DNA of 64,000 nucleotides from Pseudomonadota bacterium. Lineage in GTDB: Bacteria > Chloroflexota > UBA5177 > JAJPKF01. Both the position numbers and the translations under genes were made by a program. Under the pieces are notes generated by a model. It saw only the letters and a list, made by a program, of their open reading frames with translations. It made no database searches and had not been told where the DNA came from. The stretch is taken from positions 9,207 to 73,206 of the forward strand of contig JAJPKF010000024.1 of assembly GCA_021323865.1 (NCBI GenBank), written 5' to 3'. Shown here one piece after another: positions 1 through 64,000 of this stretch (positions are counted from its first letter, which is position 1; each line of letters begins with the position of its first letter).

Positions 1-284
1 GCTGAAATTTTGTGTGGGAGGGAGCCTGCGGCCCCTTCCTCCCCGCCCGACTTTCTTCAAAGCCTAAAGAAAGACTGCCACAAGATAGCAGGAACAGGCG
101 GTCGACGCCAAGCCAACGCGGACGCCTATGGGGCTCGTCTTCTGGTCGACACTCCCCAACTCGGTCAGCGCCTCGAACCGGTGACGACGAGCCATGCGCC
201 GGTGCAGGGCCACGACCCGAATTGGCGACTACTCGTTCTCCCGCACCCGGGAATCCCGCGGCAGCGAATCCGGCCTCGAGGCAG

Positions 285-971
285 CTATATCCAGCGTGGA
301 AAGTGCTCCAGCTTGTATTGGATGTCCCGACTGCGGTCGCGAATCTTGCGCGCCGGCACGCCGCCAACCAGCGTATAGGGCTCGACGTCCCGGTTCACCA
401 GCGCCGCCGCGGCCACGTAGGCCCCCTCGTGGATGGTGACGCCCGGAAGAATCGTGGCCCGCATGGCCACCCACGCGTTGTCCTCGATGACGATCTTGCC
501 CACCAGCCCCTCCGCCGTGGGCGAGTCCACCAGATGATGTCCGCCGATGGTCAGCACCTCACCGGCCAGATTGACGTTGCGGCCGATGGTCAGACTGCCC
601 CTGCCGTCGAGAGTCGTGAAGGGGCCGATGATACAGTTCGGCCCAATCGTGATGCTTCTGGCCTCCAGCACGAAGGCATGCATCATGATGTTCGTCGTGG
701 GCTCGACCCGTAACCCCGCCAGGCGGTAGAGCGCCATGCGCAGCTCGGGGAAGGGGATCTTGTTGACGACGGTGTTGAGCAGATAGTCCACCACCATGGG
801 GTCCTCGATCGAGGGCAGCCGGTCGGCCAGCATCTGAACCGCGGAATCCACGTTGCCGTTGGACAGCCGGCCAAGGGCTCCCATGGCCGTGGCCGCTGCG
901 GCCATGGCTGCCGCGCCGCGCAGTCGCTTCCCCATTCCCGTCCTCCTCATCGCAGTCAATCGACTGCTCAA
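285..971 (-). CDS. hexapeptide-repeat (left-handed beta-helix) acyl/acetyltransferase, WcaF / maltose-O-acetyltransferase-like
   Basis: Track ORF translation shows repeated [LIV]-G-x-x-x-x hexapeptide pattern (IGPNCIIGPFTTLDGRGSLTIGRNVNLAGEVLTIGGHHLVD...VIEDNAWVAMRATILPGVTIHEGAYVAAAALV) and the conserved N-terminal block MLADRLPSIEDPMVVDYLLN typical of WcaF-like acetyltransferases. The true start is probably the internal Met near 833 (Ala/Met-rich N-extension upstream looks non-coding). Confidence 0.7.
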   Translation of the reverse strand: MSSRLTAMRRTGMGKRLRGAAAMAAAATAMGALGRLSNGNVDSAVQMLADRLPSIEDPMVVDYLLNTVVNKIPFPELRMALYRLAGLRVEPTTNIMMHAFVLEARSITIGPNCIIGPFTTLDGRGSLTIGRNVNLAGEVLTIGGHHLVDSPTAEGLVGKIVIEDNAWVAMRATILPGVTIHEGAYVAAAALVNRDVEPYTLVGGVPARKIRDRSRDIQYKLEHFPRWI

Positions 972-1099
972 TTGTGAGCCAGACCGCCGGAGGTCAATCT
1001 TTGCCGCCGAACCGATCCTTCACCTCAGCGAGAAGAGTGATGTGTCTCGGGCTGCCCATCAGGCTGCAGTAGAATGCCGGTGGCTTGGAGAGGGGGCTC

Positions 1100-1738
1100 A
1101 TGGGCGCGGAGCCCGTGCCGGTTCGCACGATCCAGCATCCGCTGGTCGAGGATTCGCTCACGCGCCTGCGTGACCGGGACACGGACACCGACGGCTTCCG
1201 TCGGCACGCCCGCCTGCTGAGCTTGGTGCTCGCCCTCGAGGTGCTGCGCGATCTCCCCACCAGGGCGGTTCGGGTGGAGTCGCCGCTCGAGCCCGTCCAG
1301 GGTGGCCGGATCGACCGCCCGGTGATCTTTGTGCCGGTGCTTCGTGCCGGCCTGGCCATGCTGGACGCGATGAGCGGCTTCGTCCCGGGCAGCAAGGTTG
1401 GGTTTGTGGGGCTGGAACGAGACGAGGAGACGGCCATTGCCCACAGCTACTACGAGAAGCTGCCGGCCCAGCTCGCGGGCGCCGAGACGGTGATCCTCGA
1501 TCCCATGCTGGCGACGGGCGGCTCGGCCCTGGCCGCCATCGACGCCCTGACCCGCAATCACGCTACCGCGATCCGGCTGGCCTGCATCGTGGCCGCTCCC
1601 GAAGGGATCGAGGCGGTGCAGAGCGCGTACCCAAGGACGGGCATCCTCGCATGCGCCGTCGACCGGTCACTCAACGAGCGCAAGTTCATCCTGCCCGGCC
1701 TGGGGGACTTCGGCGACCGCTATTTCGGGACGGTTTGA
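1100..1738 (+). CDS. upp: uracil phosphoribosyltransferase
   Basis: MGAEPVPVRTIQHPLVEDSLTRLRD... and the PRPP-binding motif VILDPMLATGGSA are classic UPRTase. The track ORF starts at TTG 1085. ATG 1100 is preceded by GGAGAGGGGG (SD) and gives the canonical N-terminus. Confidence 0.9.
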   Translation: MGAEPVPVRTIQHPLVEDSLTRLRDRDTDTDGFRRHARLLSLVLALEVLRDLPTRAVRVESPLEPVQGGRIDRPVIFVPVLRAGLAMLDAMSGFVPGSKVGFVGLERDEETAIAHSYYEKLPAQLAGAETVILDPMLATGGSALAAIDALTRNHATAIRLACIVAAPEGIEAVQSAYPRTGILACAVDRSLNERKFILPGLGDFGDRYFGTV

Positions 1739-1759
1739 GGTGGGTCGGGCGGATAATCG

Positions 1760-1999
1760 GTGGTGACCGCGACTTCCGACCAGGCCATCTTCAGCCAGAT
1801 CGACGAGTGGTACCAGCGCGCGCCCGCGGGTCTGTCGAAGGGGGAGACCATCGACTGGGTCCAGTACAACTCCGAGGTCGCCTGTCCTCGCTGCGGCGAG
1901 TGGCTATGGGTGATCCGTGGGGAGAATGCGGGCGGCCGGGGCATCTACCACCTGGCCCTTTGTGAGAGCCCCAGCTGCGATTTCCAGGCCGCGGACTGA
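1760..1999 (+). CDS. hypothetical small zinc-ribbon protein
   Basis: 79-aa ORF with GTG start and CPRCGEW...CESPSCDF (C-x2-C...C-x3-C) ribbon. High GC3 is consistent with coding, but no strong SD. Confidence 0.35.
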   Translation: MVTATSDQAIFSQIDEWYQRAPAGLSKGETIDWVQYNSEVACPRCGEWLWVIRGENAGGRGIYHLALCESPSCDFQAAD

Positions 2000-2108
2000 C
2001 CCGGCGGCTCGACCTCCCGCAACAACGAGTCCCGGCAACCGCGAGGAGAGGGATATACTTCGACGCCGCCAGACGCCTGTGCGGCTGCAGATATTTGGAG
2101 AGAGAGCC

Positions 2109-4058
2109 ATGATTCGTAATCTTGCCGCCGGGCTCAGCGCCCTCGGCCTCATCCTGACCGGTTTTGCCTGGCATGGTGTGGCGCCGGTGCAGGCCAAGTC
2201 CAGGCCCGTCAAGCTGGGGCTGTACCACAACGGCTGGGACACCTACTATCGCAGCCCGTTCGGGGCCGCGCCGACCGACTCCAGGGTGACCCTCCGGCTA
2301 CGCAGCGCCACGGTGGTGACGAAGGCGACGCTCTATCTCCAAACGGAGAGCGGCTCGACCACCAAGCTGCCCATGCGTGTCTTCAAGCGAGGCAAGTCGG
2401 CAATCGTCTGGACGGTGACGACCAGACTCCCGTCCAAAGCGACGCAGCTCTCCTACTTCTTCCGGGCTCAGGCAGGCAGCACCGTTCGTTGGTACGGCGA
2501 CAACAGCGGTGTCGGCGAGGGAGGGCCGGGTCAGACCTACGGCAACGCCAACGACGTGGTCACGTACAGCCTCACCGTGTATCTGAAATCCTTCCATACG
2601 CCGGCCTGGATGAGAAATGCCGTGGTCTACCAGATCTTTCCCGACCGCTTTTTCAACGGCAACACCAAGAATGACCCCAAGAACGGTACCCGCTACGGCT
2701 ACATCACGGTGCGGTTTCACAAGCACTGGTCGGACCTTCCCGACCAGCCCTCATGCGGCTGCGACTTCTTCGGCGGCGATCTTCAGGGCATCATCGACAA
2801 GCTCGGCTATCTGCACAAGCTCGGCGTCAACGTCATCTACCTGAACCCCATCTTTCTGGCGCCGTCAAATCACAAATACGACACCAGCAACTTCAAGGCG
2901 ATCGATCCGGAATTCGGGACGCTCAAGACCTTCAAAGCGCTGGTGGGCGCGGCCAAGAAGCTGGGCATTCATCTGATCCTCGACGGCGTCTTTGAGGACA
3001 CGGGCAGCGACAGCGTCTACTTCGACAAGTACAGCCGGTTTCCCCACTCCCTCGGCGCCTACGAGTCCAAGAAGTCGCCGTACTATCCCTGGTACACCTT
3101 CTATCAATGGCCGGATAACTATGCCGACTGGAGCGGCGTGGACAGCCTGCCTCTCCTCAAGGAGAGCAACGCGGTCAAGGACTTTATCTTTCGCAAGAAG
3201 AGCTCGGTGGCCCAGTACTGGCCGGCACAGGGGGCGTCGGGTTGGCGCCTCGACTCTGCCAACAGTCTGAGCAACGGCTACTGGGAGCAGTTCCGAAGCG
3301 CCGTCAAGGCGGCCTATCCGCAGTCGGTGATGATCGGAGAGTACTGGCAGGATGCGCTGCCCTGGCTCATGGGGAACATGTGGGACGGCGTGGTCAACTA
3401 TCAGTTCCGGGAGCCGGTTCTCGATTTCTTCGCCAACGGTCAGGGCGCCCAAACGCCGACGCCCTACGGCGCCACCACCTTCCTCGAGAGCGAGATGGGT
3501 CTCATTGCCGAGTATCCTCGGCCGGCTATCGTCTCCTCGATGAACATCGTCGACTCGCACGATGTGGCGCGCATCCTGACTGACTTGAACGGCAGCAAGG
3601 CGGCACTGCGTCTCGTCGCGCTGTTCCAGATGACCTGGCTGGGCGCGCCCACCGTGTACTACGGTGACGAGACGGGAGTGATGGGCGCCTCCGATCCGGA
3701 CGACCGGCGGACGTTCCCCTGGTCGCACCAGGACAAGGCCCTCGAGCGCTATTACGCCAAGATCATCCATATCCGCCTGGGCCACGGCGCCCTCACAACC
3801 GGCTCGGTCACACCGCTCCTCAGCGCGGACGGCAAGCGATCGCTGGCCTTCCTGCGGCAGTCGGGCAGCCAGCGAATCGTCGTCGCGCTGAACGATAGCC
3901 ACCGTTCTCAGACCCTCAGCATTCCCGTGAGTCAGATCAAGAACGGCACCAAGTTAACCGAGCTGCTGAACGGCGGATCGCATACCGTGAGCAAGGGCCG
4001 GCTGCAGGTCAAGCTGGGGGCGCTCAGCGGCGCGGTTCTCGAGGCGGCCGGCCGGTAG
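2109..4058 (+). CDS. secreted GH13 alpha-amylase family enzyme (neopullulanase/cyclomaltodextrinase-like) with N-terminal beta-sandwich domain
   Basis: ATG 2109 is preceded by GGAGAGAGAG. The signal peptide is MIRNLAAGLSALGLILTGFAWHGVAPVQA. GH13 hallmarks are present: VVYQIFPDRF, GVNVIYLNPIF, GIHLILDGVFEDTG, GWRLDSAN, EYW, VDSHD. The track ORF (1917..) is over-extended upstream. Confidence 0.85.
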   Translation: MIRNLAAGLSALGLILTGFAWHGVAPVQAKSRPVKLGLYHNGWDTYYRSPFGAAPTDSRVTLRLRSATVVTKATLYLQTESGSTTKLPMRVFKRGKSAIVWTVTTRLPSKATQLSYFFRAQAGSTVRWYGDNSGVGEGGPGQTYGNANDVVTYSLTVYLKSFHTPAWMRNAVVYQIFPDRFFNGNTKNDPKNGTRYGYITVRFHKHWSDLPDQPSCGCDFFGGDLQGIIDKLGYLHKLGVNVIYLNPIFLAPSNHKYDTSNFKAIDPEFGTLKTFKALVGAAKKLGIHLILDGVFEDTGSDSVYFDKYSRFPHSLGAYESKKSPYYPWYTFYQWPDNYADWSGVDSLPLLKESNAVKDFIFRKKSSVAQYWPAQGASGWRLDSANSLSNGYWEQFRSAVKAAYPQSVMIGEYWQDALPWLMGNMWDGVVNYQFREPVLDFFANGQGAQTPTPYGATTFLESEMGLIAEYPRPAIVSSMNIVDSHDVARILTDLNGSKAALRLVALFQMTWLGAPTVYYGDETGVMGASDPDDRRTFPWSHQDKALERYYAKIIHIRLGHGALTTGSVTPLLSADGKRSLAFLRQSGSQRIVVALNDSHRSQTLSIPVSQIKNGTKLTELLNGGSHTVSKGRLQVKLGALSGAVLEAAGR

Positions 4059-4124
4059 CGGCGGCGACGTCGGGTCTGGCCTGTCTTCAGACCGCGGATG
4101 GGAGTATCGTGGGGTGAGAGAACG

Positions 4125-4922
4125 ATGACGAGGGTGGATTCGATGAACCGGGTGCTGGGCAAAGTCGCGGTGGTGCCGGCAGTGCTGCTGATGATCATGT
4201 CGGCCGGTGCCGGCGGACCCGTCCAGACACGGGCGGCCACCAATCCGGCGCTGCACCTTTTGAAGCAGTCGCTGCGAGTTTCGGCAGACAAGAAGGCGGC
4301 TCACGTTGTGGGCGGTCTCGGCGCTCGGATCTCCGACCACCTGGAAGGATTCACATTTTCGGTGACGGTTCGTGCCGGTGTCCGGGGCGATGTCGTAGAT
4401 CGCAGGCAGGGCCTGAGAGCGCACCTCAAGGGCCAGGAGCGCCTTGGTGGCTCGGCTCGGTCCTACAAGCTCGTGGTGGCGAACGGCAAGATTGCAAGCA
4501 AGTACCGCAAGACGGCGTGGGCCTGCACATCGCTCACCTCAGCCGGCTCGACGTTGGGTCTGGGCATGGGAACCATCACCCAGATGGCGGGCTTCGAGCG
4601 GAAGCTCAGGCGTGTGCTGCAGGTAACGGATCTGGGATCGACGACATTTCGTGGCGTACCGGTGTGGCATCTCCGCGCTACTATCCTCACGCGAATACCC
4701 ATGCGGACCACCGGCTCCTCGGGGAAGGTCAAGGTTACGCATCCGTGGGTCCACGTTCGAGCCAACTTCTGGATCAGCCGCAGCAACCAGACGGTTCGCC
4801 GAGTGACGGCGTTTGCGAAGATTCGGGCCAAGCAGAGCGCCGCGACGCTCCATCTTTGGGCTCGCTTCTCGCGCTACGGCGAGCACGTGCCGATCCACCT
4901 GCCGCCTGCCTGTCGCAAGTAG
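4125..4922 (+). CDS. hypothetical secreted protein (signal peptide), unknown function, in starch-utilisation locus
   Basis: The SD GGGTGAGAG precedes ATG 4125. The N-terminus has a hydrophobic signal (VAVVPAVLLMIMSAGAGGPVQTRAA). No recognisable domain. It is convergent with the ABC permease genes. Confidence 0.5.
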   Translation: MTRVDSMNRVLGKVAVVPAVLLMIMSAGAGGPVQTRAATNPALHLLKQSLRVSADKKAAHVVGGLGARISDHLEGFTFSVTVRAGVRGDVVDRRQGLRAHLKGQERLGGSARSYKLVVANGKIASKYRKTAWACTSLTSAGSTLGLGMGTITQMAGFERKLRRVLQVTDLGSTTFRGVPVWHLRATILTRIPMRTTGSSGKVKVTHPWVHVRANFWISRSNQTVRRVTAFAKIRAKQSAATLHLWARFSRYGEHVPIHLPPACRK

Positions 4923-4998
4923 CGACTTCCTGCCGCCCTAAATGAGGGCGGTGACGACGGGCGTCAGGCGGACCAGCGAGGGTAAGGCCTGACGACGA

Positions 4999-5949
4999 CT
5001 ACCCCTTCACGGCTCCGCGAGACAGCCCGGCGACCAGGAATCGCTGCATGGAGAGGAAGACGATCAACAGCGGTAGCGAGCCGAGAACGGCCGCGGCCGC
5101 GAAGTCGGTCCAGTTCTGGGTGAAGGCGCTGTTGATGAAGCCGTGCAGGCCCAGCGCCATGGTGTAGTTGCTGGTGTTCTGCAGCAGGAAGCTGGCGACC
5201 AGGTATTCGCTGTACAGGCCGAACCACGTGAAGAGAAAGACCACCGCCATCATCGGCCGGGTCAGGGGCAGGATCACCCGGAGATAGGCCTGCAGCTTGG
5301 ACGCGCCGTCGACATACGCCGCCTCCTCGAGATCCCGGGGCAGCGAGTCGATGTAGCCCTTGAACAGCCAGGCCACGAAGGGCAGACCGCCGCCGATCAT
5401 GACCAGCGTGTAGCCCTGCAGCGTGTCGTATAGGCCGATCTTGTTGAGCAGGAACTGGTAGGCGATGAACGACATCTGGGCAGGGAACATCTGGATGAGC
5501 AAGAGGCCCATGAGTCCGTACTTGCGGCCCTTGAAGCGGAACCGGCTGAAGGCGTAGGCCATGGTGGCCACCAGCAGCACGGTGATGACGCCGACAGAGG
5601 TGCAGACGATCACCGAGTTTCTGATCCAGGTGACGAACCCCACGTTGAGGTTGGGGTCGAACAGCGCTCGGTAGTGGTCGAGCGTGAACCCGGTGGGAAA
5701 GATGGTGTTGGTGAAGTAGGTCCCCGGCTGGAAGGAGGTGCCCACCACCCAGACGGCCGGCACCAAGATCAGAAACATGACGATCCAGACGATGATGCGG
5801 CTGCTCCAGAGGAACACGCGCTCGCCGGTTCGCATCCGTCTCTTCGCGCGCGAGCGGCCCCTGATCCAGCCCAGACCGCGTCCGGCCTGGGGCGTGCCCA
5901 CGGCGGCCGCAGGGAGGGCTTGGGCGACGCCCTGGCTGGTGGGTTCCAT
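4999..5949 (-). CDS. carbohydrate ABC transporter permease (MalG-like, binding-protein-dependent inner membrane component)
   Basis: Six TM segments and the EAA-like loop (YIDSLPRDLEEAAYVDGASKLQAYLRVILPLTRP) of sugar ABC permeases. Its start overlaps the stop of the upstream permease (TGATG coupling). Confidence 0.85.
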   Translation of the reverse strand: MEPTSQGVAQALPAAAVGTPQAGRGLGWIRGRSRAKRRMRTGERVFLWSSRIIVWIVMFLILVPAVWVVGTSFQPGTYFTNTIFPTGFTLDHYRALFDPNLNVGFVTWIRNSVIVCTSVGVITVLLVATMAYAFSRFRFKGRKYGLMGLLLIQMFPAQMSFIAYQFLLNKIGLYDTLQGYTLVMIGGGLPFVAWLFKGYIDSLPRDLEEAAYVDGASKLQAYLRVILPLTRPMMAVVFLFTWFGLYSEYLVASFLLQNTSNYTMALGLHGFINSAFTQNWTDFAAAAVLGSLPLLIVFLSMQRFLVAGLSRGAVKG

Positions 5950-6923
5950 CAGTCAACCTCCTGAAATGCGCCGCTGAGCCGCATGTTGATGGAGCTGAGG
6001 GTTCCGATGATGAAGAAGATCAGGATCCCGTAGGCACAGGCCAGCCCCCACTCGTGCAGTGTGTAGGCGACGCTGTAGGTATAGGTTGGAAGGATATCGG
6101 TTGCGCCCGCGGTGACCGACGTCACGGGCCCGCCACCCGTCAGCAGATAGACAACGCCGAAGTTGTTGAGGTTGTAGGCGAAGGTGGCGATGACCAAGGG
6201 CAGGGAGGCGGTCCGGAGAAGCGGGAACGTCACGCGGAAGAACTTCTGGAACCCGTTGGCGCCGTCGATCTCGGCCGCCTCGTGAACGTCGGGCGGGATG
6301 CTCTGTAAGGCGCCCAAACAGGCGGTCATCATAAACGGGTAGCCCAGCCAGAAGTTGACCAGGAGCACGGAGAAACGGGCCCAGAACGGGTCGCCTAAAA
6401 AGGGGATGCTGGGCACGTGGAAGACGTTCACCAGAATGGTGTTGATCATGCCGCCACCGGTGAAGTTCTGGAGAATTCCGCCCCAGGCGAGGATGGCGAT
6501 GGTGCCCGGGAGGGCCCACGGCACGATGAGGATCGTGCGGTAGAGATTGCGCTCCCACATGTTTTCGTTGTTCAAGAGATAGGCGAGAACCAGTCCGCCG
6601 CCAAAGTTAAGTGCGGTGGTCACGGCAGCGAAGATGACGGTCCACTCGAAGACGCCCAGGAACGCCTGAGGCTGAAAGACCGTGAAGATCTTCACGAAGT
6701 TGTCGAGACCGATGAAGCTGAAGTTGAGGTCGTGGGCCTCACTGTAGTTGGTCATCGACATATAGATGGTGAAGAGGATGGGGAAGAAGCTGGCCACCAC
6801 CATGAAGGCCAGCGACGGAGCGATGTACCCGTACGGATACAGACCGTCGAGGAACCGGCGGCGGCGCCGCACGGGTTTGACCACCGGGGCGTCCGCGGGC
6901 GCGGGCGGGGATATGGCGGCCAT
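5949..6923 (-). CDS. carbohydrate ABC transporter permease (MalF-like)
   Basis: Polytopic membrane protein with the conserved permease loop (DVHEAAEIDGANGFQKFFRVTFPLL). The strong SD AAGGAGGAAG lies upstream of the ATG at 6923. Confidence 0.85.
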   Translation of the reverse strand: MAAISPPAPADAPVVKPVRRRRRFLDGLYPYGYIAPSLAFMVVASFFPILFTIYMSMTNYSEAHDLNFSFIGLDNFVKIFTVFQPQAFLGVFEWTVIFAAVTTALNFGGGLVLAYLLNNENMWERNLYRTILIVPWALPGTIAILAWGGILQNFTGGGMINTILVNVFHVPSIPFLGDPFWARFSVLLVNFWLGYPFMMTACLGALQSIPPDVHEAAEIDGANGFQKFFRVTFPLLRTASLPLVIATFAYNLNNFGVVYLLTGGGPVTSVTAGATDILPTYTYSVAYTLHEWGLACAYGILIFFIIGTLSSINMRLSGAFQEVD

Positions 6924-6958
6924 CGTCTTCCTCCTTGTCTATCCCTAAATCGGCGGTT

Positions 6959-6988
6959 CAGAGGGGTGCGGCTTGCCGCACCCCTCTG
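6959..6988 (-). other. intercistronic GC-rich stem-loop (13-bp perfect stem, 4-nt loop) between binding-protein gene and first permease gene
   Basis: The stem is cagaggggtgcgg, the loop is cttg, and the complement is ccgcacccctctg. It resembles the mRNA-stabilising / partial terminator hairpins found between malE and malF-type genes. No U-tract follows on the minus strand. Confidence 0.5.
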
Positions 6989-7003
6989 ACTGCCGGTTCG
7001 CGA

Positions 7004-8260
7004 CTACGCTCCGGCCTTGCGGGCCTGAGCGGCGGCGGCCTTGAGGTTCTTGGCAGCCGAGCCGTTGTTCTGAAGGGTCAGGGCGATTGCCTTCTGGGCA
7101 GGTGACCAGATGGGCGACATGAAGGGAACGTTCGGAAGCGGCACACTGTGCTTGAAGCCGTTGCTGTACTGCTTCAGCTCCGCATTCTTCGACACCTTCT
7201 TGAGGGCGGCCTTGGTGGCCGGGATGCGGGCGCCGGCCTTGAAGAGGGCCAGCTCACAGTGCAGGCTCAGGTACGAGGCCAGGCTCTGCGCCGCGGAAAC
7301 GTGCTTGGAGAACTTGTTCACGACCATCGTCTGGACGCCGAGGAACGGCTGGCCGAACTTGTGCTGCGCGTCGCGCGGCAGTGGGGCGAAGCCGTACTTG
7401 AGGTGCGCCGCGCGCCAGGTCGGATCCGACCAGGGGCCGTCGAGCACGATGGCGGCGTTGCCGGACGCCAGCTGGGCGCCGTAACCGCCGCTGTTGCTGT
7501 TGCTGCTCAGCCAGTCGCTGACCGGGGTCCCCGACTCGTCGATGACCTTCTTCAGGTAGTTCAGTCCTCGGATCGAGCCACGATTGTCGAGGAGGACCTT
7601 CTTGGTGTAGCCGCTGCTGCTGTGCTTCAGCGCGCCGCCGCCATAGGCGGTGAAGAAGTCGTAGTCATAGTAGAAGTTGTCCCACTGCCACACCATGCCG
7701 AGCTTGCCGGTCTTTGCGTGGAACTTGTGGGCCCACTTGGCGACCTTGTCCCAGGTGTAGGCCTTGCCCTTGAACAGGGAGGCCGGGGCCAGCTTCTTGT
7801 TGTAGTAGAGGCCCACCATCTCGAGCGCCCACGGGTAGCAGAAGGTGTGTCCCTTGATGGTGCAGCCGGAGACGGCCGAGGCGACGTACTTGCTCTTCTG
7901 GAGCTTGGACGGCGCGACGAGCTTGGCGCCATAGTCGGCGCCGGCCTGGTCGTCGGGCATCATGACGATGTCCGCGGCCTTGTGGGGGTCGGCGGTGAAG
8001 GCGTTGTTGGAGCCGTTGGCGGGCTGGGCCGGCTCGGTAACGGTGTTACCGGTCTTCTTGGCCCACTGCTGGGCGATCTTGTTCATCGCCACCCGCTCCG
8101 GGGTGTTGACGGGCGTCTGGTTGAAGAAGTCCCAGATGACGAGGTGCACACCCTTCTTGGCCGGGTGCTGGGCCGAGGCGACGCTCAGCGTGCCGAAGAC
8201 CATGGCCAAGGCCACAAGGGTCCCGACCAGGACGTTCAGCGACTTGTAGTTACGCGGCAT
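7004..8260 (-). CDS. extracellular solute-binding protein (family 1) of sugar/maltodextrin ABC transporter
   Basis: N-terminal signal MPRNYKSLNVLVGTLVALAMVFGTLSVASAQ. Size and composition are typical of MalE-like sugar-binding proteins. It sits in an operon with two sugar permeases. Confidence 0.85.
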   Translation of the reverse strand: MPRNYKSLNVLVGTLVALAMVFGTLSVASAQHPAKKGVHLVIWDFFNQTPVNTPERVAMNKIAQQWAKKTGNTVTEPAQPANGSNNAFTADPHKAADIVMMPDDQAGADYGAKLVAPSKLQKSKYVASAVSGCTIKGHTFCYPWALEMVGLYYNKKLAPASLFKGKAYTWDKVAKWAHKFHAKTGKLGMVWQWDNFYYDYDFFTAYGGGALKHSSSGYTKKVLLDNRGSIRGLNYLKKVIDESGTPVSDWLSSNSNSGGYGAQLASGNAAIVLDGPWSDPTWRAAHLKYGFAPLPRDAQHKFGQPFLGVQTMVVNKFSKHVSAAQSLASYLSLHCELALFKAGARIPATKAALKKVSKNAELKQYSNGFKHSVPLPNVPFMSPIWSPAQKAIALTLQNNGSAAKNLKAAAAQARKAGA

Positions 8261-9956
8261 GAATGGATTCCTCCAAGTGAATATCTAGCGATTGGATTTC
8301 GACCGGCTGCTTCGCTTCTCTACCCGATTGCTCCTCCTTTCTGCTCGTGCTTTCTACTCGATGTTCGTTCCCCTGCGCAAATACGGCCGCCCGGCTGGGA
8401 AGGACCTCGACGCGGCCGTTGTTGATGGTGCCGGAATCGTCGGCGCGGACCCAGATGTCGTTCCTGGCGAGGACGTGCGCGGCGAACTCATACTTGCCCG
8501 GAGGCAAGGAGCCGAGCGTCACGCCGTAGACATTGTGACCGTCGCTGGAGCTGATGAGCCGCATGGGGCTGTTCTTGGGACTGGGCCATACGGAGCCGAA
8601 GAGGGCCACGCGATCCCAGTGCAGCAGGGCCTTCACGCCGTCGTACCCGGCGGCTTGGCCATCCTCCAGCTCCACCTCCACGGTCACGGAAACGGGATCG
8701 CCGCTGCCCACACGGAGGAAGCCTGGCTTGAGATTCCCCGCCCAGGCCACCCTGGCATCGCTGGGCTTGAGGATCATGCCCAGCTCGGCCAGCTCGGGCC
8801 ATACCGGCGTCTCTTCGAAGGCCGGCTGTGCCAGGCCGGCGTCGTCGACGTACATGGCGTGCTCGGCGACGCCGAAGAATTGCTCGAGCACCAGCGTCGC
8901 CGCTCCGATACAGGAGGCCCGCGGGCCCAGCTTTCCGGGCACCGGCTGTGGCTGCGGCATTCCGAACAGCGCCGGCCGCCGGGTCAGCGCTTCCTTCAGA
9001 TGGGCAAGGGTGGTCTCGCCGCACTCGAAGAGGCGGCCGCCCAGGACGATCATGTCCGGGCGCAGCTGGCGGCAGACGTTGTTGATGCCGACCGCCAGAT
9101 AAGCCATGGCCTCGTCGAGGGCATTCAGAGCAATGGGATCGCCACCGCGCACGGCCTCCATAACAACGTCGAAGCTCACCGACTCCCAATCGCCACCGGC
9201 GCGGTCGGCGATGCCGGTGGCGCCTCCCAGCTTGGAAGCGGCGACCGTGCGGCGCACGATGGAGCCCACGGAGGCCACGGCCTCCAGACAGCCATAGTTG
9301 CCGCACAGACATGGCGGCCCATCGACGTCGATGACCGTGTGGCCCACCTCGCCGGCCGCGCCGTCCACCCCCCGGTACAGGGCGCCGTCGATCACCATGC
9401 CCGAGCCGATGCCGTGATCGACGTAGAGATAGACGAGCGAGCCCGTGCCGTGCAGCCGGCTGCCCGCCCCATATCGAAACTCCGCCAGGGCAGCGAGATT
9501 GGAATCGTTCTCGAGTGTGACCGGCAAGCCCAGGCGCCGCTCGAGCGTCTCGGCCAGCGGAATCCGGCTCCAGCCGGGAAACCCGGGAATGCCGATGACC
9601 GTTCGCCCGCCCGTAACCGGGCCGGGACAGCCCACCCCGACGCCCAGGACCTTCGCCGTGTCGATGCGAGCCAGCCGGTTGACCTGATCGGCGGCCTCGA
9701 CCACCGTCGAGGAGACGGAATCCGGGTCCGCCCCGCCCTGCAGGGGCAGGCTGGTCTCCGACCGGATGTTGCCCACCAGGTCCGTCAGGACCGCCTCGAC
9801 CTGCGTGGGCCGGATGTTCACGCCAATGGCAAAGTGAGCGTCGGGCTCCAGCTCCACCAATGTCGGCGGACGACCGCCGGTCGAGGGGCCCAGACCGATT
9901 TCTCGAATGAGCCCTCGACGGGAGAGCGAGCTGAGCACGTTGAGCACCGAGGACAA
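8250..9956 (-). CDS. ROK-family (NagC/Mlc-like) regulator fused to a C-terminal glycogen/starch-binding (AMPK-beta/CBM48-like) domain; N-terminal wHTH extends upstream of the called TTG start
   Basis: The ROK core carries the zinc motif GHTVIDVDGPPCLCGNYGCLE. The C-terminal ~100 aa (VSVTVEVELEDG...LPPGKYEFAAHVLARNDIWVRADDSGTINNGRVEVL) matches the carbohydrate-binding module (CBM) pattern of AMPK-beta/CBM48. The in-frame sequence upstream of 9956 (to the stop at ~10158) encodes SARLARYNRAVVLDLIRRFGPVSKSELADRSGLALSSVLNVLSS, which is the ROK winged helix. The real start is therefore upstream, but no ATG/GTG/TTG is present there. Confidence 0.8.
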   Translation of the reverse strand: MSSVLNVLSSLSRRGLIREIGLGPSTGGRPPTLVELEPDAHFAIGVNIRPTQVEAVLTDLVGNIRSETSLPLQGGADPDSVSSTVVEAADQVNRLARIDTAKVLGVGVGCPGPVTGGRTVIGIPGFPGWSRIPLAETLERRLGLPVTLENDSNLAALAEFRYGAGSRLHGTGSLVYLYVDHGIGSGMVIDGALYRGVDGAAGEVGHTVIDVDGPPCLCGNYGCLEAVASVGSIVRRTVAASKLGGATGIADRAGGDWESVSFDVVMEAVRGGDPIALNALDEAMAYLAVGINNVCRQLRPDMIVLGGRLFECGETTLAHLKEALTRRPALFGMPQPQPVPGKLGPRASCIGAATLVLEQFFGVAEHAMYVDDAGLAQPAFEETPVWPELAELGMILKPSDARVAWAGNLKPGFLRVGSGDPVSVTVEVELEDGQAAGYDGVKALLHWDRVALFGSVWPSPKNSPMRLISSSDGHNVYGVTLGSLPPGKYEFAAHVLARNDIWVRADDSGTINNGRVEVLPSRAAVFAQGNEHRVESTSRKEEQSGREAKQPVEIQSLDIHLEESIHAA

Positions 9957-10176
9957 CGCGAGCCCGCTGCGATCCGCCAGCTCCGACTTGGAGACCGGTC
10001 CAAATCGGCGGATAAGATCGAGAACGACGGCCCGGTTGTAGCGAGCAAGGCGCGCCGATTGCTGCTGAGGTATCTCCCTGCTCCCCAGTGAACTTTCTTC
10101 AACTGATGGTAGAAGTTCACCATCAGGATAGGGCCAAACGCGCGAGAAGTCAACCCCTCACCCAGATGAATATTCA

Positions 10177-10635
10177 ATGAATGAAGGAAGTACGAACTTC
10201 CGTTCCACCGAGGAGCGGCGATACGCGACCCTCAGCCGCGTGGAGCCGGATGTTGTGGAGCTGGCGGTGGAAAGCGGTATTCAGCGTACCTGGACCCGGC
10301 GGGCGCCCGAGGAATCGCTCGATCAGCTCTTTCAACGCTGTCTGACGTGGTTGAGCCACGAGGGCTGGCGGCCGATCAGCCATCACAATGCGGGCGCCGC
10401 CGGCGTGGTGCTGGCGCGCGTTCCCTACCCCGCCGGCGCCCGGCTCTCGACCTTCGGCGTCCTCCGGTTCGTCGACGCCGATTGCCTGGTGCTTTCGGTC
10501 AGCGGCTCAACCATGCGTCGTTGGGACGGTGACACCCGTGAACGGCTGCTGGATCGTGCCATTCAAGAGCTGCACCGAGAGGGTTGGATGGTGCACCGAC
10601 GATACAGCCGTGGCGCCACCGTCGTCAGGGCCTGA
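10177..10635 (+). CDS. hypothetical protein
   Basis: 152-aa ORF with high GC3 that starts in an AT-rich intergenic region. No recognisable domain. It is terminated by a strong hairpin at 10651-10688. Confidence 0.4.
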   Translation: MNEGSTNFRSTEERRYATLSRVEPDVVELAVESGIQRTWTRRAPEESLDQLFQRCLTWLSHEGWRPISHHNAGAAGVVLARVPYPAGARLSTFGVLRFVDADCLVLSVSGSTMRRWDGDTRERLLDRAIQELHREGWMVHRRYSRGATVVRA

Positions 10636-10650
10636 TTCTGACGAATGGCA

Positions 10651-10688
10651 ACAAAAAGGGCGAGCCGGAGTGGCTCGCCCTTCTCTGT
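10651..10688. terminator. bidirectional intrinsic terminator (11-bp perfect stem aagggcgagcc/ggctcgccctt, loop ggagt) flanked by A-run (plus strand) and T-rich tract
   Basis: The hairpin is A-tract (caacaaaaa) + AAGGGCGAGCC-ggagt-GGCTCGCCCTT + ctctgtg. On the minus strand it is followed by UUUUUGUUG, so it terminates the sigma-factor gene. It also ends the plus-strand ORF 10177-10635. Confidence 0.7.
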
Positions 10689-10696
10689 GCGTTGGA

Positions 10697-11779
10697 TCAG
10701 TCGACGTAGTCGCGGATCTTCCGCGTGACGGTCGGATGGCGCAGCTTGCGCAGCGCCTCGATCTCGATCTGCCGGATGCGCTCCCGAGTGAGGCCGAAGT
10801 GACCACCCACCTCTTCCAGCGTCTGCGGGCGGCGCCCGGAGAGCCCATATCGAAGGCGGATGATGCCGGCTTCCCGGTCGCTCAGCTTGCCGAGTGCATC
10901 GTCGATGGAGTCGCGCAGGAGGCTCTTGTTGGCCAGCTCTTCCAGGTCGTGTGAGCCGTCCTCGATGAAGTCGCCCAGGAGGCTATCTTCATCGTCTCCG
11001 ACCGGCTTCTCGAGGGAGATCGGGAAGCGAACGGCGCTCTTGATCTCCTCGACCTTCTCGGGACTGACCTCCATCACCGTGGAGATCTCCGCCACCGTCG
11101 GCTCGCGGCCCAGCTCCTGGGAAAGCTGCATGACGGCACGGTTGTACCGGCTGATGCGCTCGTTCATGTGCACCGGGACTCGGATGGTCCGAGACTGGTC
11201 GGCGATGCAGCGGGTCACCGCCTGGCGAATCCACCAGGTGGCATAGGTGGAGAACTTGAAGCCTCGGCGCCAGTCGAACTTCTCGAACGCGCGCATGAGC
11301 CCGGTGTTGCCCTCTTGGATCAGATCCAGCAGGGACATGCCGTGGCCGAGATACTTCTTGGCCACGGAGACCACCAGGCGCAGGTTCGCCTCGATCATCT
11401 GGCGGCGAGACTCCTCACCCTTGCGTTCGTAGTCGCGCAGCACGGCCGGTTCCCAGGTCAGGACTCGTTGGGTTTCGGTCTCGCTCAGGCCATAGTCGTC
11501 GTTCTCGTCCAGCAGCCGGCGCTTGGCCTCTTCCTGGCCGGCCTCGTTCTCTCGGGCAAGCTCGATGAGCCGTTGCAGCTCAATGGACTTTGCCAGCCGG
11601 ACCTCGTCGGCCTTCTTGAGGAGCGGCACGCGACCGATCTCCCGTAGATATAGACGGACGGCGTCGTCGGCTTGTTCGCGCTCCAGCTCGGCATGGTCTT
11701 CGTCGGTGACCTGCCACTCATGAGACTCCTCCTCCAGGAGCGCCTCGTCGGGCACGACATCGTCTACAGGCGCGTACAT
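10697..11779 (-). CDS. RNA polymerase sigma-70 factor, RpoD/SigA (primary-like) family
   Basis: Region 1.2/2 (DLIQEGNTGLMRAFEKFDWRRGFKFSTYATWWIRQAV), region 3 and region 4.2 (LEEVGGHFGLTRERIRQIEIEALRKLRHP) are all present. An acidic N-terminus precedes them. A ~450-bp AT-richer promoter region lies upstream. Confidence 0.9.
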   Translation of the reverse strand: MYAPVDDVVPDEALLEEESHEWQVTDEDHAELEREQADDAVRLYLREIGRVPLLKKADEVRLAKSIELQRLIELARENEAGQEEAKRRLLDENDDYGLSETETQRVLTWEPAVLRDYERKGEESRRQMIEANLRLVVSVAKKYLGHGMSLLDLIQEGNTGLMRAFEKFDWRRGFKFSTYATWWIRQAVTRCIADQSRTIRVPVHMNERISRYNRAVMQLSQELGREPTVAEISTVMEVSPEKVEEIKSAVRFPISLEKPVGDDEDSLLGDFIEDGSHDLEELANKSLLRDSIDDALGKLSDREAGIIRLRYGLSGRRPQTLEEVGGHFGLTRERIRQIEIEALRKLRHPTVTRKIRDYVD

Positions 11780-12243
11780 GTTTCACCCCTCTCCTGTAAC
11801 GTTCGAAAGGCCACAGAGGGGCTGCCCTCTATGGCCTGCGGATACGGCACAAGAACACGAAATGTGATCTGAATTGTTCCCTACACCGATATCTTAACAC
11901 AACATAACGTTGTTGGCAAGGGGAAACAATTATACACATGCGAGCTGCCGGCAACGGATTTGTTTGCCGGGGGGCCAACGGCACGAATGCCGACTCGCTG
12001 CCTGGACATCGTTTCCCTCGCGGACGGCGAGCCTCTGATAAGGCTTTATGGGCCAGCCTCAAACACTGTGTCATGGAACCATTGGATGCACGTGTGACGC
12101 CTGCAAAATGTGGGCCTGCGAACATCGGGGCCGCCTGAGACCGGTGTACATTGTGATGCGCATCACACTGAAGGAGGCGAGCGGCGCACCCACCATCCGC
12201 CGTCTCGGAGACGGCCGACCGCCTCCAGACCAACCTCGAGCTG

Positions 12244-13143
12244 GTGATACTCGGGAAGAGCGAGATCATCCGCCACCTCCTGGTCGCTTTGTTCTGCGGC
12301 GGTCACGTGCTCTTCGAGGACGTTCCGGGAACCGGCAAGACCACCCTCGCCCGAGCCCTTGCCCGCTCCATCGACTGTGACTTCAAGCGGGTGCAGTTCG
12401 CGCCCGACCTGCTCCCCTCAGATGTCACGGGCACCAACTTCTTCAACATGAAGTCGAGTGAGTTCGAGTTCCGACCCGGTCCGGTCCTGACCAATGTGCT
12501 GCTGGCCGATGAGATCAACCGGGCCACGCCCCGTACGCAGGCAAGCCTCCTGGAGGCCATGGAGGAGCGGCAGGTGACGGTCGACGGCGTGAGCCGGCCG
12601 CTTCCGCGACCATTCATGGTGCTGGCGACGGAGAACCCCATCGAGCTGGAGGGAACGTTTCCACTCCCCGAAGCGCAGGTGGATCGTTTCTTCATGCAGC
12701 TGTCCCTCGGCTATCCCGACCTCGCCTCGGAGAGCGAGATGCTGCTGTCGCAGGAGCGGGTGCACCCACTGGACTCTCTGCAGCCGGTCATCACGGGAAC
12801 TGAGGTGGCCGATCTCGAGCAGTCGGTTCGCGCGGTCACGGTTCACGACGACATTCGCGACTACATCCTGCAGCTCGTGCGGAGCACGCGTGAGCGCACG
12901 GAGCTGTCACTGGGCGCCAGCCCCCGCGGCTCGCTGGCGCTCTACCGAGCCACCCAGGCCCTGGCCGCCATGTCTGGTCGCGACTATGTCCTTCCCGACG
13001 ACGTCAAAGCCATGGCCGTGGAGGTGCTGGCCCACCGTCTGATGCCCTCCGCGGAGGGACGGCTGAAGCGTATCGAGCCGGCTGCCGTCCTGCACCAGAT
13101 CCTGTCCGATGTCGAGGCGCCGGTCGAGCCGCTCGCCTCCTAA
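12244..13143 (+). CDS. MoxR-family AAA+ ATPase (5' end apparently frameshifted)
   Basis: Walker A is GGHVLFEDVPGTGKTT and Walker B is LLADEINRA, in a MoxR-type arrangement. The conserved N-terminal helix (...TADRLQTNLELVILGK) is encoded in-frame upstream of GTG 12244 without a start codon. ATG 12156 in the +2 frame could supply the N-terminus if a 1-nt indel exists near 12205-12212. Confidence 0.85.
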   Translation: MILGKSEIIRHLLVALFCGGHVLFEDVPGTGKTTLARALARSIDCDFKRVQFAPDLLPSDVTGTNFFNMKSSEFEFRPGPVLTNVLLADEINRATPRTQASLLEAMEERQVTVDGVSRPLPRPFMVLATENPIELEGTFPLPEAQVDRFFMQLSLGYPDLASESEMLLSQERVHPLDSLQPVITGTEVADLEQSVRAVTVHDDIRDYILQLVRSTRERTELSLGASPRGSLALYRATQALAAMSGRDYVLPDDVKAMAVEVLAHRLMPSAEGRLKRIEPAAVLHQILSDVEAPVEPLAS

Positions 13144-13149
13144 GCCGCG

Positions 13150-14457
13150 ATGGCCACCGTCCTGCTCGACCTCGGCGCCGGCTTCCTGCTCATCCTGGCG
13201 CCCCTGCTGCTGTTCCTCTGGTACTGGAACAACCGAGAGCTGACCACCCGCGAGTGGGCGTTACTGTGCTTCGTAATCCTTGCCGGTGGCGTCCTGGCGC
13301 GCATCGCCGTGGTGGCCCTCTTGGCGGCCCTGATCCTCGTTGGGATCGGCGTCGCGTGGCTGTGGAACCGCGTGATCCTTACCGACGTGGACTACTCGCG
13401 GTCGTTTGCCCAGACCCACCTCTTTCCCGGCGAGTCGACCACCGTCACCTGGACCTTCCGGAACGACAAGCCGCTGCCGGTCAGCTGGCTGCGCTGGCAG
13501 GAGGGCGTGCCGATTCACCCCTTCGGGGCCCTTCGACATGGGGAGGGCCTGCAGATCGAGGATATCGACATCCGCATCATCCTTGACGGCGGCGCCGACG
13601 GCATCGACGAGGTCACGTCGATCGGCGGCTTTCAGACGCTGATCAAGACCGCTCGAATCTCGGCGCTTCGGCGCGGGTATTACCGCTTCGGGCCCACGCA
13701 GTGGGACGCCAGCGACGTCCTCGGGCTCTACCGAACGACCAAACGGTTTGAGGCCGACTCCGCGCTGACCGTCTATCCGCGATTGTTCTCGCCGGAACAG
13801 CTTCAGCTACCGACCGAGGCCATTCTGGGCGATCTCCGGCGACGCAGCTTTGTGGAGGACCCGAGCTGGTATCGCGGCGCCCGCGACTACCGCTCGAGTG
13901 ATCCCATGAAGACCATCGACTGGCTGGCGACGGCCCGCACGCGCCGTATGCAGGTCAAGGTCTTCGAGCCGACCGTACATCCCAAGCTTATGATCCTGGC
14001 AAACCTACACGCCTTCGAGCGGATCTCTCGAGGCGTGATCACCGAGTACATGGAGGATGTGATCAGCGCCGCCGGATCCATCGCCCGCTGGGGTCTGGAG
14101 ACCGGTTTCGAGGTGGGACTCCACTCCAACGGGGCCCTGCCGGGCAGCCACATGCCGCTGCGCATCCCGCCCTCGGCCCGTCCCGAGCAGCTGTTTCTCA
14201 TCCTCGACTACCTGGCCAGGATCATGTTGATCGTCGACCGAAACGTCGAGGATCTCATTCGTCGGGACGTGCAGGACCTCCCGCACGGCAGCAGCCTGGT
14301 GATCTGCACCAACGTCATTACCCAGGGGATGACCTCGGTGCTGACGGACATCGGCCGCCATCGCAGGGTCACCGTGCTCCTCATCGACAATGATACGCGG
14401 TTCAGCATTCCCAATGTGACCGTCACCCAGCTTCAGACGGGACGCAGGGCGGCCTGA
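13150..14457 (+). CDS. DUF58 domain protein (MoxR-associated, vWA-like)
   Basis: Two N-terminal TM helices and the DUF58 signature YRGARDYRSSDPMKTIDWLATARTRRMQVKVFEPT. It lies immediately downstream of moxR. Confidence 0.85.
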   Translation: MATVLLDLGAGFLLILAPLLLFLWYWNNRELTTREWALLCFVILAGGVLARIAVVALLAALILVGIGVAWLWNRVILTDVDYSRSFAQTHLFPGESTTVTWTFRNDKPLPVSWLRWQEGVPIHPFGALRHGEGLQIEDIDIRIILDGGADGIDEVTSIGGFQTLIKTARISALRRGYYRFGPTQWDASDVLGLYRTTKRFEADSALTVYPRLFSPEQLQLPTEAILGDLRRRSFVEDPSWYRGARDYRSSDPMKTIDWLATARTRRMQVKVFEPTVHPKLMILANLHAFERISRGVITEYMEDVISAAGSIARWGLETGFEVGLHSNGALPGSHMPLRIPPSARPEQLFLILDYLARIMLIVDRNVEDLIRRDVQDLPHGSSLVICTNVITQGMTSVLTDIGRHRRVTVLLIDNDTRFSIPNVTVTQLQTGRRAA

Positions 14458-15836
14458 TGACCATAGTCACCTCCTTCGTCCGGTTCCTGTTGCGCACCGC
14501 CTGGCTCCTGCCGGTGGCATGGATGTACGGAGGCAACCTGGCCGGCTCGATGGGAGTCGTTCTCCCCGTGATGGTGCTGATCGCGTTTGGGACCGCGCTG
14601 ATCTTCCTCTGGCCACTGCTGTCCACGCTCGTCAGACGACTGGGACTGAGCCGTTTCTCAACGGCGTTTGTCATCGGGCTCGGCGTCCTGGGAGGCACCA
14701 TCGTCGCGGTAGGGAACATCTCGTTCGGCGTTCACACGAATGCAGGCACGTATGCCTTGGAATGGCTGCTGCTCCTGGTCATCGGCAGCGTCGCGTTCTC
14801 CTCCGTGGTCGGCGAGCAGACCTATCCGGGTATCAGTCGCGACTTCATCCTCGGCACCCTCGGGTTGCTCCTGGTGGTGGCCTTCTCCTACACGCTGGGG
14901 AGCCGGAGTCAGATGCACTTCGGCGCCCTCGTCTACGCCGGGTTCATCGGCTATGTGCTCCTTGGTGTGGCGGGTTTGGGTTTTGCCCGGCGGTACGCTC
15001 CAGACGAGTTCGCCACGGACATGCGCAGCGGCAGCCTCGAGCCGGACTGGCTGCTCACGGTCGTCCTCCTGATCGGCGGCCTCGGCATTGCCAGCCTGGT
15101 CTTCGCCCAGCTCTTTGCCTTCGACATCATGGGCGCCATTGGCCATCTCACCCAGCCGCTGCAGGACCTGGCCATCCAGGGCCTCAAGGTCGTTGCGACG
15201 TCAATCGCGGCATTCCTCGTCTGGCTCATCCACATCCTGGGCATCAAGCCGCGGCACCACGCCGTCCATCCCACGGTCCGACGTGCGCCGCAGCGAAACC
15301 CGATTCCCAGCCGGCATCTCCATTCCAACCGGGTGCCCTCGTGGATCCTGCTGACGCTCGAGGCGCTGCTGCTGGCCGCCGTGGCCATTGCCGCTCTTTC
15401 TGTCCTCACCCTCATCTTCCGCTCGCTCCTGGGCCTGCGCCTTTCCACGCTCAAAGGCGAGAGGCGCGTGTCGGAGTGGTCATGGCGGAAGATGACGGGG
15501 TGGCTGTTCCGGCAGGGCCAAACACAGCTGCGGAGTCTGCTTCCCGAGCACGGTCTCCGGCTTCCCCGGCGCCGCAGGCTGGATACGGTACGCGACGTAT
15601 ATCGGGCGTTTCTGCACCTTGGTGGGGAGCGCGGCCGCGCGCGTGTGGCAGCGGAAACAGGGCTCGAATACAGCCTCGACGTCGAGGCTCGCTGGCCCGC
15701 CAGCGAGGAGGGGCTTGACCGCTTGAATGCGATCTACATGGCAGAGCGGTATGGATTGAGGGAGCCCGACGCGGAACGAGTGGCCGCCGCGAGGGCGGAG
15801 CTGGAGCGCTTCGACGAGATCTCCCGGGAGCCCTAG
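14457..15836 (+). CDS. polytopic membrane protein with C-terminal DUF4129-like domain (third gene of MoxR module)
   Basis: About 8 TM helices, then a cytoplasmic C-terminus (TVRDVYRAFLHLGGERG...LDRLNAIYMAERYGLREPDAERVAAARAELERF) resembling DUF4129. Its start overlaps the DUF58 stop (TGATG). Confidence 0.6.
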   Translation: MTIVTSFVRFLLRTAWLLPVAWMYGGNLAGSMGVVLPVMVLIAFGTALIFLWPLLSTLVRRLGLSRFSTAFVIGLGVLGGTIVAVGNISFGVHTNAGTYALEWLLLLVIGSVAFSSVVGEQTYPGISRDFILGTLGLLLVVAFSYTLGSRSQMHFGALVYAGFIGYVLLGVAGLGFARRYAPDEFATDMRSGSLEPDWLLTVVLLIGGLGIASLVFAQLFAFDIMGAIGHLTQPLQDLAIQGLKVVATSIAAFLVWLIHILGIKPRHHAVHPTVRRAPQRNPIPSRHLHSNRVPSWILLTLEALLLAAVAIAALSVLTLIFRSLLGLRLSTLKGERRVSEWSWRKMTGWLFRQGQTQLRSLLPEHGLRLPRRRRLDTVRDVYRAFLHLGGERGRARVAAETGLEYSLDVEARWPASEEGLDRLNAIYMAERYGLREPDAERVAAARAELERFDEISREP

Positions 15837-16687
15837 ACCTCTCTCCGGGAGAAGCTGAAGACCGCCAGGCCGAGCACGGCCAGAATCCAGAAGACAACCC
15901 ACACCGCGTAGGCGGCCGTGGGCGGCGCCGTGACCGTGAAGGGGTTGGCCGATGCTTCACGTGAGGCGCTGGTGACGGCAATCATAGAGACCGGCTCCAG
16001 ATTGAAGATGGCCCCACGCCACATGCCGTCGGTGGGCAGCACCAAGCTGGTGGCCGTGCCCACATCGGCCAGAACCGTGTTCCCAAAGGCGGCGCCGATC
16101 TGTCCCGCCACGCCCACGATCCAGGTGACGCCGAAGAGGATCACGGCGATGATCCCGCAGGTGATGGGAGCCAGCCGGGTGCTTCCCAGCACGGCCAGGG
16201 TCAGGAGACAGAGCCCCTCCCCCGTGATGAAGACCGTGGTCAGAACCGGGTGCGGCGGAAGGTAGCCGACACCGACCCAGACCGCCAGGAAGGCGAGACC
16301 GCAGGTCATGACCGTGTAGGCGGTGACCAGCACGGCGAGGCCCAACCACTTGCCGATCAGCACCTCGGCGCGTCGAATGGGTCGCGGAAGGATGCTGAGG
16401 ATCACGTGAGACTCGATGTCGGCGGCGATCGCCGGCGCTCCTATGAATGGAGCCGCCACGGCGATGACGAAGCTGAACATGTAGGCAACCAGGATCAGCA
16501 GCACGGCTTCAACCGTCCGCAGCGTCCCCGGGCCGCAGGCTCCGTTACAGGGCAGCGTCGGTATGCGCGAGAACCCCCAGCCCAGGAGCGGCATGATGAT
16601 CAGCGTGATCAGCCCGACGGCGATCAGCAGTTTGCGGCGGGACGCCTCCCGAAGGGTCAGCTCAGCTATGGTCAGGATGGCCATCAT
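15833..16687 (-). CDS. ABC-2 family transporter permease
   Basis: Six TM segments of an ABC-2 type permease. It is coupled to the upstream ATPase gene (26-nt overlap). Confidence 0.75.
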   Translation of the reverse strand: MMAILTIAELTLREASRRKLLIAVGLITLIIMPLLGWGFSRIPTLPCNGACGPGTLRTVEAVLLILVAYMFSFVIAVAAPFIGAPAIAADIESHVILSILPRPIRRAEVLIGKWLGLAVLVTAYTVMTCGLAFLAVWVGVGYLPPHPVLTTVFITGEGLCLLTLAVLGSTRLAPITCGIIAVILFGVTWIVGVAGQIGAAFGNTVLADVGTATSLVLPTDGMWRGAIFNLEPVSMIAVTSASREASANPFTVTAPPTAAYAVWVVFWILAVLGLAVFSFSRREV

Positions 16688-17639
16688 GCGCTCCTTCCAG
16701 AAGTTTGAGGAACGTATCCTCTAGTGTCCCGGCCGCCGGTTGTACGGCATAGACGCGAGCGCCGGACTGCACGACTGCGCGCACGATTTCGGGGACCGCG
16801 TCGTCGCCGATACCTCGAACAACGGTCCATCCCTCGCTCTCCTCCACCGGCCCGAACCGGCGTAAGGATTGCCGCACCTCTTCGTCGACGCCTTCTGCCC
16901 GGATGCGGACACCCTTTCCGGCGCCGCGCAGCTCGTCGATGGTGCCGATCGCGATCACCCGACCCTGGTCGACGATCGCGACTCGATCGCACACCAGCTC
17001 GACCTCACCGAGCAGGTGAGAGTTCAGGAAGACGGTCGTGCCTCGGGCCTTTAGGGTGCGGATGATCTCCCGCACATCGTGTCGGCCCACCGGATCGAGC
17101 GCCGACGTCGGCTCGTCGAGAAAGAGAACCTCGGGGTTGCCGACCAGGGCCACCGCCAGTCCCAGCCGCTGCTGCATGCCCTTGGAGTAGGCGCCGACAC
17201 GGTCGTCGGCCCGGCCGGCGATTCCGGCCAGCTCCAGGGCGTGCTCCGCGGCTCGTTCCCGCTGGTCTCGGGGAATGCCGGCAAGGCGGCAGTGGAAACC
17301 CATCACCTCGCGGCCCGTCAGCCAGTCCTGGTAGCGGAACAGCTCGGGCAGGTAGCCGATGCGGGATCGAACGGCCCGATTGCCCAGACGTTCTCCCAGC
17401 ACCCATCCCTCACCGCGAGTGGGTTTGCTCAAGCCAACCAGCAGCTTCACCGCCGTCGTCTTCCCGGCGCCGTTGGGACCGAGAAAGCCGAAAATCTCGC
17501 CCTTGCCCACCGTCATGGTGAGTCCGGCCAGGGCCACGGTTGATCCGAACTCCTTGGCCAGCTCCAGCGTCTGGATGGCGGTCGTTGCCGGACTGTCCGG
17601 CGCGATTTCGGACGCGCTGCGTTCCGCGGTCGCCTGCAT
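16662..17639 (-). CDS. ABC transporter ATP-binding protein (ABC-2 exporter type)
   Basis: Walker [10 protein letters not shown], signature [12 protein letters not shown]-like ([15 protein letters not shown]), Walker [13 protein letters not shown]. The GGAGGAGAG SD precedes the ATG at 17639. The track ORF is extended to 17765. Confidence 0.85.
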
Positions 17640-17706
17640 CTCTCCTCCTAGGATGGCGGGGGGCGGCGCCATCCACGCGGACGGCGCCGCCCTTGGGTGG
17701 GGTTGG

Positions 17707-18801
17707 TCAGTGCAGGGAGTTGGCGATGGAGAGGACCTGGGTGGCCGTGAGCTGGCCGGCAACACCGTAGATCTCGCGGTGCTGCTCCCAGATCACCACA
17801 CTGGCGACGCCGGTGTTGTCGCCGATGAGCACCCCGGGCGCGCCGTTCACCCGAACGCTGTGCGAGTAGGCGAGATTGACGGGCACCGGGATGGGGAGTG
17901 TGGTGGCCGGCTTGCCGATGGCTTCGATCTGCCGTGCGAGCTGCGGAGAAACGCCAGGGAGGTGCAACAGATACCGCTCGATGCGGGCGAGACCCGCGCC
18001 GCTCGAGGTGACGGTGGGTGCGGCTGCCTGGCCGACAACCAGGCTGGGCAGGGCATGAGCGGGCCCGTAGACGGTGATGACGGCAAGGCCGGTCTTGAGC
18101 CGAATGGTCGAGCCGTTGATGGCCTTGGGCATGCCCTTGAGCCGGCTGTGATGCTTGGCCGCGTAGTTGGCCGCCTTGGAGGCGCTGAAGGTGAAGGAGC
18201 TGTGCTGCGCGGGCAGCACCTGGAAGAAACGGGAGTGGGGAACCGAGGCCGGCAGGTGAGCCGGCACGAGCAGGTGCTCATGGGCGGCGGCCTCAGCGGC
18301 CTTCAGGCTATTGAGGGTTTCGGGCTGCACGTTCGAGGGGATGTGCAGCGATCCGTAGTTGCGCAGGTCGGGAAGGCTGCGCAGCTCTCCCGGCGTCACC
18401 GCCAGCGTGGTGAGCTGCTGGGGCTGAAAAACGGAGAGAACGTTATTGGCCAGGGCACCGGCCGGGGTGAAGGCGACGACGGCCGCGATGACCGCCGCCA
18501 TGGGAACCGGGCTCAGCCGCCATAGCTTGCGCGGCCTCAGATCTGAGATGTTCCAGCCCGGGCGGGTGCGCCGCACGTTTTGGCCGGAGGCGGCTTCAAG
18601 ACGTGCCCGCGCGCCGACGATGTCGCCCGCATATGAAGGGCGGTGACCCAGAATCTGGGCGACGATGTCTCGGTCACGCTTCACCTCTTCCAGCCGTCCG
18701 GAGCAGACCGGGCAGTGGGCCAGATGTTCGGCGCGGGATGAGCCCAATGCGAACGGCTCGTCCAGGAAGCGCCGCAGCTCTCCACGATTGATGTGTCTCA
18801 C
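17707..18801 (-). CDS. anti-sigma factor (zinc-finger HxxxCxxC, single TM, extracytoplasmic domain)
   Basis: N-terminal AEHLAHCPVCSGRLEE (ZAS-like) and a TM segment LSPVPMAAVIAAVVAFTPAGALA. It sits immediately downstream of, and overlapping, the ECF sigma gene. Confidence 0.7.
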   Translation of the reverse strand: MRHINRGELRRFLDEPFALGSSRAEHLAHCPVCSGRLEEVKRDRDIVAQILGHRPSYAGDIVGARARLEAASGQNVRRTRPGWNISDLRPRKLWRLSPVPMAAVIAAVVAFTPAGALANNVLSVFQPQQLTTLAVTPGELRSLPDLRNYGSLHIPSNVQPETLNSLKAAEAAAHEHLLVPAHLPASVPHSRFFQVLPAQHSSFTFSASKAANYAAKHHSRLKGMPKAINGSTIRLKTGLAVITVYGPAHALPSLVVGQAAAPTVTSSGAGLARIERYLLHLPGVSPQLARQIEAIGKPATTLPIPVPVNLAYSHSVRVNGAPGVLIGDNTGVASVVIWEQHREIYGVAGQLTATQVLSIANSLH

Positions 18802-19337
18802 TTCAATACCTCCTTTCGAAAGGCAGCCTCAGCCCGTCGGAGCAGGGTCCCCACATGGTTGATCCCGCAATCGAGGGCATCGGCGACTTCGGCGTAGCTC
18901 AACCCGCTGTAGCGGAGAGCGAGAATTTCGGCATGCCGGGGCGATAGTCTGCTCAGCGCCTCTCGGACCTCACGGCGGCTCTCGGTTCGATCGAGATGCC
19001 CCTGTGGGTCCAGGGCGGCTGGGGCGTCCAACCGCTCCTGCCGCACGGCCTCGCGCTCCTCGCGCCGGGTTCGGCGTCGTTTGGAGCGCACGGCATTGAG
19101 GGCAAGATGGGCCGCCGCTCGATGGAGCCAGGCGGGCGCATACGGAGCATCGGGATCGTGCCGGCCCATGAAGGAGAGAAATACCTCCTGCGCCACGTCC
19201 TCGGCCTCGTCGGCATCGTTGACGATGCGGTGGGCAATCGCCACCACCCGGCGGTACTCGCCGGTAAAGAGTCGCTCGAACTTGAGGCTCTGATCGGTTC
19301 CGGTGGTGGTCACCAAGCCGTGTACGCGTAGGGCCAT
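18798..19337 (-). CDS. ECF (group 4) RNA polymerase sigma factor
   Basis: Region 2 (YRRVVAIAHRIVNDADEAEDVAQEVFL) and region 4 (LSPRHAEILALRYSGLSYAEVADALDCGINHVGTLLRRA) are present. The anti-sigma gene overlaps its stop. Confidence 0.85.
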   Translation of the reverse strand: MALRVHGLVTTTGTDQSLKFERLFTGEYRRVVAIAHRIVNDADEAEDVAQEVFLSFMGRHDPDAPYAPAWLHRAAAHLALNAVRSKRRRTRREEREAVRQERLDAPAALDPQGHLDRTESRREVREALSRLSPRHAEILALRYSGLSYAEVADALDCGINHVGTLLRRAEAAFRKEVLK

Positions 19338-19534
19338 ATGAATGCCGCGATCCCTTGAGTCGTGTTCCTATTCACCCAGCACCACGCGGTCCACAATTGT
19401 GACACTCGGCGGGGATGAGAGATGCTGGGGTCGGGCGGCGCCGGCTGTTCTTTTCGCCCTCGGCTACTCGCGGACCCAACCAAGAAAGTCTGCCTCTGGG
19501 TACCCACTCCTCTGCGGCGCGGCCGACTCGCGGC

Positions 19535-20392
19535 TCAATCGACGAGCAATGGGGCCGTCACGGCGTGAGAGTCGAGGATGCCTCGAGCACTGAGCTGTCG
19601 CTTGAGCATGCCGATCACGGCCGCGTTGCGCGATCCCTGACCGGCCGGAACCCTGCTCTCGATGGCCACGATCTCCGTCTGGGCGGCGCGGGCCGTGGCA
19701 AAATCGCCCCGGGCCGCCGCCTCGTAGGTGCGAACACAAAGGTGGGGATAGGCATTGGCGATGCTGGGAATGGCGCCGACGGCGCCCGCCAAGACGGCGG
19801 CGTCGATCAGATGCCGGGTGCCCGCAAACGCCCGAAACTCCCTTTCGCCCAGTCGCAGGGTCAGCTCCCGGAACCACTCCAGATCGTTCTGGCTGTCCTT
19901 GATTCCCACTACGGTGCCGTCTTCAGCCAGCCGGCAGGCCGTCTCCAGGCCCACATTGACGCGGACCGTCTGGGGAATGTTGTAGATGAGGAGCGGCAGA
20001 TCGACGCTGCTGCGAATGGCCGCGTAGTGATCCAGCAGCTCCGCCTGGCTGTGTGGATAGTAGTAGGGCGGTGTGGCCGCGATGGCGTCGGCTCCTGACT
20101 CCCGAGCCCGCTGCGCGTGCCGGAGGGCCAGCCGGGTGGCGGCGTCACTTACGTTGGCGATGACCGGGACTCGCCCGGCCACCCGCTCGACGACCGTGCG
20201 GGTTGCGGATGCCCGCTCGTCGGCGTCGAAGGCGGCGAACTCGCCGGTGGTGCCCATGACCCACAACCCGTGGACGCCCTGCTGAAGCTGAAAGTCGACC
20301 AGGCGTTCCATGGAGGCGAGGTCGAGCGTGCCCGTCGCATCTACCGGGGTGACCAGGGGCGTGAAGATGCCCCGAAACGCCGAAAGGCTCAC
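19535..20392 (-). CDS. dihydrodipicolinate synthase / N-acetylneuraminate lyase family (class I aldolase) protein
   Basis: The family motifs GTTGEFAAF and the Schiff-base lysine context VVGIKDS are present. It is translationally coupled to metG (4-nt overlap). Confidence 0.8.
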   Translation of the reverse strand: MSLSAFRGIFTPLVTPVDATGTLDLASMERLVDFQLQQGVHGLWVMGTTGEFAAFDADERASATRTVVERVAGRVPVIANVSDAATRLALRHAQRARESGADAIAATPPYYYPHSQAELLDHYAAIRSSVDLPLLIYNIPQTVRVNVGLETACRLAEDGTVVGIKDSQNDLEWFRELTLRLGEREFRAFAGTRHLIDAAVLAGAVGAIPSIANAYPHLCVRTYEAAARGDFATARAAQTEIVAIESRVPAGQGSRNAAVIGMLKRQLSARGILDSHAVTAPLLVD

Positions 20393-21969
20393 GGCTGCAC
20401 TGCCACGCCGGCTTCCCGCTCCAGTCGCGGGAAGAGCGGCTCCGGAGCCGTGACCTGCGCGCCTTCGACCTCGAATGCGGCAGGGCCGCGCCCTGGGTTC
20501 GGAATGCCAAGCTGGTTGAACATGCGTTCGGCCGTTACCGGCAGGAATGGCCGCAGGTTGACCGCCACCAGACGAAGCACGTGGGCGAGCGTGTTCAGGA
20601 CGGCATCGAGTCGGTCGCGTGCGCCGGCCGTCTCCGCCCCCTCGCCCCGCTCAAGACCGCGCTGCTTCCAAGGCGCCTGCTGCTCGATGTAGCGGTTTGC
20701 CGCGCTGATCACTTCCCAGACGGCGGCGGTCGCATGTTGGAACTGGTATGCCACCATGGCCTGGTGCACGCGGCCGGCCAGTCCTTCGGCGCGGGCCCGC
20801 AGCTCCGCGTCAGCCTCGTTCGTGGTGGCTCCCGAGGGCACCCGGCCGCCTCGGTAGCTCCGGATCATGGAGATCGTGCGGTTGAGGAGGTTGCCCAGAT
20901 CGTTGGCCAGGTCGGCGTTGTAGCGGGCCTCAAATGCCTCGATGGAGAAGTCGGCGTCGGCGGTGGGATGCGTGGCCGCCAGAAAGTAATACCGCACCGC
21001 CTCACTGCCGTACTCATCAACCAGCTCCACCGGGCTCAGAGAGTTGCCGAGTGACTTGCTCATCTTGCGGCCGTCGACGGTGTAGTGGCCGTGGACGAAG
21101 AGGACGTGCGGCAGCGGCACGCCCGCGGAGAGCAGCATGGCCGGCCAGTAAACGGCGTGGAAGCGGATGATGCCCTTGCCCACGGCGTGCACCCGGCAGT
21201 CGTTCTCCACCCAGAAGCGCCGGTAGAGGTCCTCGTCGCCGGCGTAGCCCAGGGCGGTGATGTAATTGCTGAGCGCGTCGAACCAGACGTACATCATCTG
21301 CGTCTCATCGCCTGGAACCGGAACTCCCCACCCGCGGGCCCGCTCGCGCGTACGTGAGATGCTGATATCTCGCAGACCCGACCTGAGGAAGGACAACACC
21401 TCGTTCTTGCGCTGTTCCGGGATCACCCGATAGGTATCGGACGCGATAAGCTCGGTCAGCCGCTCACCATAGCGGGAGAGGCGAAAGAAGTAATTCGTCT
21501 CCTGCACCTTATCGGGTGCGATGAGGTGGTCGGGACAGAGGCCGTCGACCAGCTCGTCCTCGTCATAGAACAGCTCGCATCGAGGGCAATACAGGCCGAA
21601 GTAGTCCTTCACATAGATGTCGCCGGCTCGATCCACCGCGGTCCAGAGCTTCTGAGCGCCCGCAGCATGACGGGGGTCAATGCTGGTACGGATGAACTGG
21701 TCGTAGGAGATGTCGAGCTTCTCGTCCAGCTCCATGAAGGCGCGGGTGTTGCGAGCCACCAGATCAGGAACGGCCAAACCCTCGCGCTCGGCAGCCAGCA
21801 CGTTGGTGATGCTGTTGTCGTCGCTGCCGGTCAGGAAGTAGGTCTCGTCGCCGATGAGCCGGTGGAACCGGGCGAGGGCATCCACCTGGGTCGCCTCGAG
21901 CCCATGACCCACGTGGGGGGCGGCATTGACGTAGGGAATTGCGGTGCTGATATAGAAGCGATTGGGCAT
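20389..21969 (-). CDS. metG: methionyl-tRNA synthetase
   Basis: Class I motifs HVGHGL (HIGH) and KMSKSLGN (KMSKS). Zinc-knuckle cysteines CPRCE...CPDH in the connective peptide. Confidence 0.9.
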   Translation of the reverse strand: MPNRFYISTAIPYVNAAPHVGHGLEATQVDALARFHRLIGDETYFLTGSDDNSITNVLAAEREGLAVPDLVARNTRAFMELDEKLDISYDQFIRTSIDPRHAAGAQKLWTAVDRAGDIYVKDYFGLYCPRCELFYDEDELVDGLCPDHLIAPDKVQETNYFFRLSRYGERLTELIASDTYRVIPEQRKNEVLSFLRSGLRDISISRTRERARGWGVPVPGDETQMMYVWFDALSNYITALGYAGDEDLYRRFWVENDCRVHAVGKGIIRFHAVYWPAMLLSAGVPLPHVLFVHGHYTVDGRKMSKSLGNSLSPVELVDEYGSEAVRYYFLAATHPTADADFSIEAFEARYNADLANDLGNLLNRTISMIRSYRGGRVPSGATTNEADAELRARAEGLAGRVHQAMVAYQFQHATAAVWEVISAANRYIEQQAPWKQRGLERGEGAETAGARDRLDAVLNTLAHVLRLVAVNLRPFLPVTAERMFNQLGIPNPGRGPAAFEVEGAQVTAPEPLFPRLEREAGVAVQP

Positions 21970-22305
21970 GATGCGGCTCTCCGCGTGGCTTACTCCAGCA
22001 TAGAGAAGCCACGACTGGCGGTCGGATGGCGGCTGGACGCGATTGTCACTCTCAAAGCCGGCTCAACGGTGGCCCCGACGAAGTGTCCTCCCGCAGTTCC
22101 ATGAAGTGAACGGTGAGCCTCCTGCCGATTGCGAACGACGTCCCAGAGGGACTTAGGTTCTGGCCGCGCGTTCCCGCCGTCTGCAGGAAAAGCGGCTGCA
22201 GCCACCATTCCCGACCACCGTCCAGCGGCCGAAGGATCGCCAGTCCGCGCCCTGGACGCGGCGCGATGGAGCGTAGTACGCCCGTTGGCTGCATCCGTAC
22301 ATCCT

Positions 22306-22334
22306 TTGACAAAGCGACGAGTGCGGCGTACAAT
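22306..22334 (+). promoter_or_regulatory. consensus sigma-70 type promoter (TTGACA-17-TACAAT)
   Basis: tTTGACAaagcgacgagtgcggcgTACAATg has perfect -35 and -10 hexamers with a 17-nt spacer. It lies ~40 nt upstream of the ATG at 22374. Confidence 0.5.
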
Positions 22335-22373
22335 GAACGAGAGCCGTCCGCGGAGAGAGAGCCGAGCAGCGCG

Positions 22374-22772
22374 ATGAATATCCCTACCCGCAACATGGCC
22401 ATGCGCAAGGCTGATCCGGAGAAGGTCATCGCGCGCTACGCCGAGCTGCGCAATCTCGAGCGGACCGGGCGCGAGTTCGGCATCACCCGAGAGCGGGTTC
22501 GACAGATCGTCAATCGAGCCGGCATCTCCACCGGCCGGCAGCTGAAGCCGAAGCCGGAGCGCAAGACCCGCCTCTGCAAGGAGTGTGGCGATCCCGTCGC
22601 TTCCGCCCACAGCCTGTACTGCTCAACCCATCGTTTGGAGAAACACAAGCGGCGCTACCGGGCGATCAAGGCGGACCCGGAGAAGTACGCACATTGGCGT
22701 GATCTGCTGAAGAAGTACGACCGGCGTCGCAAGATTCGTCTGCAGGAGCAGGCAGAGGCAGCTCCCGCCTAG
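22374..22772 (+). CDS. small DNA-binding protein with sigma-70 region-4-like HTH and C-terminal zinc-ribbon/basic tail
   Basis: LERTGREFGITRERVRQIVNRAG resembles sigma region 4.2. It is followed by CKECGDP...CSTH and a Lys/Arg-rich tail. The SD GGAGAGAGAG precedes ATG 22374. The track ORF (22113..) is over-extended. Confidence 0.55.
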   Translation: MNIPTRNMAMRKADPEKVIARYAELRNLERTGREFGITRERVRQIVNRAGISTGRQLKPKPERKTRLCKECGDPVASAHSLYCSTHRLEKHKRRYRAIKADPEKYAHWRDLLKKYDRRRKIRLQEQAEAAPA

Positions 22773-22882
22773 GAGACGCTTCCGCTCCTAACGGCCCTGG
22801 GACGGGCATTCAACCCGCCCGTCATTGGTCAGCCTCCAGGGTATAAGGGGCCGACTTCTGAGGCCCTGTTGGGCTGATCCGA

Positions 22883-24061
22883 CTAGCGGACGGCCGTCGC
22901 CCGGCTGTCGAGCGCGTTCAATGCCGCGTCCAGATCGGCGAGCAGGTCCTCGACGTCCTCAATGCCGACCGAGAGCCGCACGAGGCCGTCGCTGATGCCG
23001 GCCGCCTCGCGGGCTTCCTTGGGGACCGAGGCGTGAGTCATGACGGCCGGGTGATCGGCCAGCGACTCGACGCCGCCCAGGCTCTCCGCCAGGGCGAAGA
23101 GCTGCAACGACCGCATGAATCGCGAAGCCCCCTCTAAGCCACCCGCGACCTCGACGGTAACGATGCCGCCAAAGCCGGACATCTGGCGCGCGGCCACGTC
23201 ATGGCCGGGGTGTTCCTCCAGGCCCGGATACAACACCCGAGTCACCACGTCCGTTCGCCCGGCCAGGTAGCGGGCCACCGCCGCGGCGTTTTGCTGGTGG
23301 CGCTCCATGCGCACGGCGAGTGTCTTCAGGCCGCGCAACAGCAGCCAGCAATCCATGGGGCCGGGTACGGCGCCGATGGCGTTTTGGTGAAACTTGAGCC
23401 GGTCGTGCACCTCGACATCGGCCAGGCTGACCGTTCCCATGACCAGGTCGCTGTGACCGCCGAGGTACTTGGTCGCGCTGTACAGGGCGATATCGGCGCC
23501 CAGCTCCAGCGGCCGCTGGAGGTAGGGACTGGCGAAGGTGTTGTCCACGGCCAAAAGGGCGCCATGAGCGTGGCCAATCTCGGCCATGTGCCGGATATCG
23601 ACGATCTTGAGCAGGGGATTGGTGGGCGACTCGATCCAGATCAGCCGGGTCTCGGGACACACGACCCGCTCGACCTCCTCCGGTCGAGTGGCGTCAACGA
23701 AATCGAAGCGCAGGCCGTACTTCCGATACACGCGCTCGAACAGCCGGTAGGTGCCGCCGTAGCAGTCGTCGGAAACGATCACGTGATCGCCGGGACCGAA
23801 CAGCGCCATCACCGTGGCTTCAGCCGCCATGCCCGAAGCGAACGCGAGCGCCCCGGCGGCCCCGTCGAGCGACGCCAGCGCGGTCTGGAGGGCAGATCTG
23901 GTGGGATTGTCGGTGCGCGAGTACTCGTAGCCCCGGTGCTGCCCGATGTCGGCTTGGGCATAGGTCGAGGTCTGATAGATGGGCACGGTCACCGAGCCGG
24001 TTTGGGGGTCAGGCTCCTGACCGGCATGGATCGCGCGAGTGCTGAACCCTTCGGGTTTCAC
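22883..24061 (-). CDS. cystathionine gamma-lyase / gamma-synthase (Cys/Met-metabolism PLP enzyme)
   Basis: PLP-lysine context YSATKYLGGHSDL and the family blocks IWIESPTNPLL and AVDNTFASPY. The GTG start at 24061 overlaps the CBS stop (GTGA coupling). The track ORF is extended upstream through the CBS gene in another frame. Confidence 0.85.
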   Translation of the reverse strand: MKPEGFSTRAIHAGQEPDPQTGSVTVPIYQTSTYAQADIGQHRGYEYSRTDNPTRSALQTALASLDGAAGALAFASGMAAEATVMALFGPGDHVIVSDDCYGGTYRLFERVYRKYGLRFDFVDATRPEEVERVVCPETRLIWIESPTNPLLKIVDIRHMAEIGHAHGALLAVDNTFASPYLQRPLELGADIALYSATKYLGGHSDLVMGTVSLADVEVHDRLKFHQNAIGAVPGPMDCWLLLRGLKTLAVRMERHQQNAAAVARYLAGRTDVVTRVLYPGLEEHPGHDVAARQMSGFGGIVTVEVAGGLEGASRFMRSLQLFALAESLGGVESLADHPAVMTHASVPKEAREAAGISDGLVRLSVGIEDVEDLLADLDAALNALDSRATAVR

Positions 24062-25473
24062 TGTGCCGCCCGGTTGTGGGCGATGAACTCGAGCAGGTCC
24101 GAGCGGGTAATCACCCCCACGGGCCGGTTGCCCTGCACGGCGATCAGGGCCGAGTCGGCGCCCAGCAGCGGCTCGACCACCGCCTCCACACTGTCGTTTA
24201 GATCGACCAGATCGAGGGGCGCATCCATCACATCTCCGACCTGATGCTCGACCATGGACGGATCCCTGAATACGCTGGCCAGCAGCGACTTCTCCTGAAT
24301 GCTGCCCACAATATCGTCGACCCGCTGCACCAGGCCCCTGCCTCCGACGGTCGAGCCATCTCCATCGGCCGTCAGAAGGGCGACGGGCATCTGGGAGATG
24401 CCATACTCCTGGAGCATATCGATCGCCTGGCCCACGCGGGAGGTCGGTGTGACCGCGACCATCTCCGGGATGTCGCCGTGACGGACACGGAGCAGGTCGG
24501 CCACCCGGGCCGAGGGCAGGCGTTCCAGATAGCCGTTGTCCTGCATCCATTGGTCGGAGAAGACTTTGGATAGATAGTTCCGGCCCGTGTCGGGAAGCAG
24601 GATGACCATGAGCGCGTGCTCGTCGAGATCCCTGGCGACCTCGAGCGCGGCAACCAAAGCGCTCCCGCCCGAGCCTCCCACCAAGATACCTTCCTCGCGG
24701 GTAACTCGCCGGGCAGCCCGGAACGAGTCCCGATCGGTCACCCGCACCCAGCGATCGATGATGCCGGGGTCGAATGTCCCCGGCCAGAAGTCCTCGCCGA
24801 TGCCCTCGACCTTGTAGGGCCGGATCTCACCGCCCGAGAGGAGCGAGCCTTCGGGATCGGCGCCGACCACCGTGACGTCAGGATTGCGCTCCTTGAGATA
24901 GCGCCCGGTGCCGGAAATGGTGCCGCCCGTGCCCACGCCGGCCACGAAGTGGGTGATGGCCCCGTCGGTCTGCTCCCAAATCTCGGGACCGGTGGTGGCA
25001 TAGTGAGTGTCCGGATTGGCCTGGTTGTAGTACTGGTTTGGCTGGAAGCCGCCCGGAGTTTCGAGGGCGAGCCGGTCGGCCACGCGGTAATAGCTGTCGG
25101 GTGATTCGGGCGGCACGGCCGTGGGTGTGATGACCACCTCGGCGCCATAGGCCTTGAGGAGCGCGATCTTCTCGGCGCTCATCTTGTCGGGCATCACGAA
25201 GATCGTCCGGTAGCCCTTGATGGCGGCGGCAATGGCCAGTCCCACTCCCGTGTTGCCGGACGTGGGTTCGATGATGGTGCCGCCCGGCCGCAGCAGGCCG
25301 CGCCGCTCGGCGTCGTCGATCATGCGGATGCCGATCCGGTCCTTGACGCTGCCGCCCGGGTTGAGGCTTTCCAGCTTGACGAGCATGGTCGGTTTCAATC
25401 CCCGCGAAACGCGCTGAAGCCGCACGAGGGGCGTGTTGCCGATGAGGTCGAGGAGGCTCTCGCGTACCTCCAT
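24058..25473 (-). CDS. cystathionine beta-synthase with tandem C-terminal CBS domains
   Basis: PLP fold-II motifs (LESLNPGGSVKDRIG, GNTGVGLA) and two C-terminal CBS motifs. Confidence 0.9.
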   Translation of the reverse strand: MEVRESLLDLIGNTPLVRLQRVSRGLKPTMLVKLESLNPGGSVKDRIGIRMIDDAERRGLLRPGGTIIEPTSGNTGVGLAIAAAIKGYRTIFVMPDKMSAEKIALLKAYGAEVVITPTAVPPESPDSYYRVADRLALETPGGFQPNQYYNQANPDTHYATTGPEIWEQTDGAITHFVAGVGTGGTISGTGRYLKERNPDVTVVGADPEGSLLSGGEIRPYKVEGIGEDFWPGTFDPGIIDRWVRVTDRDSFRAARRVTREEGILVGGSGGSALVAALEVARDLDEHALMVILLPDTGRNYLSKVFSDQWMQDNGYLERLPSARVADLLRVRHGDIPEMVAVTPTSRVGQAIDMLQEYGISQMPVALLTADGDGSTVGGRGLVQRVDDIVGSIQEKSLLASVFRDPSMVEHQVGDVMDAPLDLVDLNDSVEAVVEPLLGADSALIAVQGNRPVGVITRSDLLEFIAHNRAAQ

Positions 25474-26787
25474 CTAAAACTGCCTGGGATCAACCCAGTC
25501 GCGGCCCACGATGACCACAACGGGTTGGGAGTAGGGGAGGGACTGCGCGGTGACGTGGGCCCCCAGGAGGTCTCCGGCCATTCGCGCCACGAAGTCGCCG
25601 CCTCCCCGGGAGTTGTTCTTGATGACGTGTGTTTGTGTGTAGCCCGAGCTGGCCGCGTTAGCAACCTGGGTCACGTCGAAGCCTGAGGCTCGCATCCAGG
25701 CGGCCGCCTGAGCGGCCGCGCCGGGCATGCCGCTGCCGTTGAGGACGGCGATTGGCCGGGAGGCCAGATCGGGGTCCTGGAACGTCTGCCGCGCAATCCA
25801 GTGAATGCGAGGCCAGTTGGGCAGCAGGACGTCGGCCCCGCCCGCGGTCGTGTAGTTCGAGACCGCGTTGTTGGCGTAATTCAGGGCAGATCGATGGACG
25901 TGAGATTTGGGAGCGGTCATGACCAGCCGCGCCAGATAGGTGAGATCCGGATAGGGGAAATTGGTGTCGACGGCCTGACCGAGCGCTGCCAGTATGCCGG
26001 GAAGGTTGATGAGAGTGGTGGGCCGCAGCATCTGCTGCTTGAGGGCCACCAGCAGCTGCTGCTGACGCTGATTGCGACCCAGGTCTCCCAGCGGATCGTC
26101 GTGACGTGTGCGTACGTACTCCAGCGCCAGCTGTCCGTTCATGTGCTGGACGCCGGCTCGGATATGGAGCGGTGCGTAGCCGTAGCCGGTCGGTGCCGGA
26201 TAGAAGGGATCGTCAATGCGCCGCTTGACGTCGATGGTGACACCGCCGGCGGCGTCAATCACCTTTTGAAAGCCGGTGAACTTGATGATCGCGTAGTAGC
26301 GGATGGGCATGTTCACGATGCTCTCCGCCGTCCGGATGAGCTTCTTCGTGCCGCCATATCCGTAGGCGTCGTTGACGCGATCCGGCCCCACGCCGGGAAT
26401 GGTGACCCATAGGTCCCGCGGGATAGACAGCATGCGAACGGAGCCGCTTCCGGGCAGGATGGACACCACCATCATGGTGTCGGTGTGGGGGAACTGGCCG
26501 GCCATGCCGGGCCGCTCGTCCAGGCCTACGACCACCATATTGACCGGGTCGGTCCCGTTCCAGGCGACGGCGCCCGACTGTGTTTTGACAAAGAAAGAGG
26601 TGAGGCTGCGCGACAGCGTGGGCGAGAACGCCACCAGCAGCGTGGCCACGATCAGCAACGCGAAGAAGCTCAGGACCAGCATGAGCAACCGCGTGAGCAG
26701 CGATCGGACCGTGATCGCGGAGGCGCCGGAGGCGCCCGTGAACAGGTGGTAGGAGCTGGTGGGCGCTCGGGTCTGGGTCGCCGTCAT
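25474..26787 (-). CDS. LytR-CpsA-Psr (LCP) family cell-wall polymer ligase with LytR_C domain
   Basis: N-terminal TM helix. The LCP core is MVVVGLDERPGMAGQFPHTDTMMVVSILPGSGSVRMLSIPRDLWV...VNDAYGYGG. The C-terminal LytR_C-like region is LNGSGMPGAAAQ. Confidence 0.85.
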   Translation of the reverse strand: MTATQTRAPTSSYHLFTGASGASAITVRSLLTRLLMLVLSFFALLIVATLLVAFSPTLSRSLTSFFVKTQSGAVAWNGTDPVNMVVVGLDERPGMAGQFPHTDTMMVVSILPGSGSVRMLSIPRDLWVTIPGVGPDRVNDAYGYGGTKKLIRTAESIVNMPIRYYAIIKFTGFQKVIDAAGGVTIDVKRRIDDPFYPAPTGYGYAPLHIRAGVQHMNGQLALEYVRTRHDDPLGDLGRNQRQQQLLVALKQQMLRPTTLINLPGILAALGQAVDTNFPYPDLTYLARLVMTAPKSHVHRSALNYANNAVSNYTTAGGADVLLPNWPRIHWIARQTFQDPDLASRPIAVLNGSGMPGAAAQAAAWMRASGFDVTQVANAASSGYTQTHVIKNNSRGGGDFVARMAGDLLGAHVTAQSLPYSQPVVVIVGRDWVDPRQF

Positions 26788-26796
26788 CCAGATAGT

Positions 26797-27861
26797 CTAG
26801 TCGCTGAAGGCTGGCAGAGCGGGCTTCAGATTCTCGACTGGAATGAGCGCGGAGCCGCCTTCCGCGAGGGCCACCGTGGCAGCGGGGCCGGAGTATCCCG
26901 AGGCCGCGCGGCCGGCCGGGTCAACGGAGACGATCTCGCCCTCGGTCAGCCGGAGACCGGAGAGGAAGGTCACCCGGGCTCCCGCGCCAAGCTCATCGGG
27001 CTCGATCGCGACCGACCCGCCATGTTGTCCGGTCAGGATCAAGGCGCCCAGCCGCCGTGATTCCTTGTGGCAGACGACCGCGGCCGGCAGACCGGCCGCC
27101 GGTCGCAGGAGATTCCGCGGTCCGGAATGGATCCCCATGCCGCCATAGCCGGATAGCAGCAGCAGTGTGGGCGCTCTCCCCGAGAGACCTCGGCGGGCCA
27201 CCACCGTGCCGTGTGAGACGCCGCCGACGACCAGGGCAACAGGCTGATGCTCGCCGAAGCTGTCTTGGACCAGCTGCAAAAGGTCGTCTGGAGGCGGATC
27301 AAGAAAGGCGAGGATGCGGGGAGGCATGTCCGCGGCAGCAGACCCAAGACGGGCAAGATCGGCCGAGGCAGATGTCCCCTCGATGACCGTCAGCACGCCG
27401 AATGCGTCCGGCCCGTCCACCAGGGCGGCGTCCAGCACCCTTCCCTCCACCGCCACGCCGATGCCCTGATCGTTGACGGATGCGACTTGGCCGGCGACCC
27501 GCGACGTGACGGTGTGCTCCACCTCTGTCGGACGAATGACCACCACACCGTCCTGTCCCAGCACGCCCCGAATGACGCCTGAGACGGGCGATACCACCTG
27601 GCGTTTGCCGAAGCCGAATGGGCCGGAGGATCGAGCGAGCACCTCACCCTCGGTCACACTATCGCCCCGGCGCTTGGCAATCGCCCGAGCAAGCTGCCTG
27701 CCCTGCCGCTTGATCGCCGGGCCAACCTCCACGGTCTGCAACTGCGATTCGGGCGTCGTTCGCGCGATCGGGTCGCCGGCCAGCACCGCCTGGCCCTCCT
27801 GGACCAGGGGCGTAAACCGGCTCATGGCGTGCAGGTACACGAATGGGTTAGCTGGGACCAC
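26797..27861 (-). CDS. hypothetical protein (no recognisable domain; Gly/Val-rich, possibly beta-helical)
   Basis: 354-aa ORF with high GC3. It is operonic, sitting 10 nt upstream of the LCP gene and 4 nt downstream of the ASKHA ATPase gene. Confidence 0.5.
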   Translation of the reverse strand: MVPANPFVYLHAMSRFTPLVQEGQAVLAGDPIARTTPESQLQTVEVGPAIKRQGRQLARAIAKRRGDSVTEGEVLARSSGPFGFGKRQVVSPVSGVIRGVLGQDGVVVIRPTEVEHTVTSRVAGQVASVNDQGIGVAVEGRVLDAALVDGPDAFGVLTVIEGTSASADLARLGSAAADMPPRILAFLDPPPDDLLQLVQDSFGEHQPVALVVGGVSHGTVVARRGLSGRAPTLLLLSGYGGMGIHSGPRNLLRPAAGLPAAVVCHKESRRLGALILTGQHGGSVAIEPDELGAGARVTFLSGLRLTEGEIVSVDPAGRAASGYSGPAATVALAEGGSALIPVENLKPALPAFSD

Positions 27862-27865
27862 GTTT

Positions 27866-29611
27866 TTAGTCCAAGCCCGACAGGACTTCGGCGTCGACGG
27901 CGTCCATCACCTGGAGCCATTCCATGAGATGCGCCTGCCGGATCAAGTCGTCGGCGGAGAGGACCATCGGCCTGCCGCGCGCGTCCACGACCAACCCCAG
28001 AATCCCGCCCTCAACGGTCTGACCATCCCCTTCCTCGCCACCATCGACCTGACCGCGGGCCCAATATCCGTCGCTCTCCTGCAGCCGGAAGGAGACCCGG
28101 CGACTGGTGGTGACTCGCAGTGAGGAGACCTGGCCGGGGCGGAGAGGGATGAGCATCAGGGAACCGAAGCGTACGTCGAAGGTGGTGCGCTCCGCAGTGC
28201 CTTCCACGCTCAGGATCTCAACCTCGATCTCTCCCACGGTTTCGCCGTCCGTCGCCCGGCCCATGAGGCTCAGGCAGGGACCCAGGTCGACGAGGGTATC
28301 GCTCTTGAGGAGAGAGAGCCCGGCCTGAGTATCGTGCGGGGCGAGGGCGCCGACGCGGGCCAGAATGCCCGACGCATCTGCCAGCAACCGGCACGGCCCG
28401 GCAGGCTGCAGCGCATCCAAGAGAACCAGCGCCGTCTGACCGAATCGAGGATACGCGGCCGCGGGACCGGTGACGGCGACCAGCTCCGGCACAACCGTCC
28501 ACTGAGGATTGCGCGTCGCAATGGCACATTCCCGGGCGACCGCCTGGTCGATAAGCAAACCCTGGACGTCGCCGGCCCGAGGCTCACGTCGAAGTGCGCG
28601 ATTGCCCAGGTAGTCCATCAGCCCCTCCGGGGGCAGGTCAAAGGGCAGCCAGCGAAGGAGAGCGGACGGTGATATCGCATCGAGCACCCGAGAGAACCCC
28701 TCGCCCGTACCCAGACGAGTGTGGCCCGTGAGAACGGACTGATCGCCTCCGTTCCTTCGCTCGAGGGCTTGATCGTGCGCCACCACGATATGGGTCTCGG
28801 GTCCGCCCAGGTCGAGGAGGCAGGTGTTGGCCTGCGCGGTGGTCTGGAGGGTGCATGCCGCGGCTTCTAAGGCGGTGGGGCGAGTCTCCAGCGGTCCGCG
28901 GGTCCCGGTTCGAGCGCGCAACGGCTCCAGCCGCTGCCGCACCCGCTCGGCTACCGCGGTTCGAGCCGCGGCGAGATCGAAGCCGCTGTGCCCCCAATCG
29001 ACCGTGCCCGCGGTGATCAGCTGGGCCGCCGAGGTGAGATCGTTGTTGAGTGTGGTCGCGACTTCCGTGGGGCCGCTGAAGAGGAGCAGGGCCCGACCGG
29101 CCGGTGTCTTGATCCTGACGGCGCGCAGAAGCGCCGAGAGCAGCTCGGCCTCTTGGCGGCTTCGCAGGGAGGCGAGAATGACCTCCAGTGTGCAGCCGTC
29201 CAGGGCACGGGCGGCGGCTCCGGCGCCGGATGGTGCGCGGCCACGCGTGTCGAGGATCAACTCCAGGCTCACGTCTAGGTCGGGAAGCTGTGCGGCCCGC
29301 TCTCGGAGGGCCCGAAGGCCGTCCACGGTCCCGGCGATCAGCACGGTGGGCAGGGTGAGAGTGGCCACGGCTGCCACCAGCGGCGGCGCCGCCGAGCGAT
29401 CGACCATGCACCAGCCGGACAGCCGCTCCAAGGTCCTCAGGGCCTCACCAAGGCCGGCGGTGGGGTCAGCTCCGTTTGCGCCCGCCCTCGAGTCGAGAAC
29501 CAGCCGCTGCCTACCTTCCGAGGGAGCCATAACGCCCACACGGACATAGTCCTCACCGATGTCGGCCAGCAGTCCCGCGGTCATGCCGGGCCGCTGGGCG
29601 GTTTCCGTCAT
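27866..29611 (-). CDS. actin-fold (ASKHA) ATPase, FtsA/PilM-like core with ~180-aa C-terminal extension
   Basis: Phosphate-1 GLLADIGEDYVRVGV, phosphate-2 CLLDLGGPETHIVVAHD and an adenosine-like LVAVTGPAAAYP are spaced as in FtsA-type ASKHA proteins. Confidence 0.55.
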   Translation of the reverse strand: MTETAQRPGMTAGLLADIGEDYVRVGVMAPSEGRQRLVLDSRAGANGADPTAGLGEALRTLERLSGWCMVDRSAAPPLVAAVATLTLPTVLIAGTVDGLRALRERAAQLPDLDVSLELILDTRGRAPSGAGAAARALDGCTLEVILASLRSRQEAELLSALLRAVRIKTPAGRALLLFSGPTEVATTLNNDLTSAAQLITAGTVDWGHSGFDLAAARTAVAERVRQRLEPLRARTGTRGPLETRPTALEAAACTLQTTAQANTCLLDLGGPETHIVVAHDQALERRNGGDQSVLTGHTRLGTGEGFSRVLDAISPSALLRWLPFDLPPEGLMDYLGNRALRREPRAGDVQGLLIDQAVARECAIATRNPQWTVVPELVAVTGPAAAYPRFGQTALVLLDALQPAGPCRLLADASGILARVGALAPHDTQAGLSLLKSDTLVDLGPCLSLMGRATDGETVGEIEVEILSVEGTAERTTFDVRFGSLMLIPLRPGQVSSLRVTTSRRVSFRLQESDGYWARGQVDGGEEGDGQTVEGGILGLVVDARGRPMVLSADDLIRQAHLMEWLQVMDAVDAEVLSGLD

Positions 29612-29618
29612 GGCCCGC

Positions 29619-30089
29619 TCACGAACCGGGCTCGGGCCGGCCGTGATAGCCGGACTTCAGACGGACGAGCAGGCTGGGGTCGACCCGGTCGAAGGGGCGG
29701 AACATCACTCGAACCTCAGGTGGCTCATGAAGCTCCGGAACGGCGATGCTGATCTCGGTGTGATCATGTTCATCGGCGGCGCCCGACTGACTCTCGGGCG
29801 GTTCCGTCGGCACGAACGCCGGCGCATCCGACGGCTTGAATGCAAATCCGTCGCCGTCTGAGGACAGGATCGGTCCAGGCAGGTTTTGACCCATCGCCGG
29901 CGTGCCGGCTCCCTCCCGAGGGGACTGAGCTTCCCCGCTCTCCTCGACCGCGGAGACGCCGCTGTGACCCACCTCCGGCTCCGGAGGCGGAGCATCACCT
30001 CCGGCAACCTCGAGGGAGGCGCCGCACTTCGGGCAGGTGTCATCAGCGGCGCCCACTGGGGCGGCGCAGACGCGACAGGTTCGAGCCAT
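29619..30089 (-). CDS. zinc-ribbon protein with acidic disordered linker and conserved C-terminal motif
   Basis: CRVCAAPV...CPKCGASL ribbon, a long Pro/Glu/Ser-rich linker, and a C-terminal VMFRPFDRVDPSLLVRLKSGYHG. It is the first gene of the operon. Confidence 0.5.
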   Translation of the reverse strand: MARTCRVCAAPVGAADDTCPKCGASLEVAGGDAPPPEPEVGHSGVSAVEESGEAQSPREGAGTPAMGQNLPGPILSSDGDGFAFKPSDAPAFVPTEPPESQSGAADEHDHTEISIAVPELHEPPEVRVMFRPFDRVDPSLLVRLKSGYHGRPEPGS

Positions 30090-30186
30090 GGCGTTTCCCA
30101 GAGGTGGCCCTGAAATCGCATCAATCTAGCACTTTCGTGGCGTCGCGGACGCGGGTGCTATCCTCTGGCACGTCGGGAGGGTGGCG

Positions 30187-30516
30187 ATGGCAGTTCGGCG
30201 CGGCAAGCGCCGTCGAAAAGAGCGACGGCGCGTCTGGACGGATGGGGAGCGGCCGATCGCACCGCAGCCCCAGCCGGCTGCGACACGCCCGGAGCCGAGG
30301 CGTCGTGGTGGGCGTCCGCTGGCGCAACGATCGCCCATCGTCTCGGGCGCCTTCTGCCTGCTTTGCGTGGTAGGAACGGTATTCACGGCCACCACCTTCC
30401 CGCTCAACGGGCGGCACCTGCTGAACGTCTTCTTTCTGTGCCTCTACGCAGTTCTGGCCATCGTGCAGGGCTGGCTCACCTTCGCGATCCGCCGTGCGCG
30501 CGGCAGCTGGAGTTGA
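30187..30516 (+). CDS. small membrane protein (basic N-terminus, two TM helices)
   Basis: GGGAGGG is 7 nt upstream of ATG 30187. The N-terminus is RRGKRRRKERRR, followed by two hydrophobic helices. Confidence 0.4.
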   Translation: MAVRRGKRRRKERRRVWTDGERPIAPQPQPAATRPEPRRRGGRPLAQRSPIVSGAFCLLCVVGTVFTATTFPLNGRHLLNVFFLCLYAVLAIVQGWLTFAIRRARGSWS

Positions 30517-30534
30517 CCCACCGCTCAGGAGCAA

Positions 30535-31773
30535 CTAAGCTCGACCTCGGACTAGATCGATCAGGCGACCCAGAATGCGGCCTCCGTCCACCCGCAGGCC
30601 GTTGTGTTCGTACTCGCTGGTGACCCACGGTCGGAGACCGCTGATCGTCGCCCCGGTTTCCTTGGACAACTCGTACTCAACGTAAAGGTCATCCCAGTAG
30701 ATAGCGGCCGCGGCCGGCACCTCGTTTCGGCGAAGCGCCTCGACGTCGTAGAGGCGCCCCCATTCGTGTCCTGCCAGGATGTCGGCCGCCTCCTTGAGAG
30801 GGCGGAGCGCGGCTTCGTCGTCAAACACCGAAGGGAAAATGTGCTCGCCGGTGAACTGGTCCGGCTCCCGGAGATCGTCCGGGAGGAGTCGCCCTGCGGA
30901 CCAGCGGGTCGTTCCTCCGTCGGCGTAGCAGGCTTCGTGAAGGATGGCGTATAGCGGGTTGCGCCCGAAGTGAGTCGATGCCTCGACGTCATAGCGAAAT
31001 GCCGGAGAATCCGGCGGAAGCTCGACGATGTGATGGAGCTGGTCGGCCCCGTCACTCCGTCCCAGAAGACCGCCAAGCTGGCGGAAGCGCTCGGGCGTGA
31101 GCCGGTCGCCCGAGGGGAGCCGAACGTCCGAGCCGGCCAGCCGATCGTGTATTCGACGGACACGGTCTCGATCCTCGGGATAGCGCTCGTAGTAGCGACG
31201 AGTCCGTTGTCGAACACGCGGATAGGTGTGCTTGTAGACGTCGTCGACGTCATGTCCGACGGGCGCAAGACCACCCGTGAAGAATGCCTCCCGGAGACCC
31301 TCCGGCGCAATGGAGAGATACGTCGTCAGGCAGAAGCCGCCGAAGCTCTGGCCCAGGACCGACCACCCATCGACGCCCATCGCCTTCCTGATCCACTCGG
31401 CGTCTCGAACGATGGAATCGGCCCGAAAGTGGGTCAGATACTCGGCCTGCTGTTCGGGAGACATGCCCGGAAGCGCCCCAACCGGCGTCGAGCGGCCCGT
31501 GCCCCGCTGATCCAGCAGCAGGACGCGGTAGTCCTGCAGCGCTCGAGCAACCCACCCGGAGGGAGGTCCAGTGACGCGGGCGGCTTCGCCCCCTGGCCCG
31601 CCCTGGAGGAACAAGAGATACGGCCGCTCTTGGCCCTCCGGATCGGCGATTTCTCGCACGAACACGTTGATGGTGCGGCCGTCGGGTCGTTCGTGATCCA
31701 GAGGGACGTCGAATTCGTGCTCGACGGTGATCATGCCCGGAGAGCGGTACCGGGAGGGCAGCTCCTCGCTCAA
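30535..31773 (-). CDS. alpha/beta-hydrolase, proline iminopeptidase (S33) family
   Basis: LFLQGGPGG motif and nucleophile elbow GQSFGG. Confidence 0.8.
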   Translation of the reverse strand: MSEELPSRYRSPGMITVEHEFDVPLDHERPDGRTINVFVREIADPEGQERPYLLFLQGGPGGEAARVTGPPSGWVARALQDYRVLLLDQRGTGRSTPVGALPGMSPEQQAEYLTHFRADSIVRDAEWIRKAMGVDGWSVLGQSFGGFCLTTYLSIAPEGLREAFFTGGLAPVGHDVDDVYKHTYPRVRQRTRRYYERYPEDRDRVRRIHDRLAGSDVRLPSGDRLTPERFRQLGGLLGRSDGADQLHHIVELPPDSPAFRYDVEASTHFGRNPLYAILHEACYADGGTTRWSAGRLLPDDLREPDQFTGEHIFPSVFDDEAALRPLKEAADILAGHEWGRLYDVEALRRNEVPAAAAIYWDDLYVEYELSKETGATISGLRPWVTSEYEHNGLRVDGGRILGRLIDLVRGRA

Positions 31774-32179
31774 CGCGTCGCCCTCGGCTGGCGGTCGCCA
31801 GCGGGGTGAAACCGAGCCGGTCTGTGGTGTCCAGTATTCATGATTGCCCCGCGAATGGATTCAGTCCACGTTTCAGTCTGTGGCATGAGCCAGTCCGACC
31901 AGCTCTGCCATACACCGGACGGAAATCAGCACACTACAGGCGCAAGTCTCGCTCCGCAAACCCAGCTGGTCAGGAATCAACAAAGCCAGGAGCTAAGGGG
32001 AAACCCGCGGCTCTTTCTAACTCCTCTGCTGATAAGTTACTTGACTCTCTTCTTAGCAAGGTTTTGGAGTACACTTGGGTGAGGCTCAGGCTGAGCCATC
32101 TCATTCACCTTCAATCTCCGGCCGTGAGAATGAGGCCGGAGCATTGAGCCCTCGGTCCTCAAAGGAGGGACCACTCGTG

Positions 32180-33100
32180 ATGCAGCGACGCAACTGGTAC
32201 GGACGAGACGTCAGCCTTCAGATCCGGATGGCCGTGACGGTCCTCCTGCTGATCGTGACCTTCCTGATCTTCGGCGCTGTGCTCTTCGCTTTCACCAAGG
32301 TCTACCTGTTTCTGATCATCATCCCGCTGATTGGGTTGGTGGTTCAGTATTTCGCCTCCGACAAGCTGGTGCTGGCCGCGACGGGCGCCAAGGAGGTATC
32401 GCCTCAGCAGGCCCCACAGCTGCACGACATGGTGGCGCGGCTTGCCCAGCTGGCCGATCTGCCCAAGCCCAAGATCGCGCTGATGGACAGCGCCATGCCC
32501 AACGCTTTTGCCACGGGCCGCAATCCCAAGCACGCCGTGGTGGCCGTGACCTCGGGCCTCCTAAACCGGCTCACCCCCGCGGAGCTGGAGGCCGTTCTGG
32601 GCCATGAGCTGACTCACATCCGCAACCGCGACATGACGGTGATGACCATGGCCAGCTCGATTCTGGCCGTCGCCTCGTGGCTCACCCAGATTCTCATCTG
32701 GACCGGGATGTGGGGCGGCATGGGTGGCGGCTTCGGCGACCGCCGGCGCGACAACAACCAGGCCTACGGCCTTCTGGTGGTGCTGGCCGTCTCTGTTCTG
32801 ACCTGGTTCGTCAGCTACGTCCTCATCAACGCCCTGTCCCGATATCGCGAATACGCCGCCGATCGCGGCAGCGCCATCCTGACCGGCTCGCCCGAGAATT
32901 TGATCTCGGCCCTGGTCCGCATCAGCGGCGACATGGCGAGGGTTCCGACGGAAGACCTGCGTAAGGCCCAGCCCATGAGCGCGCTCTACATCGCGCCTCC
33001 GCAGCGTGAGTACCTGACCGAGGTGTTCTCGGATCATCCGTCTCTGCAGCACCGGATCGCCCGGCTCCAGAGTTTGCAACAGCAGATGGTGGCCGTATGA
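32180..33100 (+). CDS. htpX: zinc metalloprotease HtpX (M48)
   Basis: HELTHIRNRD zinc motif, four TM helices, and NPKHAVVAVTSGLL. The AAAGGAGGG SD is 10 nt upstream of ATG 32180. The track ORF starts at an upstream TTG. Confidence 0.9.
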   Translation: MQRRNWYGRDVSLQIRMAVTVLLLIVTFLIFGAVLFAFTKVYLFLIIIPLIGLVVQYFASDKLVLAATGAKEVSPQQAPQLHDMVARLAQLADLPKPKIALMDSAMPNAFATGRNPKHAVVAVTSGLLNRLTPAELEAVLGHELTHIRNRDMTVMTMASSILAVASWLTQILIWTGMWGGMGGGFGDRRRDNNQAYGLLVVLAVSVLTWFVSYVLINALSRYREYAADRGSAILTGSPENLISALVRISGDMARVPTEDLRKAQPMSALYIAPPQREYLTEVFSDHPSLQHRIARLQSLQQQMVAV

Positions 33101-33672
33101 GCCTGCTTGACGCCCTGCTTGGGCGTGACAAGCCGGCCAAATCGAAGACGGAAGCGCTCTTTGCCCTGACCACCTGCGAGCCCACGCTGGTGACGGAGCT
33201 AAACCTGTCGCCGACCAACCACGCCGCGATCTCCTTCCGGCCCGTATCCAGCGGCGACTGGACCTCCATGGAGCAGGAGATCGACGACCTGCTGAAGGTC
33301 AGCACCCGCGACGCGCCCCTGGAGTGGAAGTCGTTCGCCGACGACTACGGCTTCAAGTGGATCGTGCTCAAGGCCAACGAGTTTGAGAACCTGGTGGCCA
33401 CCATCAACATGATCGGTGACGAGCTGGGCAGCCACGGGTTTGGGGAGCAGCTGCTGGCCGCGATTGTTCAGCTGAAGGACCAGAATGGCCGCTCCGCCTA
33501 TCTGATCTACAACTACAAGCGAGGAACCTTCTATCCCTTCGTGCCCAATCCGGATCGAGCTCAGGACCGCCTCAATGCCGAGGAGTTTCGCATGAGCGGC
33601 GTGCTGAAGGGAGAGCTACCCATTGAAAAGGAGATCGAAGCCTGGTATCCCCTATGGGGAGTGCCCCTCTGA
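33097..33672 (+). CDS. hypothetical protein co-transcribed with htpX
   Basis: Its ATG overlaps the htpX stop (ATGA). It is a 191-aa soluble protein with no recognised domain. Confidence 0.6.
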   Translation: MSLLDALLGRDKPAKSKTEALFALTTCEPTLVTELNLSPTNHAAISFRPVSSGDWTSMEQEIDDLLKVSTRDAPLEWKSFADDYGFKWIVLKANEFENLVATINMIGDELGSHGFGEQLLAAIVQLKDQNGRSAYLIYNYKRGTFYPFVPNPDRAQDRLNAEEFRMSGVLKGELPIEKEIEAWYPLWGVPL

Positions 33673-33722
33673 CCTATCGCCATACTGGTCTTGGTCGCGC
33701 GCAATCTCGACCTCTTGAAAGG

Positions 33723-34295
33723 TCAGATGCCTGGCGTTCTGCCATCGAGCAATTCCTTGAATAGACCCGCCGCGGCCGCGTAGACGGCCCCGACGCCGAG
33801 GCCGATGCCCGCTCCCGATATGACGTCGAAGGGATAGTGAACGCCGACATAGACTCGGGAGTAAGAGATGGTTAGCCCGAGAGCCAACAGCCCACTGGCC
33901 TGTTCCGGGTATGAGGCAATCAGTGTGGTCATGGCGGCGGCCGAGGATGCCGCGTGGGCCGAGGGCCAGGAGTGCTGTTTCTCCCGGCCCACGAGAAGGG
34001 CCGGACGCAGCTTGGAACGCCGGTAGGGGCGCTGCCTCCGGATGGCCGGCTTGAGCAGCAGGTTCACGATCCCCTGGGCCGTGAGCGTGGCGGCCATGGT
34101 GAGCGCCGCCGCCCGGCGTGCCCGCCTTCCGCCCAATAACGCCATGGCGCCACAGATCGCGATCCAGGCGCTGCTCTTGGTCCCTGCCCGAGTTGCGCTG
34201 ACCATAATCGGGTCCAGCGCTTCCGACCGCAGCCGTCTGTGGATGAGCCGATAGAGCCAACCGTCGATGCCGGGCAGGAGCCGTAGCAGCCCCAT
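33723..34295 (-). CDS. PAP2-family lipid phosphatase
   Basis: PAP2 motifs KxxxxxxRP (KPAIRRQRP), PSAH (SWPSAHAAS) and SRxxxxxHxxxD-like (SRVYVGVHYPFDVISG). Confidence 0.8.
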   Translation of the reverse strand: MGLLRLLPGIDGWLYRLIHRRLRSEALDPIMVSATRAGTKSSAWIAICGAMALLGGRRARRAAALTMAATLTAQGIVNLLLKPAIRRQRPYRRSKLRPALLVGREKQHSWPSAHAASSAAAMTTLIASYPEQASGLLALGLTISYSRVYVGVHYPFDVISGAGIGLGVGAVYAAAAGLFKELLDGRTPGI

Positions 34296-35179
34296 TACGT
34301 TGTTGCGCCTTGGGGCGCCATGACCCGCACTGCGCCGGGAAGGATGCGAACGGCCGCCGGGCTTTGCGCCTTGATCTCGCCATCCAGTGTGATGGCTTCC
34401 GGATAGGCGACGTCGATCCGCGCTTCGGAAACCTCGACCACCGGCCGGCCCGGCATTCCTAGGTGACGCCCGAAGAAGATGGCCGGCAGCATGCGCAGCA
34501 CCGATCCCAGCCGCAGGTCGTCTATGCAGAGCACCGTGAGGCGGACACCATCGGACTCGGCAAGACCCGTCCGATGCTGCAGCCGGCTGCTGGGGATGAC
34601 CGTCACCTGAAAGGCATGAAGGCTGCGTCGGGTGCCCTCCGCTTCCATATGGACCGACAGGCGCCTTCGGCGGAAGTAGACGACCAGCGAGGCGACGGGG
34701 TAGGAGAGCCGGCCCAGGAGCAGGCGTAGACGCTGCGACACACGCGCGAAGTCCACATTGAGACCCATGATGGCCGCATGGGCAAAGTAGCGGCCGTTGA
34801 CCTCACCGACGTCGATGCGGCGGGGCGCTCCGCGGGCGATGACGCCCACCGCGGCAGGAATGGTTCGGGGCACGTCAAGGCTGCGCAGGAAGTTATTGGA
34901 CGTGCCCGCTGGAATGACGCCCAGAATTACATCCTGGCCGAGAATGGCCTCCACGACCGAGCCGACCGTACCGTCGCCGCCGAACGCGATGACCAGGCTG
35001 GTTCCTCTGGCTCGTGCGTCGCGAACGCTCTCGACGATGGAGGTCCGGCTGAGATCGAAGCGCACATCCGTCACGTCGATGCCGGCGGCGCGGAGGCTGG
35101 TCAGCGACCGGAAGAAGCTCCGGCGCGCGCTGCCCGAGCGGATGTTGGCGAACATGATCGCCCGGCGCGTCTCCTGCAT
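34295..35179 (-). CDS. diacylglycerol-kinase catalytic-domain (YegS/DgkA-like) lipid kinase
   Basis: DAGK_cat signature LVIAFGGDGTVGSVVEAI. It is coupled to the downstream PAP2 gene. Confidence 0.8.
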   Translation of the reverse strand: MQETRRAIMFANIRSGSARRSFFRSLTSLRAAGIDVTDVRFDLSRTSIVESVRDARARGTSLVIAFGGDGTVGSVVEAILGQDVILGVIPAGTSNNFLRSLDVPRTIPAAVGVIARGAPRRIDVGEVNGRYFAHAAIMGLNVDFARVSQRLRLLLGRLSYPVASLVVYFRRRRLSVHMEAEGTRRSLHAFQVTVIPSSRLQHRTGLAESDGVRLTVLCIDDLRLGSVLRMLPAIFFGRHLGMPGRPVVEVSEARIDVAYPEAITLDGEIKAQSPAAVRILPGAVRVMAPQGATT

Positions 35180-35425
35180 CTATTCCTCTCTCGCCGCCTC
35201 ACGGGGAGTGTCGACCGGGAGCGTGGTTCCCAGGGCAAAGCCCAGACAGATTCCGGCCGCCAGAGGAATGCGGATGGCGAGATCGACCGGCAGGGAGAGC
35301 AGGACAATGACCATGATGCCCGCCGTCACGACCGTCACCATCAGGCGGACGGCGAGCCGATAGATGAGAATACCGGAGATGCAGGCGCCGACGACCAGCC
35401 CCAGGGTGAGGAGAACCGGGAACAT
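35180..35425 (-). CDS. small membrane protein (three TM helices)
   Basis: 81 aa, hydrophobic. Its stop abuts the lipid-kinase start (operon). Confidence 0.45.
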   Translation of the reverse strand: MFPVLLTLGLVVGACISGILIYRLAVRLMVTVVTAGIMVIVLLSLPVDLAIRIPLAAGICLGFALGTTLPVDTPREAAREE

Positions 35426-35485
35426 GGCTTCCGCCTATTCCCGGCTGCCCGTGGGGGCGTGCATGCCGTTTGAAATGGAGCGCCC

Positions 35486-36262
35486 TTGACCGCAAACGCG
35501 GACTTCAGCCTCTCGGTCGTGCTGCCGGCACACAACGAGGCGGGCAACATCGAGCCCGTCGTGCGGGACGCACTGGAGAAGCTGCCCGAGATGGTGGATC
35601 GGTTCGAGATCCTGATTGTCGACGATGGGAGCCGCGACGAGACCGGCCGCATCGCCGACCGCCTCGCGGCGGGGGACGAGCGAGTGAAGGTCATTCATCA
35701 CCCCAAGAATAGGGGCTATGGTTGTGCCTGGCGGACCGGCATCTCGGTGGCATCCGGCAGCTGGATCTTCTTTATGGACTCCGACCGACAGTTCGACATC
35801 GGCGAGATCGCCAAGCTGCTGCCCTACCGCGACGGCCACGATGTGGTGACCGGCTTTCGGATCGCTCGCCGCGATCCCTACTACCGATTCCTGGTCGGCT
35901 CCTGCTTCAACATCCTGGTGAAGGTGCTGTTCAAAGTGCACCTGCGGGACATCGATTGCGGCTTCAAGATGTTCCGTGCGCCCCTGCTCAAATCGATGCG
36001 CCTCGAAAGCCCGGGCGCGCTGATCAACACCGAGATCCACGCCAAGGCCAACCTGGCAGGAGCGCGGTTGAAGGAGGTGGGCATCAACCACTATCCCCGC
36101 CGCGTGGGCCGGCAGTCGGGAACCAAGCCCAAGGTGATGCTGCGGGCGGCCTGGGAGATCATTCAGCTGCGTCGCCAGCTGGGTCGCTACAAGGCCTCGA
36201 GGTTGGAGGGGATCGAAGCCGAGGGGTTCCCGGCCACCGAGACCGGCACGCATACTTCGTGA
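35486..36262 (+). CDS. family-2 glycosyltransferase (polyprenyl-phosphate sugar transferase-like)
   Basis: SVVLPAHNE, ILIVDDGSRDET and FMDSDRQ (DxD) motifs. Confidence 0.85.
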   Translation: MTANADFSLSVVLPAHNEAGNIEPVVRDALEKLPEMVDRFEILIVDDGSRDETGRIADRLAAGDERVKVIHHPKNRGYGCAWRTGISVASGSWIFFMDSDRQFDIGEIAKLLPYRDGHDVVTGFRIARRDPYYRFLVGSCFNILVKVLFKVHLRDIDCGFKMFRAPLLKSMRLESPGALINTEIHAKANLAGARLKEVGINHYPRRVGRQSGTKPKVMLRAAWEIIQLRRQLGRYKASRLEGIEAEGFPATETGTHTS

Positions 36263-36267
36263 CTGCC

Positions 36268-37050
36268 ATGGAGCAGCCCCTGCTCCTCACCGTCGACGTC
36301 GGCAACACCAACGTCTCGCTGGCCGTGTTCGACGGGCCGCGACGGCTGGCCTTCTGGCGGCTCTCGACCGATCGACGCCGCACGGCGGACGAGTACCGCC
36401 CCCTGCTCACGCAGCTGCTGGGCCTGATCGGGCTGCAGCCGGACGGGCTGGATGGGGTGGTGGTGGCGAGCGTGGTGCCTCCGGTGCTGTCCGCACTGGT
36501 CGACGCCTTCCGACAGATGGGTGTCCCGGCCCAGGTCCTGACCGGCGAGCGGGACTTCGGCATTCCCGTTCGCTACGATCCTCCCACCACCGTCGGCGCG
36601 GATCGCCTGGCCAACGCCATCGCGGTGCAGGCGCTCTATGGTCAGCCGGCCATCATCGCCGATCTCGGGACGGCGACCACCATCGACGTCCTCGATCGGT
36701 CGGGCGCATATGTGGGCGGCGCCATCGCACCGGGCTTCGAAGCCAGTATGGAAGGGCTTTTCTCGACGGCGTTTCAGCTCCCGCGCTTGGACTTGGGGCC
36801 GCCGCCGGCCGCCATCGGCCGCAACACGGTGGACAGCATTCGCTCGGGTGGTTTGTTCGGCTGGGCCGGGCTCGTCGACGGCCTCATTGCGCGTTTCCGC
36901 GCCGAGCTGGAGGGCGGTCCCCACGTCGTCGCCACCGGCGGTCTGGCGCCCTTGGTGGCGCCGTACTGCCGTGAGGTGCAAGTCGTCAATGAGGAGCTGA
37001 CTCTCGAAGGCCTGCGCCTGGCCCACGAACGCCTCGCGCCCGATCGGTGA
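36268..37050 (+). CDS. coaX: type III pantothenate kinase
   Basis: LLLTVDVGNTNVSLAVF (phosphate-1) and ADLGTATTIDV (phosphate-2). The ATG at 36268 is in-frame within the longer track ORF (35722..), immediately after the GT2 stop. Confidence 0.85.
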   Translation: MEQPLLLTVDVGNTNVSLAVFDGPRRLAFWRLSTDRRRTADEYRPLLTQLLGLIGLQPDGLDGVVVASVVPPVLSALVDAFRQMGVPAQVLTGERDFGIPVRYDPPTTVGADRLANAIAVQALYGQPAIIADLGTATTIDVLDRSGAYVGGAIAPGFEASMEGLFSTAFQLPRLDLGPPPAAIGRNTVDSIRSGGLFGWAGLVDGLIARFRAELEGGPHVVATGGLAPLVAPYCREVQVVNEELTLEGLRLAHERLAPDR

Positions 37051-37079
37051 TCGACCCGAACGAATCGGGTGAGGAGCGC

Positions 37080-37913
37080 ATGGTCGAGCTTGCGGCGTAC
37101 GCCAAGATCAACCTGGCGCTCGACGTGCTGGGCCGGCGGGCCGACGGCTACCACGAGCTTCGCACAGTCATGCAGATCATTAGCCTGCACGACGATCTGC
37201 GGCTTTCTCTCGGAACATGGCCCGATGGCGGAAGCAATGCCCAGGATGTCTCCCTGATCGACAAAGCGCTCCAGGCCGTTCGTGTCTGGAGCGGTTCAGA
37301 GGAGGCGATGGGCTACCACGTGGTGAAGCGCATTCCGACCGCGGCAGGACTGGGCGGAGGCAGCTCGGACGCCGCCGCGGCGATTCGGGGCGCCTGCCTC
37401 CTTTTGGGGCTGCACCCCTCGGAGGAAGAGCTGCTCGAGCTGGCGGCGTCGGTGGGCTCGGATGTGCCCTTCTTCCTGCTGGGTGGCACGGCTCTGGTCG
37501 AGGGTCGTGGTGAGCGGGTCACGGGTCTGCCCGATGCTCCCGCGTTCTGGGTACTGCTGGCGTCATCAGGCAGACCGGTATCGACCGGCGCCGTGTTCGG
37601 GGCCTGGAGCGAGGCAGACGCGGGCGACGGTCAGGCGTCGAACCGCGTCTTGGCAGCACTTGAACAGTCCCGGGTTGTCCTCGATGGTAATGACCTGCTG
37701 CCGCCGTCGCTTCGGGTCGAGCCGGGAATCGAGGAGGATCTAGCGCGTCTGCGATCCATCGCTCCGGATGCTCCGGTGGGCATGACCGGCAGTGGCGGCA
37801 CGGTGATGGCGCTGTTTGACGACCCGGTTGCGGCTCGCCAGGCATGTGAACAGGCCCAGCGGGCATTCTCCTGGGTCTCGCTGGCGCAATCCGTTTCGCG
37901 TCCGGACCGGTGA
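37080..37913 (+). CDS. ispE: 4-diphosphocytidyl-2-C-methyl-D-erythritol kinase
   Basis: GHMP-kinase motif IPTAAGLGGGSSDAAAA and the N-terminal AYAKINLALDV. The GGTGAGGAG SD precedes ATG 37080. Confidence 0.85.
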   Translation: MVELAAYAKINLALDVLGRRADGYHELRTVMQIISLHDDLRLSLGTWPDGGSNAQDVSLIDKALQAVRVWSGSEEAMGYHVVKRIPTAAGLGGGSSDAAAAIRGACLLLGLHPSEEELLELAASVGSDVPFFLLGGTALVEGRGERVTGLPDAPAFWVLLASSGRPVSTGAVFGAWSEADAGDGQASNRVLAALEQSRVVLDGNDLLPPSLRVEPGIEEDLARLRSIAPDAPVGMTGSGGTVMALFDDPVAARQACEQAQRAFSWVSLAQSVSRPDR

Positions 37914-38089
37914 GGCAGGGTCCTTCCGAACGACTGGGCGGAGGTCGCCCCGGCTCTTGGGGTGCGGGGCTTGGACGAACCATCGCGTCCGCCACAGCAC
38001 CAGATGGTGAAGATCGCGGTTCCCGAAAGAGTCCTAGAGAGGAGTGTCAGCCCGCGCTGGTATGGATCACATCGGGAAGGCAGGCTCGC

Positions 38090-38536
38090 TCACTCGGGCG
38101 GATCGCGGAAGCGAGCTTCCAGCCGGTCAAGGCAGTCGTTCCAGCCCGTGATGTGGTTGTCGCGCTCACCGTCGTCGGGAAAGCCCTCGTGCCGGAGACG
38201 TACCTCGGTTTGGTCCCCGGTCAACTCTCGGAAGCGCACGTCAACTCGAGTCTCCCCGTCGGTGTCGTTGTTCCATCGGAAGGTGTAGGAGAGATGCTCC
38301 GGCCGGTCTACCTGCAGGAATTTGCCGGAAAGATCAAGGACGCCCATGTCGGGGATGTCGGCGGTCTTGAATCGGTAGGCGCCGCCGGGCCGGGCGTCGA
38401 TGACATACGTGGTCTGGAGCCTGGCGGGCCACCACCATAGATTCAACTCGGCGGGATCGGTCCAGGCGCGCCACACGGCGTCTCGCGAACCACCGATCGA
38501 TCGGGTCAGCTCCAGCGTGGCGCCTTCAGCCGGCAT
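38090..38536 (-). CDS. SRPBCC / AHSA1-like (activator of Hsp90 ATPase homologue) family protein
   Basis: Characteristic LELTRSIGGSRDAVWRAWTDPAELNLWWWP N-terminus of the AHSA1 family. The start is probably the Met at 38536. Confidence 0.75.
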   Translation of the reverse strand: MPAEGATLELTRSIGGSRDAVWRAWTDPAELNLWWWPARLQTTYVIDARPGGAYRFKTADIPDMGVLDLSGKFLQVDRPEHLSYTFRWNNDTDGETRVDVRFRELTGDQTEVRLRHEGFPDDGERDNHITGWNDCLDRLEARFRDPPE

Positions 38537-38599
38537 CCTTGGCCTCCTCGGATGACAATCTCGCAATTCTCGCCCACCCGGTAGAATGAGTCAGCAACT

Positions 38600-38787
38600 G
38601 CATACATGGCCTTCGGGGCAGGGTGAGACGAGGAATCGCCAATTCCCGATCGGCGGTAGAGCCCGCGAGCGCGTCAGCGCAGGATCTGGTGAGACTCCAG
38701 AGCCGACGGTACAGTCCGGATGGAAGAAGGCACCATGCCCGCTCCCGGCGGGTCCTTCCCCGAAGTGCGTGCACTCGGGGTTTTTCA
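38600..38787 (+). ncRNA. FMN riboswitch (RFN element) with terminator/SD-sequestering expression platform
   Basis: The aptamer (~38608-38730) matches the RFN consensus block by block: CUUCGGGGCAGGGUGA, AUCGGCGGUAGAGCCCGCGAGC, GGAUCUGG...GAGCCGACGGUACAGUCCGGAUGGAAGAAGG. The B. subtilis ribD leader has ...UUCGGGGCAGGGUGAAAUUCCC-ACCGGCGGUA...AGCCCGUGAC...GCCGACAGUGAAAGUCUGGAUGGGAGAAGG for comparison. It is followed by the terminator at 38757-38784. Confidence 0.85.
38757..38784 (+). terminator. intrinsic terminator of FMN riboswitch expression platform
   Basis: CCCCGAAGUGC-gu-GCACUCGGGG (10-bp stem with one bulge) followed by UUUUU. The 3' arm contains the GGGG that would serve as the SD for the TTG at 38788. 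Confidence 0.75.
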
Positions 38788-39630
38788 TTGACCTCACTCT
38801 CATCCTCCGATCAGCTCTCTCCCCTGGCCGCGCGTGGTCGTGAGCGGGGGCACCCGGCCGTCAACCGGCCGCCTGGACGTCGACAGCCTCGGCTGAGGTC
38901 CTGGCACCTGCTGCTCATTCCTTTGTGCATCCTGCTGGGGCTCTGGCTGGTCGCGGCCCACCGGTATGGGCCGGGCATCGTCCCCGGACCAGTCGATGTC
39001 TGGGATCGCTTCGTATCGGCCTGGAAGGAGGGCATCTTCTGGCCGGCAGTGGGAACCACCGCCTTGGAGGCGGCGCTGGGGTGGGGGCTGGGCTGTGTGA
39101 CCGGCCTCTCGCTGGGGTATGCGCTCGGTCGCTGGCGCGCCGTCGAGCTGACCGTTGCCCCTTACGTTTCGGCGAGCCAAGCCATGCCCGTCCTGGCGAT
39201 CGCTCCCCTCTTGGTGATCTGGCTGGGATTTGGCTTGGAGCCCAAGGTCGTGGTGGCCGCGCTCATCGTGCTCTTCCCGGTCATGACCACGACCATGGCG
39301 GGCATTCGCGGGATCGACCGCAGTCTTCGCGACGTGGCCGTGGTGTTCGGAGCCGGCTTCTTCCAGACCATCGTTTTCCTGGAGGCGCCGGTCGCGGCGA
39401 GGAGCATCTTCGCAGGGTTGAAGATCGGCGCCGTGCTCTCCGTGACCGGGGCCGTGGTCGGCGAGTATGTCAGCTCCGATCAGGGCCTGGGCTACCTGGT
39501 CCAGTTCGGGCGATTTCAGTTCGACACGCCGCTGACATTCGTCGCCCTAATTGCGCTCATGCTCCTGGGCGGCTTGGCCTACGCCGCGCTCAGCACTTTA
39601 GAGAGGCTGGTATTGCGATGGACGGAATGA
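38788..39630 (+). CDS. ABC transporter permease, NitT/TauT family (RibX-like riboflavin importer permease)
   Basis: The TM1 plus LPxP-like motif (LLLIPLCILLGLWLVAAHRYGPGIVPGPVDVW) and the EAA-like loop (MTTTMAGIRGIDRSLRDVAVVFGAGFFQ) are both present. The start is uncertain. TTG 38788 is the first in-frame start after the riboswitch terminator. The track ORF 38623.. runs through the riboswitch. Confidence 0.75.
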   Translation: MTSLSSSDQLSPLAARGRERGHPAVNRPPGRRQPRLRSWHLLLIPLCILLGLWLVAAHRYGPGIVPGPVDVWDRFVSAWKEGIFWPAVGTTALEAALGWGLGCVTGLSLGYALGRWRAVELTVAPYVSASQAMPVLAIAPLLVIWLGFGLEPKVVVAALIVLFPVMTTTMAGIRGIDRSLRDVAVVFGAGFFQTIVFLEAPVAARSIFAGLKIGAVLSVTGAVVGEYVSSDQGLGYLVQFGRFQFDTPLTFVALIALMLLGGLAYAALSTLERLVLRWTE

Positions 39631-40625
39631 GGCGACTTGCCATGGTTGGGTCCACGGCGATCATGCTGCTTTTGACGGCGTGTGCCGGTACCGGGCAACC
39701 CGATGCCGCAGCCGTGCACAAGCTGCGCACCGTTCGCGTCTCCATGGGGTACATCCCCAACGTTCAATTTGCCCCCTTCTACGTGGCCCGCAAGCTGGGC
39801 TATTACCGGTCCGCCGGACTGAAGGTCTCCTTCAACTATCAGAACGAGCCGGATGCGCTGACCCTGCTGTCGCGCGGAAGCGTGGACTTCGTTAACTCCG
39901 GCGGCGATGAGGTGCTGACCGCGGGCGCGCATGGGCTGCACGTGCGCTACGTCCTGACCCAGTACTCACGCTTCCCCTCGGCCCTCTTCTTCCTAAAGAG
40001 CCGTCACATTCGCACGGTGTCGGACCTTCACGGAAAGACCGTCGGCATTCCCGCGCCCTACGGGGCGTCCTACGTGGGGCTCCTGGCCCTGTTGGCGGCC
40101 CACCACGTTCCCCAGTCGGCGGTACGGATCGAGACCATCGGCTACACGCAGGTTCAGGCCGTGGCAACCGGCCACGTGGACGCGGCGATGGGGTATGCGC
40201 CGAATGAGCCGGTGCAGCTGCGCTCGGAAGGCAAGGCCGTGGGCGAGTTCGACGTCTATCACTCTGCCAATGTGGCGGGGGCCGGCCTGGCCACCAATGA
40301 CCGGTTGATCGCCCGCCGGCCGGGATTGGTGCGGGCGTTCGTACAGGCCACTCTGCGTGGCTTGCGGTTCACGCTCCGGCATCCCCGGCGCGCGTTCACC
40401 ATCTCGGCCGCCCAAATCCCCGGTCTCCAGAACCCGAAGCTCCAGCGTCAGGTGCTCGATCGGGCCATCGACTTCTGGAAGCCGGTCCGCGTGCCGCTGG
40501 GGCACGTCGACCCGGTCGTGTGGCGGCTCACCGCCCGGTTGCTGTTTCGCTTCCATCAGGTTCAGCGCGCCGTCAAGCACCCCACGCGCTACTACACCAA
40601 CCGGTTTGTGCTTCCCAAGCGCTGA
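39618..40625 (+). CDS. NMT1/THI5-like substrate-binding lipoprotein (RibY-like)
   Basis: Lipobox LLLTACAG and the NMT1-family block VSMGYIPNVQFAPFYVA. Its start overlaps the permease stop. No cognate ATPase gene is in the operon. Confidence 0.8.
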   Translation: MDGMRRLAMVGSTAIMLLLTACAGTGQPDAAAVHKLRTVRVSMGYIPNVQFAPFYVARKLGYYRSAGLKVSFNYQNEPDALTLLSRGSVDFVNSGGDEVLTAGAHGLHVRYVLTQYSRFPSALFFLKSRHIRTVSDLHGKTVGIPAPYGASYVGLLALLAAHHVPQSAVRIETIGYTQVQAVATGHVDAAMGYAPNEPVQLRSEGKAVGEFDVYHSANVAGAGLATNDRLIARRPGLVRAFVQATLRGLRFTLRHPRRAFTISAAQIPGLQNPKLQRQVLDRAIDFWKPVRVPLGHVDPVVWRLTARLLFRFHQVQRAVKHPTRYYTNRFVLPKR

Positions 40626-40645
40626 CGACTTAGCCGCCAAAAAAA

Positions 40646-40682
40646 CGGGGGGAAGGCCGCTGACTTGAGCGCCTTCCCCCCG
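40646..40682 (+). terminator. intrinsic terminator after the RibXY-like operon (12-bp perfect GC-rich stem)
   Basis: The stem cggggggaaggc pairs with gccttccccccg across a 12-nt loop. It is preceded by an A7 run, which gives U7 on the opposite strand. The plus-strand 3' tract is weak (ucucu). Confidence 0.65.
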
Positions 40683-40841
40683 TCTCTACCCGGAAGCTAT
40701 ATGGTTGTGAAGGAAGCCAAAGGTTCCCTGCAGATAGCGTACGCCAAGACTCATTACCGGACGGTAAATAAACCCTAAACTTCCGGTAAATATCAGCGCA
40801 AGATCAGTGCCAGGAGGACCAACACGGAGAGCCTCGACGCC

Positions 40842-42197
40842 GTGATCATCGGCTCCGGTCAGTCCGGGGGGCCTCTGTCGACCGCCCTCGTCGCCGCCGG
40901 GCGTCGCACGGTGCTGATTGAGCGTGACCAGATCGGCGGCACCTGCATCAACGTGGGCTGCACGCCCACCAAGACCATGGTGGCCAGCGCCGACACCGCG
41001 GACACAGTGCGCCGCGCCGGTTCCTACGGCGTCAGGACGGATGGTCCGCATGTCGACATGATGAGCGTACGGGAGCGGAAGCGCCGGATTGTGGAGGAGT
41101 TTCGTTCGGGCAGCCGGGCGGCAATCGAGCGAGGCGGCGTCGAGATTCTCATGGGTGAAGCCTCGTTTACCTCCGAGGGTACCGTCCATGTGCGGCTGCG
41201 TGCCGGAGGGGAGCGGGAGCTGCAGGCGCCCCTGACGGTCATCGACACGGGCACGCGGCCGGCCTCGCCACCCATCGACGGGCTGGAAATCGTGCCGGCC
41301 CTCGATTCCACCACCATCATGGAGCTCGACGAGGTCCCTGAGCATCTACTGGTTTTGGGGGGCGGCTATGTGGGCGTCGAGTTCGGCCAGATGTTCCGTC
41401 GGTTCGGGAGCCGGGTCACCATCGTCCAGACGGGACCGGCACTGCTCGCCCGAGAGGACCCCGACATCGCGGAAGCGGTTCGCGACATTCTGGCCGAGGA
41501 CAGCATCGAGGTGCTTCTCAGGGCCCGCACCACTCGCGTCTCAGGTTCGGCCGGAGCGGTAACTCTCACCCTCGACATGGACGGCGTCCGGCGGGAGGTT
41601 CAGGGATCGCACCTGCTCCTGGCCACTGGCCGCCGGCCCCAGGTCGAGGCGCTGAACCTGGAAGTGCGCGGCATCGCCACCGACGGGAAGGGCTTCATTC
41701 GTGTCGACGAGCGCCTGCAGACCACCGCGCCAGGCGTCTACGCCACAGGCGACGTCACCGGTGGGCCGGCCTTTACGCACATCTCATACGACGACTTCCG
41801 GATTCTGCGCGCGAATCTCATCGAGGGAGGAGATCGGACCACGCGGGACCGTCTGGTGCCCTACACGGTCTTCATTGATCCACAGCTGGGCCGGGTGGGG
41901 TTATCCGAGACGGAGGCGCGCCAGCGCGGCATCGACGTGAAGGTGGCCCGCCTGGAGATGAGTCACGTCGCGCGGGCCCTGGAGACCGGTGAGACGCGCG
42001 GGCTGCTCAAGGCAGTTGTGGACGCCGGAACCGGCCGCATCCTCGGGTGTGCCGCTCTCGGGATGGAGGGCGGCGAGATCATGGCGATGTTTGAGATCGC
42101 GATGCTTGGGAAGCTACACTACACGACCTTGCGGGACGGCATCTTCGCGCATCCCACGCTGGCCGAGAGTCTCAACAACCTGTTTTCGCCCATCTAG
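40842..42197 (+). CDS. class I pyridine nucleotide-disulfide oxidoreductase (RclA / dihydrolipoyl dehydrogenase / MerA-core-like)
   Basis: FAD motif IIGSGQSGG, redox-active disulfide GGTCINVGCTPTK, NAD motif VLGGGYVGVEFG, and C-terminal FAHPTLAES. GTG 40842 has GGAGAG 10 nt upstream. Confidence 0.85.
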   Translation: MIIGSGQSGGPLSTALVAAGRRTVLIERDQIGGTCINVGCTPTKTMVASADTADTVRRAGSYGVRTDGPHVDMMSVRERKRRIVEEFRSGSRAAIERGGVEILMGEASFTSEGTVHVRLRAGGERELQAPLTVIDTGTRPASPPIDGLEIVPALDSTTIMELDEVPEHLLVLGGGYVGVEFGQMFRRFGSRVTIVQTGPALLAREDPDIAEAVRDILAEDSIEVLLRARTTRVSGSAGAVTLTLDMDGVRREVQGSHLLLATGRRPQVEALNLEVRGIATDGKGFIRVDERLQTTAPGVYATGDVTGGPAFTHISYDDFRILRANLIEGGDRTTRDRLVPYTVFIDPQLGRVGLSETEARQRGIDVKVARLEMSHVARALETGETRGLLKAVVDAGTGRILGCAALGMEGGEIMAMFEIAMLGKLHYTTLRDGIFAHPTLAESLNNLFSPI

Positions 42198-42203
42198 CCG
42201 CGC

Positions 42204-44393
42204 CTAGCGCACCTGGGCGGGCAGCTCCGGTCCGGCCAGATGCCGTTCCACATGGCTGGCCGGATGGATGCTGATGTCGAGGTTGTCCGGGTTGTCCTTG
42301 ATCTCGAGCAACAGGGAGCCATTCTCGCGGATGATACGGAGACCAAGCTTGGAGCCGCAGATGGACATGCCGTCGACATCCAGCTCGTCGAGACCGGCGG
42401 GCAGGACGGGCGTGATGTCCACGTGTCGCGAGAACGGGCGCGGAGCGATGCCCAGCCACGTCTGCAGGAGGAGGAAGATGACGCCGGCCGACCAGGCCTG
42501 TGGGCGGCAGGCGTCGGGCTGGCGCGCGAGCACGCCGGCCGTTTCGCGGGTCACGCCGCAGTACACCTCCGGCCACCGGCGGTACTCGAAGTACTGTGAC
42601 GCGTCGACCAGCGCTTCATGCACCTGCTGGGCGGCCCGAACGTAGCCGTACTTCTTCAGTCCGGCCGCCATGAGGGAGTTCTCAAACGGCCAGATCGATC
42701 CGTCGTGATAGCTAAGGGCGTTGAAGGCCCGCTCGTCGGTGGCCATGGTACGGATACCCCAGCTGGAGCACATCTTCGGATCCACCAGCGTTTCGGCGAC
42801 GGCTTGCGCATGCTCCTCGTCGATGAGACGGGCCCAGAGGCAATGGCCCGGATTGGAGGTGACCACGTCGACCTGGCGGTGGTGGCCGTCGAGGGCCATG
42901 GCGTAAAAGTTCTTGTTCGGCATCCAGAACTCCTCGTTGAAGCGCTGCTTGAGCGCGTCCGCCCGCTCCTGGAGCCGCCGCCCTTCCGCCCCCACGCGTT
43001 CTGAGGGCGGCATCGCGGCATACAGGTCGGCCCACAGCTGCAGCGCTCGGTAGAGGTAGCCCTGGACCTCCGACAGGCTGATGGGATGATCTCGGACAAT
43101 GGAGCCGTCGGAGTAGACGACGGCAATGGAGCTGTCCTTCCAGCCCTGATTGAAGAGCCCCACGGTCAGCGCCGCTGATCCAGGAGCCGGCGGCGTGTGG
43201 GCCTTGTATTGGATGTAGCCGGATCCATCCATATCGCCGTCGGTGTCGATCCACTTCCAGGCTGCATCCAGATGGGGTCGGATCTCGCGGAACCATTCGA
43301 GATCCTGCGTCCAGCGCAGGTACTCGGCGGCCAGAACCAAGAAGAGCGGCGTGGCGTCGACCGAGCCGTAGAACAGGCCGAATGGAACCTCGCGCAACCT
43401 GGCCAGTTCCCCGGTGTGCATCTCATGCATGATCTTGCCGGGCTGTTCGTCGTTCCAGGGATTGTTCTCCTTGCCTTGGCGGTCAGCCAGGAAACAGAGT
43501 ACGTCTCGAGCGATGTTGGGGTTCCAAGACAGCGTCTGCAGCGCCGTGATGATGCAGTCACGACCGAAGGGAACGGCAAAGCGGGGAAGTCCCGCGCAGG
43601 GCACCCAGCCGTCCGGAAACTCGGTCATCAAGGCTTCCAAATCGTCCGTGCTTCGGCGCAGGATGGAGTCGAGGGTGGCGTTGCTCACCAGGAAGCGGGT
43701 GCCCTGGTCGAACCACGGTGGCTTCGGCTTACCGGAGATTTCCGGCTGGGCCGAGAGGTGCCCGCCGTGCGTCGCCTCCGACTTGAGCTGCAGCTCGAGA
43801 CGCACGGTCTGCCGCTCGTTGACGTCGAGCTGGATGTCGAAGTACATGGTGGAGCCTTCGAATCGCGTGATATCGGGCTTGGTTCGAATACGGGTCGTGT
43901 CGCGGACGTCGTCCAACCCCACGTAGGCCAGGTGAACCGTGTTGTGGGTGCTCTCGGGGTCCATTAGCCGGCCGCGCTTCATTCGCTTGACCCCGCGCGC
44001 CTCGAAGGAGTCAAAGAAATCGCTGCCGATTTCGATGGACAGCTCCAGGTCCACCGCTTTCCCCGACCAGTTGACGAGGGTCATCTCCATGTGAACGTCG
44101 GCGAGGCCGCTGGATCGTTCCTGCAGGGTGTTGCGCTGGAGGATGCCGACCGCTCGGGTTGGAATGCCGTCGAGCGACGGGTTGGTGAATAGGTAGGAGA
44201 GCTGGAAGAGATGCTCCTCGGTCGAGCCAAGGAGCACCGGTTCACAGCCGTTGATTCGGATCTGAAAGCGGCTGAGAAAGCGGGTGTCGGCCAGGAACAG
44301 GCCCTGGCTGGAGGCCGCCTCCGGATTCATGGAGCCGTCCTCGGCCGTGGCCAGGACGATGGGGCCCTCTTTGATGATGCGGCGGTGCTGCAT
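42204..44393 (-). CDS. amylo-alpha-1,6-glucosidase (GDE C-terminal domain) family, (alpha/alpha)6-barrel glycoside hydrolase
   Basis: 729 aa with GDE_C-like blocks (GKIMHEMHTGE, DATPLFLVLAAEYLRWTQD, WKDSSIAV, GHCLWARLID, SYHDGSIWPFEN). Confidence 0.7.
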   Translation of the reverse strand: MQHRRIIKEGPIVLATAEDGSMNPEAASSQGLFLADTRFLSRFQIRINGCEPVLLGSTEEHLFQLSYLFTNPSLDGIPTRAVGILQRNTLQERSSGLADVHMEMTLVNWSGKAVDLELSIEIGSDFFDSFEARGVKRMKRGRLMDPESTHNTVHLAYVGLDDVRDTTRIRTKPDITRFEGSTMYFDIQLDVNERQTVRLELQLKSEATHGGHLSAQPEISGKPKPPWFDQGTRFLVSNATLDSILRRSTDDLEALMTEFPDGWVPCAGLPRFAVPFGRDCIITALQTLSWNPNIARDVLCFLADRQGKENNPWNDEQPGKIMHEMHTGELARLREVPFGLFYGSVDATPLFLVLAAEYLRWTQDLEWFREIRPHLDAAWKWIDTDGDMDGSGYIQYKAHTPPAPGSAALTVGLFNQGWKDSSIAVVYSDGSIVRDHPISLSEVQGYLYRALQLWADLYAAMPPSERVGAEGRRLQERADALKQRFNEEFWMPNKNFYAMALDGHHRQVDVVTSNPGHCLWARLIDEEHAQAVAETLVDPKMCSSWGIRTMATDERAFNALSYHDGSIWPFENSLMAAGLKKYGYVRAAQQVHEALVDASQYFEYRRWPEVYCGVTRETAGVLARQPDACRPQAWSAGVIFLLLQTWLGIAPRPFSRHVDITPVLPAGLDELDVDGMSICGSKLGLRIIRENGSLLLEIKDNPDNLDISIHPASHVERHLAGPELPAQVR

Positions 44394-44453
44394 GACCGCT
44401 CCCCCGGTTGTTATCGCATCATCGTAAACCGCGACGATGCGGCTAGAGGCGGA

Positions 44454-46301
44454 CTAGCCCGCTGCCTCTACGACCCCGTCGTGGCAGTGGGCCTCCACCC
44501 GGCCATCCGCGAACTGCTCGTGATACAGCCGCGAGTAGGGGCCCTGCATGCGCATGAGCTCGGCATGGCTGCCACGCTCCACGATGCGGCCTCGTTCGAG
44601 CATCAGGATCTGGTCGGCACGAAGGATGGTGGACAGGCGATGGGCAATCGCGATCGTCGTGCGCCCCTGCATCAAGGGTTCGAGGGCGGCCTGGATCAGC
44701 CGCTCGGAGTGCGTGTCCAGGGCGCTGGTGGCTTCGTCCAGGATCAGCACCCGTGGGTCCTTCAGGACCACGCGGGCGATCGCCAGGCGCTGTTTCTCGC
44801 CGCCAGAGAGACGGTAGCCGCGCTCTCCGACCATGGTGTCGAGCCCGTCGGGCAGCTCGGAGATACGTTCGGCGAGGTTGGCCGCGCGGACCGCCTCATG
44901 CAGTTGAGCCTCGGTGGCCTCGGGCTTGGCGAACAGGAGGTTGTCACGGATGGTGGCGTGGAACAGGAAAGTCTCCTGCGTGACCATGCCGATGGCCTCA
45001 GCCAGCGACTCGAGGGTAATGTCGCGGACGTCCCGGCCGTCGAGGAGCACCCGTCCGCTCGTCGCCTCATAGAGCCGAGCCGCCAGGTAGGTGATGGTTG
45101 TCTTCCCTGCGCCGCTGGGTCCGACGAGCGCCACCAGCCGGCCCGGATCGGCCTCGAACGTGACATCCTGGACGGCGGGCCGGCCACCGGTGCCGTCGTA
45201 GCTGAACCACACCTGCTCGAAGGCCACATCGCCGCCGACGCGTGCCGGATTGAGGGTGACCGCACCCGGCCGGTTGGTGATCTCGATGGGCAGGTCGAGG
45301 TACTCGAAGATGCGGTCGAACAGGGCCAGCGCCCCCTGCATCTGCACCTGAACCTGCAGCAGCTGACCGATCGGGAAGAACACCCGGCTCTGCAAGGTCG
45401 TGAAAGCGACGATATCGCCGATGGTCGGATGGCCGGCGACATGTCCGAGGATGAGCCGGCCGGCCACGTAATACACGAGCGCCGGCGAGATGGAGAAGAA
45501 GGTCGATATGAGCATGAAGAACCAACGGCCAACCATCTGCTGGCGCAGCTCGAGGTCTGCGAGTCGCTGGTTTTCAGTAGTGAATCGCTCGACGGATTGC
45601 TCCTGCCGGCCGAAGACCTTGGTGACCAAAACGCCGGAGACGGAGAGCGTCTCTTCCACAAGCGCGCTCATGCTGGCCATCGTCATCTGCGTGGCTTTGC
45701 TGATCTCGCGCCGGATCTTACCCACCTTGTAGGTGATGAAGAGGAAGATGGGCATCAGGGCGAAGGTCAGCAGCGTGAGCTGCCAGGAGATGATGACCAT
45801 GGCGATGACGGTCGAGAGGACGGTCGTGATATTCGACACGACGCTGGTGGCCGTGTTGGTGATCACATCCTGCACACCGCCGACGTCGTTGGAGAGCCTG
45901 GATTGAATTTCCCCGGTGCGGGTGTTGCTGAAGAAGCGCAGGCTCATGGCTTGGAGATGGCGGTAGAGGTTGTTGCGCAGATCGCGCATGACCCGCTGGC
46001 CGACCAGGTTGTTCAGGTAGGTCTGACCGACGCCGATCAGTCCCGTGAAGATGGGGATCACGACCATGAGCGCGGCGTAGAGAGTCAGTTTCGAAAGGCT
46101 GCGATGGAGCAGCGCATCGTCGATGATCAGCTTCAGCAGGAGCGGATTGGCCAGGCCAAAGATGGCGATCACCAGGATGGCGACCAGCACCAAAACGACC
46201 TGCGCGCGATAGGGCCGGAAGTATCCCGTCACGCGACGGACGGTTCCGGGTCGCGGCTTGTGCTCGGGCGCCTGCACTGCGCCCAGACTGTGTCGGCCCA
46301 C
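44454..46301 (-). CDS. ABC exporter, fused transmembrane/ATP-binding protein (MsbA-like type I)
   Basis: Six N-terminal TM helices. Walker A GPSGAGKTT, signature LSGGEKQRLAIARV, Walker B LILDEATSALD. Confidence 0.85.
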   Translation of the reverse strand: MGRHSLGAVQAPEHKPRPGTVRRVTGYFRPYRAQVVLVLVAILVIAIFGLANPLLLKLIIDDALLHRSLSKLTLYAALMVVIPIFTGLIGVGQTYLNNLVGQRVMRDLRNNLYRHLQAMSLRFFSNTRTGEIQSRLSNDVGGVQDVITNTATSVVSNITTVLSTVIAMVIISWQLTLLTFALMPIFLFITYKVGKIRREISKATQMTMASMSALVEETLSVSGVLVTKVFGRQEQSVERFTTENQRLADLELRQQMVGRWFFMLISTFFSISPALVYYVAGRLILGHVAGHPTIGDIVAFTTLQSRVFFPIGQLLQVQVQMQGALALFDRIFEYLDLPIEITNRPGAVTLNPARVGGDVAFEQVWFSYDGTGGRPAVQDVTFEADPGRLVALVGPSGAGKTTITYLAARLYEATSGRVLLDGRDVRDITLESLAEAIGMVTQETFLFHATIRDNLLFAKPEATEAQLHEAVRAANLAERISELPDGLDTMVGERGYRLSGGEKQRLAIARVVLKDPRVLILDEATSALDTHSERLIQAALEPLMQGRTTIAIAHRLSTILRADQILMLERGRIVERGSHAELMRMQGPYSRLYHEQFADGRVEAHCHDGVVEAAG

Positions 46302-46467
46302 GCCTAGCGTCCCCTGAGCTGTTTATCCCATCGTACGTGGATGGGCCTTTGACGAGAGATGAACGTCAGGTTAAAATGGCGCACGTCCGGTCCAGGCGGC
46401 CCACCCGAGACCCGCGTCTTCACCGCCATCCCGAGGCCTAACTAGTCATCCCTGGAGAGTCGCCCAC

Positions 46468-47994
46468 ATGCATACCTGGGAGCCACCTGCCGCACTAAAG
46501 CTACTCAAGCTGCCGGTGACCATGGTCGCCGGCATTGTTGTCATCCTAAGCCTCTCGATGGGTGTCGCCTCGCCGGCGCCCGCCGGGCACCAGGCAGGTC
46601 AGGCGATGAGCCTCGCCGGCCTCCAGCGACTCCTGGGGTCCGAAGCCTCGATGGGCTCGCTTCCGGGCGGCGCACCCGCGCCCGCGGTTGCAAGCCTTCA
46701 TCAGGCCGCCGCGCCCCTTCGTTCCGCGAACAAGAAGTGCGCTCACGCTCCGGCCCACGGTTTTCTGCATACCTCGGGAGTGTGGATCGTGGACAAGAAC
46801 AACTGCAAGGTGCGTCTGGTCGGCGCCACCTGGTACGGTATGCAGACCACCTACTACGTTCCCGCCGGCTTGGATTTTCTTCCGTATCAGGAGATCCTTT
46901 CCAAGATCAAGCAGCTGGGCTTCAACACCATTCGCATCCCGCTCTCTGATGAGCTGGTTCGCTACAACAAGAAGCTGCACGTGAACAACAGCTATCTGCA
47001 GGCAAACCCGGACCTTCAGAATCTGCACCCGCTTCAGGTGCTGGACAAGATCGTGGCCGCCGCCGGCAAGCTGAAGCTCATGATCATCCTGGACAACCAC
47101 TTCTCGGTTGCCCGGACCCCCGCCTCGTACGGCAAGCATTCTCATGCTCGAAAGCACGAAGCGACCTGGATCACCAAGGGCTATTCCGAGCAGACCTGGA
47201 TCAACGACTGGCTGACCGTGACGCACCGCTACCGCGGCGATCCGACGGTCATCGGTTTCGATCTGCGCAACGAGCCCCACACCGACGGCCCCGGACCCTG
47301 GAGCCTCAAGACGTATCTGAAGCAGGGCGCCACATGGGGCCGGTACCCCAGCAAGATGTGGAAGCCCAGCAGTGACTGGGCCGCCGCGGCGACCAAGGCC
47401 GGCAACCACATCCTGTCCGTGAACCCGCATCTGCTGATGTTCGTGGAGGGTGTGCAGCTCTACCCGGACCCCAAGGGGCAGATGAAGCCACTCACCCATC
47501 GCGGCGTGGAAACCTACTGGTGGGGAAGCATCCTGCGCGGCGTTCTGACCGATCCCATCCACTTTCGGATCGGCCATCAGCTGGTCTACTCGCCGCACGA
47601 GTGGGGGCCATGGAAGTACAACCTGGGCCAGTTCAGCTACAAGACAACGTACAAGTACCTCTCCCACATCTTTGGATGGAACTGGGCGTTCATTCTCCAC
47701 AGCAAGAACCCCAAGATTCGGGCGCCCATCTGGCTCGGTGAGTTCAATACCTGTAACACGCGCAAGAAGTGCGTCAACGCCAAGGCCAAGGGCAGCCAGG
47801 GGGAATGGTTCCAGCTCCTCTTGCACTACCTGCGTGATAATCCCGAGATCAACTGGTCCTACTATCCGCTCAACGGCAGCAACTCGTTTGACGAGCCTTC
47901 CAACAACAGCATCCTCAATCCCAACTGGACCCAGCCGCGGCTGCCCGATCTGATGAAGGCGCTGCGACCCCTGGAGAAGCAGCCCAAGAACTAA
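46468..47994 (+). CDS. secreted glycoside hydrolase family 5 (cellulase family A) enzyme, paralogue 1
   Basis: Signal peptide, then the GH5 acid/base motif IGFDLRNEPH and nucleophile motif IWLGEFN. The promoter-like TTGACG-17-TAAAAT at ~46357-46385 lies upstream. Confidence 0.8.
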   Translation: MHTWEPPAALKLLKLPVTMVAGIVVILSLSMGVASPAPAGHQAGQAMSLAGLQRLLGSEASMGSLPGGAPAPAVASLHQAAAPLRSANKKCAHAPAHGFLHTSGVWIVDKNNCKVRLVGATWYGMQTTYYVPAGLDFLPYQEILSKIKQLGFNTIRIPLSDELVRYNKKLHVNNSYLQANPDLQNLHPLQVLDKIVAAAGKLKLMIILDNHFSVARTPASYGKHSHARKHEATWITKGYSEQTWINDWLTVTHRYRGDPTVIGFDLRNEPHTDGPGPWSLKTYLKQGATWGRYPSKMWKPSSDWAAAATKAGNHILSVNPHLLMFVEGVQLYPDPKGQMKPLTHRGVETYWWGSILRGVLTDPIHFRIGHQLVYSPHEWGPWKYNLGQFSYKTTYKYLSHIFGWNWAFILHSKNPKIRAPIWLGEFNTCNTRKKCVNAKAKGSQGEWFQLLLHYLRDNPEINWSYYPLNGSNSFDEPSNNSILNPNWTQPRLPDLMKALRPLEKQPKN

Positions 47995-48097
47995 CCGGCC
48001 GTGCCGCCGGCGATCGATCCCTCCCGGATGCCCTTCGTCGCCCGATTCCCAGAACCACCCGTTACACAAGCCGATTGCGGAAAGGAGCGAGCCTGTC

Positions 48098-49453
48098 GTG
48101 GCACCAGCCGGCCGCCGGACCTTTGCCTCACTGCTTCTCGTCATGGCGACGCTCGCCGTCGTCCTGTCCATCGCCGTCACCGGGAACCTGGTCTCCCGAG
48201 CCCAGATACTGCCGATCGGCGCTCATCAGAGCCCCTGCGGCACCGCCCCCAACCCCGGGTGGTTCCACACCAAGGGCGTGTGGATCGAGGACAGTCAGAA
48301 CTGCCGGGTCCGGCTCGAGGGAGTCACCTGGTACGGCATGCAGACGTTGTTTTACGCACCGGGCGGTCTGGACTATCAGCCCTATACTGCGATCCTCAGC
48401 AAGATCAAAGACCTGGGATTCAACACGATTCGGATCCCTCTGACCGACCAGCTGGTCCGTTACGACAGCCAGATCACGGTCACGCAGCATCTGCGGGCGA
48501 ACCCGGACCTGAAGGGCCTGCACCCACTCCAGATCCTCGACCGGATCATCCAAGCCGCCGGACAGCTGGGCCTCTTCGTCATCCTGGACAATCACGACAC
48601 CACCGCGCGGACCAAGCCGATTGCCCCCGGGGAGGGGCCGGCTCTTTGGACCGAGGGCAGCTACTCAGAGCTGACGTGGATCCATGACTGGACCACGCTG
48701 GCCAGGCGGTATCAGAACAATCCGACGGTGATCGGCTTCGATCTGCGCAACGAGCCGCACACCAACGGGCCCGGGCCATGGAGCCTCAAGACGTATCTGA
48801 AGCAGGGCGCAACCTGGGGCCGCTATCCCAGCAAGGCGTGGAAGCGCAGAACCGATTGGGCGCGGGCGGCGCGCCGCTGCGGCGACGCGGTCCTGAAGGT
48901 CAATCCGCACCTGTTGATCTTCGTGGAGGGCGTACAGCTTTATCCCGACGCCAAGGAACCGCGCCACATCGACGCCTACTGGTGGGGCAGCATTCTGCGT
49001 GGGGTTGCGCACGATCCAGTGCGTCTGGATGTGCCTCACCAGCTCGTCTACTCCACGCACGAGTGGGGGCCCTGGAAGTATCGGTCACCGCAGTTCTACG
49101 GCAAGGTCACCTGGAAACGGATATTCCACCTGTTCAATTCGCAGTGGGGGTTCATCCTTCATCAGGCCGATCGGGCGCTGCGCGCGCCCATCTGGCTGGG
49201 TGAGTTCAACACCTGCAACGATCGCAAGAAGTGCGTGGCCAACAGCAAACGAGGCAGTCAGGGTCAGTGGTTCCAGATCCTGCTCCGCTACCTCAAGCGG
49301 AACCCCGAGATCAGCTGGTCGTACTACCCCATCAACGGGACCAACAGCTGGGATCAGACGTCGAACAACAGCATCCTGAATCACCACTGGAGCAAGGTGC
49401 GACTGAAGACGCTGATGAAGGCCTTGAAGCCGATCCAGCGGCAGCCCGGATAG
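48098..49453 (+). CDS. secreted glycoside hydrolase family 5 enzyme, paralogue 2 (tandem duplicate)
   Basis: Signal peptide MAPAGRRTFASLLLVMATLAVVLSIAV. GFDLRNEPH and IWLGEFN motifs. There are long stretches of near-identical protein, and partly nucleotide, sequence with the upstream GH5 gene. Confidence 0.8.
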   Translation: MAPAGRRTFASLLLVMATLAVVLSIAVTGNLVSRAQILPIGAHQSPCGTAPNPGWFHTKGVWIEDSQNCRVRLEGVTWYGMQTLFYAPGGLDYQPYTAILSKIKDLGFNTIRIPLTDQLVRYDSQITVTQHLRANPDLKGLHPLQILDRIIQAAGQLGLFVILDNHDTTARTKPIAPGEGPALWTEGSYSELTWIHDWTTLARRYQNNPTVIGFDLRNEPHTNGPGPWSLKTYLKQGATWGRYPSKAWKRRTDWARAARRCGDAVLKVNPHLLIFVEGVQLYPDAKEPRHIDAYWWGSILRGVAHDPVRLDVPHQLVYSTHEWGPWKYRSPQFYGKVTWKRIFHLFNSQWGFILHQADRALRAPIWLGEFNTCNDRKKCVANSKRGSQGQWFQILLRYLKRNPEISWSYYPINGTNSWDQTSNNSILNHHWSKVRLKTLMKALKPIQRQPG

Positions 49454-49823
49454 GGAGCCGGACGAACCCAGAAACTAGTAACCCGGAAACCGAGGATTCT
49501 GGGTATCTGCCTCGTCGCCCCGGCGGAACTCGCAGTGGTGAGACGCGCGCCCGAAATCACAAGCGAAGCTCGGGACGCTGTTGCTTCAGATGCAGCAACG
49601 AGGTAGTCGAGCGGCGTGGCCGGGTCTTTGGCCGGCGGCAGGCTGGTGAGAGCTTGGGGCCTTCGCCCGGGTTAGCTGCCTGCCGACGGGGCGTTGTTCG
49701 CCGGCGGATCCACCGGAGACGCGGCGCTGCCGATGTCACCCGGCAGGACGCTTCATGGCCCCCACATTCGGCGGAAAGCAGCCCCGATTGCTCACTACAA
49801 TCGATTGGGAGGTGAATGTCGTC

Positions 49824-50336
49824 ATGGAAGATCCACGCCGCCGAGGGCCCGGCTACATTTCGCTTCGAGACGCCGTGAATCAGCTCTTTGAGGGGAGCGT
49901 CGTCTCACCCGGTCGCCCTCGCCAGGACTTCGAGGGGATCACTCCGCCCGTGGATGTCCACGAGACGGAGGACGCGTACCACATCTCGATGGCCGTACCG
50001 GGAGCTGATCCGGACAAGATCAATGTCTCTGCCCAGGGGAGAACGCTCATCGTCGCCGGAACCGTCGAGCGGCGCTGGCAGCGGGAGCGGGCGCACGTCC
50101 ACTATCAGGAGATCGAGACCGGACACTTCTCGCGCTCGTTCACCCTGGGCGACGATGTCGACGTGGACCAGGCCGACGCCTCGTTCGATAACGGCATACT
50201 CAGCCTGACGCTGCCCAAGGCGCAGACGGCAAGGCCCAGGTCGATCAAGGTGACCAGCGGACGGGCGGGCGCCGGCCAGGGTACGCCCATCCAGGGACAG
50301 GAGTCTGCCGGCAGCGAGACCAAGCTCGAGGGCTAG
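49824..50336 (+). CDS. Hsp20/alpha-crystallin family small heat-shock protein
   Basis: Alpha-crystallin domain (VDVHETEDAYHISMAVPG...GILSLTLPK). The GGAGGTGA SD precedes ATG 49824. The track ORF starts upstream at 49755. Confidence 0.85.
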   Translation: MEDPRRRGPGYISLRDAVNQLFEGSVVSPGRPRQDFEGITPPVDVHETEDAYHISMAVPGADPDKINVSAQGRTLIVAGTVERRWQRERAHVHYQEIETGHFSRSFTLGDDVDVDQADASFDNGILSLTLPKAQTARPRSIKVTSGRAGAGQGTPIQGQESAGSETKLEG

Positions 50337-50476
50337 TCCCGAGGCAGCCTGGGCTCCCCAGCAGAGAGCGGCGGACGAATGTGCCGCCGGATGGGGAGGC
50401 GCAGAACAGTCGTTCGGGCGTTTGCCTACCCCGACGGGCCAGAGCTGGCCACCGAAGCGAGGACAGCCGCCTGCGG

Positions 50477-51043
50477 CTAGATCCGCTCCAGCCAGTTGCG
50501 CAGGATGTGCGGGCCTTCTGGTGTCATGACCGACTCGGGGTGGAACTGAACCCCCTCGACATCGTGTTCCCGGTGACGCAGACCCATCACCGTGCCATCG
50601 GCGGTGCGTGCCGTGACCTCGAGACATTCGGGGACGCTTTCGGCGTCGATGGTCAGCGAGTGATACCGGACGGCAGAGATCGGATTGGGGACGTTCCGAA
50701 AGACGCCCTCGCCGGAGTGATAGACCTCTGAGCTCTTGCCGTGCATGAGCTCGGGGGCGATGACCACGCGTCCTCCATAGGCGTGCCCGATGCATTGGTG
50801 TCCCAGGCACACGCCGAGAATGGGGACCGTTCCCGCAAGCTCCGAGACGATCTGCAGCGATACGCCGGCCCGGTCCGGGGTGCCGGGACCTGGCGATATG
50901 ACCACGCCGCGGGGAGGCCGGGTCTTGAGATCGGCCACCTCAATGGCGTCGTTCCGCCGGACCTCGACGTTGGCGCCCAGCTCCGAAAGGAGCTGAAACA
51001 GGTTGAAGGTGAAGCTGTCGTAGTTGTCCACGAGCAGGATCAT
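50477..51043 (-). CDS. trpG: anthranilate synthase component II / glutamine amidotransferase
   Basis: MILLVDNYDSFTFNL, catalytic GVCLGHQ and HPES triad motifs. The start could instead be the upstream Met at 51079, which overlaps the trpE stop. Confidence 0.85.
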   Translation of the reverse strand: MILLVDNYDSFTFNLFQLLSELGANVEVRRNDAIEVADLKTRPPRGVVISPGPGTPDRAGVSLQIVSELAGTVPILGVCLGHQCIGHAYGGRVVIAPELMHGKSSEVYHSGEGVFRNVPNPISAVRYHSLTIDAESVPECLEVTARTADGTVMGLRHREHDVEGVQFHPESVMTPEGPHILRNWLERI

Positions 51044-51071
51044 ATCCTGCCCACCGTTCGCACCAGCCATC

Positions 51072-52577
51072 TCATCCAAGCCTTTGGGCCGCGCCCGCAG
51101 CCAGCAGGAGGGCCCGCGCCTTGTTCATGCTCTCTTGGTACTCACGCTCGGGTACGGAGTCGGCCACGATCCCGGCCCCGGCCTGGACGTGGATCTGGCC
51201 TCCCTTGATCACCGCGGTCCGTATGGTGATGGCAAACTCCATGTCGCCCGAGGGCGTCAGGAAGCCGACAGCGCCTCCGTAGGCCCCGCGTCGCTCCGGC
51301 TCCAGCTCGGCGATGATCTCCATCGCTCGAATCTTGGGCGCGCCTGAGAGGGTGCCGGCGGGGAAGGTGGCCCACAGTGCGTCGTCGCAGCTTCGATCGG
51401 ATCTGAGCGTGCCGGTGACATCGGAGACGATGTGCATGACGTGAGAGAAGCGCTCGACCTGCATCAGACTCTCAACCCTCACGGTGCCGGGAACGCAAAC
51501 CCGTCCGAGGTCGTTGCGGGCCAGATCCACCAGCATGATGTGCTCGGCGCGCTCCTTCTCGTCCGCCAGCAGCTCGGCGGCCAGCGCCTGGTCTTCCTCC
51601 TCGTCGCGACCGCGATGTCGCGTCCCGGCGATGGGACGGGTGGTGGCGGTCGATCCCTCCATCTGGAGCAGTAGCTCGGGCGATGCCCCAACCACTTGAT
51701 GGTCGCCGAACTCCAGGAAATACATGTAGGGCGAGGGGCTGACCGTTCGCAGCGCTCGATACAGGCCAAACGACTCACCACGCAGGGGGATCCGAAGCCG
51801 CTGGGAGAGGACGACCTGAAGGATGTCGCCGGCCGCGATGTAGGCCTTCGCCTCGCGGACCATCTCCTCGAACGCCTGAGGAGACACGTTGGATCGGGGC
51901 TGAACGAAGCCCCGACTGTCGGATGTCGAGCCGCCCGCAACGTACTCATCGGGAGAGACCGAGGTCCGCAAGCGTTCCACGAGTGCCTCGATGCGAGACA
52001 CCGCAGCCAGGAATTCCTCCTCCCGATGGTCGTCGAGGGGCATGTGGCTGATGACCCTAATGGTGTGCCGGACGTGATCGAAGACCAGGAATGTCTCGAC
52101 GCCCATGAAGAGACCGTCGGGCAACCCCAGTGAGTCGCGGTCAGGCACGGGAACGCGCTCCACCCGCCCGACCGCCTCGTACGAGAGGTAACCGATGGCG
52201 CCGCCGTCGAACCGCGTCTCCTCGGAGGGGAAGATGGTGCGCATGGCCGCCACCTTGGCGCGCAGCTCCGCGAAGGCAGCCGGAGCGACGCCCGAGGCAA
52301 CGTTTCCCGGAGGTGTGTCCGGAGCCTGCTGCGGCATCTCCCATCGCCAGGTGCCGTTTCCCAAAAAAGAGTAGCGACCAACACGCTCGCCTCCTTCCAC
52401 ACTCTCGAGCAGGAAGCTGAGCGAACCTTGGCGTACCTTCAGAAACGCCGACACCGGAGTGTCGAGGTCGGCAAGAATCTCGCGCTGAATGGCCACCACG
52501 CCGCCCGAGGGAAGATCCCGAATCTCGTCGAAGGCAGGAAAGTACCCGGTGATCCGCGAGGCGGCTCTCGCCTTCAC
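51072..52577 (-). CDS. trpE: anthranilate synthase component I
   Basis: Chorismate-binding family blocks (GAVGFLTPSGDMEFAITIRT, LSGAPKIRAMEII) and the N-terminal Trp-feedback LESVEGG motif. Confidence 0.9.
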   Translation of the reverse strand: MKARAASRITGYFPAFDEIRDLPSGGVVAIQREILADLDTPVSAFLKVRQGSLSFLLESVEGGERVGRYSFLGNGTWRWEMPQQAPDTPPGNVASGVAPAAFAELRAKVAAMRTIFPSEETRFDGGAIGYLSYEAVGRVERVPVPDRDSLGLPDGLFMGVETFLVFDHVRHTIRVISHMPLDDHREEEFLAAVSRIEALVERLRTSVSPDEYVAGGSTSDSRGFVQPRSNVSPQAFEEMVREAKAYIAAGDILQVVLSQRLRIPLRGESFGLYRALRTVSPSPYMYFLEFGDHQVVGASPELLLQMEGSTATTRPIAGTRHRGRDEEEDQALAAELLADEKERAEHIMLVDLARNDLGRVCVPGTVRVESLMQVERFSHVMHIVSDVTGTLRSDRSCDDALWATFPAGTLSGAPKIRAMEIIAELEPERRGAYGGAVGFLTPSGDMEFAITIRTAVIKGGQIHVQAGAGIVADSVPEREYQESMNKARALLLAAGAAQRLG

Positions 52578-52930
52578 GGGCCTTCCTCGACGAGATCGGG
52601 TCGCAGACCGCGAGCCTCACCCAGGTAGGTGTGCTGGACCGGCCCGGTTCCCTCCACATGGATGAGCACTCGGATGGCCCGCTCCAGCCCACCCGGTACG
52701 CTTACCTCGACGGTATCGAGCATGGGCACGGAGTCCCAGCCGATGCCTCGAGCCGCTCGGGCAGGATAGGTGGCGTTGAGATCGGGTGTCAGGCTGAAAA
52801 ACGCGCTGACCACGTCGCGGGCACCGATCCGGTTGCGCCGCTCGATCTCGCGCAGCATCTCACAGGTGGCGCGCTCGATGGCATCGGCCGAATTGGCGCT
52901 CGCCGTGATGGCGCCCCGAATTGCCCTCAT
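52574..52930 (-). CDS. aroH: chorismate mutase, AroH class
   Basis: MRAIRGAIT...[10 protein letters not shown]...[15 protein letters not shown] aligns along its length with the B. subtilis AroH monofunctional chorismate mutase. Confidence 0.8.
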
Positions 52931-53367
52931 GTGCCCTCCTCGGTGAGCAGCCAGTCAAGCGCCAGCAGGTACCCGCGCCATCCCAGGCCCACAATCTGCC
53001 CCCGGCAGACGGCTGTCAGCACCGAGCGCCGCCTGAAGCGCTCCCGCGCCTGGGTGTTGCTGATATGGACCTCGACCGTCGTGAGCCGTACGCCGGCAAT
53101 GGCGTCCCGAAGCGCGTAGCTGGTATGTCCCAGGGCGCCTGGATTGATGATGAGGCCCTCAGCCCAGGGCGCACCTTCCTGAATGGTGTCAATGAGCACA
53201 CCCTCGTGGTTTGACTGGAGCGTCCTCAGCTCCACGTCTCGGGCCCGAGCCTCGGTCTGCAGGCGTTCGTCGATTTGAGCCAGCGTGATGCTGCCATAGA
53301 TCTCGGGCTCTCGTGAGCCGAGAAGGTTCAGGTTGGGGCCGTGAACGACCAGCACTCGACGGATCAT
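52927..53367 (-). CDS. aroQ: 3-dehydroquinate dehydratase, type II
   Basis: [21 protein letters not shown] and HISNTQARE motifs of type II DHQase. Confidence 0.9.
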
Positions 53368-54974
53368 GGCACCGCTTGGACGGGCGCCCGCTGGACCTGA
53401 GCCAGCCCCTCGGTGACTTCGTCCAGTGCGACCGGCTCCAGCGTCACCCTACCTGCCGTTCCTCCCATCACCATGGGGATCTTCCCTCCATGGCGCTTCT
53501 TGTCCTGAGCCATCCGCGCACGAAGATCGTCCAAGGGGACTTCGGGCAGCTCGGTGGGGAGACCCAGCCGGCTCAGCAGAGACTCGAGACGGTCCGCCGA
53601 GGCCCCCTCGAGCGACCCGATCCTTTGCGCCACGCGTGCCTCGGCCACCATCCCCATTGCCACACAGGCGCCGTGAGACCGGCGATAGTCGAAGAGGCTC
53701 TCCAGGGCATGCCCAATCGTATGGCCGAAGTTCAAGACAGCACGCTCGCCGGTTCGTTCGAAGGGGTCGCGGCTCACCACCGCGATCTTGTTGCGAACGG
53801 CTCGCCGGACGAGATCGCTCCGCTCCCGAATCGAACCGACTGCCTCCAGGCCTTCGAGTGCCCCAAAGAGGGCCTCATCGCGGGCGAAGCCGATCTTGAC
53901 CATCTCGGCAATGCCTTCGCCCAACGCCGGCTCGGGCAGCGTATTGAGGAACTGCGAGTCCACACACACCAGCCGCGCCGGATGGAAGGAGCCGACGAGG
54001 TTCTTGACGCCATCGAAGTCCACGCCCGTCTTGCCTCCGATGGCGGCGTCGACCTGTGCGAGGAGAGTGGTGGGGACCAAGACCAGCTCCAGACCCCGGA
54101 GGTAGGTGGCGGCGGCGAACCCTGCCACGTCACACACCACCCCTCCGCCGGCCGCCACCATGACCGCCCCTCGCTCCAACTCATCGGCCTTGAGGCTTCC
54201 GTAGATGGCCCTGACCGTGTCGAGGTTCTTGGCGGCTTCACCCGGTGGGATTACGATGCGGCTGATACGCTCCTCTGTGCCTTCGGTGGCCAGATCGAGG
54301 GCCGGACCATGCAGCCCGGCGACGGTGGAGTCCGTGATCAGAGCTATTTGGCGGCTGCCGTCGAGATCGAGATCGCAGAGCCGGGCGGAACCGAAGAGCA
54401 CAACCGTCTGTTCCCCCGTCGGAAACCGCAGCTGATACACGGCCCCACGCTCACCGGACCGGTGGCGGCGGTAGAGGTCCACGATCTCCTCGATAGCTGA
54501 TTCCGGCGACCCCTCGGTGGACACCAGTGGATAGGGATCGTACAGGGCAGCACGCCGATCCAACAGTCTGCGCAGCCCGTCCACGCCCTCAGCCCCGAGG
54601 GTGCGCATACCCACCGGTCGCAATTCCTCCCCCTGCTCCTGAATCCGAGCGGCCGCCGTGACCGGCGAGCAGCTGAGCGTGACGATAAGCCCAGTCGACT
54701 CGGCCGCGGTGCGTGCCGCGTTGTTCTGCAGGGCTCCTCCGCCGAGGGCGATCACTGACGGGGGTCGGGCAATCGCCGTGCGCAGCGCCGCTTCTTCCAG
54801 CCGGCGAAACTCGCTCTCGCCGCGGCTCTCGAAGATGGTGGCAATCGTGGTCCCTGACTTCCGTTCGATCTCCGCGTCAAGATCGAGGAAAGGAAGGCCC
54901 AGCCGCGATCCGACCACCGGTCCCAGGGTGGACTTGCCCGTGGCCATGAAGCCGTTGAGGAACAGGTGTCTCAT
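53364..54974 (-). CDS. aroKB: bifunctional shikimate kinase / 3-dehydroquinate synthase
   Basis: The N-terminus carries shikimate kinase Walker [12 protein letters not shown]. The C-terminus has the DHQ synthase Fe-ADH fold ([30 protein letters not shown]). The ATG at 54974 overlaps the aroC stop (ATGA). Confidence 0.85.
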
Positions 54975-56089
54975 GACTCGGCTCTCGCCATGTGCTCGTC
55001 CAGCTCCTCGACGCTGTCGCCACCAAACTTCTCCAGCAGGGCGTCGGCGAGCACCAGGCACATCATCGCCTCCGCCACCACTCCGGCGGCCGGAACCGCG
55101 CAGATGTCGGATCGCTCGTACGTGGCGCGCGTCGGCTCTCCGGTCGCGATATCGACCGACTCCATACCCTTCAAGAGGGTCGAGATGGGCTTCATGGCTA
55201 CGGTGACCACGACCGGCTGCCCGTTGGTGATGCCGCCCTCGAGCCCACCGGCATTGTTGGAGGGCCTCCTGGTGCCGCCGTCACCGGGCATGATGGGGTC
55301 ATGCAGCCGGCTGCCGGGAGTGGCCGCCCCGGCGAACCCTGCCCCGATCTCCACTCCCTTGATGGCCTGAATGCTCATCATGGCGCCTGCGAGCCGGCCA
55401 TCCAGCTTGCGGTCCCAGTGGACGTGGCTCCCGAGGCCTGCCGGCACGCCGAGAGCCTCGACGCGGATGACGCCGCCGACGGTGTCGCGCGCACGCCGAG
55501 CGTCGTCAATGGCGGCGATCATCGCCTGTTGCCCTGCCTCATCGCCGGTCCGTACCGGCGATTGGTCGACACGCCGTCTGGTGTTGGGATCGGCGAGATC
55601 CACAGGCGTCGCCTGGACGGGGCCAATGGCGACGACCTGACTGGCCACGACAATCCCCGCATGGGCCAGCAAGGCCCGGGCGATGGCGCCGAGCCCTACG
55701 CGGGTCGCGGTCTCCCTGGCGCTGGCCCGCTCCAGTCCGAGGCGCAGGTCGGCATATCGATACTTCTGGGCCGCAGCCAGATCGGCATGACCCGGGCGAG
55801 GTATGGTCATGACCGGCCGGGGCTTGTCGCGCCAGTTCGGCCAGTCGCGGTTTTCGATTTGCAGGGCAATCGGGCCGCCGGTGGTCCGGCCTCCGGTCAC
55901 GCCGCCCAGGATTTGCGCGTGGTCCTTTTCGATGACCTGGCGGCCCGACCGTCCGTAGCCCTGCTGGCGCCGGCGAAGGTCGTGGTCGATATCGGCCTCG
56001 CTCAACGGGAGACCCGCCGGCATGCCTTCCATGATCCCGGTCAGGGCCGGGCCGTGTGACTCACCGGCGGTAAGGATGCGCAGCGTCAT
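54971..56089 (-). CDS. aroC: chorismate synthase
   Basis: MTLRILTAGESHGPALTGIMEGMPAG and the GRSSARETA-like block are present. Its start overlaps the aroE stop. The track ORF is extended upstream to 56200. Confidence 0.9.
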   Translation of the reverse strand: MTLRILTAGESHGPALTGIMEGMPAGLPLSEADIDHDLRRRQQGYGRSGRQVIEKDHAQILGGVTGGRTTGGPIALQIENRDWPNWRDKPRPVMTIPRPGHADLAAAQKYRYADLRLGLERASARETATRVGLGAIARALLAHAGIVVASQVVAIGPVQATPVDLADPNTRRRVDQSPVRTGDEAGQQAMIAAIDDARRARDTVGGVIRVEALGVPAGLGSHVHWDRKLDGRLAGAMMSIQAIKGVEIGAGFAGAATPGSRLHDPIMPGDGGTRRPSNNAGGLEGGITNGQPVVVTVAMKPISTLLKGMESVDIATGEPTRATYERSDICAVPAAGVVAEAMMCLVLADALLEKFGGDSVEELDEHMARAES

Positions 56090-56949
56090 GTCGTGGCAGC
56101 GCCCACACGCCCTGCCGCCCGCTCTGCACCTTCCGGCGCTTCGGCGGCGCTTTCGGCCGCACGACGGAAGACCTCGTCGGGGAGACGACGGCCGGTCCAA
56201 AGCTCAAACGAGTCGGCCGCCTGCGCCGCCAGAAGCGCCAGACCATCCACGGTGGTGCATCCCGCCGTGCGCGCCTGTCGTAGCAAACGGGTCTCGAGCG
56301 GCGTGTAGACCAGCTCTATGACGGTGAGATGGGGCGGGAGTCGGATAGCTGCCGGCAGGGGAGACTCATGGGGACGGCCCATCCCGGCGGCAGTCGCGTT
56401 CAGGAGCAGGGAGGCGTCTTCGACCTCTCGGTTAGTCATATCGGCAAGCGGAAGGACTTCTGCGCACCCGGCGAAGGCGGCTCGGGCCCGTTCAGCGGTG
56501 CGGTTGGCAACCAGGATACGCCATCCGCGGCACGCGAGTGCATCTACCGAGGCTCGTGCTGCCCCGCCGGCCCCGATCACGATCGCGCGACCGGCCGAAA
56601 GCGGAAGTCCGTCGAGAATCCGCGCCATGCCGCCGGCGTCCGTATTGTGGCCGATGAGTCCGCGGCCCTCCCGGACCACACAGTTGACCGCTCCCACCCG
56701 TTGCGCCGAGGTCTCGAGGGCATCGAGATGGGCGAGCACGGTCTCCTTGTGCGGAATGGTGACGTTGAAGCCGGTGAGCTGAGCGGATCTAATGTGCTGC
56801 ATGGTTTCGGTGAGCTGCTCCGGGGGTGTGGGCAGCAGTTGATAGCTACCGCTCAGGCCACAGTGTTGAAGCGCGGCCTGATGCATAGCCGGCGAGCGGC
56901 TGTGCGCGACCGGATAGCCCATGATGCCCAGCCGGACCTCAGGCGTCAT
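56086..56949 (-). CDS. aroE: shikimate dehydrogenase
   Basis: LGIMGYPVAHSRSPAMHQAAL N-terminus and the NADP-binding GAGGAARA motif. Confidence 0.85.
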   Translation of the reverse strand: MTPEVRLGIMGYPVAHSRSPAMHQAALQHCGLSGSYQLLPTPPEQLTETMQHIRSAQLTGFNVTIPHKETVLAHLDALETSAQRVGAVNCVVREGRGLIGHNTDAGGMARILDGLPLSAGRAIVIGAGGAARASVDALACRGWRILVANRTAERARAAFAGCAEVLPLADMTNREVEDASLLLNATAAGMGRPHESPLPAAIRLPPHLTVIELVYTPLETRLLRQARTAGCTTVDGLALLAAQAADSFELWTGRRLPDEVFRRAAESAAEAPEGAERAAGRVGAATT

Positions 56950-58216
56950 GGATCATCCCTCCGAGGCCGCGCATTGTGGAGCCGAAACAGGGAAACGAGA
57001 CAGCTGCCGCCTCGGCTCCCTCTACGATCGTCTCACCGGCCGCGATCAGTCCTGCCAGCCCCAGCATCATGGCCACGCGATGGTCGCCGTGTGATTGGAC
57101 CCTCGTGCCCTGCAGCCGGGAGCCGCGGACTCGGAACCCGTCGGGCTGCTCCTCGATCGCCGCGCCCAACCGCCCAAGCTCGGCGGCGACGGTGGCGATG
57201 CGGTCACTCTCCTTCACCCGTAGCTCGCCGGCGCCCGTCACCCGGGTCTCGCCTGCTGCGACCGTACCGAGGAGCGCGACCAAAGGCAGCTCGTCGAGCA
57301 TGGTCGCGGCTTCGTCGGCGCCGATTTCGACGCCGGTGAGCGGCGCCGGACGAACGCGGATCGAGCCCACCGGTTCGCCGCCCTCCTCGCGCTCCTCGCT
57401 CGTCTCCAGATCGCACCCCATCCGGCGCAGCACCTGAAGGAACCCGGTCCGGGTCGGGTTGAGCCCCACATCGCGTACGGTGACGTCACCGACTCCGGCT
57501 ATTGCGGCCCCTGCCAGCAGAAAGGCCGCGGAGGAAAGATCCCCGGGCACGCACAGGTCGAAGGCACGAGGTCGTGCGGGGCCATGGACGGCGACCGTCT
57601 GCTCCTTTGCATCGACGGCGATGCCCGTCGCACGCATCAGCCGTTCCGTGTGGTCTCGAGTCGCAACGGTCTCCCAGACTGAGGTCGACCCCTCGGCGAA
57701 GAGACCCGCCAGGAGGACGCAGCTCTTGACCTGAGCGCTGGGTGGGTCGCACCGGTACCGAATGGCGCGAAGCCGGCCGCCGCGAATGCGAATCGGAGCG
57801 TGGCCGTCCTCGGTGTCTACCTGGGTGCCCATTTCCATGAGAGGTCTGGCGATGCGGCCCATGGGCCTGCGGCAGAGCGAGGCGTCGCCGGTGACGACCG
57901 AGTCGAACGGCTGGCCTGCGAGGATGCCGCTCAGGAGCCGCATGGTGGTGCCGGAATTGCCGGCGTCCAGGGGAGCCGAGGGTGGTCGAAGTGCGCCCCC
58001 CTGCACGCAAACCTGGTCTCCCGAGCGCTCGATTCGCACCCTCAGGGCTCGGAGACAGGCGACGGTTGAGGCCACGTCCTCACCGTCCCCAAGCCCTCGA
58101 ATGGATGACGTGCCGTCCGCCAGCGCAGCGAGCATGAGCGCTCGATGGGAGATCGACTTGTCGCCGGGCACCGCCGCCTCACCGGCGATGCCCGAGGGCC
58201 GCACCTGCCATCTCAT
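56939..58216 (-). CDS. aroA: 3-phosphoshikimate 1-carboxyvinyltransferase (EPSP synthase)
   Basis: GDKSISHRALMLAALA, LDAGNSGTTMRLL and HGDHRVAMM motifs. Confidence 0.9.
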   Translation of the reverse strand: MRWQVRPSGIAGEAAVPGDKSISHRALMLAALADGTSSIRGLGDGEDVASTVACLRALRVRIERSGDQVCVQGGALRPPSAPLDAGNSGTTMRLLSGILAGQPFDSVVTGDASLCRRPMGRIARPLMEMGTQVDTEDGHAPIRIRGGRLRAIRYRCDPPSAQVKSCVLLAGLFAEGSTSVWETVATRDHTERLMRATGIAVDAKEQTVAVHGPARPRAFDLCVPGDLSSAAFLLAGAAIAGVGDVTVRDVGLNPTRTGFLQVLRRMGCDLETSEEREEGGEPVGSIRVRPAPLTGVEIGADEAATMLDELPLVALLGTVAAGETRVTGAGELRVKESDRIATVAAELGRLGAAIEEQPDGFRVRGSRLQGTRVQSHGDHRVAMMLGLAGLIAAGETIVEGAEAAAVSFPCFGSTMRGLGGMIHDA

Positions 58217-59025
58217 GTCACGGCCTGCCTGCCCCGACGGAGCAGCGATTGGACGGCGTCGAAATCCCGTCGATCCAACGAGCCTGCCGCCTCCTCAAGG
58301 ATCTGGATGATTCCCCGAAGTGCGCCGGAAACATGGTCCGCGTTCTGCAGCAGAATCTCGGTCCACAGCCCGTCGTCGCTCGCGGCGAGCCGCAGCATTC
58401 CCGCGAGTCCCGGCCCGCGCAGCGGGTCGTGGCGGCCGCCGTCCAGGGCCCCGCTCAGGGCGCTGGAGAGCAGCTGGGGCAAATGGCTGGTCCGGGCGAC
58501 CATGGCGTCATGTGCGTCGGCCTCGATCTCAAGGGAACGGGCGCCGAGATCCGCCACCAGATGTTCGACAACCTCGACGGCGCCACGTTGGGTTCGCTCC
58601 CCTGGCACCACGGCATAAGGTGCATCGCGAAAGAGGTCGGGGTCGGCGGCATCGGGGCCCGATCGCTCCCGCCCCGCGAGGGGATGCCCACCCACACAGC
58701 GGGCCGCGGCCGCCTGCGCTTCCATAACGCCGAGGACCGAGCGCTTCACACTGGCGACGTCGGTGAGGACGGCCGCCCTATCCATCAGGCCGGCCACCGC
58801 GGGAATGGTGCTCAGAGTCTCAGGGATGGGAAGGCAGATGAAGATGACCTCGGCATTGCTCGCGACCTCGGCAGTCGAGGCGGTGGCATCGACAAGGTCG
58901 CGGTTGGCGGCGATCCCGGCGGCCGTCGGGTCACGATCGGACCCGATCACCTGATGACCCGCGGCCCGGAACGCGGCCCCCAGGGAGCCGCCGATCAGGC
59001 CGAGGCCGACGATACCGATTCGCAT
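58213..59025 (-). CDS. tyrA: prephenate dehydrogenase
   Basis: Rossmann motif MRIGIVGLGLIGGS and the PDH-family block VASVK. Its start overlaps the 3' end of the DAHP synthase gene by ~31 nt. The track ORF is extended upstream. Confidence 0.8.
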   Translation of the reverse strand: MRIGIVGLGLIGGSLGAAFRAAGHQVIGSDRDPTAAGIAANRDLVDATASTAEVASNAEVIFICLPIPETLSTIPAVAGLMDRAAVLTDVASVKRSVLGVMEAQAAAARCVGGHPLAGRERSGPDAADPDLFRDAPYAVVPGERTQRGAVEVVEHLVADLGARSLEIEADAHDAMVARTSHLPQLLSSALSGALDGGRHDPLRGPGLAGMLRLAASDDGLWTEILLQNADHVSGALRGIIQILEEAAGSLDRRDFDAVQSLLRRGRQAVT

Positions 59026-60068
59026 GCCGGGGCAATGTGGCGGCCGATGGCCGTCGCGATGGCTCGAAGCTCGATCATCAGCTCCTGAAACCTCGCCGGC
59101 TTCAATGACTGGGCCCCGTCCGAGAGCGCCTCGGTGGGACGCGGGTGCACCTCGATGAGCAGACCATCGGCCCCGGCCGCCACCGCCGCGCGCGCCACCG
59201 GCCCGACGAAGGACCACCGGCCGGTGGCCTGGCTGGGATCGACGACCACTGGAAGGTGCGTCAGCGTCTTGAGCACCGGCACGGCGCTGATGTCAAGCGT
59301 ATTGCGGGTCGCCGTCTCAAAGGTGCGGATGCCGCGCTCGCAGAGCAGCACGTTGGGGTTGTGGTTGGCCAGGATGTACTCCGCCGCCTGCAGGAACTCC
59401 TCCAGGGTGGCGCTCATACCTCGCTTGAGGAGGACCGGGTGGCCACTGCGTCCGGCCGCCTGCAGGAGGGCGAAATTCTGCATGTTGCGGGTGCCGATCT
59501 GGAGGATGTCCACATGGCGGCAGACCATCTCGACCTGGTCCTCGGAAAGCACCTCAGACACCACCAGCATTCCCATCTCACGCCGGACCTGGTCCAGCAT
59601 CTCCAGTCCACGCACTCCCAGACCCTGAAAGCTATAGGGGCTCGAACGGGGCTTGAAGGCGCCGCCGCGGAGGATGCGAACGCCCTCCTCCTTCATTGCC
59701 GCCGCGGTCTCCCACAGCTGCCGCTCGTCTTCCACCGCGCATGGGCCGGCCATCACGATGACCTCGTCGGAGCCGAAGGTCACATCCTCAACCTGGATGA
59801 GGCTGTTGAGGGGGCTGAAGTCGCGACTGGCCAGCTTGTAGGGCTTGGTGACCGGCAGCAGGTGGTCGACGCCGGGCAGGTCGGAGAGAGATTGGAGCTG
59901 ATCGGGCCGGCTGTGACCGATCACGCCGATGATGACGGTTTCCTCTCCCGCCGAGACATGGGCGCGGTATCCAAGCTCGTGCACGTGGCTGACCACGTTC
60001 TCCACGTGCTGGTGGCTGGCGTTGCGCTGCATCACGATGATCATGTCTCGGTACTCCACTGCTGCCAT
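58995..60068 (-). CDS. 3-deoxy-D-arabino-heptulosonate-7-phosphate synthase, type I-beta with N-terminal ferredoxin-like regulatory domain
   Basis: The N-terminal ~70-aa ACT-like domain is followed by a KDO8PS-like TIM barrel (VMAGPCAVE, KPRSSPYSFQGLG, DPSQATG). The AAGGAAAC SD precedes the ATG at 60068. Confidence 0.85.
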   Translation of the reverse strand: MAAVEYRDMIIVMQRNASHQHVENVVSHVHELGYRAHVSAGEETVIIGVIGHSRPDQLQSLSDLPGVDHLLPVTKPYKLASRDFSPLNSLIQVEDVTFGSDEVIVMAGPCAVEDERQLWETAAAMKEEGVRILRGGAFKPRSSPYSFQGLGVRGLEMLDQVRREMGMLVVSEVLSEDQVEMVCRHVDILQIGTRNMQNFALLQAAGRSGHPVLLKRGMSATLEEFLQAAEYILANHNPNVLLCERGIRTFETATRNTLDISAVPVLKTLTHLPVVVDPSQATGRWSFVGPVARAAVAAGADGLLIEVHPRPTEALSDGAQSLKPARFQELMIELRAIATAIGRHIAPACESVSSASA

Positions 60069-60107
60069 TATGGTTTCCTTGGAATCCTGTTCCGGCCTGA
60101 AATCTCG

Positions 60108-60148
60108 GGGAAAACAAAAGACCAGAGGCCTCAGGGCCTCTGGTCTTT
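60108..60148 (-). terminator. intrinsic terminator in the leader of the aromatic supraoperon (attenuator)
   Basis: On the minus strand, AAAGACCAGAGGCC-cuga-GGCCUCUGGUCUUU (14-bp perfect stem) is followed by UGUUUUCCCC. It lies ~50 nt upstream of the DAHP synthase ATG and downstream of the Trp-rich leader ORF. Confidence 0.6.
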
Positions 60149-60187
60149 GGGCACGACGTCGAGGGGCGAGCCCTCAGCCCGGGCTCG

Positions 60188-60238
60188 TTACGTCATGCCC
60201 TTCCTTCGCCAGTACCAGATGTCACGCCAAGCGGTCAT
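60188..60238 (-). CDS. putative Trp/Tyr-rich leader peptide (MTAWRDIWYWRRKGMT) of aromatic supraoperon
   Basis: The 16-codon ORF is ATG ACC GCT TGG CGT GAC ATC TGG TAC TGG CGA AGG AAG GGC ATG ACG TAA. Three Trp and one Tyr fall in 7 consecutive positions. It is located between a candidate promoter (TTGGAC-16-TATCGT, ~60327-60299) and the terminator. An in-frame upstream ATG would give a 32-aa version. Confidence 0.4.
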   Translation of the reverse strand: MTAWRDIWYWRRKGMT

Positions 60239-60339
60239 GGATGATCTCGGAATCGGCTGAGATACGCCAGTATAGCGGTTCATGCCCCAGTGCTTCTCAC
60301 GATAGATTGAGGCGAGCCCGGTCCAACCATGGAGAACCG

Positions 60340-60705
60340 ATGCCCTCCACGTTGAGAGACATTTGCTTCGACTGCGCCGACCAGACGGCGCTGGCCGGCT
60401 TCTGGGCGGAGGTGCTCGGCTATGAGCTGCGGCCGTCTCATCCGGGGCCGGAGGACCCGGTGGTGATCATTCCGCCTGATGCGTCCGGCCTCCGAATCTG
60501 GTTCAACAAAGTGCCCGAACCCAAGATATCCAAGAACCGGGTGCACATCGACGTCAACATGACGGACGGCGACGAGATGGCGCGGCTGGAGCAGCTGGGC
60601 GCCCGGCAGGTCCGAGAGATCAGAGACGACGCGGGAACGCTCCATTGGACGATCATGGCTGATCCCGAGGGCAACGAGTTCTGCGCCTTTCCTCCCCGGG
60701 ACTGA
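60340..60705 (+). CDS. VOC-family (glyoxalase/bleomycin-resistance fold) protein
   Basis: 122 aa. A paired beta-alpha-beta-beta-beta module pattern (ICFDCAD...GYEL; NRVHIDV...HWTIMADPEGNEFC). The GGAGAA SD precedes ATG 60340. Confidence 0.75.
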   Translation: MPSTLRDICFDCADQTALAGFWAEVLGYELRPSHPGPEDPVVIIPPDASGLRIWFNKVPEPKISKNRVHIDVNMTDGDEMARLEQLGARQVREIRDDAGTLHWTIMADPEGNEFCAFPPRD

Positions 60706-60865
60706 GCGGACTCTTGTCCCTATTTCAGCTCGGCGCCTCGGAGCCCTGACCGGACGATTCGATTGGAGAGTGCCGGCCACCCGGTGCCAGGATGCGCCCT
60801 GGGGAGAGCTTGCGGGTCGTCCATCTCGGCGCTTGGATGGCATAGCCCCAACCTGTCATCATGGA

Positions 60866-61140
60866 GGTGATCGTGCTAGGCGGGGAGCTAGCGGTGCCCT
60901 GTACCCGCAATCCGCTATAGCGGGGCGTAATTCCGCGCTTGAGGCCTGGCTCAGCCAACACTGTTCGGTTTGTTCGACGTTGAAGACCGGGTTCTGCGCG
61001 GCGGAGCCCCGTGAACCCCGTCAGGTCCGGAAGGAAGCAGCGGTAAGCGGCCAGCTCCGGGTGACGCAGAGGAGCCTGGTCTGAGCCGGCATGCTGGATA
61101 AGCTGAGTGGACCAGTGTCGAGAGTGCGGTGCACGATCAC
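60866..61140 (+). ncRNA. ffs: signal recognition particle RNA, large Bacillus-type (with Alu domain)
   Basis: The domain IV core CCCGUCAGGUCCGGAAGGAAGCAGCGG is present. The Alu-domain region GAUCGUGCUAGGCGGGGAGCUAGCGGUGCCCUGUACCCGCAAUCCGCUAUAGCGGGGC aligns almost base-for-base with B. subtilis scRNA. The 5'/3' closing helix is GGUGAUCGUGC...GCACGAUCACC. The protein ORF 60770-61084 covering it is spurious. Confidence 0.8.
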
Positions 61141-61163
61141 CCACCCCCTCTCCCGGAGACGCC

Positions 61164-61682
61164 ATGATTGAGGCTCCAGAGCGGACGGATCCGCCCATGA
61201 TTGCCGACGAACGCCCCATGCTCGAAACCTGGCTGGACTGGCAGCGCGCCACCCTGGCCACCAAGTGCGCAGGCCTCACCGACGCGCAGCTCCGGGAGCG
61301 GGCCGTGCCGCCCTCCAGTCTGTCCCTGCTGGGGCTGCTGCGCCACATGACTGAGGTGGAGCGCGGCTGGTTCTGTCGAGCACTCGCGGGCGAGGAGACC
61401 CAGCCGCTCTACTACTCGGATGACCGTCCGGACGACGACTTCGACGACATCGAGCATCAGGACCCCGCGGAGGCCTATGAGATCTGGAATGAGGCCTGCC
61501 GGTCGGCTCGCGAGAAGGTCGCGGCCGTCGACTCTCTCGATGCTCCCGCCAAGCGCCGGCAATCAAATGGTGAGGGCATTTCACTGCGCTGGATCATGGT
61601 CCACATGATCGAGGAGTATGCCCGCCACAATGGTCACGCCGATTTCCTGCGCGAGCGCCTCGACGGAGCGACCGGCGACTAG
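61164..61682 (+). CDS. DinB/YfiT-like (DUF664, mycothiol-dependent maleylpyruvate isomerase N-terminal-like) protein
   Basis: LETWLDWQRATLATKCAGLTDAQLRER...LLGLLRHMTEVE...WIMVHMIEEYARHNGHADFLRE is the DUF664 pattern. The GGAGACG SD precedes ATG 61164. Confidence 0.7.
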   Translation: MIEAPERTDPPMIADERPMLETWLDWQRATLATKCAGLTDAQLRERAVPPSSLSLLGLLRHMTEVERGWFCRALAGEETQPLYYSDDRPDDDFDDIEHQDPAEAYEIWNEACRSAREKVAAVDSLDAPAKRRQSNGEGISLRWIMVHMIEEYARHNGHADFLRERLDGATGD

Positions 61683-61725
61683 TCGACCGCGGCCGGGGAG
61701 CGGCGAGCTGCTGAGTCTGGGGACG

Positions 61726-62151
61726 ATGTCTCGAGCGCAGGTCGGAGCCCTCTATCGTGAGAGCCGGGCCGGAAGGATTCCAGACGGCCGTGGTGACGGG
61801 CTCGCGTTGGTCTTGCCGGGAACCGGCATCTGCCGGCCAATGGCGGCCTTCATCCGGCTGACTTCATGGCAGGGCAAGATCTTCAACCGCCGACATGGCG
61901 AGCTGGTCAATCGAGTCACACCCTTCGGTCTGCCGGCGATACGGGCCCGGGTCTATACAGGACCGAGCCGATTCGACGGTCGCGAGAGCATCATCCTCGA
62001 CTATTCCCAGACGTCTTGGGTCGCCCGTTGGGTACGTGACGAGATCCGCGAGGTCTCAGCCGGCGTCTATCTCGGTTTCGCCTATGCCCTCGGCATCCGG
62101 GTCATCACCTTCGCGCTTCGTTTCCCAGCAAAGGCTGCGTCCGAGGACTAA
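61726..62151 (+). CDS. hypothetical protein
   Basis: ~141 aa from ATG 61726 (GGGGACG upstream). No recognisable domain. It overlaps the end of the convergent HD-GYP gene by 4 nt. Confidence 0.45.
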   Translation: MSRAQVGALYRESRAGRIPDGRGDGLALVLPGTGICRPMAAFIRLTSWQGKIFNRRHGELVNRVTPFGLPAIRARVYTGPSRFDGRESIILDYSQTSWVARWVRDEIREVSAGVYLGFAYALGIRVITFALRFPAKAASED

Positions 62152-63509
62152 GCCGCCGAGCTGAGCGGAGGACTGACCGTCTCGGTGTGCTCCCGGGACA
62201 TCATGAGCACGAAGGCGAATGCCAGCAGGGGATCGAAGTGCGATCCCGCGTCCGCGGTGATGCGCAGGAGGGCCTCCTGGGTCGAGAGCCCACGCCGGTA
62301 GGGCCGGTCGGAGGTCATGGCGTCGAATGCATCGGCAAGGGCAAATATGCGGGCGGCGAGCGGGATGTCTTCCCCCGAGAGCCGGTCGGGATAGCCCTCA
62401 CCGTCCCATCGCTCGTGATGATGGCGGATGACCGGCAGCGCGTCCTGCAGGAACGAAATGTTCTTGATCATCTCGTATCCGATGACCGGATGGCGGCGCA
62501 TGAGCTCCCACTCTTGCTCGGTGAGAGGGCCCGGCTTGCGCAGGACGGCATCGGGCACGCCGATCTTGCCGATGTCGTGCAGCTCGGCGCCGTCGCGGAG
62601 TCCCCGAAGCGACTCCTCGTCAATGCCGATGTGCTCTGCCAGTCGTGTCGCGAGCGCCGTCACGCGTTTGGAATGGCTCTCCGTCTGAGAGTCACGGGCG
62701 TCGACGGCCGCCGCGAGGGACATGATGGTTTCGGAATAGCTGGCCTCCAGACGTGCCTGCTCGGCTTGGAGCTGCCCTTGCTGCCGGATGATGGTGCGGG
62801 ATCCGGCCCGAACGATGCCGAAGAGGAGGAGATACAACAGCAGCAAACCCCCGCCAATAACCAGGTAGGTAATGTGCTGCAGATCGGCAATCTGGGCCGC
62901 GAGGGGCCCGTAGGTCTCGTAGATCTCGAACGCGCCCACAACAGGGCCATTGCCGAAGCGGATGGGAATGTAGACCTGCATCAGCTGCCCAAAGCGTCGG
63001 TCCGCCTGGTTTTCCTCGGCCGAGAGGTTGGACACATTGGCGAAATCGTGGCCGGCCAGCGCCTGCGCCACATCGTCCTCGATCGGGAATCGCTTGCCCA
63101 CGATGCTGCGATCCGTTGAGTACACCACCTGGCCCTGGGGGTTCCAGACCTTGACCACCACGATGCGGTGGGTCAGCACATCAGACCGGACCAGCCGATC
63201 AAACTGTGCCAAGCGCCACCCCGACATGGCTCGATGGAGCTCCCAGGGATGGAGGTGGTTGACAAGGGGCCCTTGGAGGCTGTCGAAGGCCGCTGATTCG
63301 GCCGCCTTGAGGGCGGAGGATTGCATAGCCGACCCCACCTGCTGGGCCGTCCCCAGACCAATCAGAACGAACACGGCCAGGCTGGTCACGGCAAACCGCT
63401 GCAGCAGTGTGAACCGACGCAGCGCCGAGCGCAGCCGGTCTCCGCCCCGGAGCAGAAGCTTCATTGCGCCATCAATATGCGGCCCTCCTTTGGGGGGCGC
63501 GTTAGCCAA
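62148..63509 (-). CDS. HD-GYP domain phosphodiesterase with N-terminal two-TM periplasmic sensor domain
   Basis: HD...HDIGKIGVP and HHERWDGEGYP (HD-GYP signature). Two TM helices flank a ~150-aa extracytoplasmic region. Confidence 0.8.
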   Translation of the reverse strand: MANAPPKGGPHIDGAMKLLLRGGDRLRSALRRFTLLQRFAVTSLAVFVLIGLGTAQQVGSAMQSSALKAAESAAFDSLQGPLVNHLHPWELHRAMSGWRLAQFDRLVRSDVLTHRIVVVKVWNPQGQVVYSTDRSIVGKRFPIEDDVAQALAGHDFANVSNLSAEENQADRRFGQLMQVYIPIRFGNGPVVGAFEIYETYGPLAAQIADLQHITYLVIGGGLLLLYLLLFGIVRAGSRTIIRQQGQLQAEQARLEASYSETIMSLAAAVDARDSQTESHSKRVTALATRLAEHIGIDEESLRGLRDGAELHDIGKIGVPDAVLRKPGPLTEQEWELMRRHPVIGYEMIKNISFLQDALPVIRHHHERWDGEGYPDRLSGEDIPLAARIFALADAFDAMTSDRPYRRGLSTQEALLRITADAGSHFDPLLAFAFVLMMSREHTETVSPPLSSAA

Positions 63510-63635
63510 TTTGGCGGTGTCGCCCAGCGTCCCGATGAAGCTCTCGAACCGCAGGCGTTACCTGCGGACTATGATGAGGGCAACATGGTCGGCTGGTCGG
63601 CTGCGTACCCCCGGACATCGCCGGTAGGCATCTCG

Positions 63636-64000
63636 TGAGCACCATCACAGAGATCGAGGCGGGCATTGGGACCGCGGAATCGCTCGACCCGCGGGCCGCC
63701 ATCAGTGTTCGGGGTCTGCGCAAGACCTACGGATCGTTCGAGGCCGTCTCAGGAGTCGACTTCGACATCCAGCCCGGCGAGATCGTGGCCTTCCTGGGGC
63801 CGAATGGGGCGGGCAAGACCACGACCGTCGAGATACTCGAGGGATATCGTGAGCGCACCGCCGGAGCGGTTCGAGTTCTGGGCGAGGACCCGGCGACCGC
63901 TCCCCTCCTCTGGCGCGATCGCATCGGCGTGGTGCTGCAGGATTCCGAGATCGAGCCGGACCTTACCGCCCGCGAGTGCGTCGAGCTGTACGCCGGCTAT
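63636..64000 (+). CDS. ABC transporter ATP-binding protein (5' partial, runs off window)
   Basis: GTG 63636. Q-loop-preceding region with Walker [10 protein letters not shown] and typical LRKTYGSFEAVSGVDFDI. No stop before the window end. Confidence 0.7.

Follow-up and report, generated by a model that had tools for sequence, protein, structure and literature searches.

In one uncultured Chloroflexota lineage, a conserved C-terminal module has been added to a ROK core of an already known type. In the 64-kb stretch of DNA analyzed here (the window), the protein begins with a winged helix, followed by a complete ROK core including the zinc motif, a linker of ~40 aa, a beta-sandwich of 125 aa and a disordered tail. 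Judged from its sequence, it most likely belongs to the class of ROK-family transcriptional repressors and would act as one, and it may read alpha-glucan chains directly; the module family is a candidate new carbohydrate-binding module (CBM) family. The usual view of ROK repressors is that a single cleft senses small sugars, and a tethered domain resembling glucan-binding modules suggests a route by which a cytoplasmic transcription factor could sense oligomer length or polymer stores.

The ROK-CTD regulator gene lies on the minus strand, in a stop-to-stop frame from 10157 to the TAA at 8252-8250. Its maximal extent is 8250..10088, from an in-frame CTG at 10088, with ATA 10073 as the alternative start; residue numbers given here refer to the 607-aa form starting at this ATA. 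From the upstream stop to TTG 9956, the frame in the window holds no ATG, GTG or TTG, and for lack of a canonical start before this TTG the listing of open reading frames gives just 568 aa. The 37 codons 5' of TTG 9956 show 17 synonymous and 3 non-synonymous differences from the orthologue at locus L003, a synonymous excess which shows that they are coding, and translation probably starts at CTG 10088 or ATA 10073. Orthologues begin with MAIGQQQSARLARYNR or MKGQQPSRVARYNR; in the window gene the canonical start codon is gone (ATG to AGG). Because its start codon is non-canonical, expression of the DNA-binding form in this genome is not certain. The public gene call begins at GTG 9947, gives 565 aa and truncates the winged helix. 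With half of the DNA-binding domain dropped in this way, such proteins come to be annotated automatically as sugar kinases.

The winged helix-turn-helix DNA-binding domain (9900..10034, minus strand; residues 14-58) was matched by Pfam HTH_IclR, MarR and HTH_24 (HTH_IclR E 4.7e-5 at residues 14-58), and the N-terminus aligns with those of Lmo0178 and Mlc from residue 10-12. The protein possesses this domain provided that translation begins upstream of 10034; selection marks the region as coding, and dN/dS of the domain is 0.06-0.19. The ROK sugar-kinase-like sensor core (8883..9827, minus strand; residues 83-397) matched PF00480 with E 1e-48 and 166.8 bits (cut-off 22.9) over profile positions 2-293 of 294. 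On the same strand it carries the ENDSN motif (9498-9515), the GEVGH motif (9339-9353) and the zinc-binding motif GHTVIDVDGPPCLCGNYGCLE (9282..9344; residues 244-264), which fits the pattern used for the ROK repressor class, GHx(9-11)CxCGxxGCxE, and aligns with the zinc motif of Lmo0178. Pfam and the reading of motifs thus agree with the first-pass annotation, which had described a winged helix and a complete ROK core with a zinc motif. The ATP phosphate-1 motif, which discriminates between repressors and kinases, is degenerate: the regulator reads AIGVNIRPT (9804-9830, minus strand; residues 82-90) in place of DxGGT, and Lmo0178 reads VVSVKVEEE at the aligned position.

The same annotation had also considered a ROK kinase tethered to glycogen, and the ROK fold, the zinc motif and the intact ENDSN and GEVGH sugar-binding motifs would suit an active sugar kinase held on glycogen or maltodextrin by the module. 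We regard this as highly improbable, since the phosphate-binding motif reads VNIRPT where the repressor Lmo0178 has VKVEEE, the winged helix is conserved under strong purifying selection, the NCBIfam glucokinase model scores 162.7 against a cut-off of 260, and the gene heads an operon behind a conserved dyad.

The best PDB relative of the regulator was Lmo0178 of Listeria monocytogenes (PDB 5F7P/5F7Q/5F7R; E 1.5e-38, query residues 12-402), the repressor of the lmo0178-0183 operon for utilization of an alpha-glucan (cycloalternan). Both proteins have a winged helix, a ROK core, the zinc motif and a degenerate kinase motif, and lmo0178 likewise comes first in its operon, ahead of genes for ABC permeases, a binding protein and alpha-glucosidases (PMC12330269). 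However, Lmo0178 comes from Bacillota, not Chloroflexota, and with 404 aa ends with the ROK core, having neither linker nor C-terminal beta-sandwich. Mlc and NagC of Escherichia coli possess the same two-domain core but are about 400 aa long without an extra domain, and Mlc is controlled by PtsG sequestration, not by an appended module. The NCBIfam matches to NagC (E 4e-42) and Mlc (E 4.5e-38) were both far below the equivalog cut-offs.

The regulator is the first gene of a maltodextrin-type, MalEFG-like ABC operon, as the first-pass annotation had proposed. Its stop overlaps by 11 nt the ATG (8260) of a gene for an extracellular solute-binding protein (SBP_bac_1; 7004..8260, minus strand), an overlap that had been noted correctly, and two ABC permease genes follow (4999..6923, minus strand; 5949-6923 MalF-like, 4999-5949 MalG-like). 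MalE, MalF and MalG were the best NCBIfam matches of these transporter genes, all below the curated cut-offs. A GH13 enzyme of the maltodextrin glucosidase/cyclomaltodextrinase type (2109..4058, plus strand) is convergent to the operon. It had been described as an adjacent secreted amylase; a signal-peptide-like N-terminus is indeed present, but one open reading frame intervenes. This enzyme shows 34% identity to the GH13 part of protein P0040, whose N-terminus has a domain of the same type as the regulator's module. The order of regulator, binding protein and permeases was found in L003, L004, L007, L008, L009 and a JGI contig (both permease genes being counted where the contig reaches far enough); GH13 genes lie next to this set or diverge from it. 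At every inspected locus the fusion gene heads a MalEFG-like ABC operon with GH13 genes beside it.

A sigma-70-type promoter precedes the regulator gene (10125..10153, minus strand; TTGACT, 17-nt spacer, TATCCT). Its -35 hexamer is invariant across the five loci of alignment A4 and reads TTGACA or TTGACG in L007-L009, and all seven other loci examined have TATGAT as the -10 hexamer. Downstream of the -10 hexamer and ahead of the start codon lies a candidate dyad operator, ACTT-N4-CA-N5-TG-N4-AAGT (box B; 10092..10116, minus strand), whose 3' half overlaps the purine-rich ribosome-binding region. Box B has one match in the 64-kb window (0.04 expected) and exactly one, in the same place, in each of L001, L002, L003, L007 and L008; L004 and L009 have a variant ending in AAGG. 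The left half of this motif recurs as ACTTCCTTCAttcaTTGAAT (box A; 10172..10191, minus strand) upstream of the -35 hexamer. The operators of Mlc and NagC are dyads that frequently occur in pairs. Further operator-like matches at 43136 and 49213 are inside long open reading frames and were dismissed as chance. It is less likely that box B is an RNA hairpin: six of eight loci share the same arms (ACTT/AAGT, CA/TG), and where the arms differ, in L004 and L009 alone and at one arm position, there is no compensatory change.

The same fusion was found in 46 protein clusters (505-608 aa) from Chloroflexota/Dehalococcoidia metagenomes, and in one species-level genome (L003) by a scan of genome contigs. 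In all 46 clusters the ROK part shows at least 46% identity to the window protein, whereas ROK relatives whose identity in this part does not exceed 43% are 390-451 aa long and have no module, so that the architecture is as unusual as first supposed. It had been cautioned that an assembly error might have joined two genes, and the gene is indeed split into pieces in contigs L001 and L002. However, most genes are fragmented in these error-prone contigs, pointing to frameshift errors, whereas a single unbroken frame runs through the window, L003, L004-L006 (independent sequencing runs), L007-L009 and the JGI contig, and 46 clusters carry both parts. The chance that assembly or gene calling fused a ROK gene with an independent gene downstream of it is therefore negligible, and this reading is already refuted by independent assemblies.

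Residues 398-607 matched nothing in Pfam, NCBIfam or PDB sequences. They comprise a linker predicted to be disordered (8760..8882, minus strand; pLDDT below 50; dN/dS 0.54-0.65), with a short motif, (E/Q)P(A/S)FE.T.VWP (8793-8828), conserved in alignment A1; the module (8385..8759, minus strand; residues 439-563); and a disordered tail (8253..8384, minus strand), which overlaps the start of the binding-protein gene and has a conserved RKE motif (8331-8345). AlphaFold2, given an alignment of 34 sequences, predicted residues 439-563 as a confident all-beta sandwich (mean pLDDT 93.5, pTM 0.86); the modelled fold is Ig-like and resembles known alpha-glucan-binding modules. The extra C-terminal domain of the first-pass annotation is thus real, but its assignment to the AMPK-beta/CBM48 type did not hold. 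Neither PF02922 (CBM_48) nor PF16561 (AMPK1_CBM) matched the window module or any of the 34 family members at E <= 10, and hhalign against the AMPK-beta1 glycogen-binding domain, its sequence entered by hand, gave a probability of 1.5% over 18 columns. The motif L..LPPG.YEF, once taken as evidence of CBM48, is generic; through the same hairpin the family profile also catches PKD and FN3 domains in the PDB.

Other comparisons pointed to no curated family either. An alignment by hhalign with glucoamylase CBM20 (sequence also entered by hand) was colinear over 75 columns and not significant (probability 0.9%), and profile A3 was unrelated to the N-domain of the window's own GH13 enzyme (0.1%). 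The C-terminal 205-236 aa, profile A2 and each A2 member found nothing significant in Pfam, NCBIfam or PDB sequences, including any curated CBM or starch-binding family. Below threshold, the commonest Pfam families over the 34 members were CBM_20 (four members, best E 0.0059), X25 (three, 0.0028) and CBM53 (three, 0.0072). The CBM48 of AMPK beta, the CBM21 of PTG/PPP1R3C and the CBM20 of laforin have no significant sequence relationship to the module, and these eukaryotic proteins are not transcription factors.

HMMER searches of 1.84 billion proteins revealed homologues of the module with E-values of 1e-23 to 1e-4; the exhaustive search gave 35 matches at E <= 1e-3, 27 of them outside ROK fusions. 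A GH13, pullulanase or GH57 context was found for 7-10 of these 27; P0030, P0039 and P0042 resemble N-terminal fragments of such enzymes. The homologue is carried by two GH57 enzymes (P0023 and P0033), two GH13 enzymes (P0024 and P0040) and two pullulanase-type proteins, P0041 and P0038, in which it sits just before Pullulanase_N2 (immediately so in P0038); CBM41 fills this slot in Klebsiella-type pullulanases. In P0036 the match overlaps X25 repeats. Ranked by E-value, the closest non-ROK relatives (P0016-P0021) are uncharacterized secreted proteins containing PT-rich linkers, and fusion to an FGE-sulfatase domain was seen in one relative; membership in the family is not restricted to alpha-glucan enzymes. 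A word-indexed search with A3 returned ten proteins, all already known.

The accessory modules of the six alpha-glucan enzymes (the GH13 ones being neopullulanase-like), which have a 'W-V-G-N' pattern, are true homologues of the regulator module (E 7.3e-10 to 7.4e-4 over the whole library). They can be aligned with it end to end, and the non-ROK members of A3 are 23-32% identical to the ROK form. The family signature is W.GN..P, LHW..V..FG..W, PM, Y..T, G.YEF, W and NG, and aromatics W6, W48, W58, Y78, Y90 and W103 are common to the ROK form and to the copies borne by enzymes (W58 and Y90 invariant, the other four widely conserved in the alignment). However, the enzyme modules are N-terminal or internal, secreted and attached to catalytic domains, whereas the regulator form is predicted to be cytoplasmic. 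A dN/dS of about 0.2 indicates purifying selection on the regulator module, which is 61% identical between the window and the distant orthologue in L004 (ROK core 44%).

On the basis of these results, we give about an even chance to the explanation that the protein is a ROK repressor which regulates its own operon and with it a maltodextrin-type cluster for uptake and degradation, and that its added starch-binding-domain-like beta-sandwich binds maltodextrin or glycogen; here repression, the nature of the effector and the binding of carbohydrate by the module are inferred. In the absence of substrate, the protein would bind the box B dyad, which overlaps the transcription start and the ribosome-binding region, as well as box A, a half-related site upstream of -35, and so shut off its own operon. 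Imported alpha-glucan oligosaccharides would relieve repression: the ROK cleft, with its ENDSN and GEVGH sugar-contact motifs kept, would bind a glucosyl unit, and the tethered module would bind the remaining alpha-1,4-glucan chain or cytoplasmic glycogen. The effect might be chain-length selectivity, avidity or localization of the regulator on glycogen. Somewhat more tentatively, with a chance rather below even, the module could be genuinely alpha-glucan-binding and found a new CBM family common to Chloroflexota GH13, GH57 and pullulanase enzymes. Uptake of maltodextrin would in that case be tied to the length of the chain or to how full the glycogen store is.

It is rather unlikely, with an appreciable residual chance, that the module is instead a structural or oligomerization Ig-like domain without a carbohydrate role, holding two dimers together to bridge box A and box B; its likeness to enzyme accessory modules would then reflect shared ancestry of a spacer domain. 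However, other ROK repressors oligomerize without such a domain, and the long disordered linker would be odd for a fixed interface. Moreover, the many conserved residues of polar or aromatic character (HWDR, PKNSP, W58, W103 and NGR), partly common to the enzyme-borne copies, suggest a ligand surface, and the accessory-module relatives occur in alpha-glucan-active CAZymes and in no other CAZyme classes. A protein-protein interaction domain, coupling the repressor to another component, for example the shared ABC ATPase or a glycogen or maltodextrin enzyme, seems quite improbable. The related ROK repressor Mlc (PDB matches 1z6r and 9srt), which is sequestered by PtsG, offers a precedent, and MalT held by MalK would be a further parallel; an ATPase gene is missing from the operon, and both the linker motif and the RKE motif of the tail are conserved. 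On the other hand, no partner could be identified, the data indicate no specific interaction, and homologous modules on secreted alpha-glucan enzymes would be left unexplained.

If the module binds glucan and founds such a family, the ROK fusions would be, to our knowledge, the first one-component bacterial transcription factors to read a cytoplasmic glucan chain via a CBM. Literature searches found nothing relevant on fusions of ROK proteins with a CBM or starch-binding domain and no recently founded CBM family matching the module, and full-text searches gave no description of a bacterial DNA-binding regulator sensing glucan via such a module. The idea of sensing oligomer length or polymer stores has eukaryotic precedents in AMPK and in the phosphatase 1 subunits that target glycogen. 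In the RsgI-type anti-sigma factors of Clostridium thermocellum, a CBM sensor fused to a regulator controls genes; there the CBMs lie outside the cell on an anti-sigma factor that spans the membrane, whereas the whole of the present regulator is predicted to be cytoplasmic and would itself bind DNA. The domain family, absent from Pfam 2025, is found repeatedly, both on enzymes (GH13, GH57 and pullulanase) and on secreted proteins that are abundant in Chloroflexota. A proteobacterial label for the lineage was rejected, because the window encodes an SRP RNA of the large type and because the sigma factor encoded there falls in clusters of at least 90% identity with proteins of Chloroflexota MAGs.

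The regulator gene lies in a minus-strand frame that is open from the stop codon at 10160-10158 to the TAA at 8252-8250. In its product, numbered from an in-frame ATA at 10073, Pfam identified winged-helix families at residues 14-58 and a ROK match spanning residues 83-397 (E 1e-48). The product also has the zinc motif of ROK proteins (GHTVIDVDGPPCLCGNYGCLE), and residues 398-607 had no match in Pfam, NCBIfam or PDB sequences. Thus, the first-pass annotation was correct in describing a winged helix, a ROK core with the zinc motif and an extra C-terminal part. Both sugar-contact motifs (ENDSN and GEVGH) were found, and VNIRPT occupies the place where ROK kinases have the phosphate-binding DxGGT; a tethered kinase is unlikely. 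For glucokinase, NagC and Mlc, the NCBIfam scores all fell far under the cut-offs. In otherwise disordered regions, a linker motif, (E/Q)P(A/S)FE.T.VWP (8793-8828, minus strand), and an RKE motif of the C-terminal tail (8331-8345, minus strand) were conserved; both may be docking motifs.

The start of the gene is unusual. Downstream of the preceding stop, the first in-frame ATG, GTG or TTG is TTG 9956; the mechanically called ORF is therefore 568 aa long and lacks half of the winged helix. The database entry P0059 gives the same protein (100% identical) as a 565-aa product from GTG 9947. Compared with L003, a related locus, the 37 codons that precede TTG 9956 contained 17 synonymous and only 3 non-synonymous differences, so they are translated. 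Orthologues begin MAIGQQQSARLARYNR or MKGQQPSRVARYNR, and where L003 and a second related locus (L001) have ATG, the window has AGG in the alignment, which may be a base-call error. Candidate starts are CTG 10088, 4 nt past a conserved purine run (GAAGAAAG), and ATA 10073, both in frame. It should be noted that no canonical start within 9947-10088 (minus strand) would take in the whole winged helix, and that the orthologues P0064, P0066, P0070, P0072, P0076 and P0090 were likewise called too short.

A search with the ROK part alone retrieved 908 proteins at E ≤ 1e-40, the best 120 of which were listed. Among these listed matches, an HMM of the C-terminal module (residues 439-563) identified the module in 46 of 117 newly retrieved proteins. 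These were 505-608 aa long when complete, and their ROK parts all shared 46% identity or more with that of the window protein; listed proteins with at most 43% identity there were ordinary 390-451-aa ROK regulators. From these sequence comparisons, the fusion is real and marks out a clade. The first-pass annotation had raised the possibility of an assembly artefact. The gene is indeed split in L001 and L002, contigs in which most genes are fragmented, but independent assemblies (L003, L004-L006, L007, L008, L009 and a JGI contig) carry it unbroken and full-length, and an artefact is excluded. Moreover, the module is under purifying selection (dN/dS ∼0.2), and relative to the distant L004 orthologue it was 61% identical, compared with 44% for the ROK core. 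The named sources of fusion members were Chloroflexota and Dehalococcoidia MAGs. The sigma-70 protein of the window clusters at ≥90% identity with a protein from a Chloroflexota MAG. The window also carries a large-type bacterial SRP RNA (60871-61136, plus strand; 175 bits), which speaks against the name 'proteobacterium' in the record of the related L003 MAG.

With regard to the identity of the module, the earlier assignment to the CBM48/AMPK-beta type did not hold: CBM_48 and AMPK1_CBM were reported by Pfam for none of the family members, and hhalign against the AMPK-beta1 domain aligned only an LP.G.Y.F hairpin (probability 1.5%). The motif behind that assignment is non-diagnostic, because it is through the same hairpin that the family profile matches PKD and FN3 domains in PDB entries. 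AlphaFold2, using a 34-sequence alignment, predicted a confident sandwich of approximately eleven short beta-strands; sequence homology is stronger evidence on module identity than this predicted fold. The family has no model in Pfam 2025. In a permissive Pfam search with the 34 members, the three most frequently matched families were CBM_20, X25 and CBM53, all three starch-binding and all sub-threshold. An alignment with glucoamylase CBM20 was colinear over 75 columns and matched the G.W, Y/W, LP.G..EY.F, W and N-R positions, although it was not significant.

When 1.84 billion representative proteins were searched exhaustively with HMMER, 35 were matched at E ≤ 1e-3, comprising 8 ROK fusions and 27 other proteins. 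Several of the latter were alpha-glucan enzymes: GH57 enzymes (P0023 and P0033); a GH13 enzyme with an N-terminal module at residues 34-161 (P0040), its GH13 part 34% identical to that of the window; an amylopullulanase-like protein that carries the module twice, next to CBM26, X25 and CBM48 (P0024); pullulanase-type proteins with the module immediately before Pullulanase_N2 (P0041 and P0038); and apparent N-terminal fragments of such enzymes (P0030, P0039 and P0042). In an X25-repeat protein (P0036) the match overlaps an X25 repeat. Five secreted proteins with PT-rich linkers (P0016-P0019 and P0021) had two tandem copies, and P0022 had one copy fused to an FGE-sulfatase domain. In P0035, an Fn3-repeat protein that also shows a fragmentary GH66 match, the hit covers a short repeated segment and not a full module, and no clear member of other CAZyme classes was found among the 35. 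The closest non-ROK relatives (P0016-P0019, P0021, P0026, P0031, P0034 and P0037) were secreted proteins with PT-rich linkers, which often had the module twice in tandem, together with MAM-like domains and a membrane anchor at the C-terminus.

As the most probable reading, at a little under an even chance, we suggest that this appended starch-binding-domain-like module binds alpha-glucan chains in the cytoplasm, either imported maltodextrins or glycogen. Our confidence is limited because this reading rests on homology and context; rival roles for the module would be oligomerisation or protein-protein interaction. Searches of the full-text literature found no description of a ROK regulator fused to a carbohydrate- or starch-binding module, and no recently founded starch-binding CBM family matching the module. 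The ROK repressor chassis is ordinary; what is new is the conserved additional module, with the domain family that it reveals.

The genomic context agreed with the earlier proposal that the regulator gene heads an ABC transporter operon close to a GH13 gene. A solute-binding protein gene followed the regulator gene in every locus inspected, then two permease genes wherever the contig reached far enough, and GH13 genes were downstream, divergent or nearby. In the window, the transporter proteins had MalE, MalF and MalG as their best NCBIfam matches, and the GH13 enzyme had maltodextrin glucosidase or cyclomaltodextrinase; since all were under the equivalog cut-offs, the term 'maltodextrin-type' applies at the level of families. 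Among solved structures, the ROK part was closest to Lmo0178 of Listeria (E 1.5e-38), reportedly described by Light and co-workers as a repressor of a cycloalternan/alpha-glucan pathway. The Lmo0178 gene heads an operon that also encodes ABC permeases, a binding protein and alpha-glucosidases (PMC12330269), and the window regulator similarly comes first in an operon with ABC permeases and a binding protein. PMC10303287 refers to the study of that pathway by Light and co-workers.

The regulator promoter (TTGACT-17-TATCCT, 10153-10125, minus strand), whose -35 hexamer is invariant in five aligned loci, is flanked by two conserved boxes. Box B (10092-10116, minus strand) is a dyad of the form ACTT-N4-CA-N5-TG-N4-AAGT, placed after the -10 hexamer and before the start codon. 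The pattern occurs once in the 64-kb window (0.04 expected) and a single time, in the equivalent position, in each of L001 (1128-1152), L002 (8858-8882), L003 (8717-8741), L007 (8966-8990) and L008 (7828-7852); L004 and L009 have a variant ending in AAGG. A protein-binding site explains box B better than an RNA hairpin does, because the arms are identical in 6 of 8 loci and never covary, the AAGT to AAGG change in L004 and L009 affecting one arm position. Box A (10172-10191, minus strand), upstream of the -35 hexamer, repeats the left half of the dyad and the inner CA/TG. Together, the two boxes form a candidate pair of operators through which the ROK protein would naturally be expected to regulate its own operon. 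We have high confidence that the protein is a ROK repressor of the maltodextrin-type cluster, with autoregulation by inference.

Several neighbouring features were also observed. A small conserved protein of unassigned family (10177-10635, plus strand; 142-152 aa across the window, L002 and L003; ...GWRPISH...ARVPY.AG.KL...RRY..GATVVR) is encoded co-directionally with the ROK gene in L002 (8343-8771) and L003 (7275-7703) and is inverted in the window, where its annotated ATG falls within box A. A 274-aa ORF (4098-4922, plus strand) separates the GH13 gene from the end of the ABC operon; its N-terminus resembles a signal peptide or membrane anchor, and neither Pfam nor NCBIfam gave a match. In L002, the corresponding place (14187-15020) is taken by an unannotated gene of about the same size. 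Three ORFs (12244-15836, plus strand) lie upstream of the sigma-70 gene, the first of them AAA-type ATPase-like and the third a polytopic membrane ORF, and the syntenic L002 genes had MoxR/AAA and weak DUF58 matches (Pfam). Finally, an FMN riboswitch was identified at 38605-38735 (plus strand; 94 bits).

Follow-up and report, generated by a model that had tools for sequence, protein, structure and literature searches.

The ROK-family regulator encoded on the minus strand of the analyzed window (the whole stretch of 64,000 nucleotides), which comes from an uncultured soil bacterium of the Chloroflexota represented by metagenomes only, probably starts at an AUA codon, positions 10073-10071, by way of the Shine-Dalgarno-like sequence GGGGAG. 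Read from this codon the regulator is intact; an AUH codon (AUA or AUC) at the start appears to be conserved within its clade, and such a weak start is likely to keep the regulator scarce. The gene and its start region comprise the following features.

8250-10073, minus strand: proposed full coding sequence of the ROK-family regulator (607 aa, from the ATA start to a TAA stop at 8252-8250), based on translation, Pfam, NagC/Mlc profiles and orthologue N-termini
10158-10160, minus strand: TGA stop in frame, bounding the open frame on its 5′ side
10086-10088, minus strand: in-frame CTG, an alternative near-cognate codon, overlapping the Shine-Dalgarno-like site and absent from orthologues
10081-10086, minus strand: Shine-Dalgarno-like GGGGAG, with a 7-nt spacer to ATA
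10074-10078, minus strand: second GGGAG, directly before ATA
10071-10073, minus strand: ATA (AUA), proposed initiation codon, homologous to ATG/ATC at orthologue start positions
9957-10070, minus strand: 38 codons (PQQQSARLARYNRAVVLDLIRRFGPVSKSELADRSGLA) for the N-terminal HTH helices, which together with TTG 9956 make the 39 codons scored for dN/dS
9954-9956, minus strand: TTG, the first canonical in-frame start, within the recognition helix (...GLALSS|VLNVLSSLSRRGLIRE)
9945-9947, minus strand: GTG, the start chosen by the JGI gene caller
8400-8750, minus strand: C-terminal beta-sandwich, of which about 120 aa are conserved (LLHWDR...PKNSPM...LPPGKYEF...NGR.EVL), with no Pfam match

Positions 8250-10160 of the minus strand form a single open frame, whose product combines an N-terminal winged helix-turn-helix (HTH), a ROK domain and the C-terminal beta-sandwich. 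The ROK domain is recognized with a score of 166.6 bits against a cut-off of 22.9 (PF00480, E = 1.2e-48). Of the winged-helix families, HTH_IclR scores 23.4 bits against a cut-off of 22, while MarR and HTH_24 fall slightly under theirs. Scores for the NagC and Mlc equivalog models (NCBIfam NF047937 and NF049930) lie below their cut-offs (144.6 vs 650 bits and 131.5 vs 530 bits, respectively), and by these profile comparisons the protein is a ROK regulator that is neither NagC nor Mlc.

The TGA at 10160-10158 is followed by 67 sense codons (10157-9957), one more than the 66 counted in the initial annotation of this DNA, and none of them is ATG, GTG or TTG. That annotation had placed the first canonical in-frame start, TTG 9956, inside the recognition helix. 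The reading of the frame bears this out, as do the Pfam winged-helix matches (HTH_IclR, MarR and HTH_24), which occupy residues 42-86 of the stop-to-stop translation and thus extend to both sides of TTG 9956 (residue 68). The JGI gene call from GTG 9947 is a truncated protein of 565 aa (P0001), and a Shine-Dalgarno site is absent before both TTG 9956 and GTG 9947. A run of 39 coding codons devoid of a canonical start is by itself unremarkable. Positions 10-13 of the NagC and Mlc profiles align to residues 37-39 of the stop-to-stop translation, so the N-terminus is to be expected at about residues 25-30, and ATA is residue 29. CTG and ATA had also been named as the only possible initiators. Both are present, and ATA (10073-10071) does stand 7 nt after GGGGAG (10086-10081), as had been reported; two further near-cognates, ATC 10013-10011 and CTG 9980-9978, are nevertheless in frame, each within the HTH.

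A protein search yielded about 50 orthologues of 47-69% identity, which share with the window protein an unusual C-terminal extension. Some are named by their sources as Chloroflexota or Dehalococcoidia MAG proteins, and the orthologue DNA is found on Chloroflexota metagenome contigs. In 26 of the 39 orthologue proteins read, the N-terminus has the form M/L/V-x(0-5)-QQ[QSP].. ahead of a conserved ..ARLARYN (for example MGQQQSARVARYN, MAIGQQQSARLARYN and MQQQPARLARYN; the M-x-I-G-Q-Q-Q type is also present). Translated from ATA, the window protein reads I-P-QQQSARLARYN and aligns to these starts. The remaining 13 proteins were called truncated, inside or past the QQ..ARLARYN stretch, and further orthologues also have truncated calls; such entries begin, for example, with VLDL.., LAERSG.., MELNP.. 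or MNVRP... The initial annotation had allowed that homologues might truly start at the equivalent of position 9956; none of the orthologues compared does so genuinely, the truncated entries being gene-caller artefacts.

Upstream of the proposed start lie a promoter-like site and an inverted repeat, the central motif of which occurs once more near the beginning of the window.

10125-10153, minus strand: sigma-70-type promoter-like site TTGACT-17-TATCCT (one site found vs 0.1 expected)
10088-10120, minus strand: conserved inverted repeat GTGAACTT-N17-AAGTTCAC, just past the -10 box, a putative operator or 5′-terminal stem
50-60, minus strand: second exact TTGAAGAAAGT, after a promoter-like site TTGGCT...TATCTT and upstream of GGGGAGGAAGGGG (0.2 expected by chance)

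The TTGAC and TAnnnT elements of the promoter are invariant in eight orthologous loci, with a spacing of TTGAC-N17/18-TAnnnT across L164, L165, L168, L169, L171, L173, L174 and the window. The inverted repeat contains TTGAAGAAAGT (10092-10102) and has the invariant core ACTTC...GAAGT. Conservation of promoter and repeat is at the nucleotide level, among orthologues with coding sequences saturated at synonymous sites. Because the core of the repeat is invariant, covariation is uninformative as to whether it serves as an operator or a 5′ stem-loop. RNA structure or a riboswitch in the leader found no support: the fold z-score was an unremarkable -1.8, and Rfam returned nothing beyond a chance-level sRNA match (E = 0.11). 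This match, to the Salmonella sRNA STnc320, lies on the plus strand at 10638-10692, reaches 22.8 bits where the gathering score is 50, and is almost certainly due to chance. Positions 40-115 of the minus strand mirror the leader of the ROK gene, and the gene preceded by the second TTGAAGAAAGT runs off the start of the window. Occurrence of this second copy after a promoter-like site suggests a shared operator, possibly with autoregulation, and the second site is probably part of the same regulon.

The codon at the start position could be compared in eight orthologous loci, with the window as one of them. Locus L167, cut by a contig end, was left out of this count, as were P0003, P0015, P0018, P0024, P0029 and the NCBI entries P0016, P0032 and P0033. 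The eight loci carry the following codons.

Window: ATA; no canonical start upstream
L165 (P0009): ATC; no canonical start, in-frame TGA 6 codons upstream
L166/L168 (P0010/P0125): ATC; no canonical start, in-frame TGA 6 codons upstream
L169/L170 (P0021): ATC, preceded by GGAGGAG with a 4-nt spacer; the sole canonical codon upstream is a TTG within the -10 box
L171/L172 (P0035): ATC, preceded by GGAGGGG with a 7-nt spacer; the sole canonical codon upstream is a TTG ahead of the -10 box
L164 (P0007): ATA (ATG GCA ATA); ATG two codons upstream, truncated by the gene caller anyway
L173 (P0002, the closest relative): ATG (ATG ACG ATG); canonical start upstream, with ATG at the codon itself too
L174 (P0017): no Ile codon; in-frame TTG/GTG further upstream

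A canonical start is missing in five of the eight loci, the window included, and all five have ATH at one alignment column, which across the loci holds ATA, ATC (four times), ATG (once) and ATG-x-ATA (once). Between the -10 box and the HTH no canonical start was found in L165, L166/L168, L169/L170 or L171/L172. The window is the sole locus with ATA and with Pro in place of Gly as codon 2. Shine-Dalgarno-like sequences are spaced as GGGGAG-7-ATA in the window, GGAGGAG-4-ATC in L169 and GGAGGGG-7-ATC in L171; L165 and L168 have weak purine-rich sites only. In MAG GCA_035949135.1 (L168) the ATC is already given by NCBI, through automatic annotation, as the start of HEV3309566.1, a product of 588 aa beginning MGQQQS....

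The upstream in-frame TTG of L169 and L171 was considered as a start and rejected, since it sits in or before the -10 box and was passed over by the gene callers. In these two loci the regulator may be reached by read-through from an upstream malK-like gene. In a rough neighbour-joining tree the ATC loci fall into two subclades, split by members with an upstream ATG or TTG, and the window stands on its own branch. On this tree the AUH state is therefore either long-standing or of repeated origin.

The codons beyond this position have evolved as coding sequence. Over the 39 codons past the ATH/ATG codon, pairwise comparison of the window with six orthologous loci gave dN of 0.012-0.149 and dS of about 0.8-2.4, saturated in some pairs, and hence a dN/dS of about 0.01-0.13, with 14-26 codons differing synonymously and 1-7 non-synonymously. 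By this measure the N-terminal HTH codons are under strong purifying selection in all lineages, the window among them. The region 5′ of the ATH codon is conserved at the nucleotide level only. The distance from TTGAAGAAAGT to ATH is 11, 11, 12, 15 or 18 nt among the loci, so the upstream frame is not preserved, and in four loci an in-frame TGA lies inside the TTGAAGAAAGT motif. Selection downstream, combined with frame variation and in-frame stops upstream, argues that coding starts at the ATH codon.

As a control, 160 distant ROK regulator loci (27-40% identity) were collected from metagenome and genome contigs; scanning of these contigs with generic ROK peptide patterns recovered distant ROK genes only and no orthologues. 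Among the 142 assessable control loci, a canonical start precedes the first HTH helix in 141, and the lone exception has masked bases. Absence of a canonical start in five of eight orthologous loci, as opposed to at most one of 142 control loci, corresponds to a Fisher p of 6e-7, and on this comparison the predicted AUH start is a trait specific to this clade of regulators.

Non-canonical initiation, at CTG or AUA, was among the readings proposed in the initial annotation, and it is the one favoured here, in its AUA form: orthologues start at that codon, four lineages have ATC there, and the HTH codons are under selection. Initiation at the CTG (10088-10086), five codons upstream of ATA, would give a protein with the N-terminus MGSREIPQQQ.... 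In initiation efficiency this codon ranks with AUA (10.1101/063800), and it is found 4 nt after the purine-rich GAAGAAAG. It has, however, no counterpart in the orthologues, in which the region is non-coding and varies in frame; the good Shine-Dalgarno sequence GGGGAG lies downstream of the CTG and overlaps it; and the homologous start position is that of ATA. We therefore regard CTG as an improbable start.

The alternative of a recently disabled regulator, also put forward initially, implies that an ATG was changed to ATA in the window lineage, so that no regulator is produced, or translation from TTG 9956 or GTG 9947 yields just a fragment lacking the HTH, and the operon is derepressed. The closest orthologue (P0002 in L173) indeed has ATG at the codon in question, AUA is a weak initiator, and dN/dS is blind to a very recent loss. 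Yet the other 606 codons are intact and a good Shine-Dalgarno sequence has been kept 7 nt upstream of ATA. ATC has moreover been kept in four other lineages together with strong purifying selection on the HTH, which indicates that AUH is compatible with function. As for the fragment, its putative starts have no Shine-Dalgarno sequence, it would have its recognition helix cut, and the codons upstream of it are under selection. Loss of the regulator thus seems quite unlikely. With AUA as the preferred start, the ATA of the window could be either a recent mutation of ATG that weakened the start or an old trait.

An error of sequencing or assembly, suggested at the outset as another explanation, or a minority variant, would mean that the true base at 10071 is G and the codon ATG. 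The codon is one base away from ATG and the sequence is a metagenome consensus. The window is, however, matched by a JGI soil metagenome contig (3300005532, Ga0070739_10000146), by ENA ERZ27279673 (a MEGAHIT assembly) and by Logan SRR5579884, and the upstream region, including ATA, is identical in all three, although their read sets may overlap, which limits their independence. Two of the three have a single SNP relative to the window, at another position. ATA is unlikely to be an assembler artefact. As a non-canonical codon also recurs, in the form of ATC, in unrelated metagenomes, we consider a miscalled ATG very improbable.

A canonical start in another frame (ATG 10123, GTG 10120 or the TTG of TTGAAGAAAGT at 10102), joined to the ROK frame by programmed frameshifting or by a hidden assembly indel, is scarcely credible: the three codons lie just past the -10 box in conserved DNA, but the conserved TTG is in the +1, -1 or 0 frame relative to ROK depending on the orthologue, a slippery site is absent, ATG 10123 and GTG 10120 are located at or before the predicted transcription start, and this DNA is conserved as nucleotide sequence, synonymous changes being absent. 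The same variation of frame offsets between orthologues led us to reject a conserved frameshift or uORF starting from an upstream TTG, ATG or GTG.

The regulator gene is followed by genes of a sugar transporter.

7004-8260, minus strand: solute-binding protein gene, whose ATG (8260) overlaps the ROK stop by 11 nt, with GGAGGA inside the 3′ end of the ROK gene
5949-6923 and 4999-5949, minus strand: two permease genes, downstream of the solute-binding protein gene

The ROK and solute-binding protein genes are tightly packed as an operon. A GH13 alpha-amylase-family gene is located nearby, and the orthologous loci bring in malK-like, GH77, phosphorylase and glgB genes. This gene content fits a maltodextrin/starch uptake operon of which the regulator is the first cistron. 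A Shine-Dalgarno motif precedes 15 of the 31 long genes of the window (background 14%). The genes for the binding protein and permeases have GGAGGA, AAGGAGGA or AGGAGG followed by ATG, and the regulator has GGGGAG followed by ATA.

On the other side of the ROK gene, between it and a sigma-70 gene, there is a divergent ORF of 152 aa (10177-10635, plus strand) with no Pfam match; gene calls in L001-L003, from the window's own population, also place it there. In L166/L168 this position is taken by an ORF of 145 aa that lies on the strand of the regulator and is thus not divergent.

We propose that GGGGAG, 7 nt upstream, would direct initiator tRNA to AUA 10073-10071, giving a product with the predicted N-terminus (f)Met-PQQQSARLARYN.... 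Within this clade of Chloroflexota regulators of maltodextrin/starch operons, AUA or AUC at the start would be a conserved feature. The weak AUA start most likely holds the repressor low relative to the co-transcribed transporter, since the operon opens with the regulator gene, and the transporter genes are equipped with strong Shine-Dalgarno sequences and ATG starts. Conservation of the promoter and the inverted repeat suggests that transcription of the operon is controlled as well, perhaps by autoregulation. We infer from sequence that AUA actually initiates, that low expression is its purpose and that the repeat functions as an operator.

As to the strength of such starts, AUA, AUC, AUU and CUG initiate in E. 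coli, a different host from the Chloroflexota considered here, at 1-2% of the level of AUG in a reporter study (10.1101/063800). An older E. coli study, as quoted in PMC5499595, placed such codons at 5-7.5% of AUG, again for a host other than Chloroflexota. Classical regulated weak initiation is known from infC, which uses AUU or AUC for autoregulation (10.1101/063800; PMC5499595). Only infC and pcnB are confirmed E. coli genes with a conserved start other than AUG, GUG or UUG (10.1101/063800).

A GC3-based scan of the window for long coding regions ahead of predicted starts, in itself crude, flagged a gene for a MoxR-like ATPase (12172-13143, plus strand). The gene matches its orthologues (SAVSETADRLQTNLEL) for about 15-20 codons ahead of GTG 12244, its first canonical start. 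The stretch ahead of this start (12169-12246) contains no ATG, GTG, TTG or in-frame ATH, and its only candidates are ACG 12211 and CTG 12241. A strong GAAGGAGG is present at 12170-12177, ATG 12155 is in another frame, and several MoxR orthologues are also called truncated. This gene may be a second case of a non-canonical start, or may contain a frameshift.

The AUH start of the ROK gene in several diverged lineages, taken together with MoxR coding sequence upstream of the first canonical start, raises the wider idea that start-codon selection is relaxed or deliberately exploited throughout this Chloroflexota group, with AUH, and perhaps other near-cognates, tuning low-abundance regulators against co-transcribed genes, possibly in response to IF3 activity. 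We regard such a lineage-wide phenomenon as doubtful.

For genome annotation the consequences are more immediate. Gene calls for twelve of the proteins (P0001, P0007, P0009, P0010, P0021, P0024, P0026, P0028, P0035, P0121, P0122 and P0127) are truncated by 17-100 residues, with loss of the HTH, and truncated orthologues are labelled "glucokinase" or "sugar kinase" by their sources. Gene callers thus delete the DNA-binding domain, and inference of regulons and metabolism from such metagenomes is biased as a result. Confirmed bacterial genes with a conserved start other than AUG, GUG or UUG are very few. The ROK family described here would add a phylogenetically replicated natural case in a transcription regulator, that is, an AUH start outside translation factors, with one orthologue already annotated in this way by NCBI. 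Alternation of AUA, AUC and AUG at one codon, on a transcript shared with strongly translated transporters, would also make the family well suited to asking whether weak start codons set the level of a regulator relative to the structural genes.

Among known ROK regulators, NagC, Mlc and XylR share with the window protein the N-terminal winged HTH and a sugar-kinase-like ROK domain that bears the CxCGxxGC zinc motif. The fuller motif, CxCGxxGC(L/W)E, appears in the window protein as CLCGNYGCLE, and its C255, C257, G258 and C262 show no variation across 40 orthologues. The gene likewise adjoins sugar transporter genes that are presumably under its control. It differs from the classical members in its non-canonical start and in an additional C-terminal beta-sandwich of about 170 aa, which they do not have. 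The AlphaFold (AF2) model of this domain has a core pLDDT above 90. Its best PDB matches are to CBM21 of PP1 glycogen-targeting subunits, which are weak (E = 4e-5 to 7e-4, TM 0.4-0.5, 13-17% identity) and stand among many generic beta-sandwiches. On this structural model the domain may be an alpha-glucan-sensing module fused to the ROK regulator.

With respect to its start, the gene is likely to belong with infC (IF3) and pcnB of E. coli among the known genes that begin at a non-canonical AUH codon. In those genes orthologues retain the near-cognate AUH behind a Shine-Dalgarno sequence, and such a codon is believed to restrict or regulate expression (10.1101/063800; PMC5499595). Unlike these translation and RNA-processing factors, the protein described here is predicted to be a sugar-responsive transcription regulator, for which autoregulation through IF3 has no obvious logic. 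AUA or AUC stands here in place of AUU, and some of its orthologues have reverted to ATG or kept it. The nearest annotated parallel is HEV3309566.1 of the Chloroflexota MAG GCA_035949135.1, which clusters at 90% identity with P0010, a protein 66% identical to that of the window. It shares the operon context of the window and is annotated as starting at the homologous codon, which is ATC there and ATA in the window.

Follow-up and report, generated by a model that had tools for sequence, protein, structure and literature searches.

The locus described here is the 5' end of a moxR-DUF58-DUF4129 operon that is divergent from a sigma-70 family gene, in a probable Chloroflexota genome. It is part of a 64-kb window, which is the whole stretch of DNA that was analysed; its source is a metagenome-assembled contig, and comparison with other contigs was made at the assembly level. 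The features of the locus, in window coordinates, are the following.

10697..11779, minus strand: gene of a 360-aa sigma-70 family protein (Pfam Sigma70_r1_2, r2, r3 and r4), divergent from moxR
12066..12097, plus strand: TGTCA-N21-TGACG block with an invariant CATTGGA core, from the intergenic alignment of six orthologous regions
12145..12152, plus strand: TGTACATT, a TG followed by the -10-like hexamer TACATT, proposed from conservation and consensus
12152..12167, no strand: palindrome TGTGATGCGCATCACA, equal to the CRP/FNR-type TGTGA-N6-TCACA, candidate repressor operator
12156..12158, plus strand: ATG of the frame-0 candidate ORF, rejected as the moxR start
12169..12171, plus strand: TGA in the MoxR frame which, with the in-frame TGA at 12154-12156, bounds the open frame upstream
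12171..12177, plus strand: AAGGAGG, a full Shine-Dalgarno sequence where the orthologs have theirs, 66 nt ahead of VIxGK
12184..12189, plus strand: GCG-CAC, codons -20 and -19, the expected start site, 6 and 9 nt past the Shine-Dalgarno sequence
12187..12243, plus strand: coding sequence of the MoxR N-terminal helix, HPPSAVSETADRLQTNLEL, in frame and with no start codon of its own
12195..12197, plus strand: ATC in frame 0, the first near-cognate codon after the Shine-Dalgarno sequence, 17 nt away
12200..12214, no strand: CCGTCTC-g-GAGACGG, 7-bp inverted arms within the coding sequence, around a proposed indel site
12244..13143, plus strand: ORF of the MoxR AAA+ ATPase, 299 aa, called from a GTG start by JGI and NCBI/ENA
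13128..13141, no strand: GCCGCTCGCCTCCT, last moxR codons, a 14-nt perfect reverse complement of 12172-12185
13150..14457, plus strand: DUF58 gene (Pfam DUF58), beginning 6 nt past the moxR stop
14457..15836, plus strand: gene of a membrane protein with a C-terminal DUF4129 (Pfam DUF4129), its ATG overlapping the DUF58 stop (ATGA)

The MoxR ORF matches the full Pfam AAA_3 profile (positions 1-131, E = 4e-63) and AAA_lid_2 (E = 2.5e-23), contains the Walker A and B motifs and the sensor and arginine residues, and is intact through the conserved C-terminus EAPVEPLAS. Its domain architecture and gene order are those of MoxR operons, in which moxR is accompanied by a DUF58/vWA-type partner and a membrane protein. 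The DUF58 and DUF4129 partners are syntenic in all five orthologs compared, and the 360-aa sigma-70 gene is the upstream neighbour of moxR in every orthologous locus (L001-L003, L086-L088 and L209). At columns that are otherwise invariant, the window protein has six singleton changes and the orthologs have 5-13; judged from these substitutions, relaxed constraint is not visible in the gene body and moxR is not fast-evolving. The difference from MoxR operons and from the solved MoxR structure PDB 2R44, which aligns with the window MoxR at 250 bits and has 26 residues before the equivalent motif, is that in the window genome the conserved N-terminal helix is encoded with no start codon, and the existing calls begin at the V of VILGK. 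Compared with 80-residue N-termini of MoxR homologs, the start-less stretch gives alignments with E values as low as 4e-6, and AlphaFold2 predicts a confident helix at residues 3-20 (pLDDT 87-96, with 92.6 for the whole model). The N-terminal homology extends in the MoxR frame back to the V at 12202, the invariant hydrophobic residue at -14, within a 'DVA'-like motif of the form [D/E/G/A]-[V/I]-[A/S] that reads AVS here (12199-12207).

Upstream of moxR, the TGTCA-N21-TGACG block is the only one kept in all six intergenic regions besides the promoter and leader of the sigma gene, and it may be a regulatory site of moxR. Closer to the gene, four of the six regions (the window, L002, L003 and L086) share an octamer TGTAnnAT whose distance to the downstream Shine-Dalgarno sequence is exactly 18 nt, and in L003 a TTGTCA is located 17 nt upstream of the octamer. 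From conservation and consensus we infer that TGTACATT is the moxR core promoter; its -10-like hexamer has 4/6 matches to TATAAT and no -35 element, and a scan with the sigma-70 consensus gave no plus-strand promoter and a minus-strand one for the sigma gene only. A weak TTGGAT-16-CAAAAT was also seen in the promoter scan. The predicted layout would run from the -10-like element to a transcription start at about 12158-12160, followed by a short leader, the AAGGAGG, the expected start site at 12184-12189, the N-terminal helix and the rest of MoxR.

A first-pass annotation of this DNA had described a perfect 16-bp palindrome over the ATG at 12156, directly before the AAGGAGG, and this was verified; the Shine-Dalgarno sequence begins 3 nt past the palindrome, downstream of that ATG. 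The annotation had taken the palindrome either as the operator of a dimeric regulator or as an RNA hairpin that occludes initiation. The former is a credible proposal, as the palindrome carries 10/10 specified bases of the CRP/FNR-type consensus TGTGA-N6-TCACA (PMC3105977, PMC5758884). It resembles the operators of E. coli CRP, M. tuberculosis CRP and Cmr, and C. glutamicum GlxR in both half-sites, in the 6-bp spacing and in its promoter-region position, while its full 16-bp symmetry and inner TGCGCA with a central CpG are reminiscent of LacI-family operators. CRP/FNR-family proteins repress from sites over the transcription start. The palindrome shares the last base of the -10-like hexamer and extends across the predicted transcription start, a position at which binding of a dimer would obstruct RNA polymerase. 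The palindrome would then be a DNA-level feature separate from the missing start codon, and it is a candidate for a lineage-specific CRP-type operator predicted from sequence.

That the palindrome is instead a chance or non-regulatory sequence is a serious possibility, only a little short of even odds. Perfect palindromes of 16 bp or more number four in the window, where shuffled sequences have about 1.9, and the site differs from known CRP/FNR operators in not being conserved in the orthologs, none of whose five intergenic regions contains a site with up to two mismatches. A survey of about 190 loci gave no enrichment of CRP-like sites upstream of moxR, and a Pfam scan of ten window ORFs (the HD-GYP gene and nine ORFs of 152-274 aa) detected no member of the CRP family. 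A search for recurrence, which the annotation had proposed as a check, gave no convincing second site in the window: the only other one with at most one mismatch overlaps the GTG start of an ABC ATPase gene, and this count is at chance level. A CRP regulon within the window was likewise considered and rejected; GTGA-N6-TCAC occurs four times against 0.96 expected, but two of the matches are in permease coding sequence and one is on a start codon. Against chance, a perfect TGTGA-N6-TCACA is expected 0.03 times per 64-kb window and was present in 3/100 shuffles, this one is intergenic and exactly over the predicted -10 element and transcription start, and a perfect site is likewise present in the divergent promoter region of L044, which is also a Chloroflexota moxR locus.

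The hairpin proposal, on the other hand, did not hold, with a fold z of -0.69 against shuffles and a left palindrome arm that is probably not transcribed. Folds of 12130-12260 and of six ortholog start regions gave z values of -0.7, -0.8, -0.7, +2.5, -0.1, -1.5 and +1.4, none of them notably stable, and sequestration of the Shine-Dalgarno sequence was rejected, with folds no stabler than shuffles and a GGAGGCG/CGCCUCC pairing that is not conserved. Rfam gave no match in 11700-12350 at E up to 1. The inverted repeat formed by GCCGCTCGCCTCCT and 12172-12185 is possibly a product of chance: inverted pairs of this type, of at least 14 nt within 1.2 kb, number three in the window and about one in shuffles, an internal segment pairs with its target as well as the ribosome-binding site does with the moxR 3' end (-47.0 against -46.6 kcal/mol), and the orthologs do not share the 14-nt pairing. 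A shared 14-mer, GAAGGAGGCGAGCG, at 52396 on the minus strand lies inside a probable trpE in another reading frame and was treated as chance.

Regarding the start of moxR itself, the first-pass annotation was right that the conserved N-terminal stretch lacks a start codon. After the TGA at 12169-12171, the MoxR frame holds 24 sense codons (RRRAAHPPSAVSETADRLQTNLEL) before GTG 12244, and ATG, GTG and TTG are absent among them. At 12184-12189, ATG, GTG, TTG, CTG and ATN are absent in every frame, and there is not a single T in 12178-12194. No in-frame CTG, ATT, ATC or ATA lies 4-12 nt past the Shine-Dalgarno sequence, the sole in-frame near-cognate codons being ACG 12211 and CTG 12241. All three frames are open in the start region. 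As annotated, ATG 12156 opens a frame-0 ORF of 75 codons including the stop (TGA 12378-12380), and frame 0 is already open from ATG 12048; it too has a high, coding-like GC3 at 12156-12206, so composition cannot discriminate between frames there.

The comparison of six syntenic loci, namely the window and the orthologs L002, L003, L086, L087 and L088, indicates where the start should be. The ortholog starts lie 16-22 codons before VIxGK and 6-10 nt past a Shine-Dalgarno sequence, using ATG in L087, GTG in L088, TTG in L086, and ATC in both L002 and L003; further orthologs, known as database protein calls only, start 16-19 codons before the motif. Codon -19 is ATC in L002 and L003 and TTG in L086, and CAC 12187 of the window aligns under the ATC codons. 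No gap is needed to align the window with L002 and L003 between the Shine-Dalgarno sequence and VIxGK, which lie 66 nt apart in the window and in L002 and 65 nt apart in L003. Real genes of the window start with Shine-Dalgarno sites of the same kind, the ATG or GTG being 4-10 nt further on, and the Shine-Dalgarno sequence of the window moxR is the strongest among the six orthologs.

The ATC arrangement is repeated in independent assemblies, in L002, L004 and L005 and also in L003 and L209; for the last, the NCBI annotation uses a CTG start. Near-cognate starts past a Shine-Dalgarno sequence were found in L002, L003 and L209 (ATC) and in L168 (CTG). The E. coli genes infC and pcnB have AUU starts, and the infC-type arrangement keeps expression low and sensitive to IF3. 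L002, L003 and L209 are similar, with a Shine-Dalgarno sequence, 8-9 nt and an ATC at the conserved start, whereas the window does not have even a near-cognate codon past its Shine-Dalgarno sequence. Among 198 MoxR loci surveyed, five have no canonical start for the N-terminal helix, and two of these five belong to this genome. A search of databases for the ancestral sequence yielded none closer than about 75% protein identity, and a scan of genome representatives for close relatives reached 60% identity at best, the genome of the window itself not being among the hits. A metagenome scan with the pattern VIxGK-N57-EDVPGTGKT returned 120 loci, mostly distant (45-60%) and none closer than the orthologs already found; these 120 loci were used as a background survey.

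Together with the gap-free alignment, these comparisons suggest that the moxR start codon was most likely lost through base substitution rather than through a frameshift, a reading to which we assign a probability of about 0.5. The simplest route would be one T-to-C change, from GTG to GCG at 12184-12186; alternatively, ATC could have become CAC at 12187-12189, where orthologs have ATC or TTG starts, with two changes needed. The only canonical in-frame start left would be GTG 12244, which has no Shine-Dalgarno sequence and whose product would be MoxR minus helix alpha-0. Because this is all that remains, moxR would here be a recent null or weak allele, or a gene expressed at a very low level. 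Two points weigh against substitution: the mutational route cannot be rebuilt from relatives of about 75% protein identity or less, and the intact operon, the normal substitution pattern and the perfect Shine-Dalgarno sequence would also fit full translation by unseen means.

The frameshift proposed earlier takes several forms. The first is a genuine, pseudogenising 1-nt insertion (or an assembly error shared between records) with an ancestral start in the present frame 0, either ATC 12195 or ATG 12156, and it is unlikely. In its favour, removal of C12198 would bring ATC 12195 in frame at codon -16, with a resulting N-terminus M-AVSETADRLQ... (MAVSETADRLQTNLEL-VILGK) that is as long as those of P0018 and P0003, and the in-frame ATC at codon -16 of L002, followed by GGT-GTC, resembles the ATC-C-GCC-GTC of the window; the coding-like GC3 of frame 0 up to about 12206 also fits. 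Against it, ATC 12195 is 17 nt from the Shine-Dalgarno sequence, beyond the ortholog spacing, and the gap-free alignment speaks against a net indel.

The site at 12205-12212, where the 1-nt frameshift had been placed, fares no better. The conserved AVS is already in the MoxR frame upstream of that junction, a junction there would destroy the conserved V at -14, and the alignment with orthologous loci gives a frameshift no support. A single-base deletion would splice frame 0 onto MoxR as claimed, but the product would not be the textbook N-terminus that was expected, having a leader of 29 residues against 16-22 in the orthologs. ATG 12156 was rejected as the moxR start on several grounds: it has no Shine-Dalgarno sequence upstream, the AAGGAGG being 15 nt downstream and unable to serve it, it is only 4 nt past the -10-like hexamer and upstream of the predicted transcription start, and no MoxR N-terminus resembles the frame-0 peptide (best E 1.3-3.5). 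This ATG is a by-product of the palindrome sequence. The CCGTCTC-g-GAGACGG arms around the proposed indel are probably due to chance; they are not conserved, as orthologs differ in sequence there.

A second alternative is that full-length MoxR is still made, the strong Shine-Dalgarno sequence directing a low-level initiator-tRNA start at GCG 12184 or CAC 12187. Weak or non-canonical starts are already found in the orthologs (ATC twice, TTG and GTG) and in further MoxR loci, where GAGGAGG is followed by CTG and AAGGAG by ATA; moreover, the Shine-Dalgarno sequence is the strongest of the set, and both the gene and the helix-coding stretch look constrained. We know of no natural bacterial gene that depends on a non-near-cognate start codon, and recent loss would explain the conservation of the helix equally well. 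Measurements in E. coli put many non-near-cognate codons at 0.01-1% of the initiation from AUG, and AUC at 1-2% (10.1101/063800). The yield to be expected here is 100- to 10,000-fold under that of AUG. Such initiation is doubtful, with a low probability.

Extending this idea, moxR could be unbroken, its starts having weakened along a series from GTG/TTG to AUC to none, with the perfect Shine-Dalgarno sequence driving functional but very low-level initiation at GCG/CAC, perhaps tuned by IF3 or stress, and with repression of the CRP type. As a whole, this is a speculative proposal that we consider quite improbable.

Less probable again is an error in the deposited consensus at 12184-12189, arising in sequencing or assembly or from fixation of a minority allele, so that the organism does have the start codon. 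In favour of this, the window comes from a metagenome-assembled contig. Nevertheless, the separately assembled JGI contig Ga0070739_10000146 is identical over the moxR start stretch and differs from the window by one base in 6.9 kb, and this SNP elsewhere indicates that the two records are not duplicates of one another. A third contig has the same 299-aa gene call, the site has no long homopolymer, and the same substitution errors are unlikely to arise in independent assemblies. The agreement of two assemblies also speaks against the sequencing indel offered by the first-pass annotation, as a random error, and against the insertion discussed above.

Programmed frameshifting, as +1 from the ATG 12156 frame or -1 from the GTG 12110 frame with AAGGAGG as the stimulator, is very improbable: the three open frames, the internal Shine-Dalgarno sequence within both alternative-frame ORFs (a feature shared with the overlapping open frames of the prfB and dnaX sites) and a CCC-A at 12189-12192 that might in principle permit a +1 tRNA-Pro slip are outweighed by the absence of a slippery sequence, a stall signal and conservation. 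In particular, a direct reading of 12171-12215 contains no X-XXY-YYZ heptamer and no CUU-UGA-type site 3 nt after AAGGAGG, the shift site has neither a 0-frame stop nor a rare codon, the spacing from the Shine-Dalgarno sequence to CCC is 11 nt against the 3-nt rule of prfB, both upstream ORFs are without a ribosome-binding site, local RNA structure is unexceptional, and the two-ORF arrangement is missing from L002, L003 and L086-L088. Reading of TGA as a sense codon was also rejected, TGA ending the neighbouring genes and occurring twice in frame before the Shine-Dalgarno sequence.

The locus is otherwise ordinary biology with one mildly unusual detail. For annotation, both public calls (299 aa from GTG 12244) cut off a conserved helix, and the two closest ortholog species are likewise mis-called because gene finders ignore ATC starts; the position of the Shine-Dalgarno sequence and the alignment of orthologs can locate such non-canonical starts. 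Full expression of the start-less gene, if demonstrated, would make it a rare example from nature of initiation at a non-near-cognate codon. Additionally, the perfect CRP-type site over the predicted transcription start offers a testable entry to regulation by CRP-family proteins in an uncultured Chloroflexota lineage.

The open reading frame from GTG 12244 (299 aa) encodes a MoxR AAA+ ATPase (AAA_3, 4e-63, and AAA_lid_2), with DUF58 and DUF4129 genes downstream and a divergent sigma-70 gene upstream, and the first-pass annotation was correct that the conserved N-terminus ahead of this codon lacks a start. Reading of 11800-12600 located the following features, codons being counted negatively back from the conserved VIxGK motif of MoxR (VILGK in the window):

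12152-12167: perfect palindrome TGTGATGCGCATCACA, its own reverse complement
12156: ATG within the palindrome, opening an ORF in frame 0 with its end at 12380 (frame 0 is already open from ATG 12048)
12154 and 12169: successive in-frame TGA codons of the MoxR frame (frame 1)
12171-12177: Shine-Dalgarno sequence AAGGAGG
12184-12186: codon -20, GCG
12187: codon -19, CAC, exactly 9 nt past AAGGAGG
12244: GTG, without a Shine-Dalgarno sequence

From TGA 12169 through RRRAAHPPSAVSETADRLQTNLEL to GTG 12244 (VILGK...) the MoxR frame contains no ATG, GTG or TTG, and 12178-12194 is devoid of T, so that no NTG or ATN triplet occurs there in any frame.

The sigma/moxR-DUF58-DUF4129 arrangement is common to five further species, whose MoxR proteins are 72-75% identical to that of the window, represented by loci L002 (also L004 and L005), L003 (also L209), L086, L087 and L088. 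Their start codons are:

L087: ATG, codon -17, Shine-Dalgarno GAGGGA
L088: GTG, codon -22
L086: TTG, codon -19, Shine-Dalgarno AGGGGA
L002: ATC (2908), codon -19, Shine-Dalgarno GAGG 9 nt upstream
L003: ATC (2866), codon -19, Shine-Dalgarno GGGGGAG 8 nt upstream

Neither L002 nor L003 has a canonical start at the right place, and the moxR orthologs of these two species (L002 and L003/L209) appear to start at ATC, an arrangement that does not vary between the assemblies of either species (three for L002, two for L003). Public gene calls truncate these proteins to 287 and 266 aa, respectively, while the NCBI annotation of L209, an independent MAG copy, uses CTG at -7 (1464-1466; HEV3309569.1). 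Orthologs known solely as database proteins start 16-19 codons ahead of VIxGK. L003 and L209 encode the same species-level MoxR, and the JGI copy (P0022) lacks seven sensor-2 region residues, LALYRAS, found in the NCBI MAG copy (P0121), a difference due either to faulty assembly or to a genuine deletion allele.

The orthologous start regions point to a substitution as the origin of the start-less frame. When the six were aligned with MAFFT, the window, L002 and L003 proved gap-free from the Shine-Dalgarno sequence to VIxGK, at distances of 66, 66 and 65 nt. The simplest single change behind the present state would be GTG to GCG at 12184-12186; an ancestral GTG there, if assumed, would lie 6 nt after the Shine-Dalgarno sequence. 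Among frameshift alternatives, one extra base at about 12198 behind a start at ATC 12195 would yield a neat N-terminus (MAVSETADRLQ...) resembling the ATC at -16 of L002, but the 17-nt spacing between the Shine-Dalgarno sequence and this ATC, as well as the gap-free alignment, speaks against it, making this variant improbable. A random sequencing indel is likewise unlikely because a second contig (L001, JGI Ga0070739_10000146) is identical at every base of 12140-12260, differing from the window by one base in 6.9 kb, within the sigma gene; the protein database holds the identical 299-aa call on three contigs of 154-163 kb from JGI and NCBI/ENA.

The frameshift originally proposed, a one-base deletion at 12205-12212 splicing the ORF of ATG 12156 onto moxR, is rejected on several grounds besides the gap-free alignment. 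Ortholog N-termini carry a hydrophobic residue at -14 within a [D/E/G]-[V/I]-[A/G] motif at -15 to -13, and the MoxR frame of the window reads A-V-S there (12199-12207), upstream of the proposed junction. The frame-1 peptide matches homolog N-termini by BLASTP with E down to 4e-6, the alignments extending upstream as far as V at 12202, while the frame-0 peptide (MGQ...MRITLKEASGAPTIRRL) gives a best E of only 1.3-3.5. ATG 12156 lacks its own Shine-Dalgarno sequence, AAGGAGG being downstream of it, and the fusion would carry a 29-residue leader without ortholog counterpart. Programmed frameshifting found no support at the moxR 5' end, where slippery heptamers are absent, no plausible shift site coincides with a stop or rare codon of frame 0, the internal Shine-Dalgarno sequence has the wrong spacing, and the arrangement is not conserved in the orthologs compared. 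An occluding RNA hairpin is not supported: folds of the start region in the window and all orthologs are no different from those of shuffles, and an Rfam search gave no match.

A perfect 14-nt inverted repeat pairs the ribosome-binding region (12172-12185, AGGAGGCGAGCGGC) with the last moxR codons and stop (13128-13141, GCCGCTCGCCTCCT). The window contains three pairs this long no more than 1.2 kb apart, where shuffles give about one, and of the orthologs only L002 keeps the repeat, shortened to 8 nt. Chance, long-range Shine-Dalgarno pairing or a remnant of templated mutation may lie behind it. A second copy of the ribosome-binding-region 14-mer GAAGGAGGCGAGCG, at 52383-52396 (minus strand) in a gene that is probably trpE (51072-52577), lies in a different reading frame and was counted as coincidence.

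Loss of a canonical start is rare in the family. Of 198 MoxR loci collected by scanning genomes and metagenomes, all but the window with L001, L003, L072 and L168 have a canonical in-frame start at -10 or farther back, and the sole candidate in L002 is a TTG at -38 without a Shine-Dalgarno sequence. In L168 (reverse strand, about 100-230), GAGGAGG is followed after 5 nt by CTG at codon -21, and in L072, a Clostridiales MAG (about 2900-3000), AAGGAG is followed after 8 nt by ATA, with an in-frame TAG within the N-terminal helix; non-canonical starts behind strong Shine-Dalgarno sequences therefore recur in MoxR. Among the start-less cases surveyed, only the window also lacks a near-cognate codon. 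Elsewhere in the window, the HD-GYP gene (62148-63509, minus strand) has, in the stretch 63470-63509, a strong Shine-Dalgarno sequence AAAGGAGGG with an in-frame ATT 6 nt on, the next in-frame ATG being 18 nt from the Shine-Dalgarno sequence and the first TTG of the ORF upstream of AAAGGAGGG; this ATT may be another non-canonical start.

Upstream of moxR, the octamer TGTAnnAT (TG plus a -10-like TAnnAT) precedes the Shine-Dalgarno sequence by exactly 18 nt in four of six orthologs and is absent from L087 and L088:

12145-12152: window
2869-2876: L002
2825-2832: L003, with TTGTCA 17 nt upstream of the -10-like hexamer
2964-2971: L086

Judged by position and conservation, this octamer is probably the core promoter of moxR. 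The predicted transcription start would then fall at about 12158-12160, the palindrome centre, so that the palindrome would span -8 to +8, a repressor position, and the mRNA would contain neither the left arm of the palindrome nor ATG 12156.

The suggestion that the palindrome is an operator for a dimeric regulator is plausible, as it perfectly matches the CRP/FNR-type consensus TGTGA-N6-TCACA (PMC3105977, PMC5758884), expected 0.03 times per window. Palindromes of at least 16 bp of any sequence number four against about two expected, the other perfect ones (16-18 bp) being:

6681-6696: CGTGAAGATCTTCACG, within the coding sequence of an ABC permease
15672-15689: AGCCTCGACGTCGAGGCT
23504-23521: CTCCAGCGGCCGCTGGAG

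Against an operator, no ortholog has a site with two or fewer mismatches, and a Pfam scan of ten window ORFs found no CRP-family gene. Across about 190 loci, the regions upstream of moxR show no enrichment of CRP-like sites, L044 being the one exception. From these sequence comparisons, operator function has about even odds, and the operator, if real, is lineage-specific. Also counting against a function, the remaining GTGA-N6-TCAC matches in the window fall either inside the coding region of a permease or on the start codon, GTG, of an ABC ATPase gene. One site, CGTGAGCACCATCACA (63634-63649), has one mismatch to the consensus; it lies in the intergenic region adjoining the HD-GYP gene and overlaps what is probably the GTG start of an ABC-transporter ATPase gene, and sites like it are no more frequent than expected by chance. 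In L044, a Tepidiformales MAG, the divergent intergenic region ahead of moxR contains a perfect TGTGACCCAATTCACA (2814-2829), which precedes by about 90 nt an extended -10 element, also perfect, TGTTATAAT (2896-2904).

Other elements of this region were also observed. The block TGTCA-N21-TGAC(G/A) at 12066-12097, with an invariant CATTGGA core, is kept in all six aligned sigma/moxR intergenic regions (alignment A2); in L003 and L087, not in other orthologs, it forms an 11-codon ORF, MSLSxxHWTxM*. The sigma-70 leader holds a conserved hairpin-like block AAGGCCACAGAGG...ATGGCCTG within 11809-11840, upstream of that gene is a conserved perfect minus-strand TATAAT (11930-11935; plus strand ATTATA), and a second minus-strand promoter is predicted, TTGCCA-17-TAAGAT (11919-11891).

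MoxR of the window retains all catalytic motifs, has six singleton changes at columns otherwise invariant in the six orthologs (ortholog range 5-13), and is followed by intact DUF58 and DUF4129 genes; either the start loss may be recent or moxR may still be expressed. In an AlphaFold2 model (pLDDT 92.6), residues 3-20, from codon -17 into VILGK, form a confident helix (pLDDT 87-96) that translation from GTG 12244 would delete entirely; the solved MoxR 2R44 has 26 residues ahead of the equivalent motif. Relative to AUG, initiation in E. coli reaches 1-2% from AUC and 0.01-1% from non-near-cognate codons (10.1101/063800); by analogy, full-length MoxR from GCG or CAC would be made in minute yield, not strictly impossible.

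In the favoured model, the locus would run from a promoter through an operator covering the transcription start to the Shine-Dalgarno sequence, a substituted start codon and the intact MoxR frame. With the start codon putatively destroyed by substitution, MoxR would be truncated, very weakly expressed or silent. The locus combines familiar phenomena, loss of a start codon or non-canonical starts together with a putative CRP-type operator, and is mildly unusual in that a perfect ribosome-binding site has no codon to serve, in an ortholog group where AUC starts recur.

Follow-up and report, generated by a model that had tools for sequence, protein, structure and literature searches.

A short open reading frame (ORF) in the window, the 64-kb stretch of DNA analyzed here, encodes a small, very basic, probably zinc-binding protein of a clade of uncultured soil Chloroflexota. 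At a probability of roughly 0.55, we read it as a regulator that is highly expressed and binds specific DNA sequences. The product joins a helix-turn-helix (HTH) resembling region 4.2 of primary sigma factors to a zinc finger and a basic helical tail. Despite this resemblance, the protein is most likely not a sigma factor subunit but a transcription regulator. The features of the locus are as follows.

22275..22301, + strand: candidate operator or activator site, formed by AGTACG (22275-22280) and CGTACA (22296-22301)
22306-22311, + strand: -35 hexamer TTGACA in the conserved context cTT-TTGACA-aa (kept as TTGAC[A/G] at about 20 different homologous loci)
22329-22334, + strand: -10 hexamer TACAAT in the context GGCG-TACAAT, after a 17-nt spacer (GGC[G/A]TA[C/T]AAT is kept despite unrelated spacers)
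22352..22361, + strand: SD-like purine-rich stretch GGAGAGAGAG, read from the sequence, within a leader of about 33 nt
22374..22772, + strand: coding sequence, 132 amino acids plus stop (sigma-region-4.2-like HTH, then CCCH zinc finger, then basic helical tail)
22404..22523, + strand: three-helix HTH, residues 11-50 (helices 15-25, 28-35, and 39-48), based on Pfam PF04545, a PDB profile search, and Foldseek
22524..22568, + strand: extended basic linker, residues 51-65 (ISTGRQLKPKPERKT), modeled without regular secondary structure
22569..22631, + strand: zinc finger, residues 66-86, R-x-C68-K-E-C71-G...Y82-C83-x-x-H86, with invariant ligands and predicted metal binding
22632..22760, + strand: two long basic helices (84-100 and 102-129), residues 87-129, joined at an invariant K-A-D-P capping box

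The 132-aa ORF (15.6 kDa, pI 10.6), of the length given in a previous reading of the sequence alone (here, the sequence-only reading), runs on the + strand from an ATG at 22374 to a TAG stop at 22770-22772. A mechanical ORF list also shows a longer in-frame version from a GTG at 22113 (a 219-aa upstream extension). Because the extension contains the promoter and is unconserved in homologs, the short form, or one beginning at M8 or M10, represents the real start. Nucleotide differences from three orthologs fall largely at third codon positions (60/80, 70/90, and 68/97), and this substitution pattern, together with 135 homologs, rules out a spurious or untranslated high-GC ORF, an outcome that the sequence-only reading had itself raised. 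Two antisense ORFs (21990-22610 and 22052-22429) showed no conservation. The metG gene (20389-21969, - strand) is divergent, with 404 bp separating the two start codons, in agreement with an earlier estimate of about 400 bp. A structured RNA in this intergenic region was rejected, as an Rfam search at an E value of ≤1 returned zero matches.

The ORF is a real gene, and it is under stronger purifying selection than the neighboring metabolic enzymes. The protein is 89 to 90% identical to its orthologs in loci L007, L090, and L093, compared, across the same pairs of genomes, with 72 to 77% for the adjacent Cys/Met PLP enzyme, 80 to 81% for cystathionine beta-synthase (CBS), and 63 to 66% for LytR. 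When 5.8 billion proteins were searched, 135 full-length homologs (E values of 1e-70 to 1e-36, 55 to 90% identity) were recovered; among the matches listed, lengths ranged from 95 to 171 aa, with most near 130 aa. The few homologs named by source are proteins of Chloroflexota metagenome-assembled genomes (MAGs), some of them titled "sigma factor-like helix-turn-helix DNA-binding protein," and the window protein shares all invariant columns of the uncharacterized Chloroflexota family that carries this NCBI name. The family comprises about 140 clusters, all from Chloroflexota MAGs. When 1.84 billion representatives were scanned exhaustively with HMMER, a handful of full-length clusters were found, and the remaining matches reflected HTH-level similarity to tandem-HTH proteins or to HTH plus C-x2-C...YCS-x2-C proteins of other phyla. 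Mapping across species-representative genomes, a check that had been proposed from the sequence, confined true members to soil Chloroflexota MAGs, a few of which are mislabelled "proteobacterium." No family members were found on viral contigs or in phage genomes, and a full-text literature search returned nothing on this protein family. A role as an anti-phage defense component was rejected, since no PADLOC family was matched at an E value of ≤1.

The HTH sequence GREFGITRERVRQIVNRAG is present as the sequence-only reading reported, with the recognition helix I-T-R-E-R-V-R-Q-I-V, and its closeness to sigma-70 region 4.2 was borne out. Pfam Sigma70_r4 (PF04545) matches residues 19 to 49 at 28.7 bits (gathering threshold, 24.1), and 48 of 49 family members and relatives match the same model. 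Over 20 aa, the HTH is 60% identical to region 4.2 of the primary-type sigma factor encoded in the window (10697-11779, - strand), and Foldseek gives 37 to 41% identity to sigma-A domain 4 over 44 to 49 columns. A family profile searched against PDB sequences retrieved RpoD/SigA region 4.2 as the top matches, placing TRERIRQI of the sigma factors opposite TRERVRQI. In this search, residues 571 to 593 of Escherichia coli sigma-70 (HTLEEVGKQFDVTRERIRQIEAK) align to positions 26 to 48 of the protein, with R39, E40, R41, R43, and Q44 opposite sigma-70 R584, E585, R586, R588, and Q589. In the family alignment, E40, R43, and Q44 never vary, and conservation of R39 and R41 is at least 90%. In sigma-70, R584, E585, and R588 determine -35 specificity, and their substitution changes specificity at -31 and -33 (PMC2613000). 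By alignment, the HTH keeps every sigma-70 residue that sets -35 specificity, and of the roles that had been suggested for a protein made of region 4, the data favor that of a -35-element binder. We consider binding to TTGACA-like sites probable on these grounds. Recognition helices of the TRERVRQI type also occur in many unrelated multi-HTH and phage proteins, so this segment may be a generic scaffold and not a specificity signature. In isolation, sigma region 4 binds -35 DNA only weakly.

The resemblance to sigma-70/SigA is confined to this three-helix HTH with its retained -35 residues. The protein stands alone, without regions 1 to 3, and hmmscan found no Sigma70_r2 (region 2) match in it at an E value of ≤10. 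Of the 50 positions of the Sigma70_r4 model, just 14 to 44 are covered; the protein also has a short recognition helix and no counterpart of the C-terminal helix of sigma. Conversely, no sigma factor has the CCCH zinc finger and basic helical tail of the 132-aa protein. Small stand-alone regulators that are related to sigma region 4 or LuxR and have a single HTH and no sensor domain offer another comparison, among them GerE, YlxM/p13, SpoIIID, and Mu Mor. SpoIIID combines an HTH with a basic C-terminal segment that contacts DNA. All four lack a zinc finger, unlike the protein described here; neither GerE (PF00196) nor YlxM (PF04297) gave a Pfam match, and Mor was matched weakly in 4 of 49 members. 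The sequence-only reading had noted that assignment to a LuxR/GerE-type fragment would overturn it. This identity was rejected: PF00196 does not match the 132-aa protein at an E value of ≤10, and it is absent from the 25 most-matched of the 79 families that 49 members hit at an E value of ≤0.1.

A structure predicted with AlphaFold2 from a 49-sequence alignment (mean pLDDT, 89) contains helices at residues 15 to 25, 28 to 35, and 39 to 48, a linker at 51 to 65, short strands at C68/C71, and helices at 84 to 100 and 102 to 129. Residues 51 to 66 hold 6 K/R versus 1 D/E, with K58 and K60 nearly invariant. The ligand motif noticed from the sequence, C68-x2-C71-x11-C83-x2-H86, is invariant in 30 family members. 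The accompanying description of a ribbon needs revision; in the model, a knuckle and short strands make up the finger, a helix N terminus carries the last two ligands, and the whole looks more like a treble clef than a classical ribbon. YacG, FCS, and zf-primase (Mcm10) treble-clef fingers share the arrangement C-x2-C...(Y/F)C-x2-(C/H) with the last ligands so placed, although the YacG and zf-primase scores all fall below family thresholds. YacG (NF002362) aligns to residues 56 to 85 at an E value of 6e-4 (19.5 bits, with a cut-off of 79), and zf-primase (PF09329), whose ligand pattern fits, is matched at an E value of ≤0.1 in 28 of 49 members (best, 8e-5, subthreshold), with no match in the window protein itself. 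Their contexts also differ, YacG being a stand-alone gyrase inhibitor and zf-primase a part of replication proteins. The zinc-binding anti-sigma (ZAS) motif H-x3-C-x2-C is absent, with C-x2-C-x11-C-x2-H in its place, and there were zero anti-sigma Pfam matches.

The tail is very basic, as had been noted, with 16 K/R versus 7 D/E in residues 87 to 132 and 35 K/R among the 132 residues of the whole protein. The two C-terminal helices are modeled at a pLDDT of 92 to 97, with K99, A100, P102, and Y105 invariant. When residues 56 to 132 alone were used for a profile search, matches were confined to the same Chloroflexota family; because the profile retrieves this family only, the C-terminal module is not known in other architectures. 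A DksA/Gre-like secondary-channel factor, which the helical pair and its acidic K-A-D-P-E-K turn might recall, was dropped, as the first helix has just 17 residues and the DksA-type phrog was matched at an E value of 0.18. The same box also precedes helix 1 of the HTH, so KADPEK is better read as a helix N-cap.

No solved structure matched the full-length fold. The best fold matches were DNA-binding HTH modules of mariner/Tc3 transposases, Tn3 resolvase, GcrA, and sigma domain 4, and over the full length, weak matches came from HNH-domain and small HTH proteins of phages. At the profile level, phrog_1271 (HNH endonuclease) was hit at an E value of 4e-4, only across its internal HTH/zinc segment (positions 156 to 207 of 361). 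I-TevI-type homing endonucleases and phage HNH proteins likewise string together an HTH, an extended basic linker, a zinc finger, and a basic helix, a series of modules that would suit monomeric binding to a long asymmetric site. The order of modules is reversed relative to I-TevI, however, and neither Pfam nor NCBIfam searches of the 132-aa protein found a nuclease domain. Unlike homing endonuclease genes, the gene is also chromosomal, syntenic, under strong purifying selection, and absent from viral collections.

The sequence-only reading had called TTGACA-17-TACAAT (22306-22334) a perfect consensus; with 11 of 12 consensus positions matched, it is near perfect, while the statement that the window has no other such promoter held. 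The pattern TTGACA-N16-18-TANAAT occurs once on both strands of the 64-kb window, against 0.01 occurrences expected from dinucleotide shuffles. The ORF begins 39 nt downstream, and transcription is predicted to start near 22341. The composite motif cTT-TTGAC[A/G]-N17(18)-GGC[G/A]TA[C/T]AAT recurs in about 20 distinct homologous loci, 39 to 56 nt before the ATG and 110 nt before it in one. Promoter spacers and flanks are unrelated among these loci. Hexamers kept while their surroundings diverged form a classical phylogenetic footprint, so the promoter is functional and selected. Homologous leaders also carry GGAG/GGGAAG-type motifs 8 to 15 nt upstream of the ATG, which rank among their commonest 5-mers.

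Two sets of candidate control elements adjoin this promoter. Upstream, two GTAC cores lie 21 nt apart and abut the -35 box. The arrangement CAGTACG-N14/15-GTACA is kept upstream of the -35 box in 6 of 6 orthologous loci of the window's clade (the window, L090, L007, L015, L093, and L008), among which the sequence between and around the elements has diverged. Outside this clade, GTAC takes another form near the -10 box of a second paralog type and is missing from most recA-linked loci. GTAC was therefore rejected as a family-wide operator, being limited to the window's clade and a variant form in the second paralog type, and the pair stands as a candidate, clade-specific lead only. Downstream, TGACA/TGTCA occurs in 8 of 17 nonredundant leaders (shuffle mean, 1.4; 0 of 5,000 shuffles reached 8) and full TTGACA/TGTCAA occurs in 4 of 17 (shuffle mean, 0.34), enrichments whose statistics overstate independence because the compared leaders and loci are phylogenetically related. 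Most leader copies of TGACA are inverted relative to the -35 box, and the window's own leader has no second TGACA.

These elements bear on how expression of the gene is understood. High constitutive expression had been proposed from the promoter, and a conserved near-consensus promoter does fit strong expression. "Constitutive" was an assumption, against which the conserved elements adjoining the promoter argue for regulation. The upstream element is GTAC based and not TGAC based; if GTAC is the operator, a -35-like specificity for the protein would be wrong.

Genomic context was mapped across relatives, and it varies by clade. Convergent genes for the Cys/Met PLP enzyme, CBS, and LytR lie downstream of the gene in the window's clade. 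In a sister clade, recA is always divergent from the gene (at least 15 loci). At least 10 loci there have mre11 and then rad50 downstream, with nurA and mutS next in locus L003; the Mre11 proteins of these loci share just 57 to 61% identity. The window's clade lacks the recA synteny. The gene is always monocistronic, and the eight contexts inspected (with metG, PHP_C, recA, Mre11, phosphoribosyltransferase, and ABC transporter genes as neighbors) held no directly adjacent and conserved sigma-like partner. The second paralog type, with the N terminus xQSQRGLKLRRVDP, is convergent with a phosphoribosyltransferase gene and has a weaker promoter (TTGCAG-16-CATAAT) with GTGTACGT ahead of it. One long-read MAG holds both paralog types.

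We propose that the protein binds double-stranded DNA alone. Its HTH would read a TTGACA/TGACA-like hexamer from the major groove, and, by analogy with homing endonuclease modules, the rest of the protein (basic linker, zinc finger, and basic helices) would grip the adjacent DNA. Made in large amounts, the protein would regulate transcription, most simply through occupancy of -35-like boxes. It would probably also feed back on its own promoter, which has a perfect TTGACA and to which about half of the homologous leaders add a second, mostly inverted TGACA. Such autoregulation could plausibly act through this -35 box together with the TGACA that recurs in leaders. The fixed position beside recA and mre11-rad50-nurA in the sister clade suggests recombination or repair targets there, a suggestion that does not extend to the window's locus, and this synteny could reflect inheritance rather than function.

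A strong promoter and high conservation would fit a polymerase-associated factor or a nucleoid protein equally well. As an RNA-polymerase-associated factor, the protein could dock on core or sigma-A as a region-4 substitute or decoy, form part of a split sigma, or act in initiation in the manner of CarD, RbpA, or GcrA, with its HTH on -35 DNA and its C-terminal helices holding polymerase. HTH identity with region 4.2 speaks for such a role, as do the strong conserved promoter and a conservation above that of neighboring enzymes, which is expected for the partner of a conserved machine. Nevertheless, we regard it as unlikely. The split-sigma role raised earlier is unsupported, given the missing region 2, the lack of any region-2-like partner nearby or conserved operon partner, and neighbors that vary by clade; the anti-sigma-like decoy fares no better, given the match to 14-44 of 50 model positions, the shortened recognition helix, and the missing C-terminal sigma helix. 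With region 4 only partly matched, the protein probably has an incomplete set of the surfaces by which sigma, in published holoenzyme structures, holds the beta-flap tip. GcrA and RbpA also combine a DNA-binding or zinc domain, a basic linker, and a helical domain, but the C-terminal half has neither sequence nor fold similarity to their sigma-interacting domains, nor to any other known polymerase-binding domain. An abundant nucleoid-associated or architectural protein, coating or bending DNA through its basic residues with little sequence specificity, seems to us similarly doubtful. The pI of 10.6 with 35 K/R, a conserved near-consensus promoter (which implies a high copy number), the presence of two or more paralogs in a single genome, and a gene without an operon partner all accord with this idea, while invariant base-contacting residues in the recognition helix suggest specific base reading, the pairing of HTH and zinc finger is typical of site-specific binders, and putative conserved operators adjoin the gene's own promoter.

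Two further explanations have much less in their favor. An RNA-binding or ribosome-associated zinc protein, whose zinc knuckle and basic tail would resemble those of small ribosomal proteins or RNase P Rpr2-type subunits, is very unlikely. A weak Rpr2 match (E value of 0.009), the label "ribosomal protein L37E" that some sources give to members, and the extreme conservation and strong promoter point that way; however, such matches fall far under thresholds (16.7 versus 29.3 bits), the N-terminal half is a dsDNA-type HTH above its Pfam threshold, and no ribosomal or RNA-processing genes are linked in the contexts inspected. We give the least credence, and very little of it, to a mobile-element remnant or cargo, that is, a domesticated homing endonuclease or transposase module still spreading in multiple copies. 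Transposase/resolvase HTH domains and phage HNH proteins do appear among the top fold matches, one genome has two copies, and many metagenomic contigs break within the gene. Against this, the clade-specific synteny is stable, purifying selection is strong, a nuclease or transposase domain is absent, no terminal inverted repeats flank the gene, and phage genomes and viral contigs hold no members; a current mobile element or MITE was rejected on the lack of such repeats and of viral or phage members and on the stable synteny. Origin from a transposase or homing endonuclease module is possible, whereas current mobility is not supported.

The preferred reading of a sequence-specific regulator leaves room for a bolder version. 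Here the protein would be a genome-wide, RNA polymerase-independent reader of -35 (TTGACA) elements, a "-35 occluder" or polymerase-recruiting general factor that tunes sigma-A-dependent initiation globally in this Chloroflexota lineage, levels itself through its own -35 box, and controls recA and mre11-rad50 in the sister clade. We know of no cellular free-standing region 4.2 that reads -35 boxes genome-wide. We hold this version to be improbable and an ordinary autoregulated transcription factor to be most likely. Small HTH proteins that stand alone and either derive from sigma region 4 or are related to it are already known. We found no description of the combination seen here, namely, exact -35 residues, an invariant CCCH finger, private basic helices, paralogy, a conserved near-consensus promoter, and clade-specific recA/mre11-rad50 linkage, in Pfam, NCBIfam, PHROGs, PADLOC, the PDB, or the literature searched. 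If -35-like hexamers are bound, the protein would be a simple natural case of a cellular factor that competes or cooperates with sigma at the -35 element, and also a candidate for lineage-specific control of recombination and repair genes in soil Chloroflexota, which are abundant but uncultured.

The gene has a further peculiarity in metagenomic assemblies. Many short-read contigs, some of them 10 to 159 kb long, break inside the HTH-coding part. In one MAG, two contigs overlap by exactly 141 nt within the gene, and another MAG has two paralogs with 94% identity over 212 nt. The contig ends inside the gene would be explained by repeat-induced assembly breaks.

In the sister clade, where the homolog of the HTH-Zn gene adjoins recA, a conserved gene order of divergent recA, the HTH-Zn homolog, mre11 and rad50 recurs across the homologous loci from soil Chloroflexota (L010, L011, L012, L014, L096, L104, L105, and L115 to L118). 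Locus L011 provides an example:

2761-3774, minus strand, recA
4001-4357, HTH-Zn gene
4523-5845, mre11
5857 onwards, rad50

This order is maintained despite Mre11 identity of just 57 to 61% among sister-clade loci, and in L003 mre11-rad50 is followed by nurA and mutS. None of recA, mre11, or rad50 is present in the window.

The region between recA and the HTH-Zn gene also contains a conserved element, GATTATAGCAC(A/G)N(A/T)TGACCTA, located about 25 to 50 nt 5' of the -35 box of the HTH-Zn gene (L010, L011, L018, L019, L020, L104, L110, and L115 to L118). Read on the recA strand, the element becomes TAGGTCA...TGTGCTATAATC, which is an extended -10 promoter. Its WTGACC portion is similar to a -35 hexamer and, lying within the recA core promoter, could be a binding site for the HTH-Zn protein.

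A second paralog type is recognizable by the N-terminus xQSQRGLKLRRVDP (L001/L013, L009, L017, L022, L087, L100, and L114) and has a conserved promoter that is different and weaker, TTGCAG-16-CATAAT/CATACT, with GTGTACGT directly before the -10 box. A phosphoribosyltransferase gene is convergent with this paralog and overlaps it. Both the second type and the consensus-promoter paralog occur in a single assembly, GCA_963737125.1. Approximately 15 contigs, some of them 10 to 159 kb long, terminate within the HTH-coding portion of the 400-bp gene (L014, L016 to L022, L103, L108, and L136 to L140). The overlap between L018 and L021 is exactly 141 identical nt, which is the k-mer size of the assembler, and L016 and L017, from the same MAG, are 94% identical across 212 nt. 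These observations point to near-identical DNA shared by paralogs that breaks short-read assemblies, with gene conversion possibly being the source of the near-identity.

Among the distant relatives in other phyla (proteins P0131, P0136, and P0138, among others), some are made up of one short HTH unit, such as RNQRIVARYQEGAPLKDLAAEFGVS..., repeated four to eight times in tandem. In others, a single HTH is accompanied by repeated R-Y-x-x-(D/N)-P-E helices and a finger of the form C-x2-C...YCS-x2-C. These relatives form a wider superfamily of sigma-4-like HTH modules that is apparently uncharacterized. Within the window's own HTH-Zn gene, the two copies of a 19-nt direct repeat (22406-22424 and 22667-22685) are 89% identical, and each specifies the peptide KADPEK, once at amino acids 12 to 17 before HTH helix 1 and once at amino acids 99 to 104 before the last helix. 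In each place the peptide serves as a helix N-cap box. The repetition may stem from a duplication within the gene long ago, or from the "DPE" helix-start motif, which is also found in the distant multi-HTH relatives.

On its metG side, the intergenic region between the two divergent genes contains a 27-nt inverted repeat (22013-22039 and 22219-22245, 78% complementary, 179 nt between arms). This repeat may be a metG leader structure and has no Rfam match, neither to a T-box nor to any other leader. Other features of the window are as follows:

10697-11779, minus strand, primary-type sigma factor of 360 aa, region 4.2 TLEEVGGHFGLTRERIRQIE
18798-19337, minus strand, ECF-type sigma factor of 179 aa
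22883-24550, minus strand, Cys/Met-metabolism PLP enzyme, a mechanical, over-extended ORF of 555 aa
38605-38735, plus strand, FMN riboswitch (Rfam, 94 bits)
60871-61136, plus strand, bacterial large SRP RNA (Rfam, 175 bits)

The two sigma factors are the "local sigma factors" for any interaction of the HTH-Zn protein, and the two RNAs are the only Rfam gathering-level matches in the window. Orthologs of the PLP enzyme align over about 386 aa only (22883 to about 24049), and the upstream part of the ORF shares its DNA, in a different frame, with the CBS gene (24058-25473).
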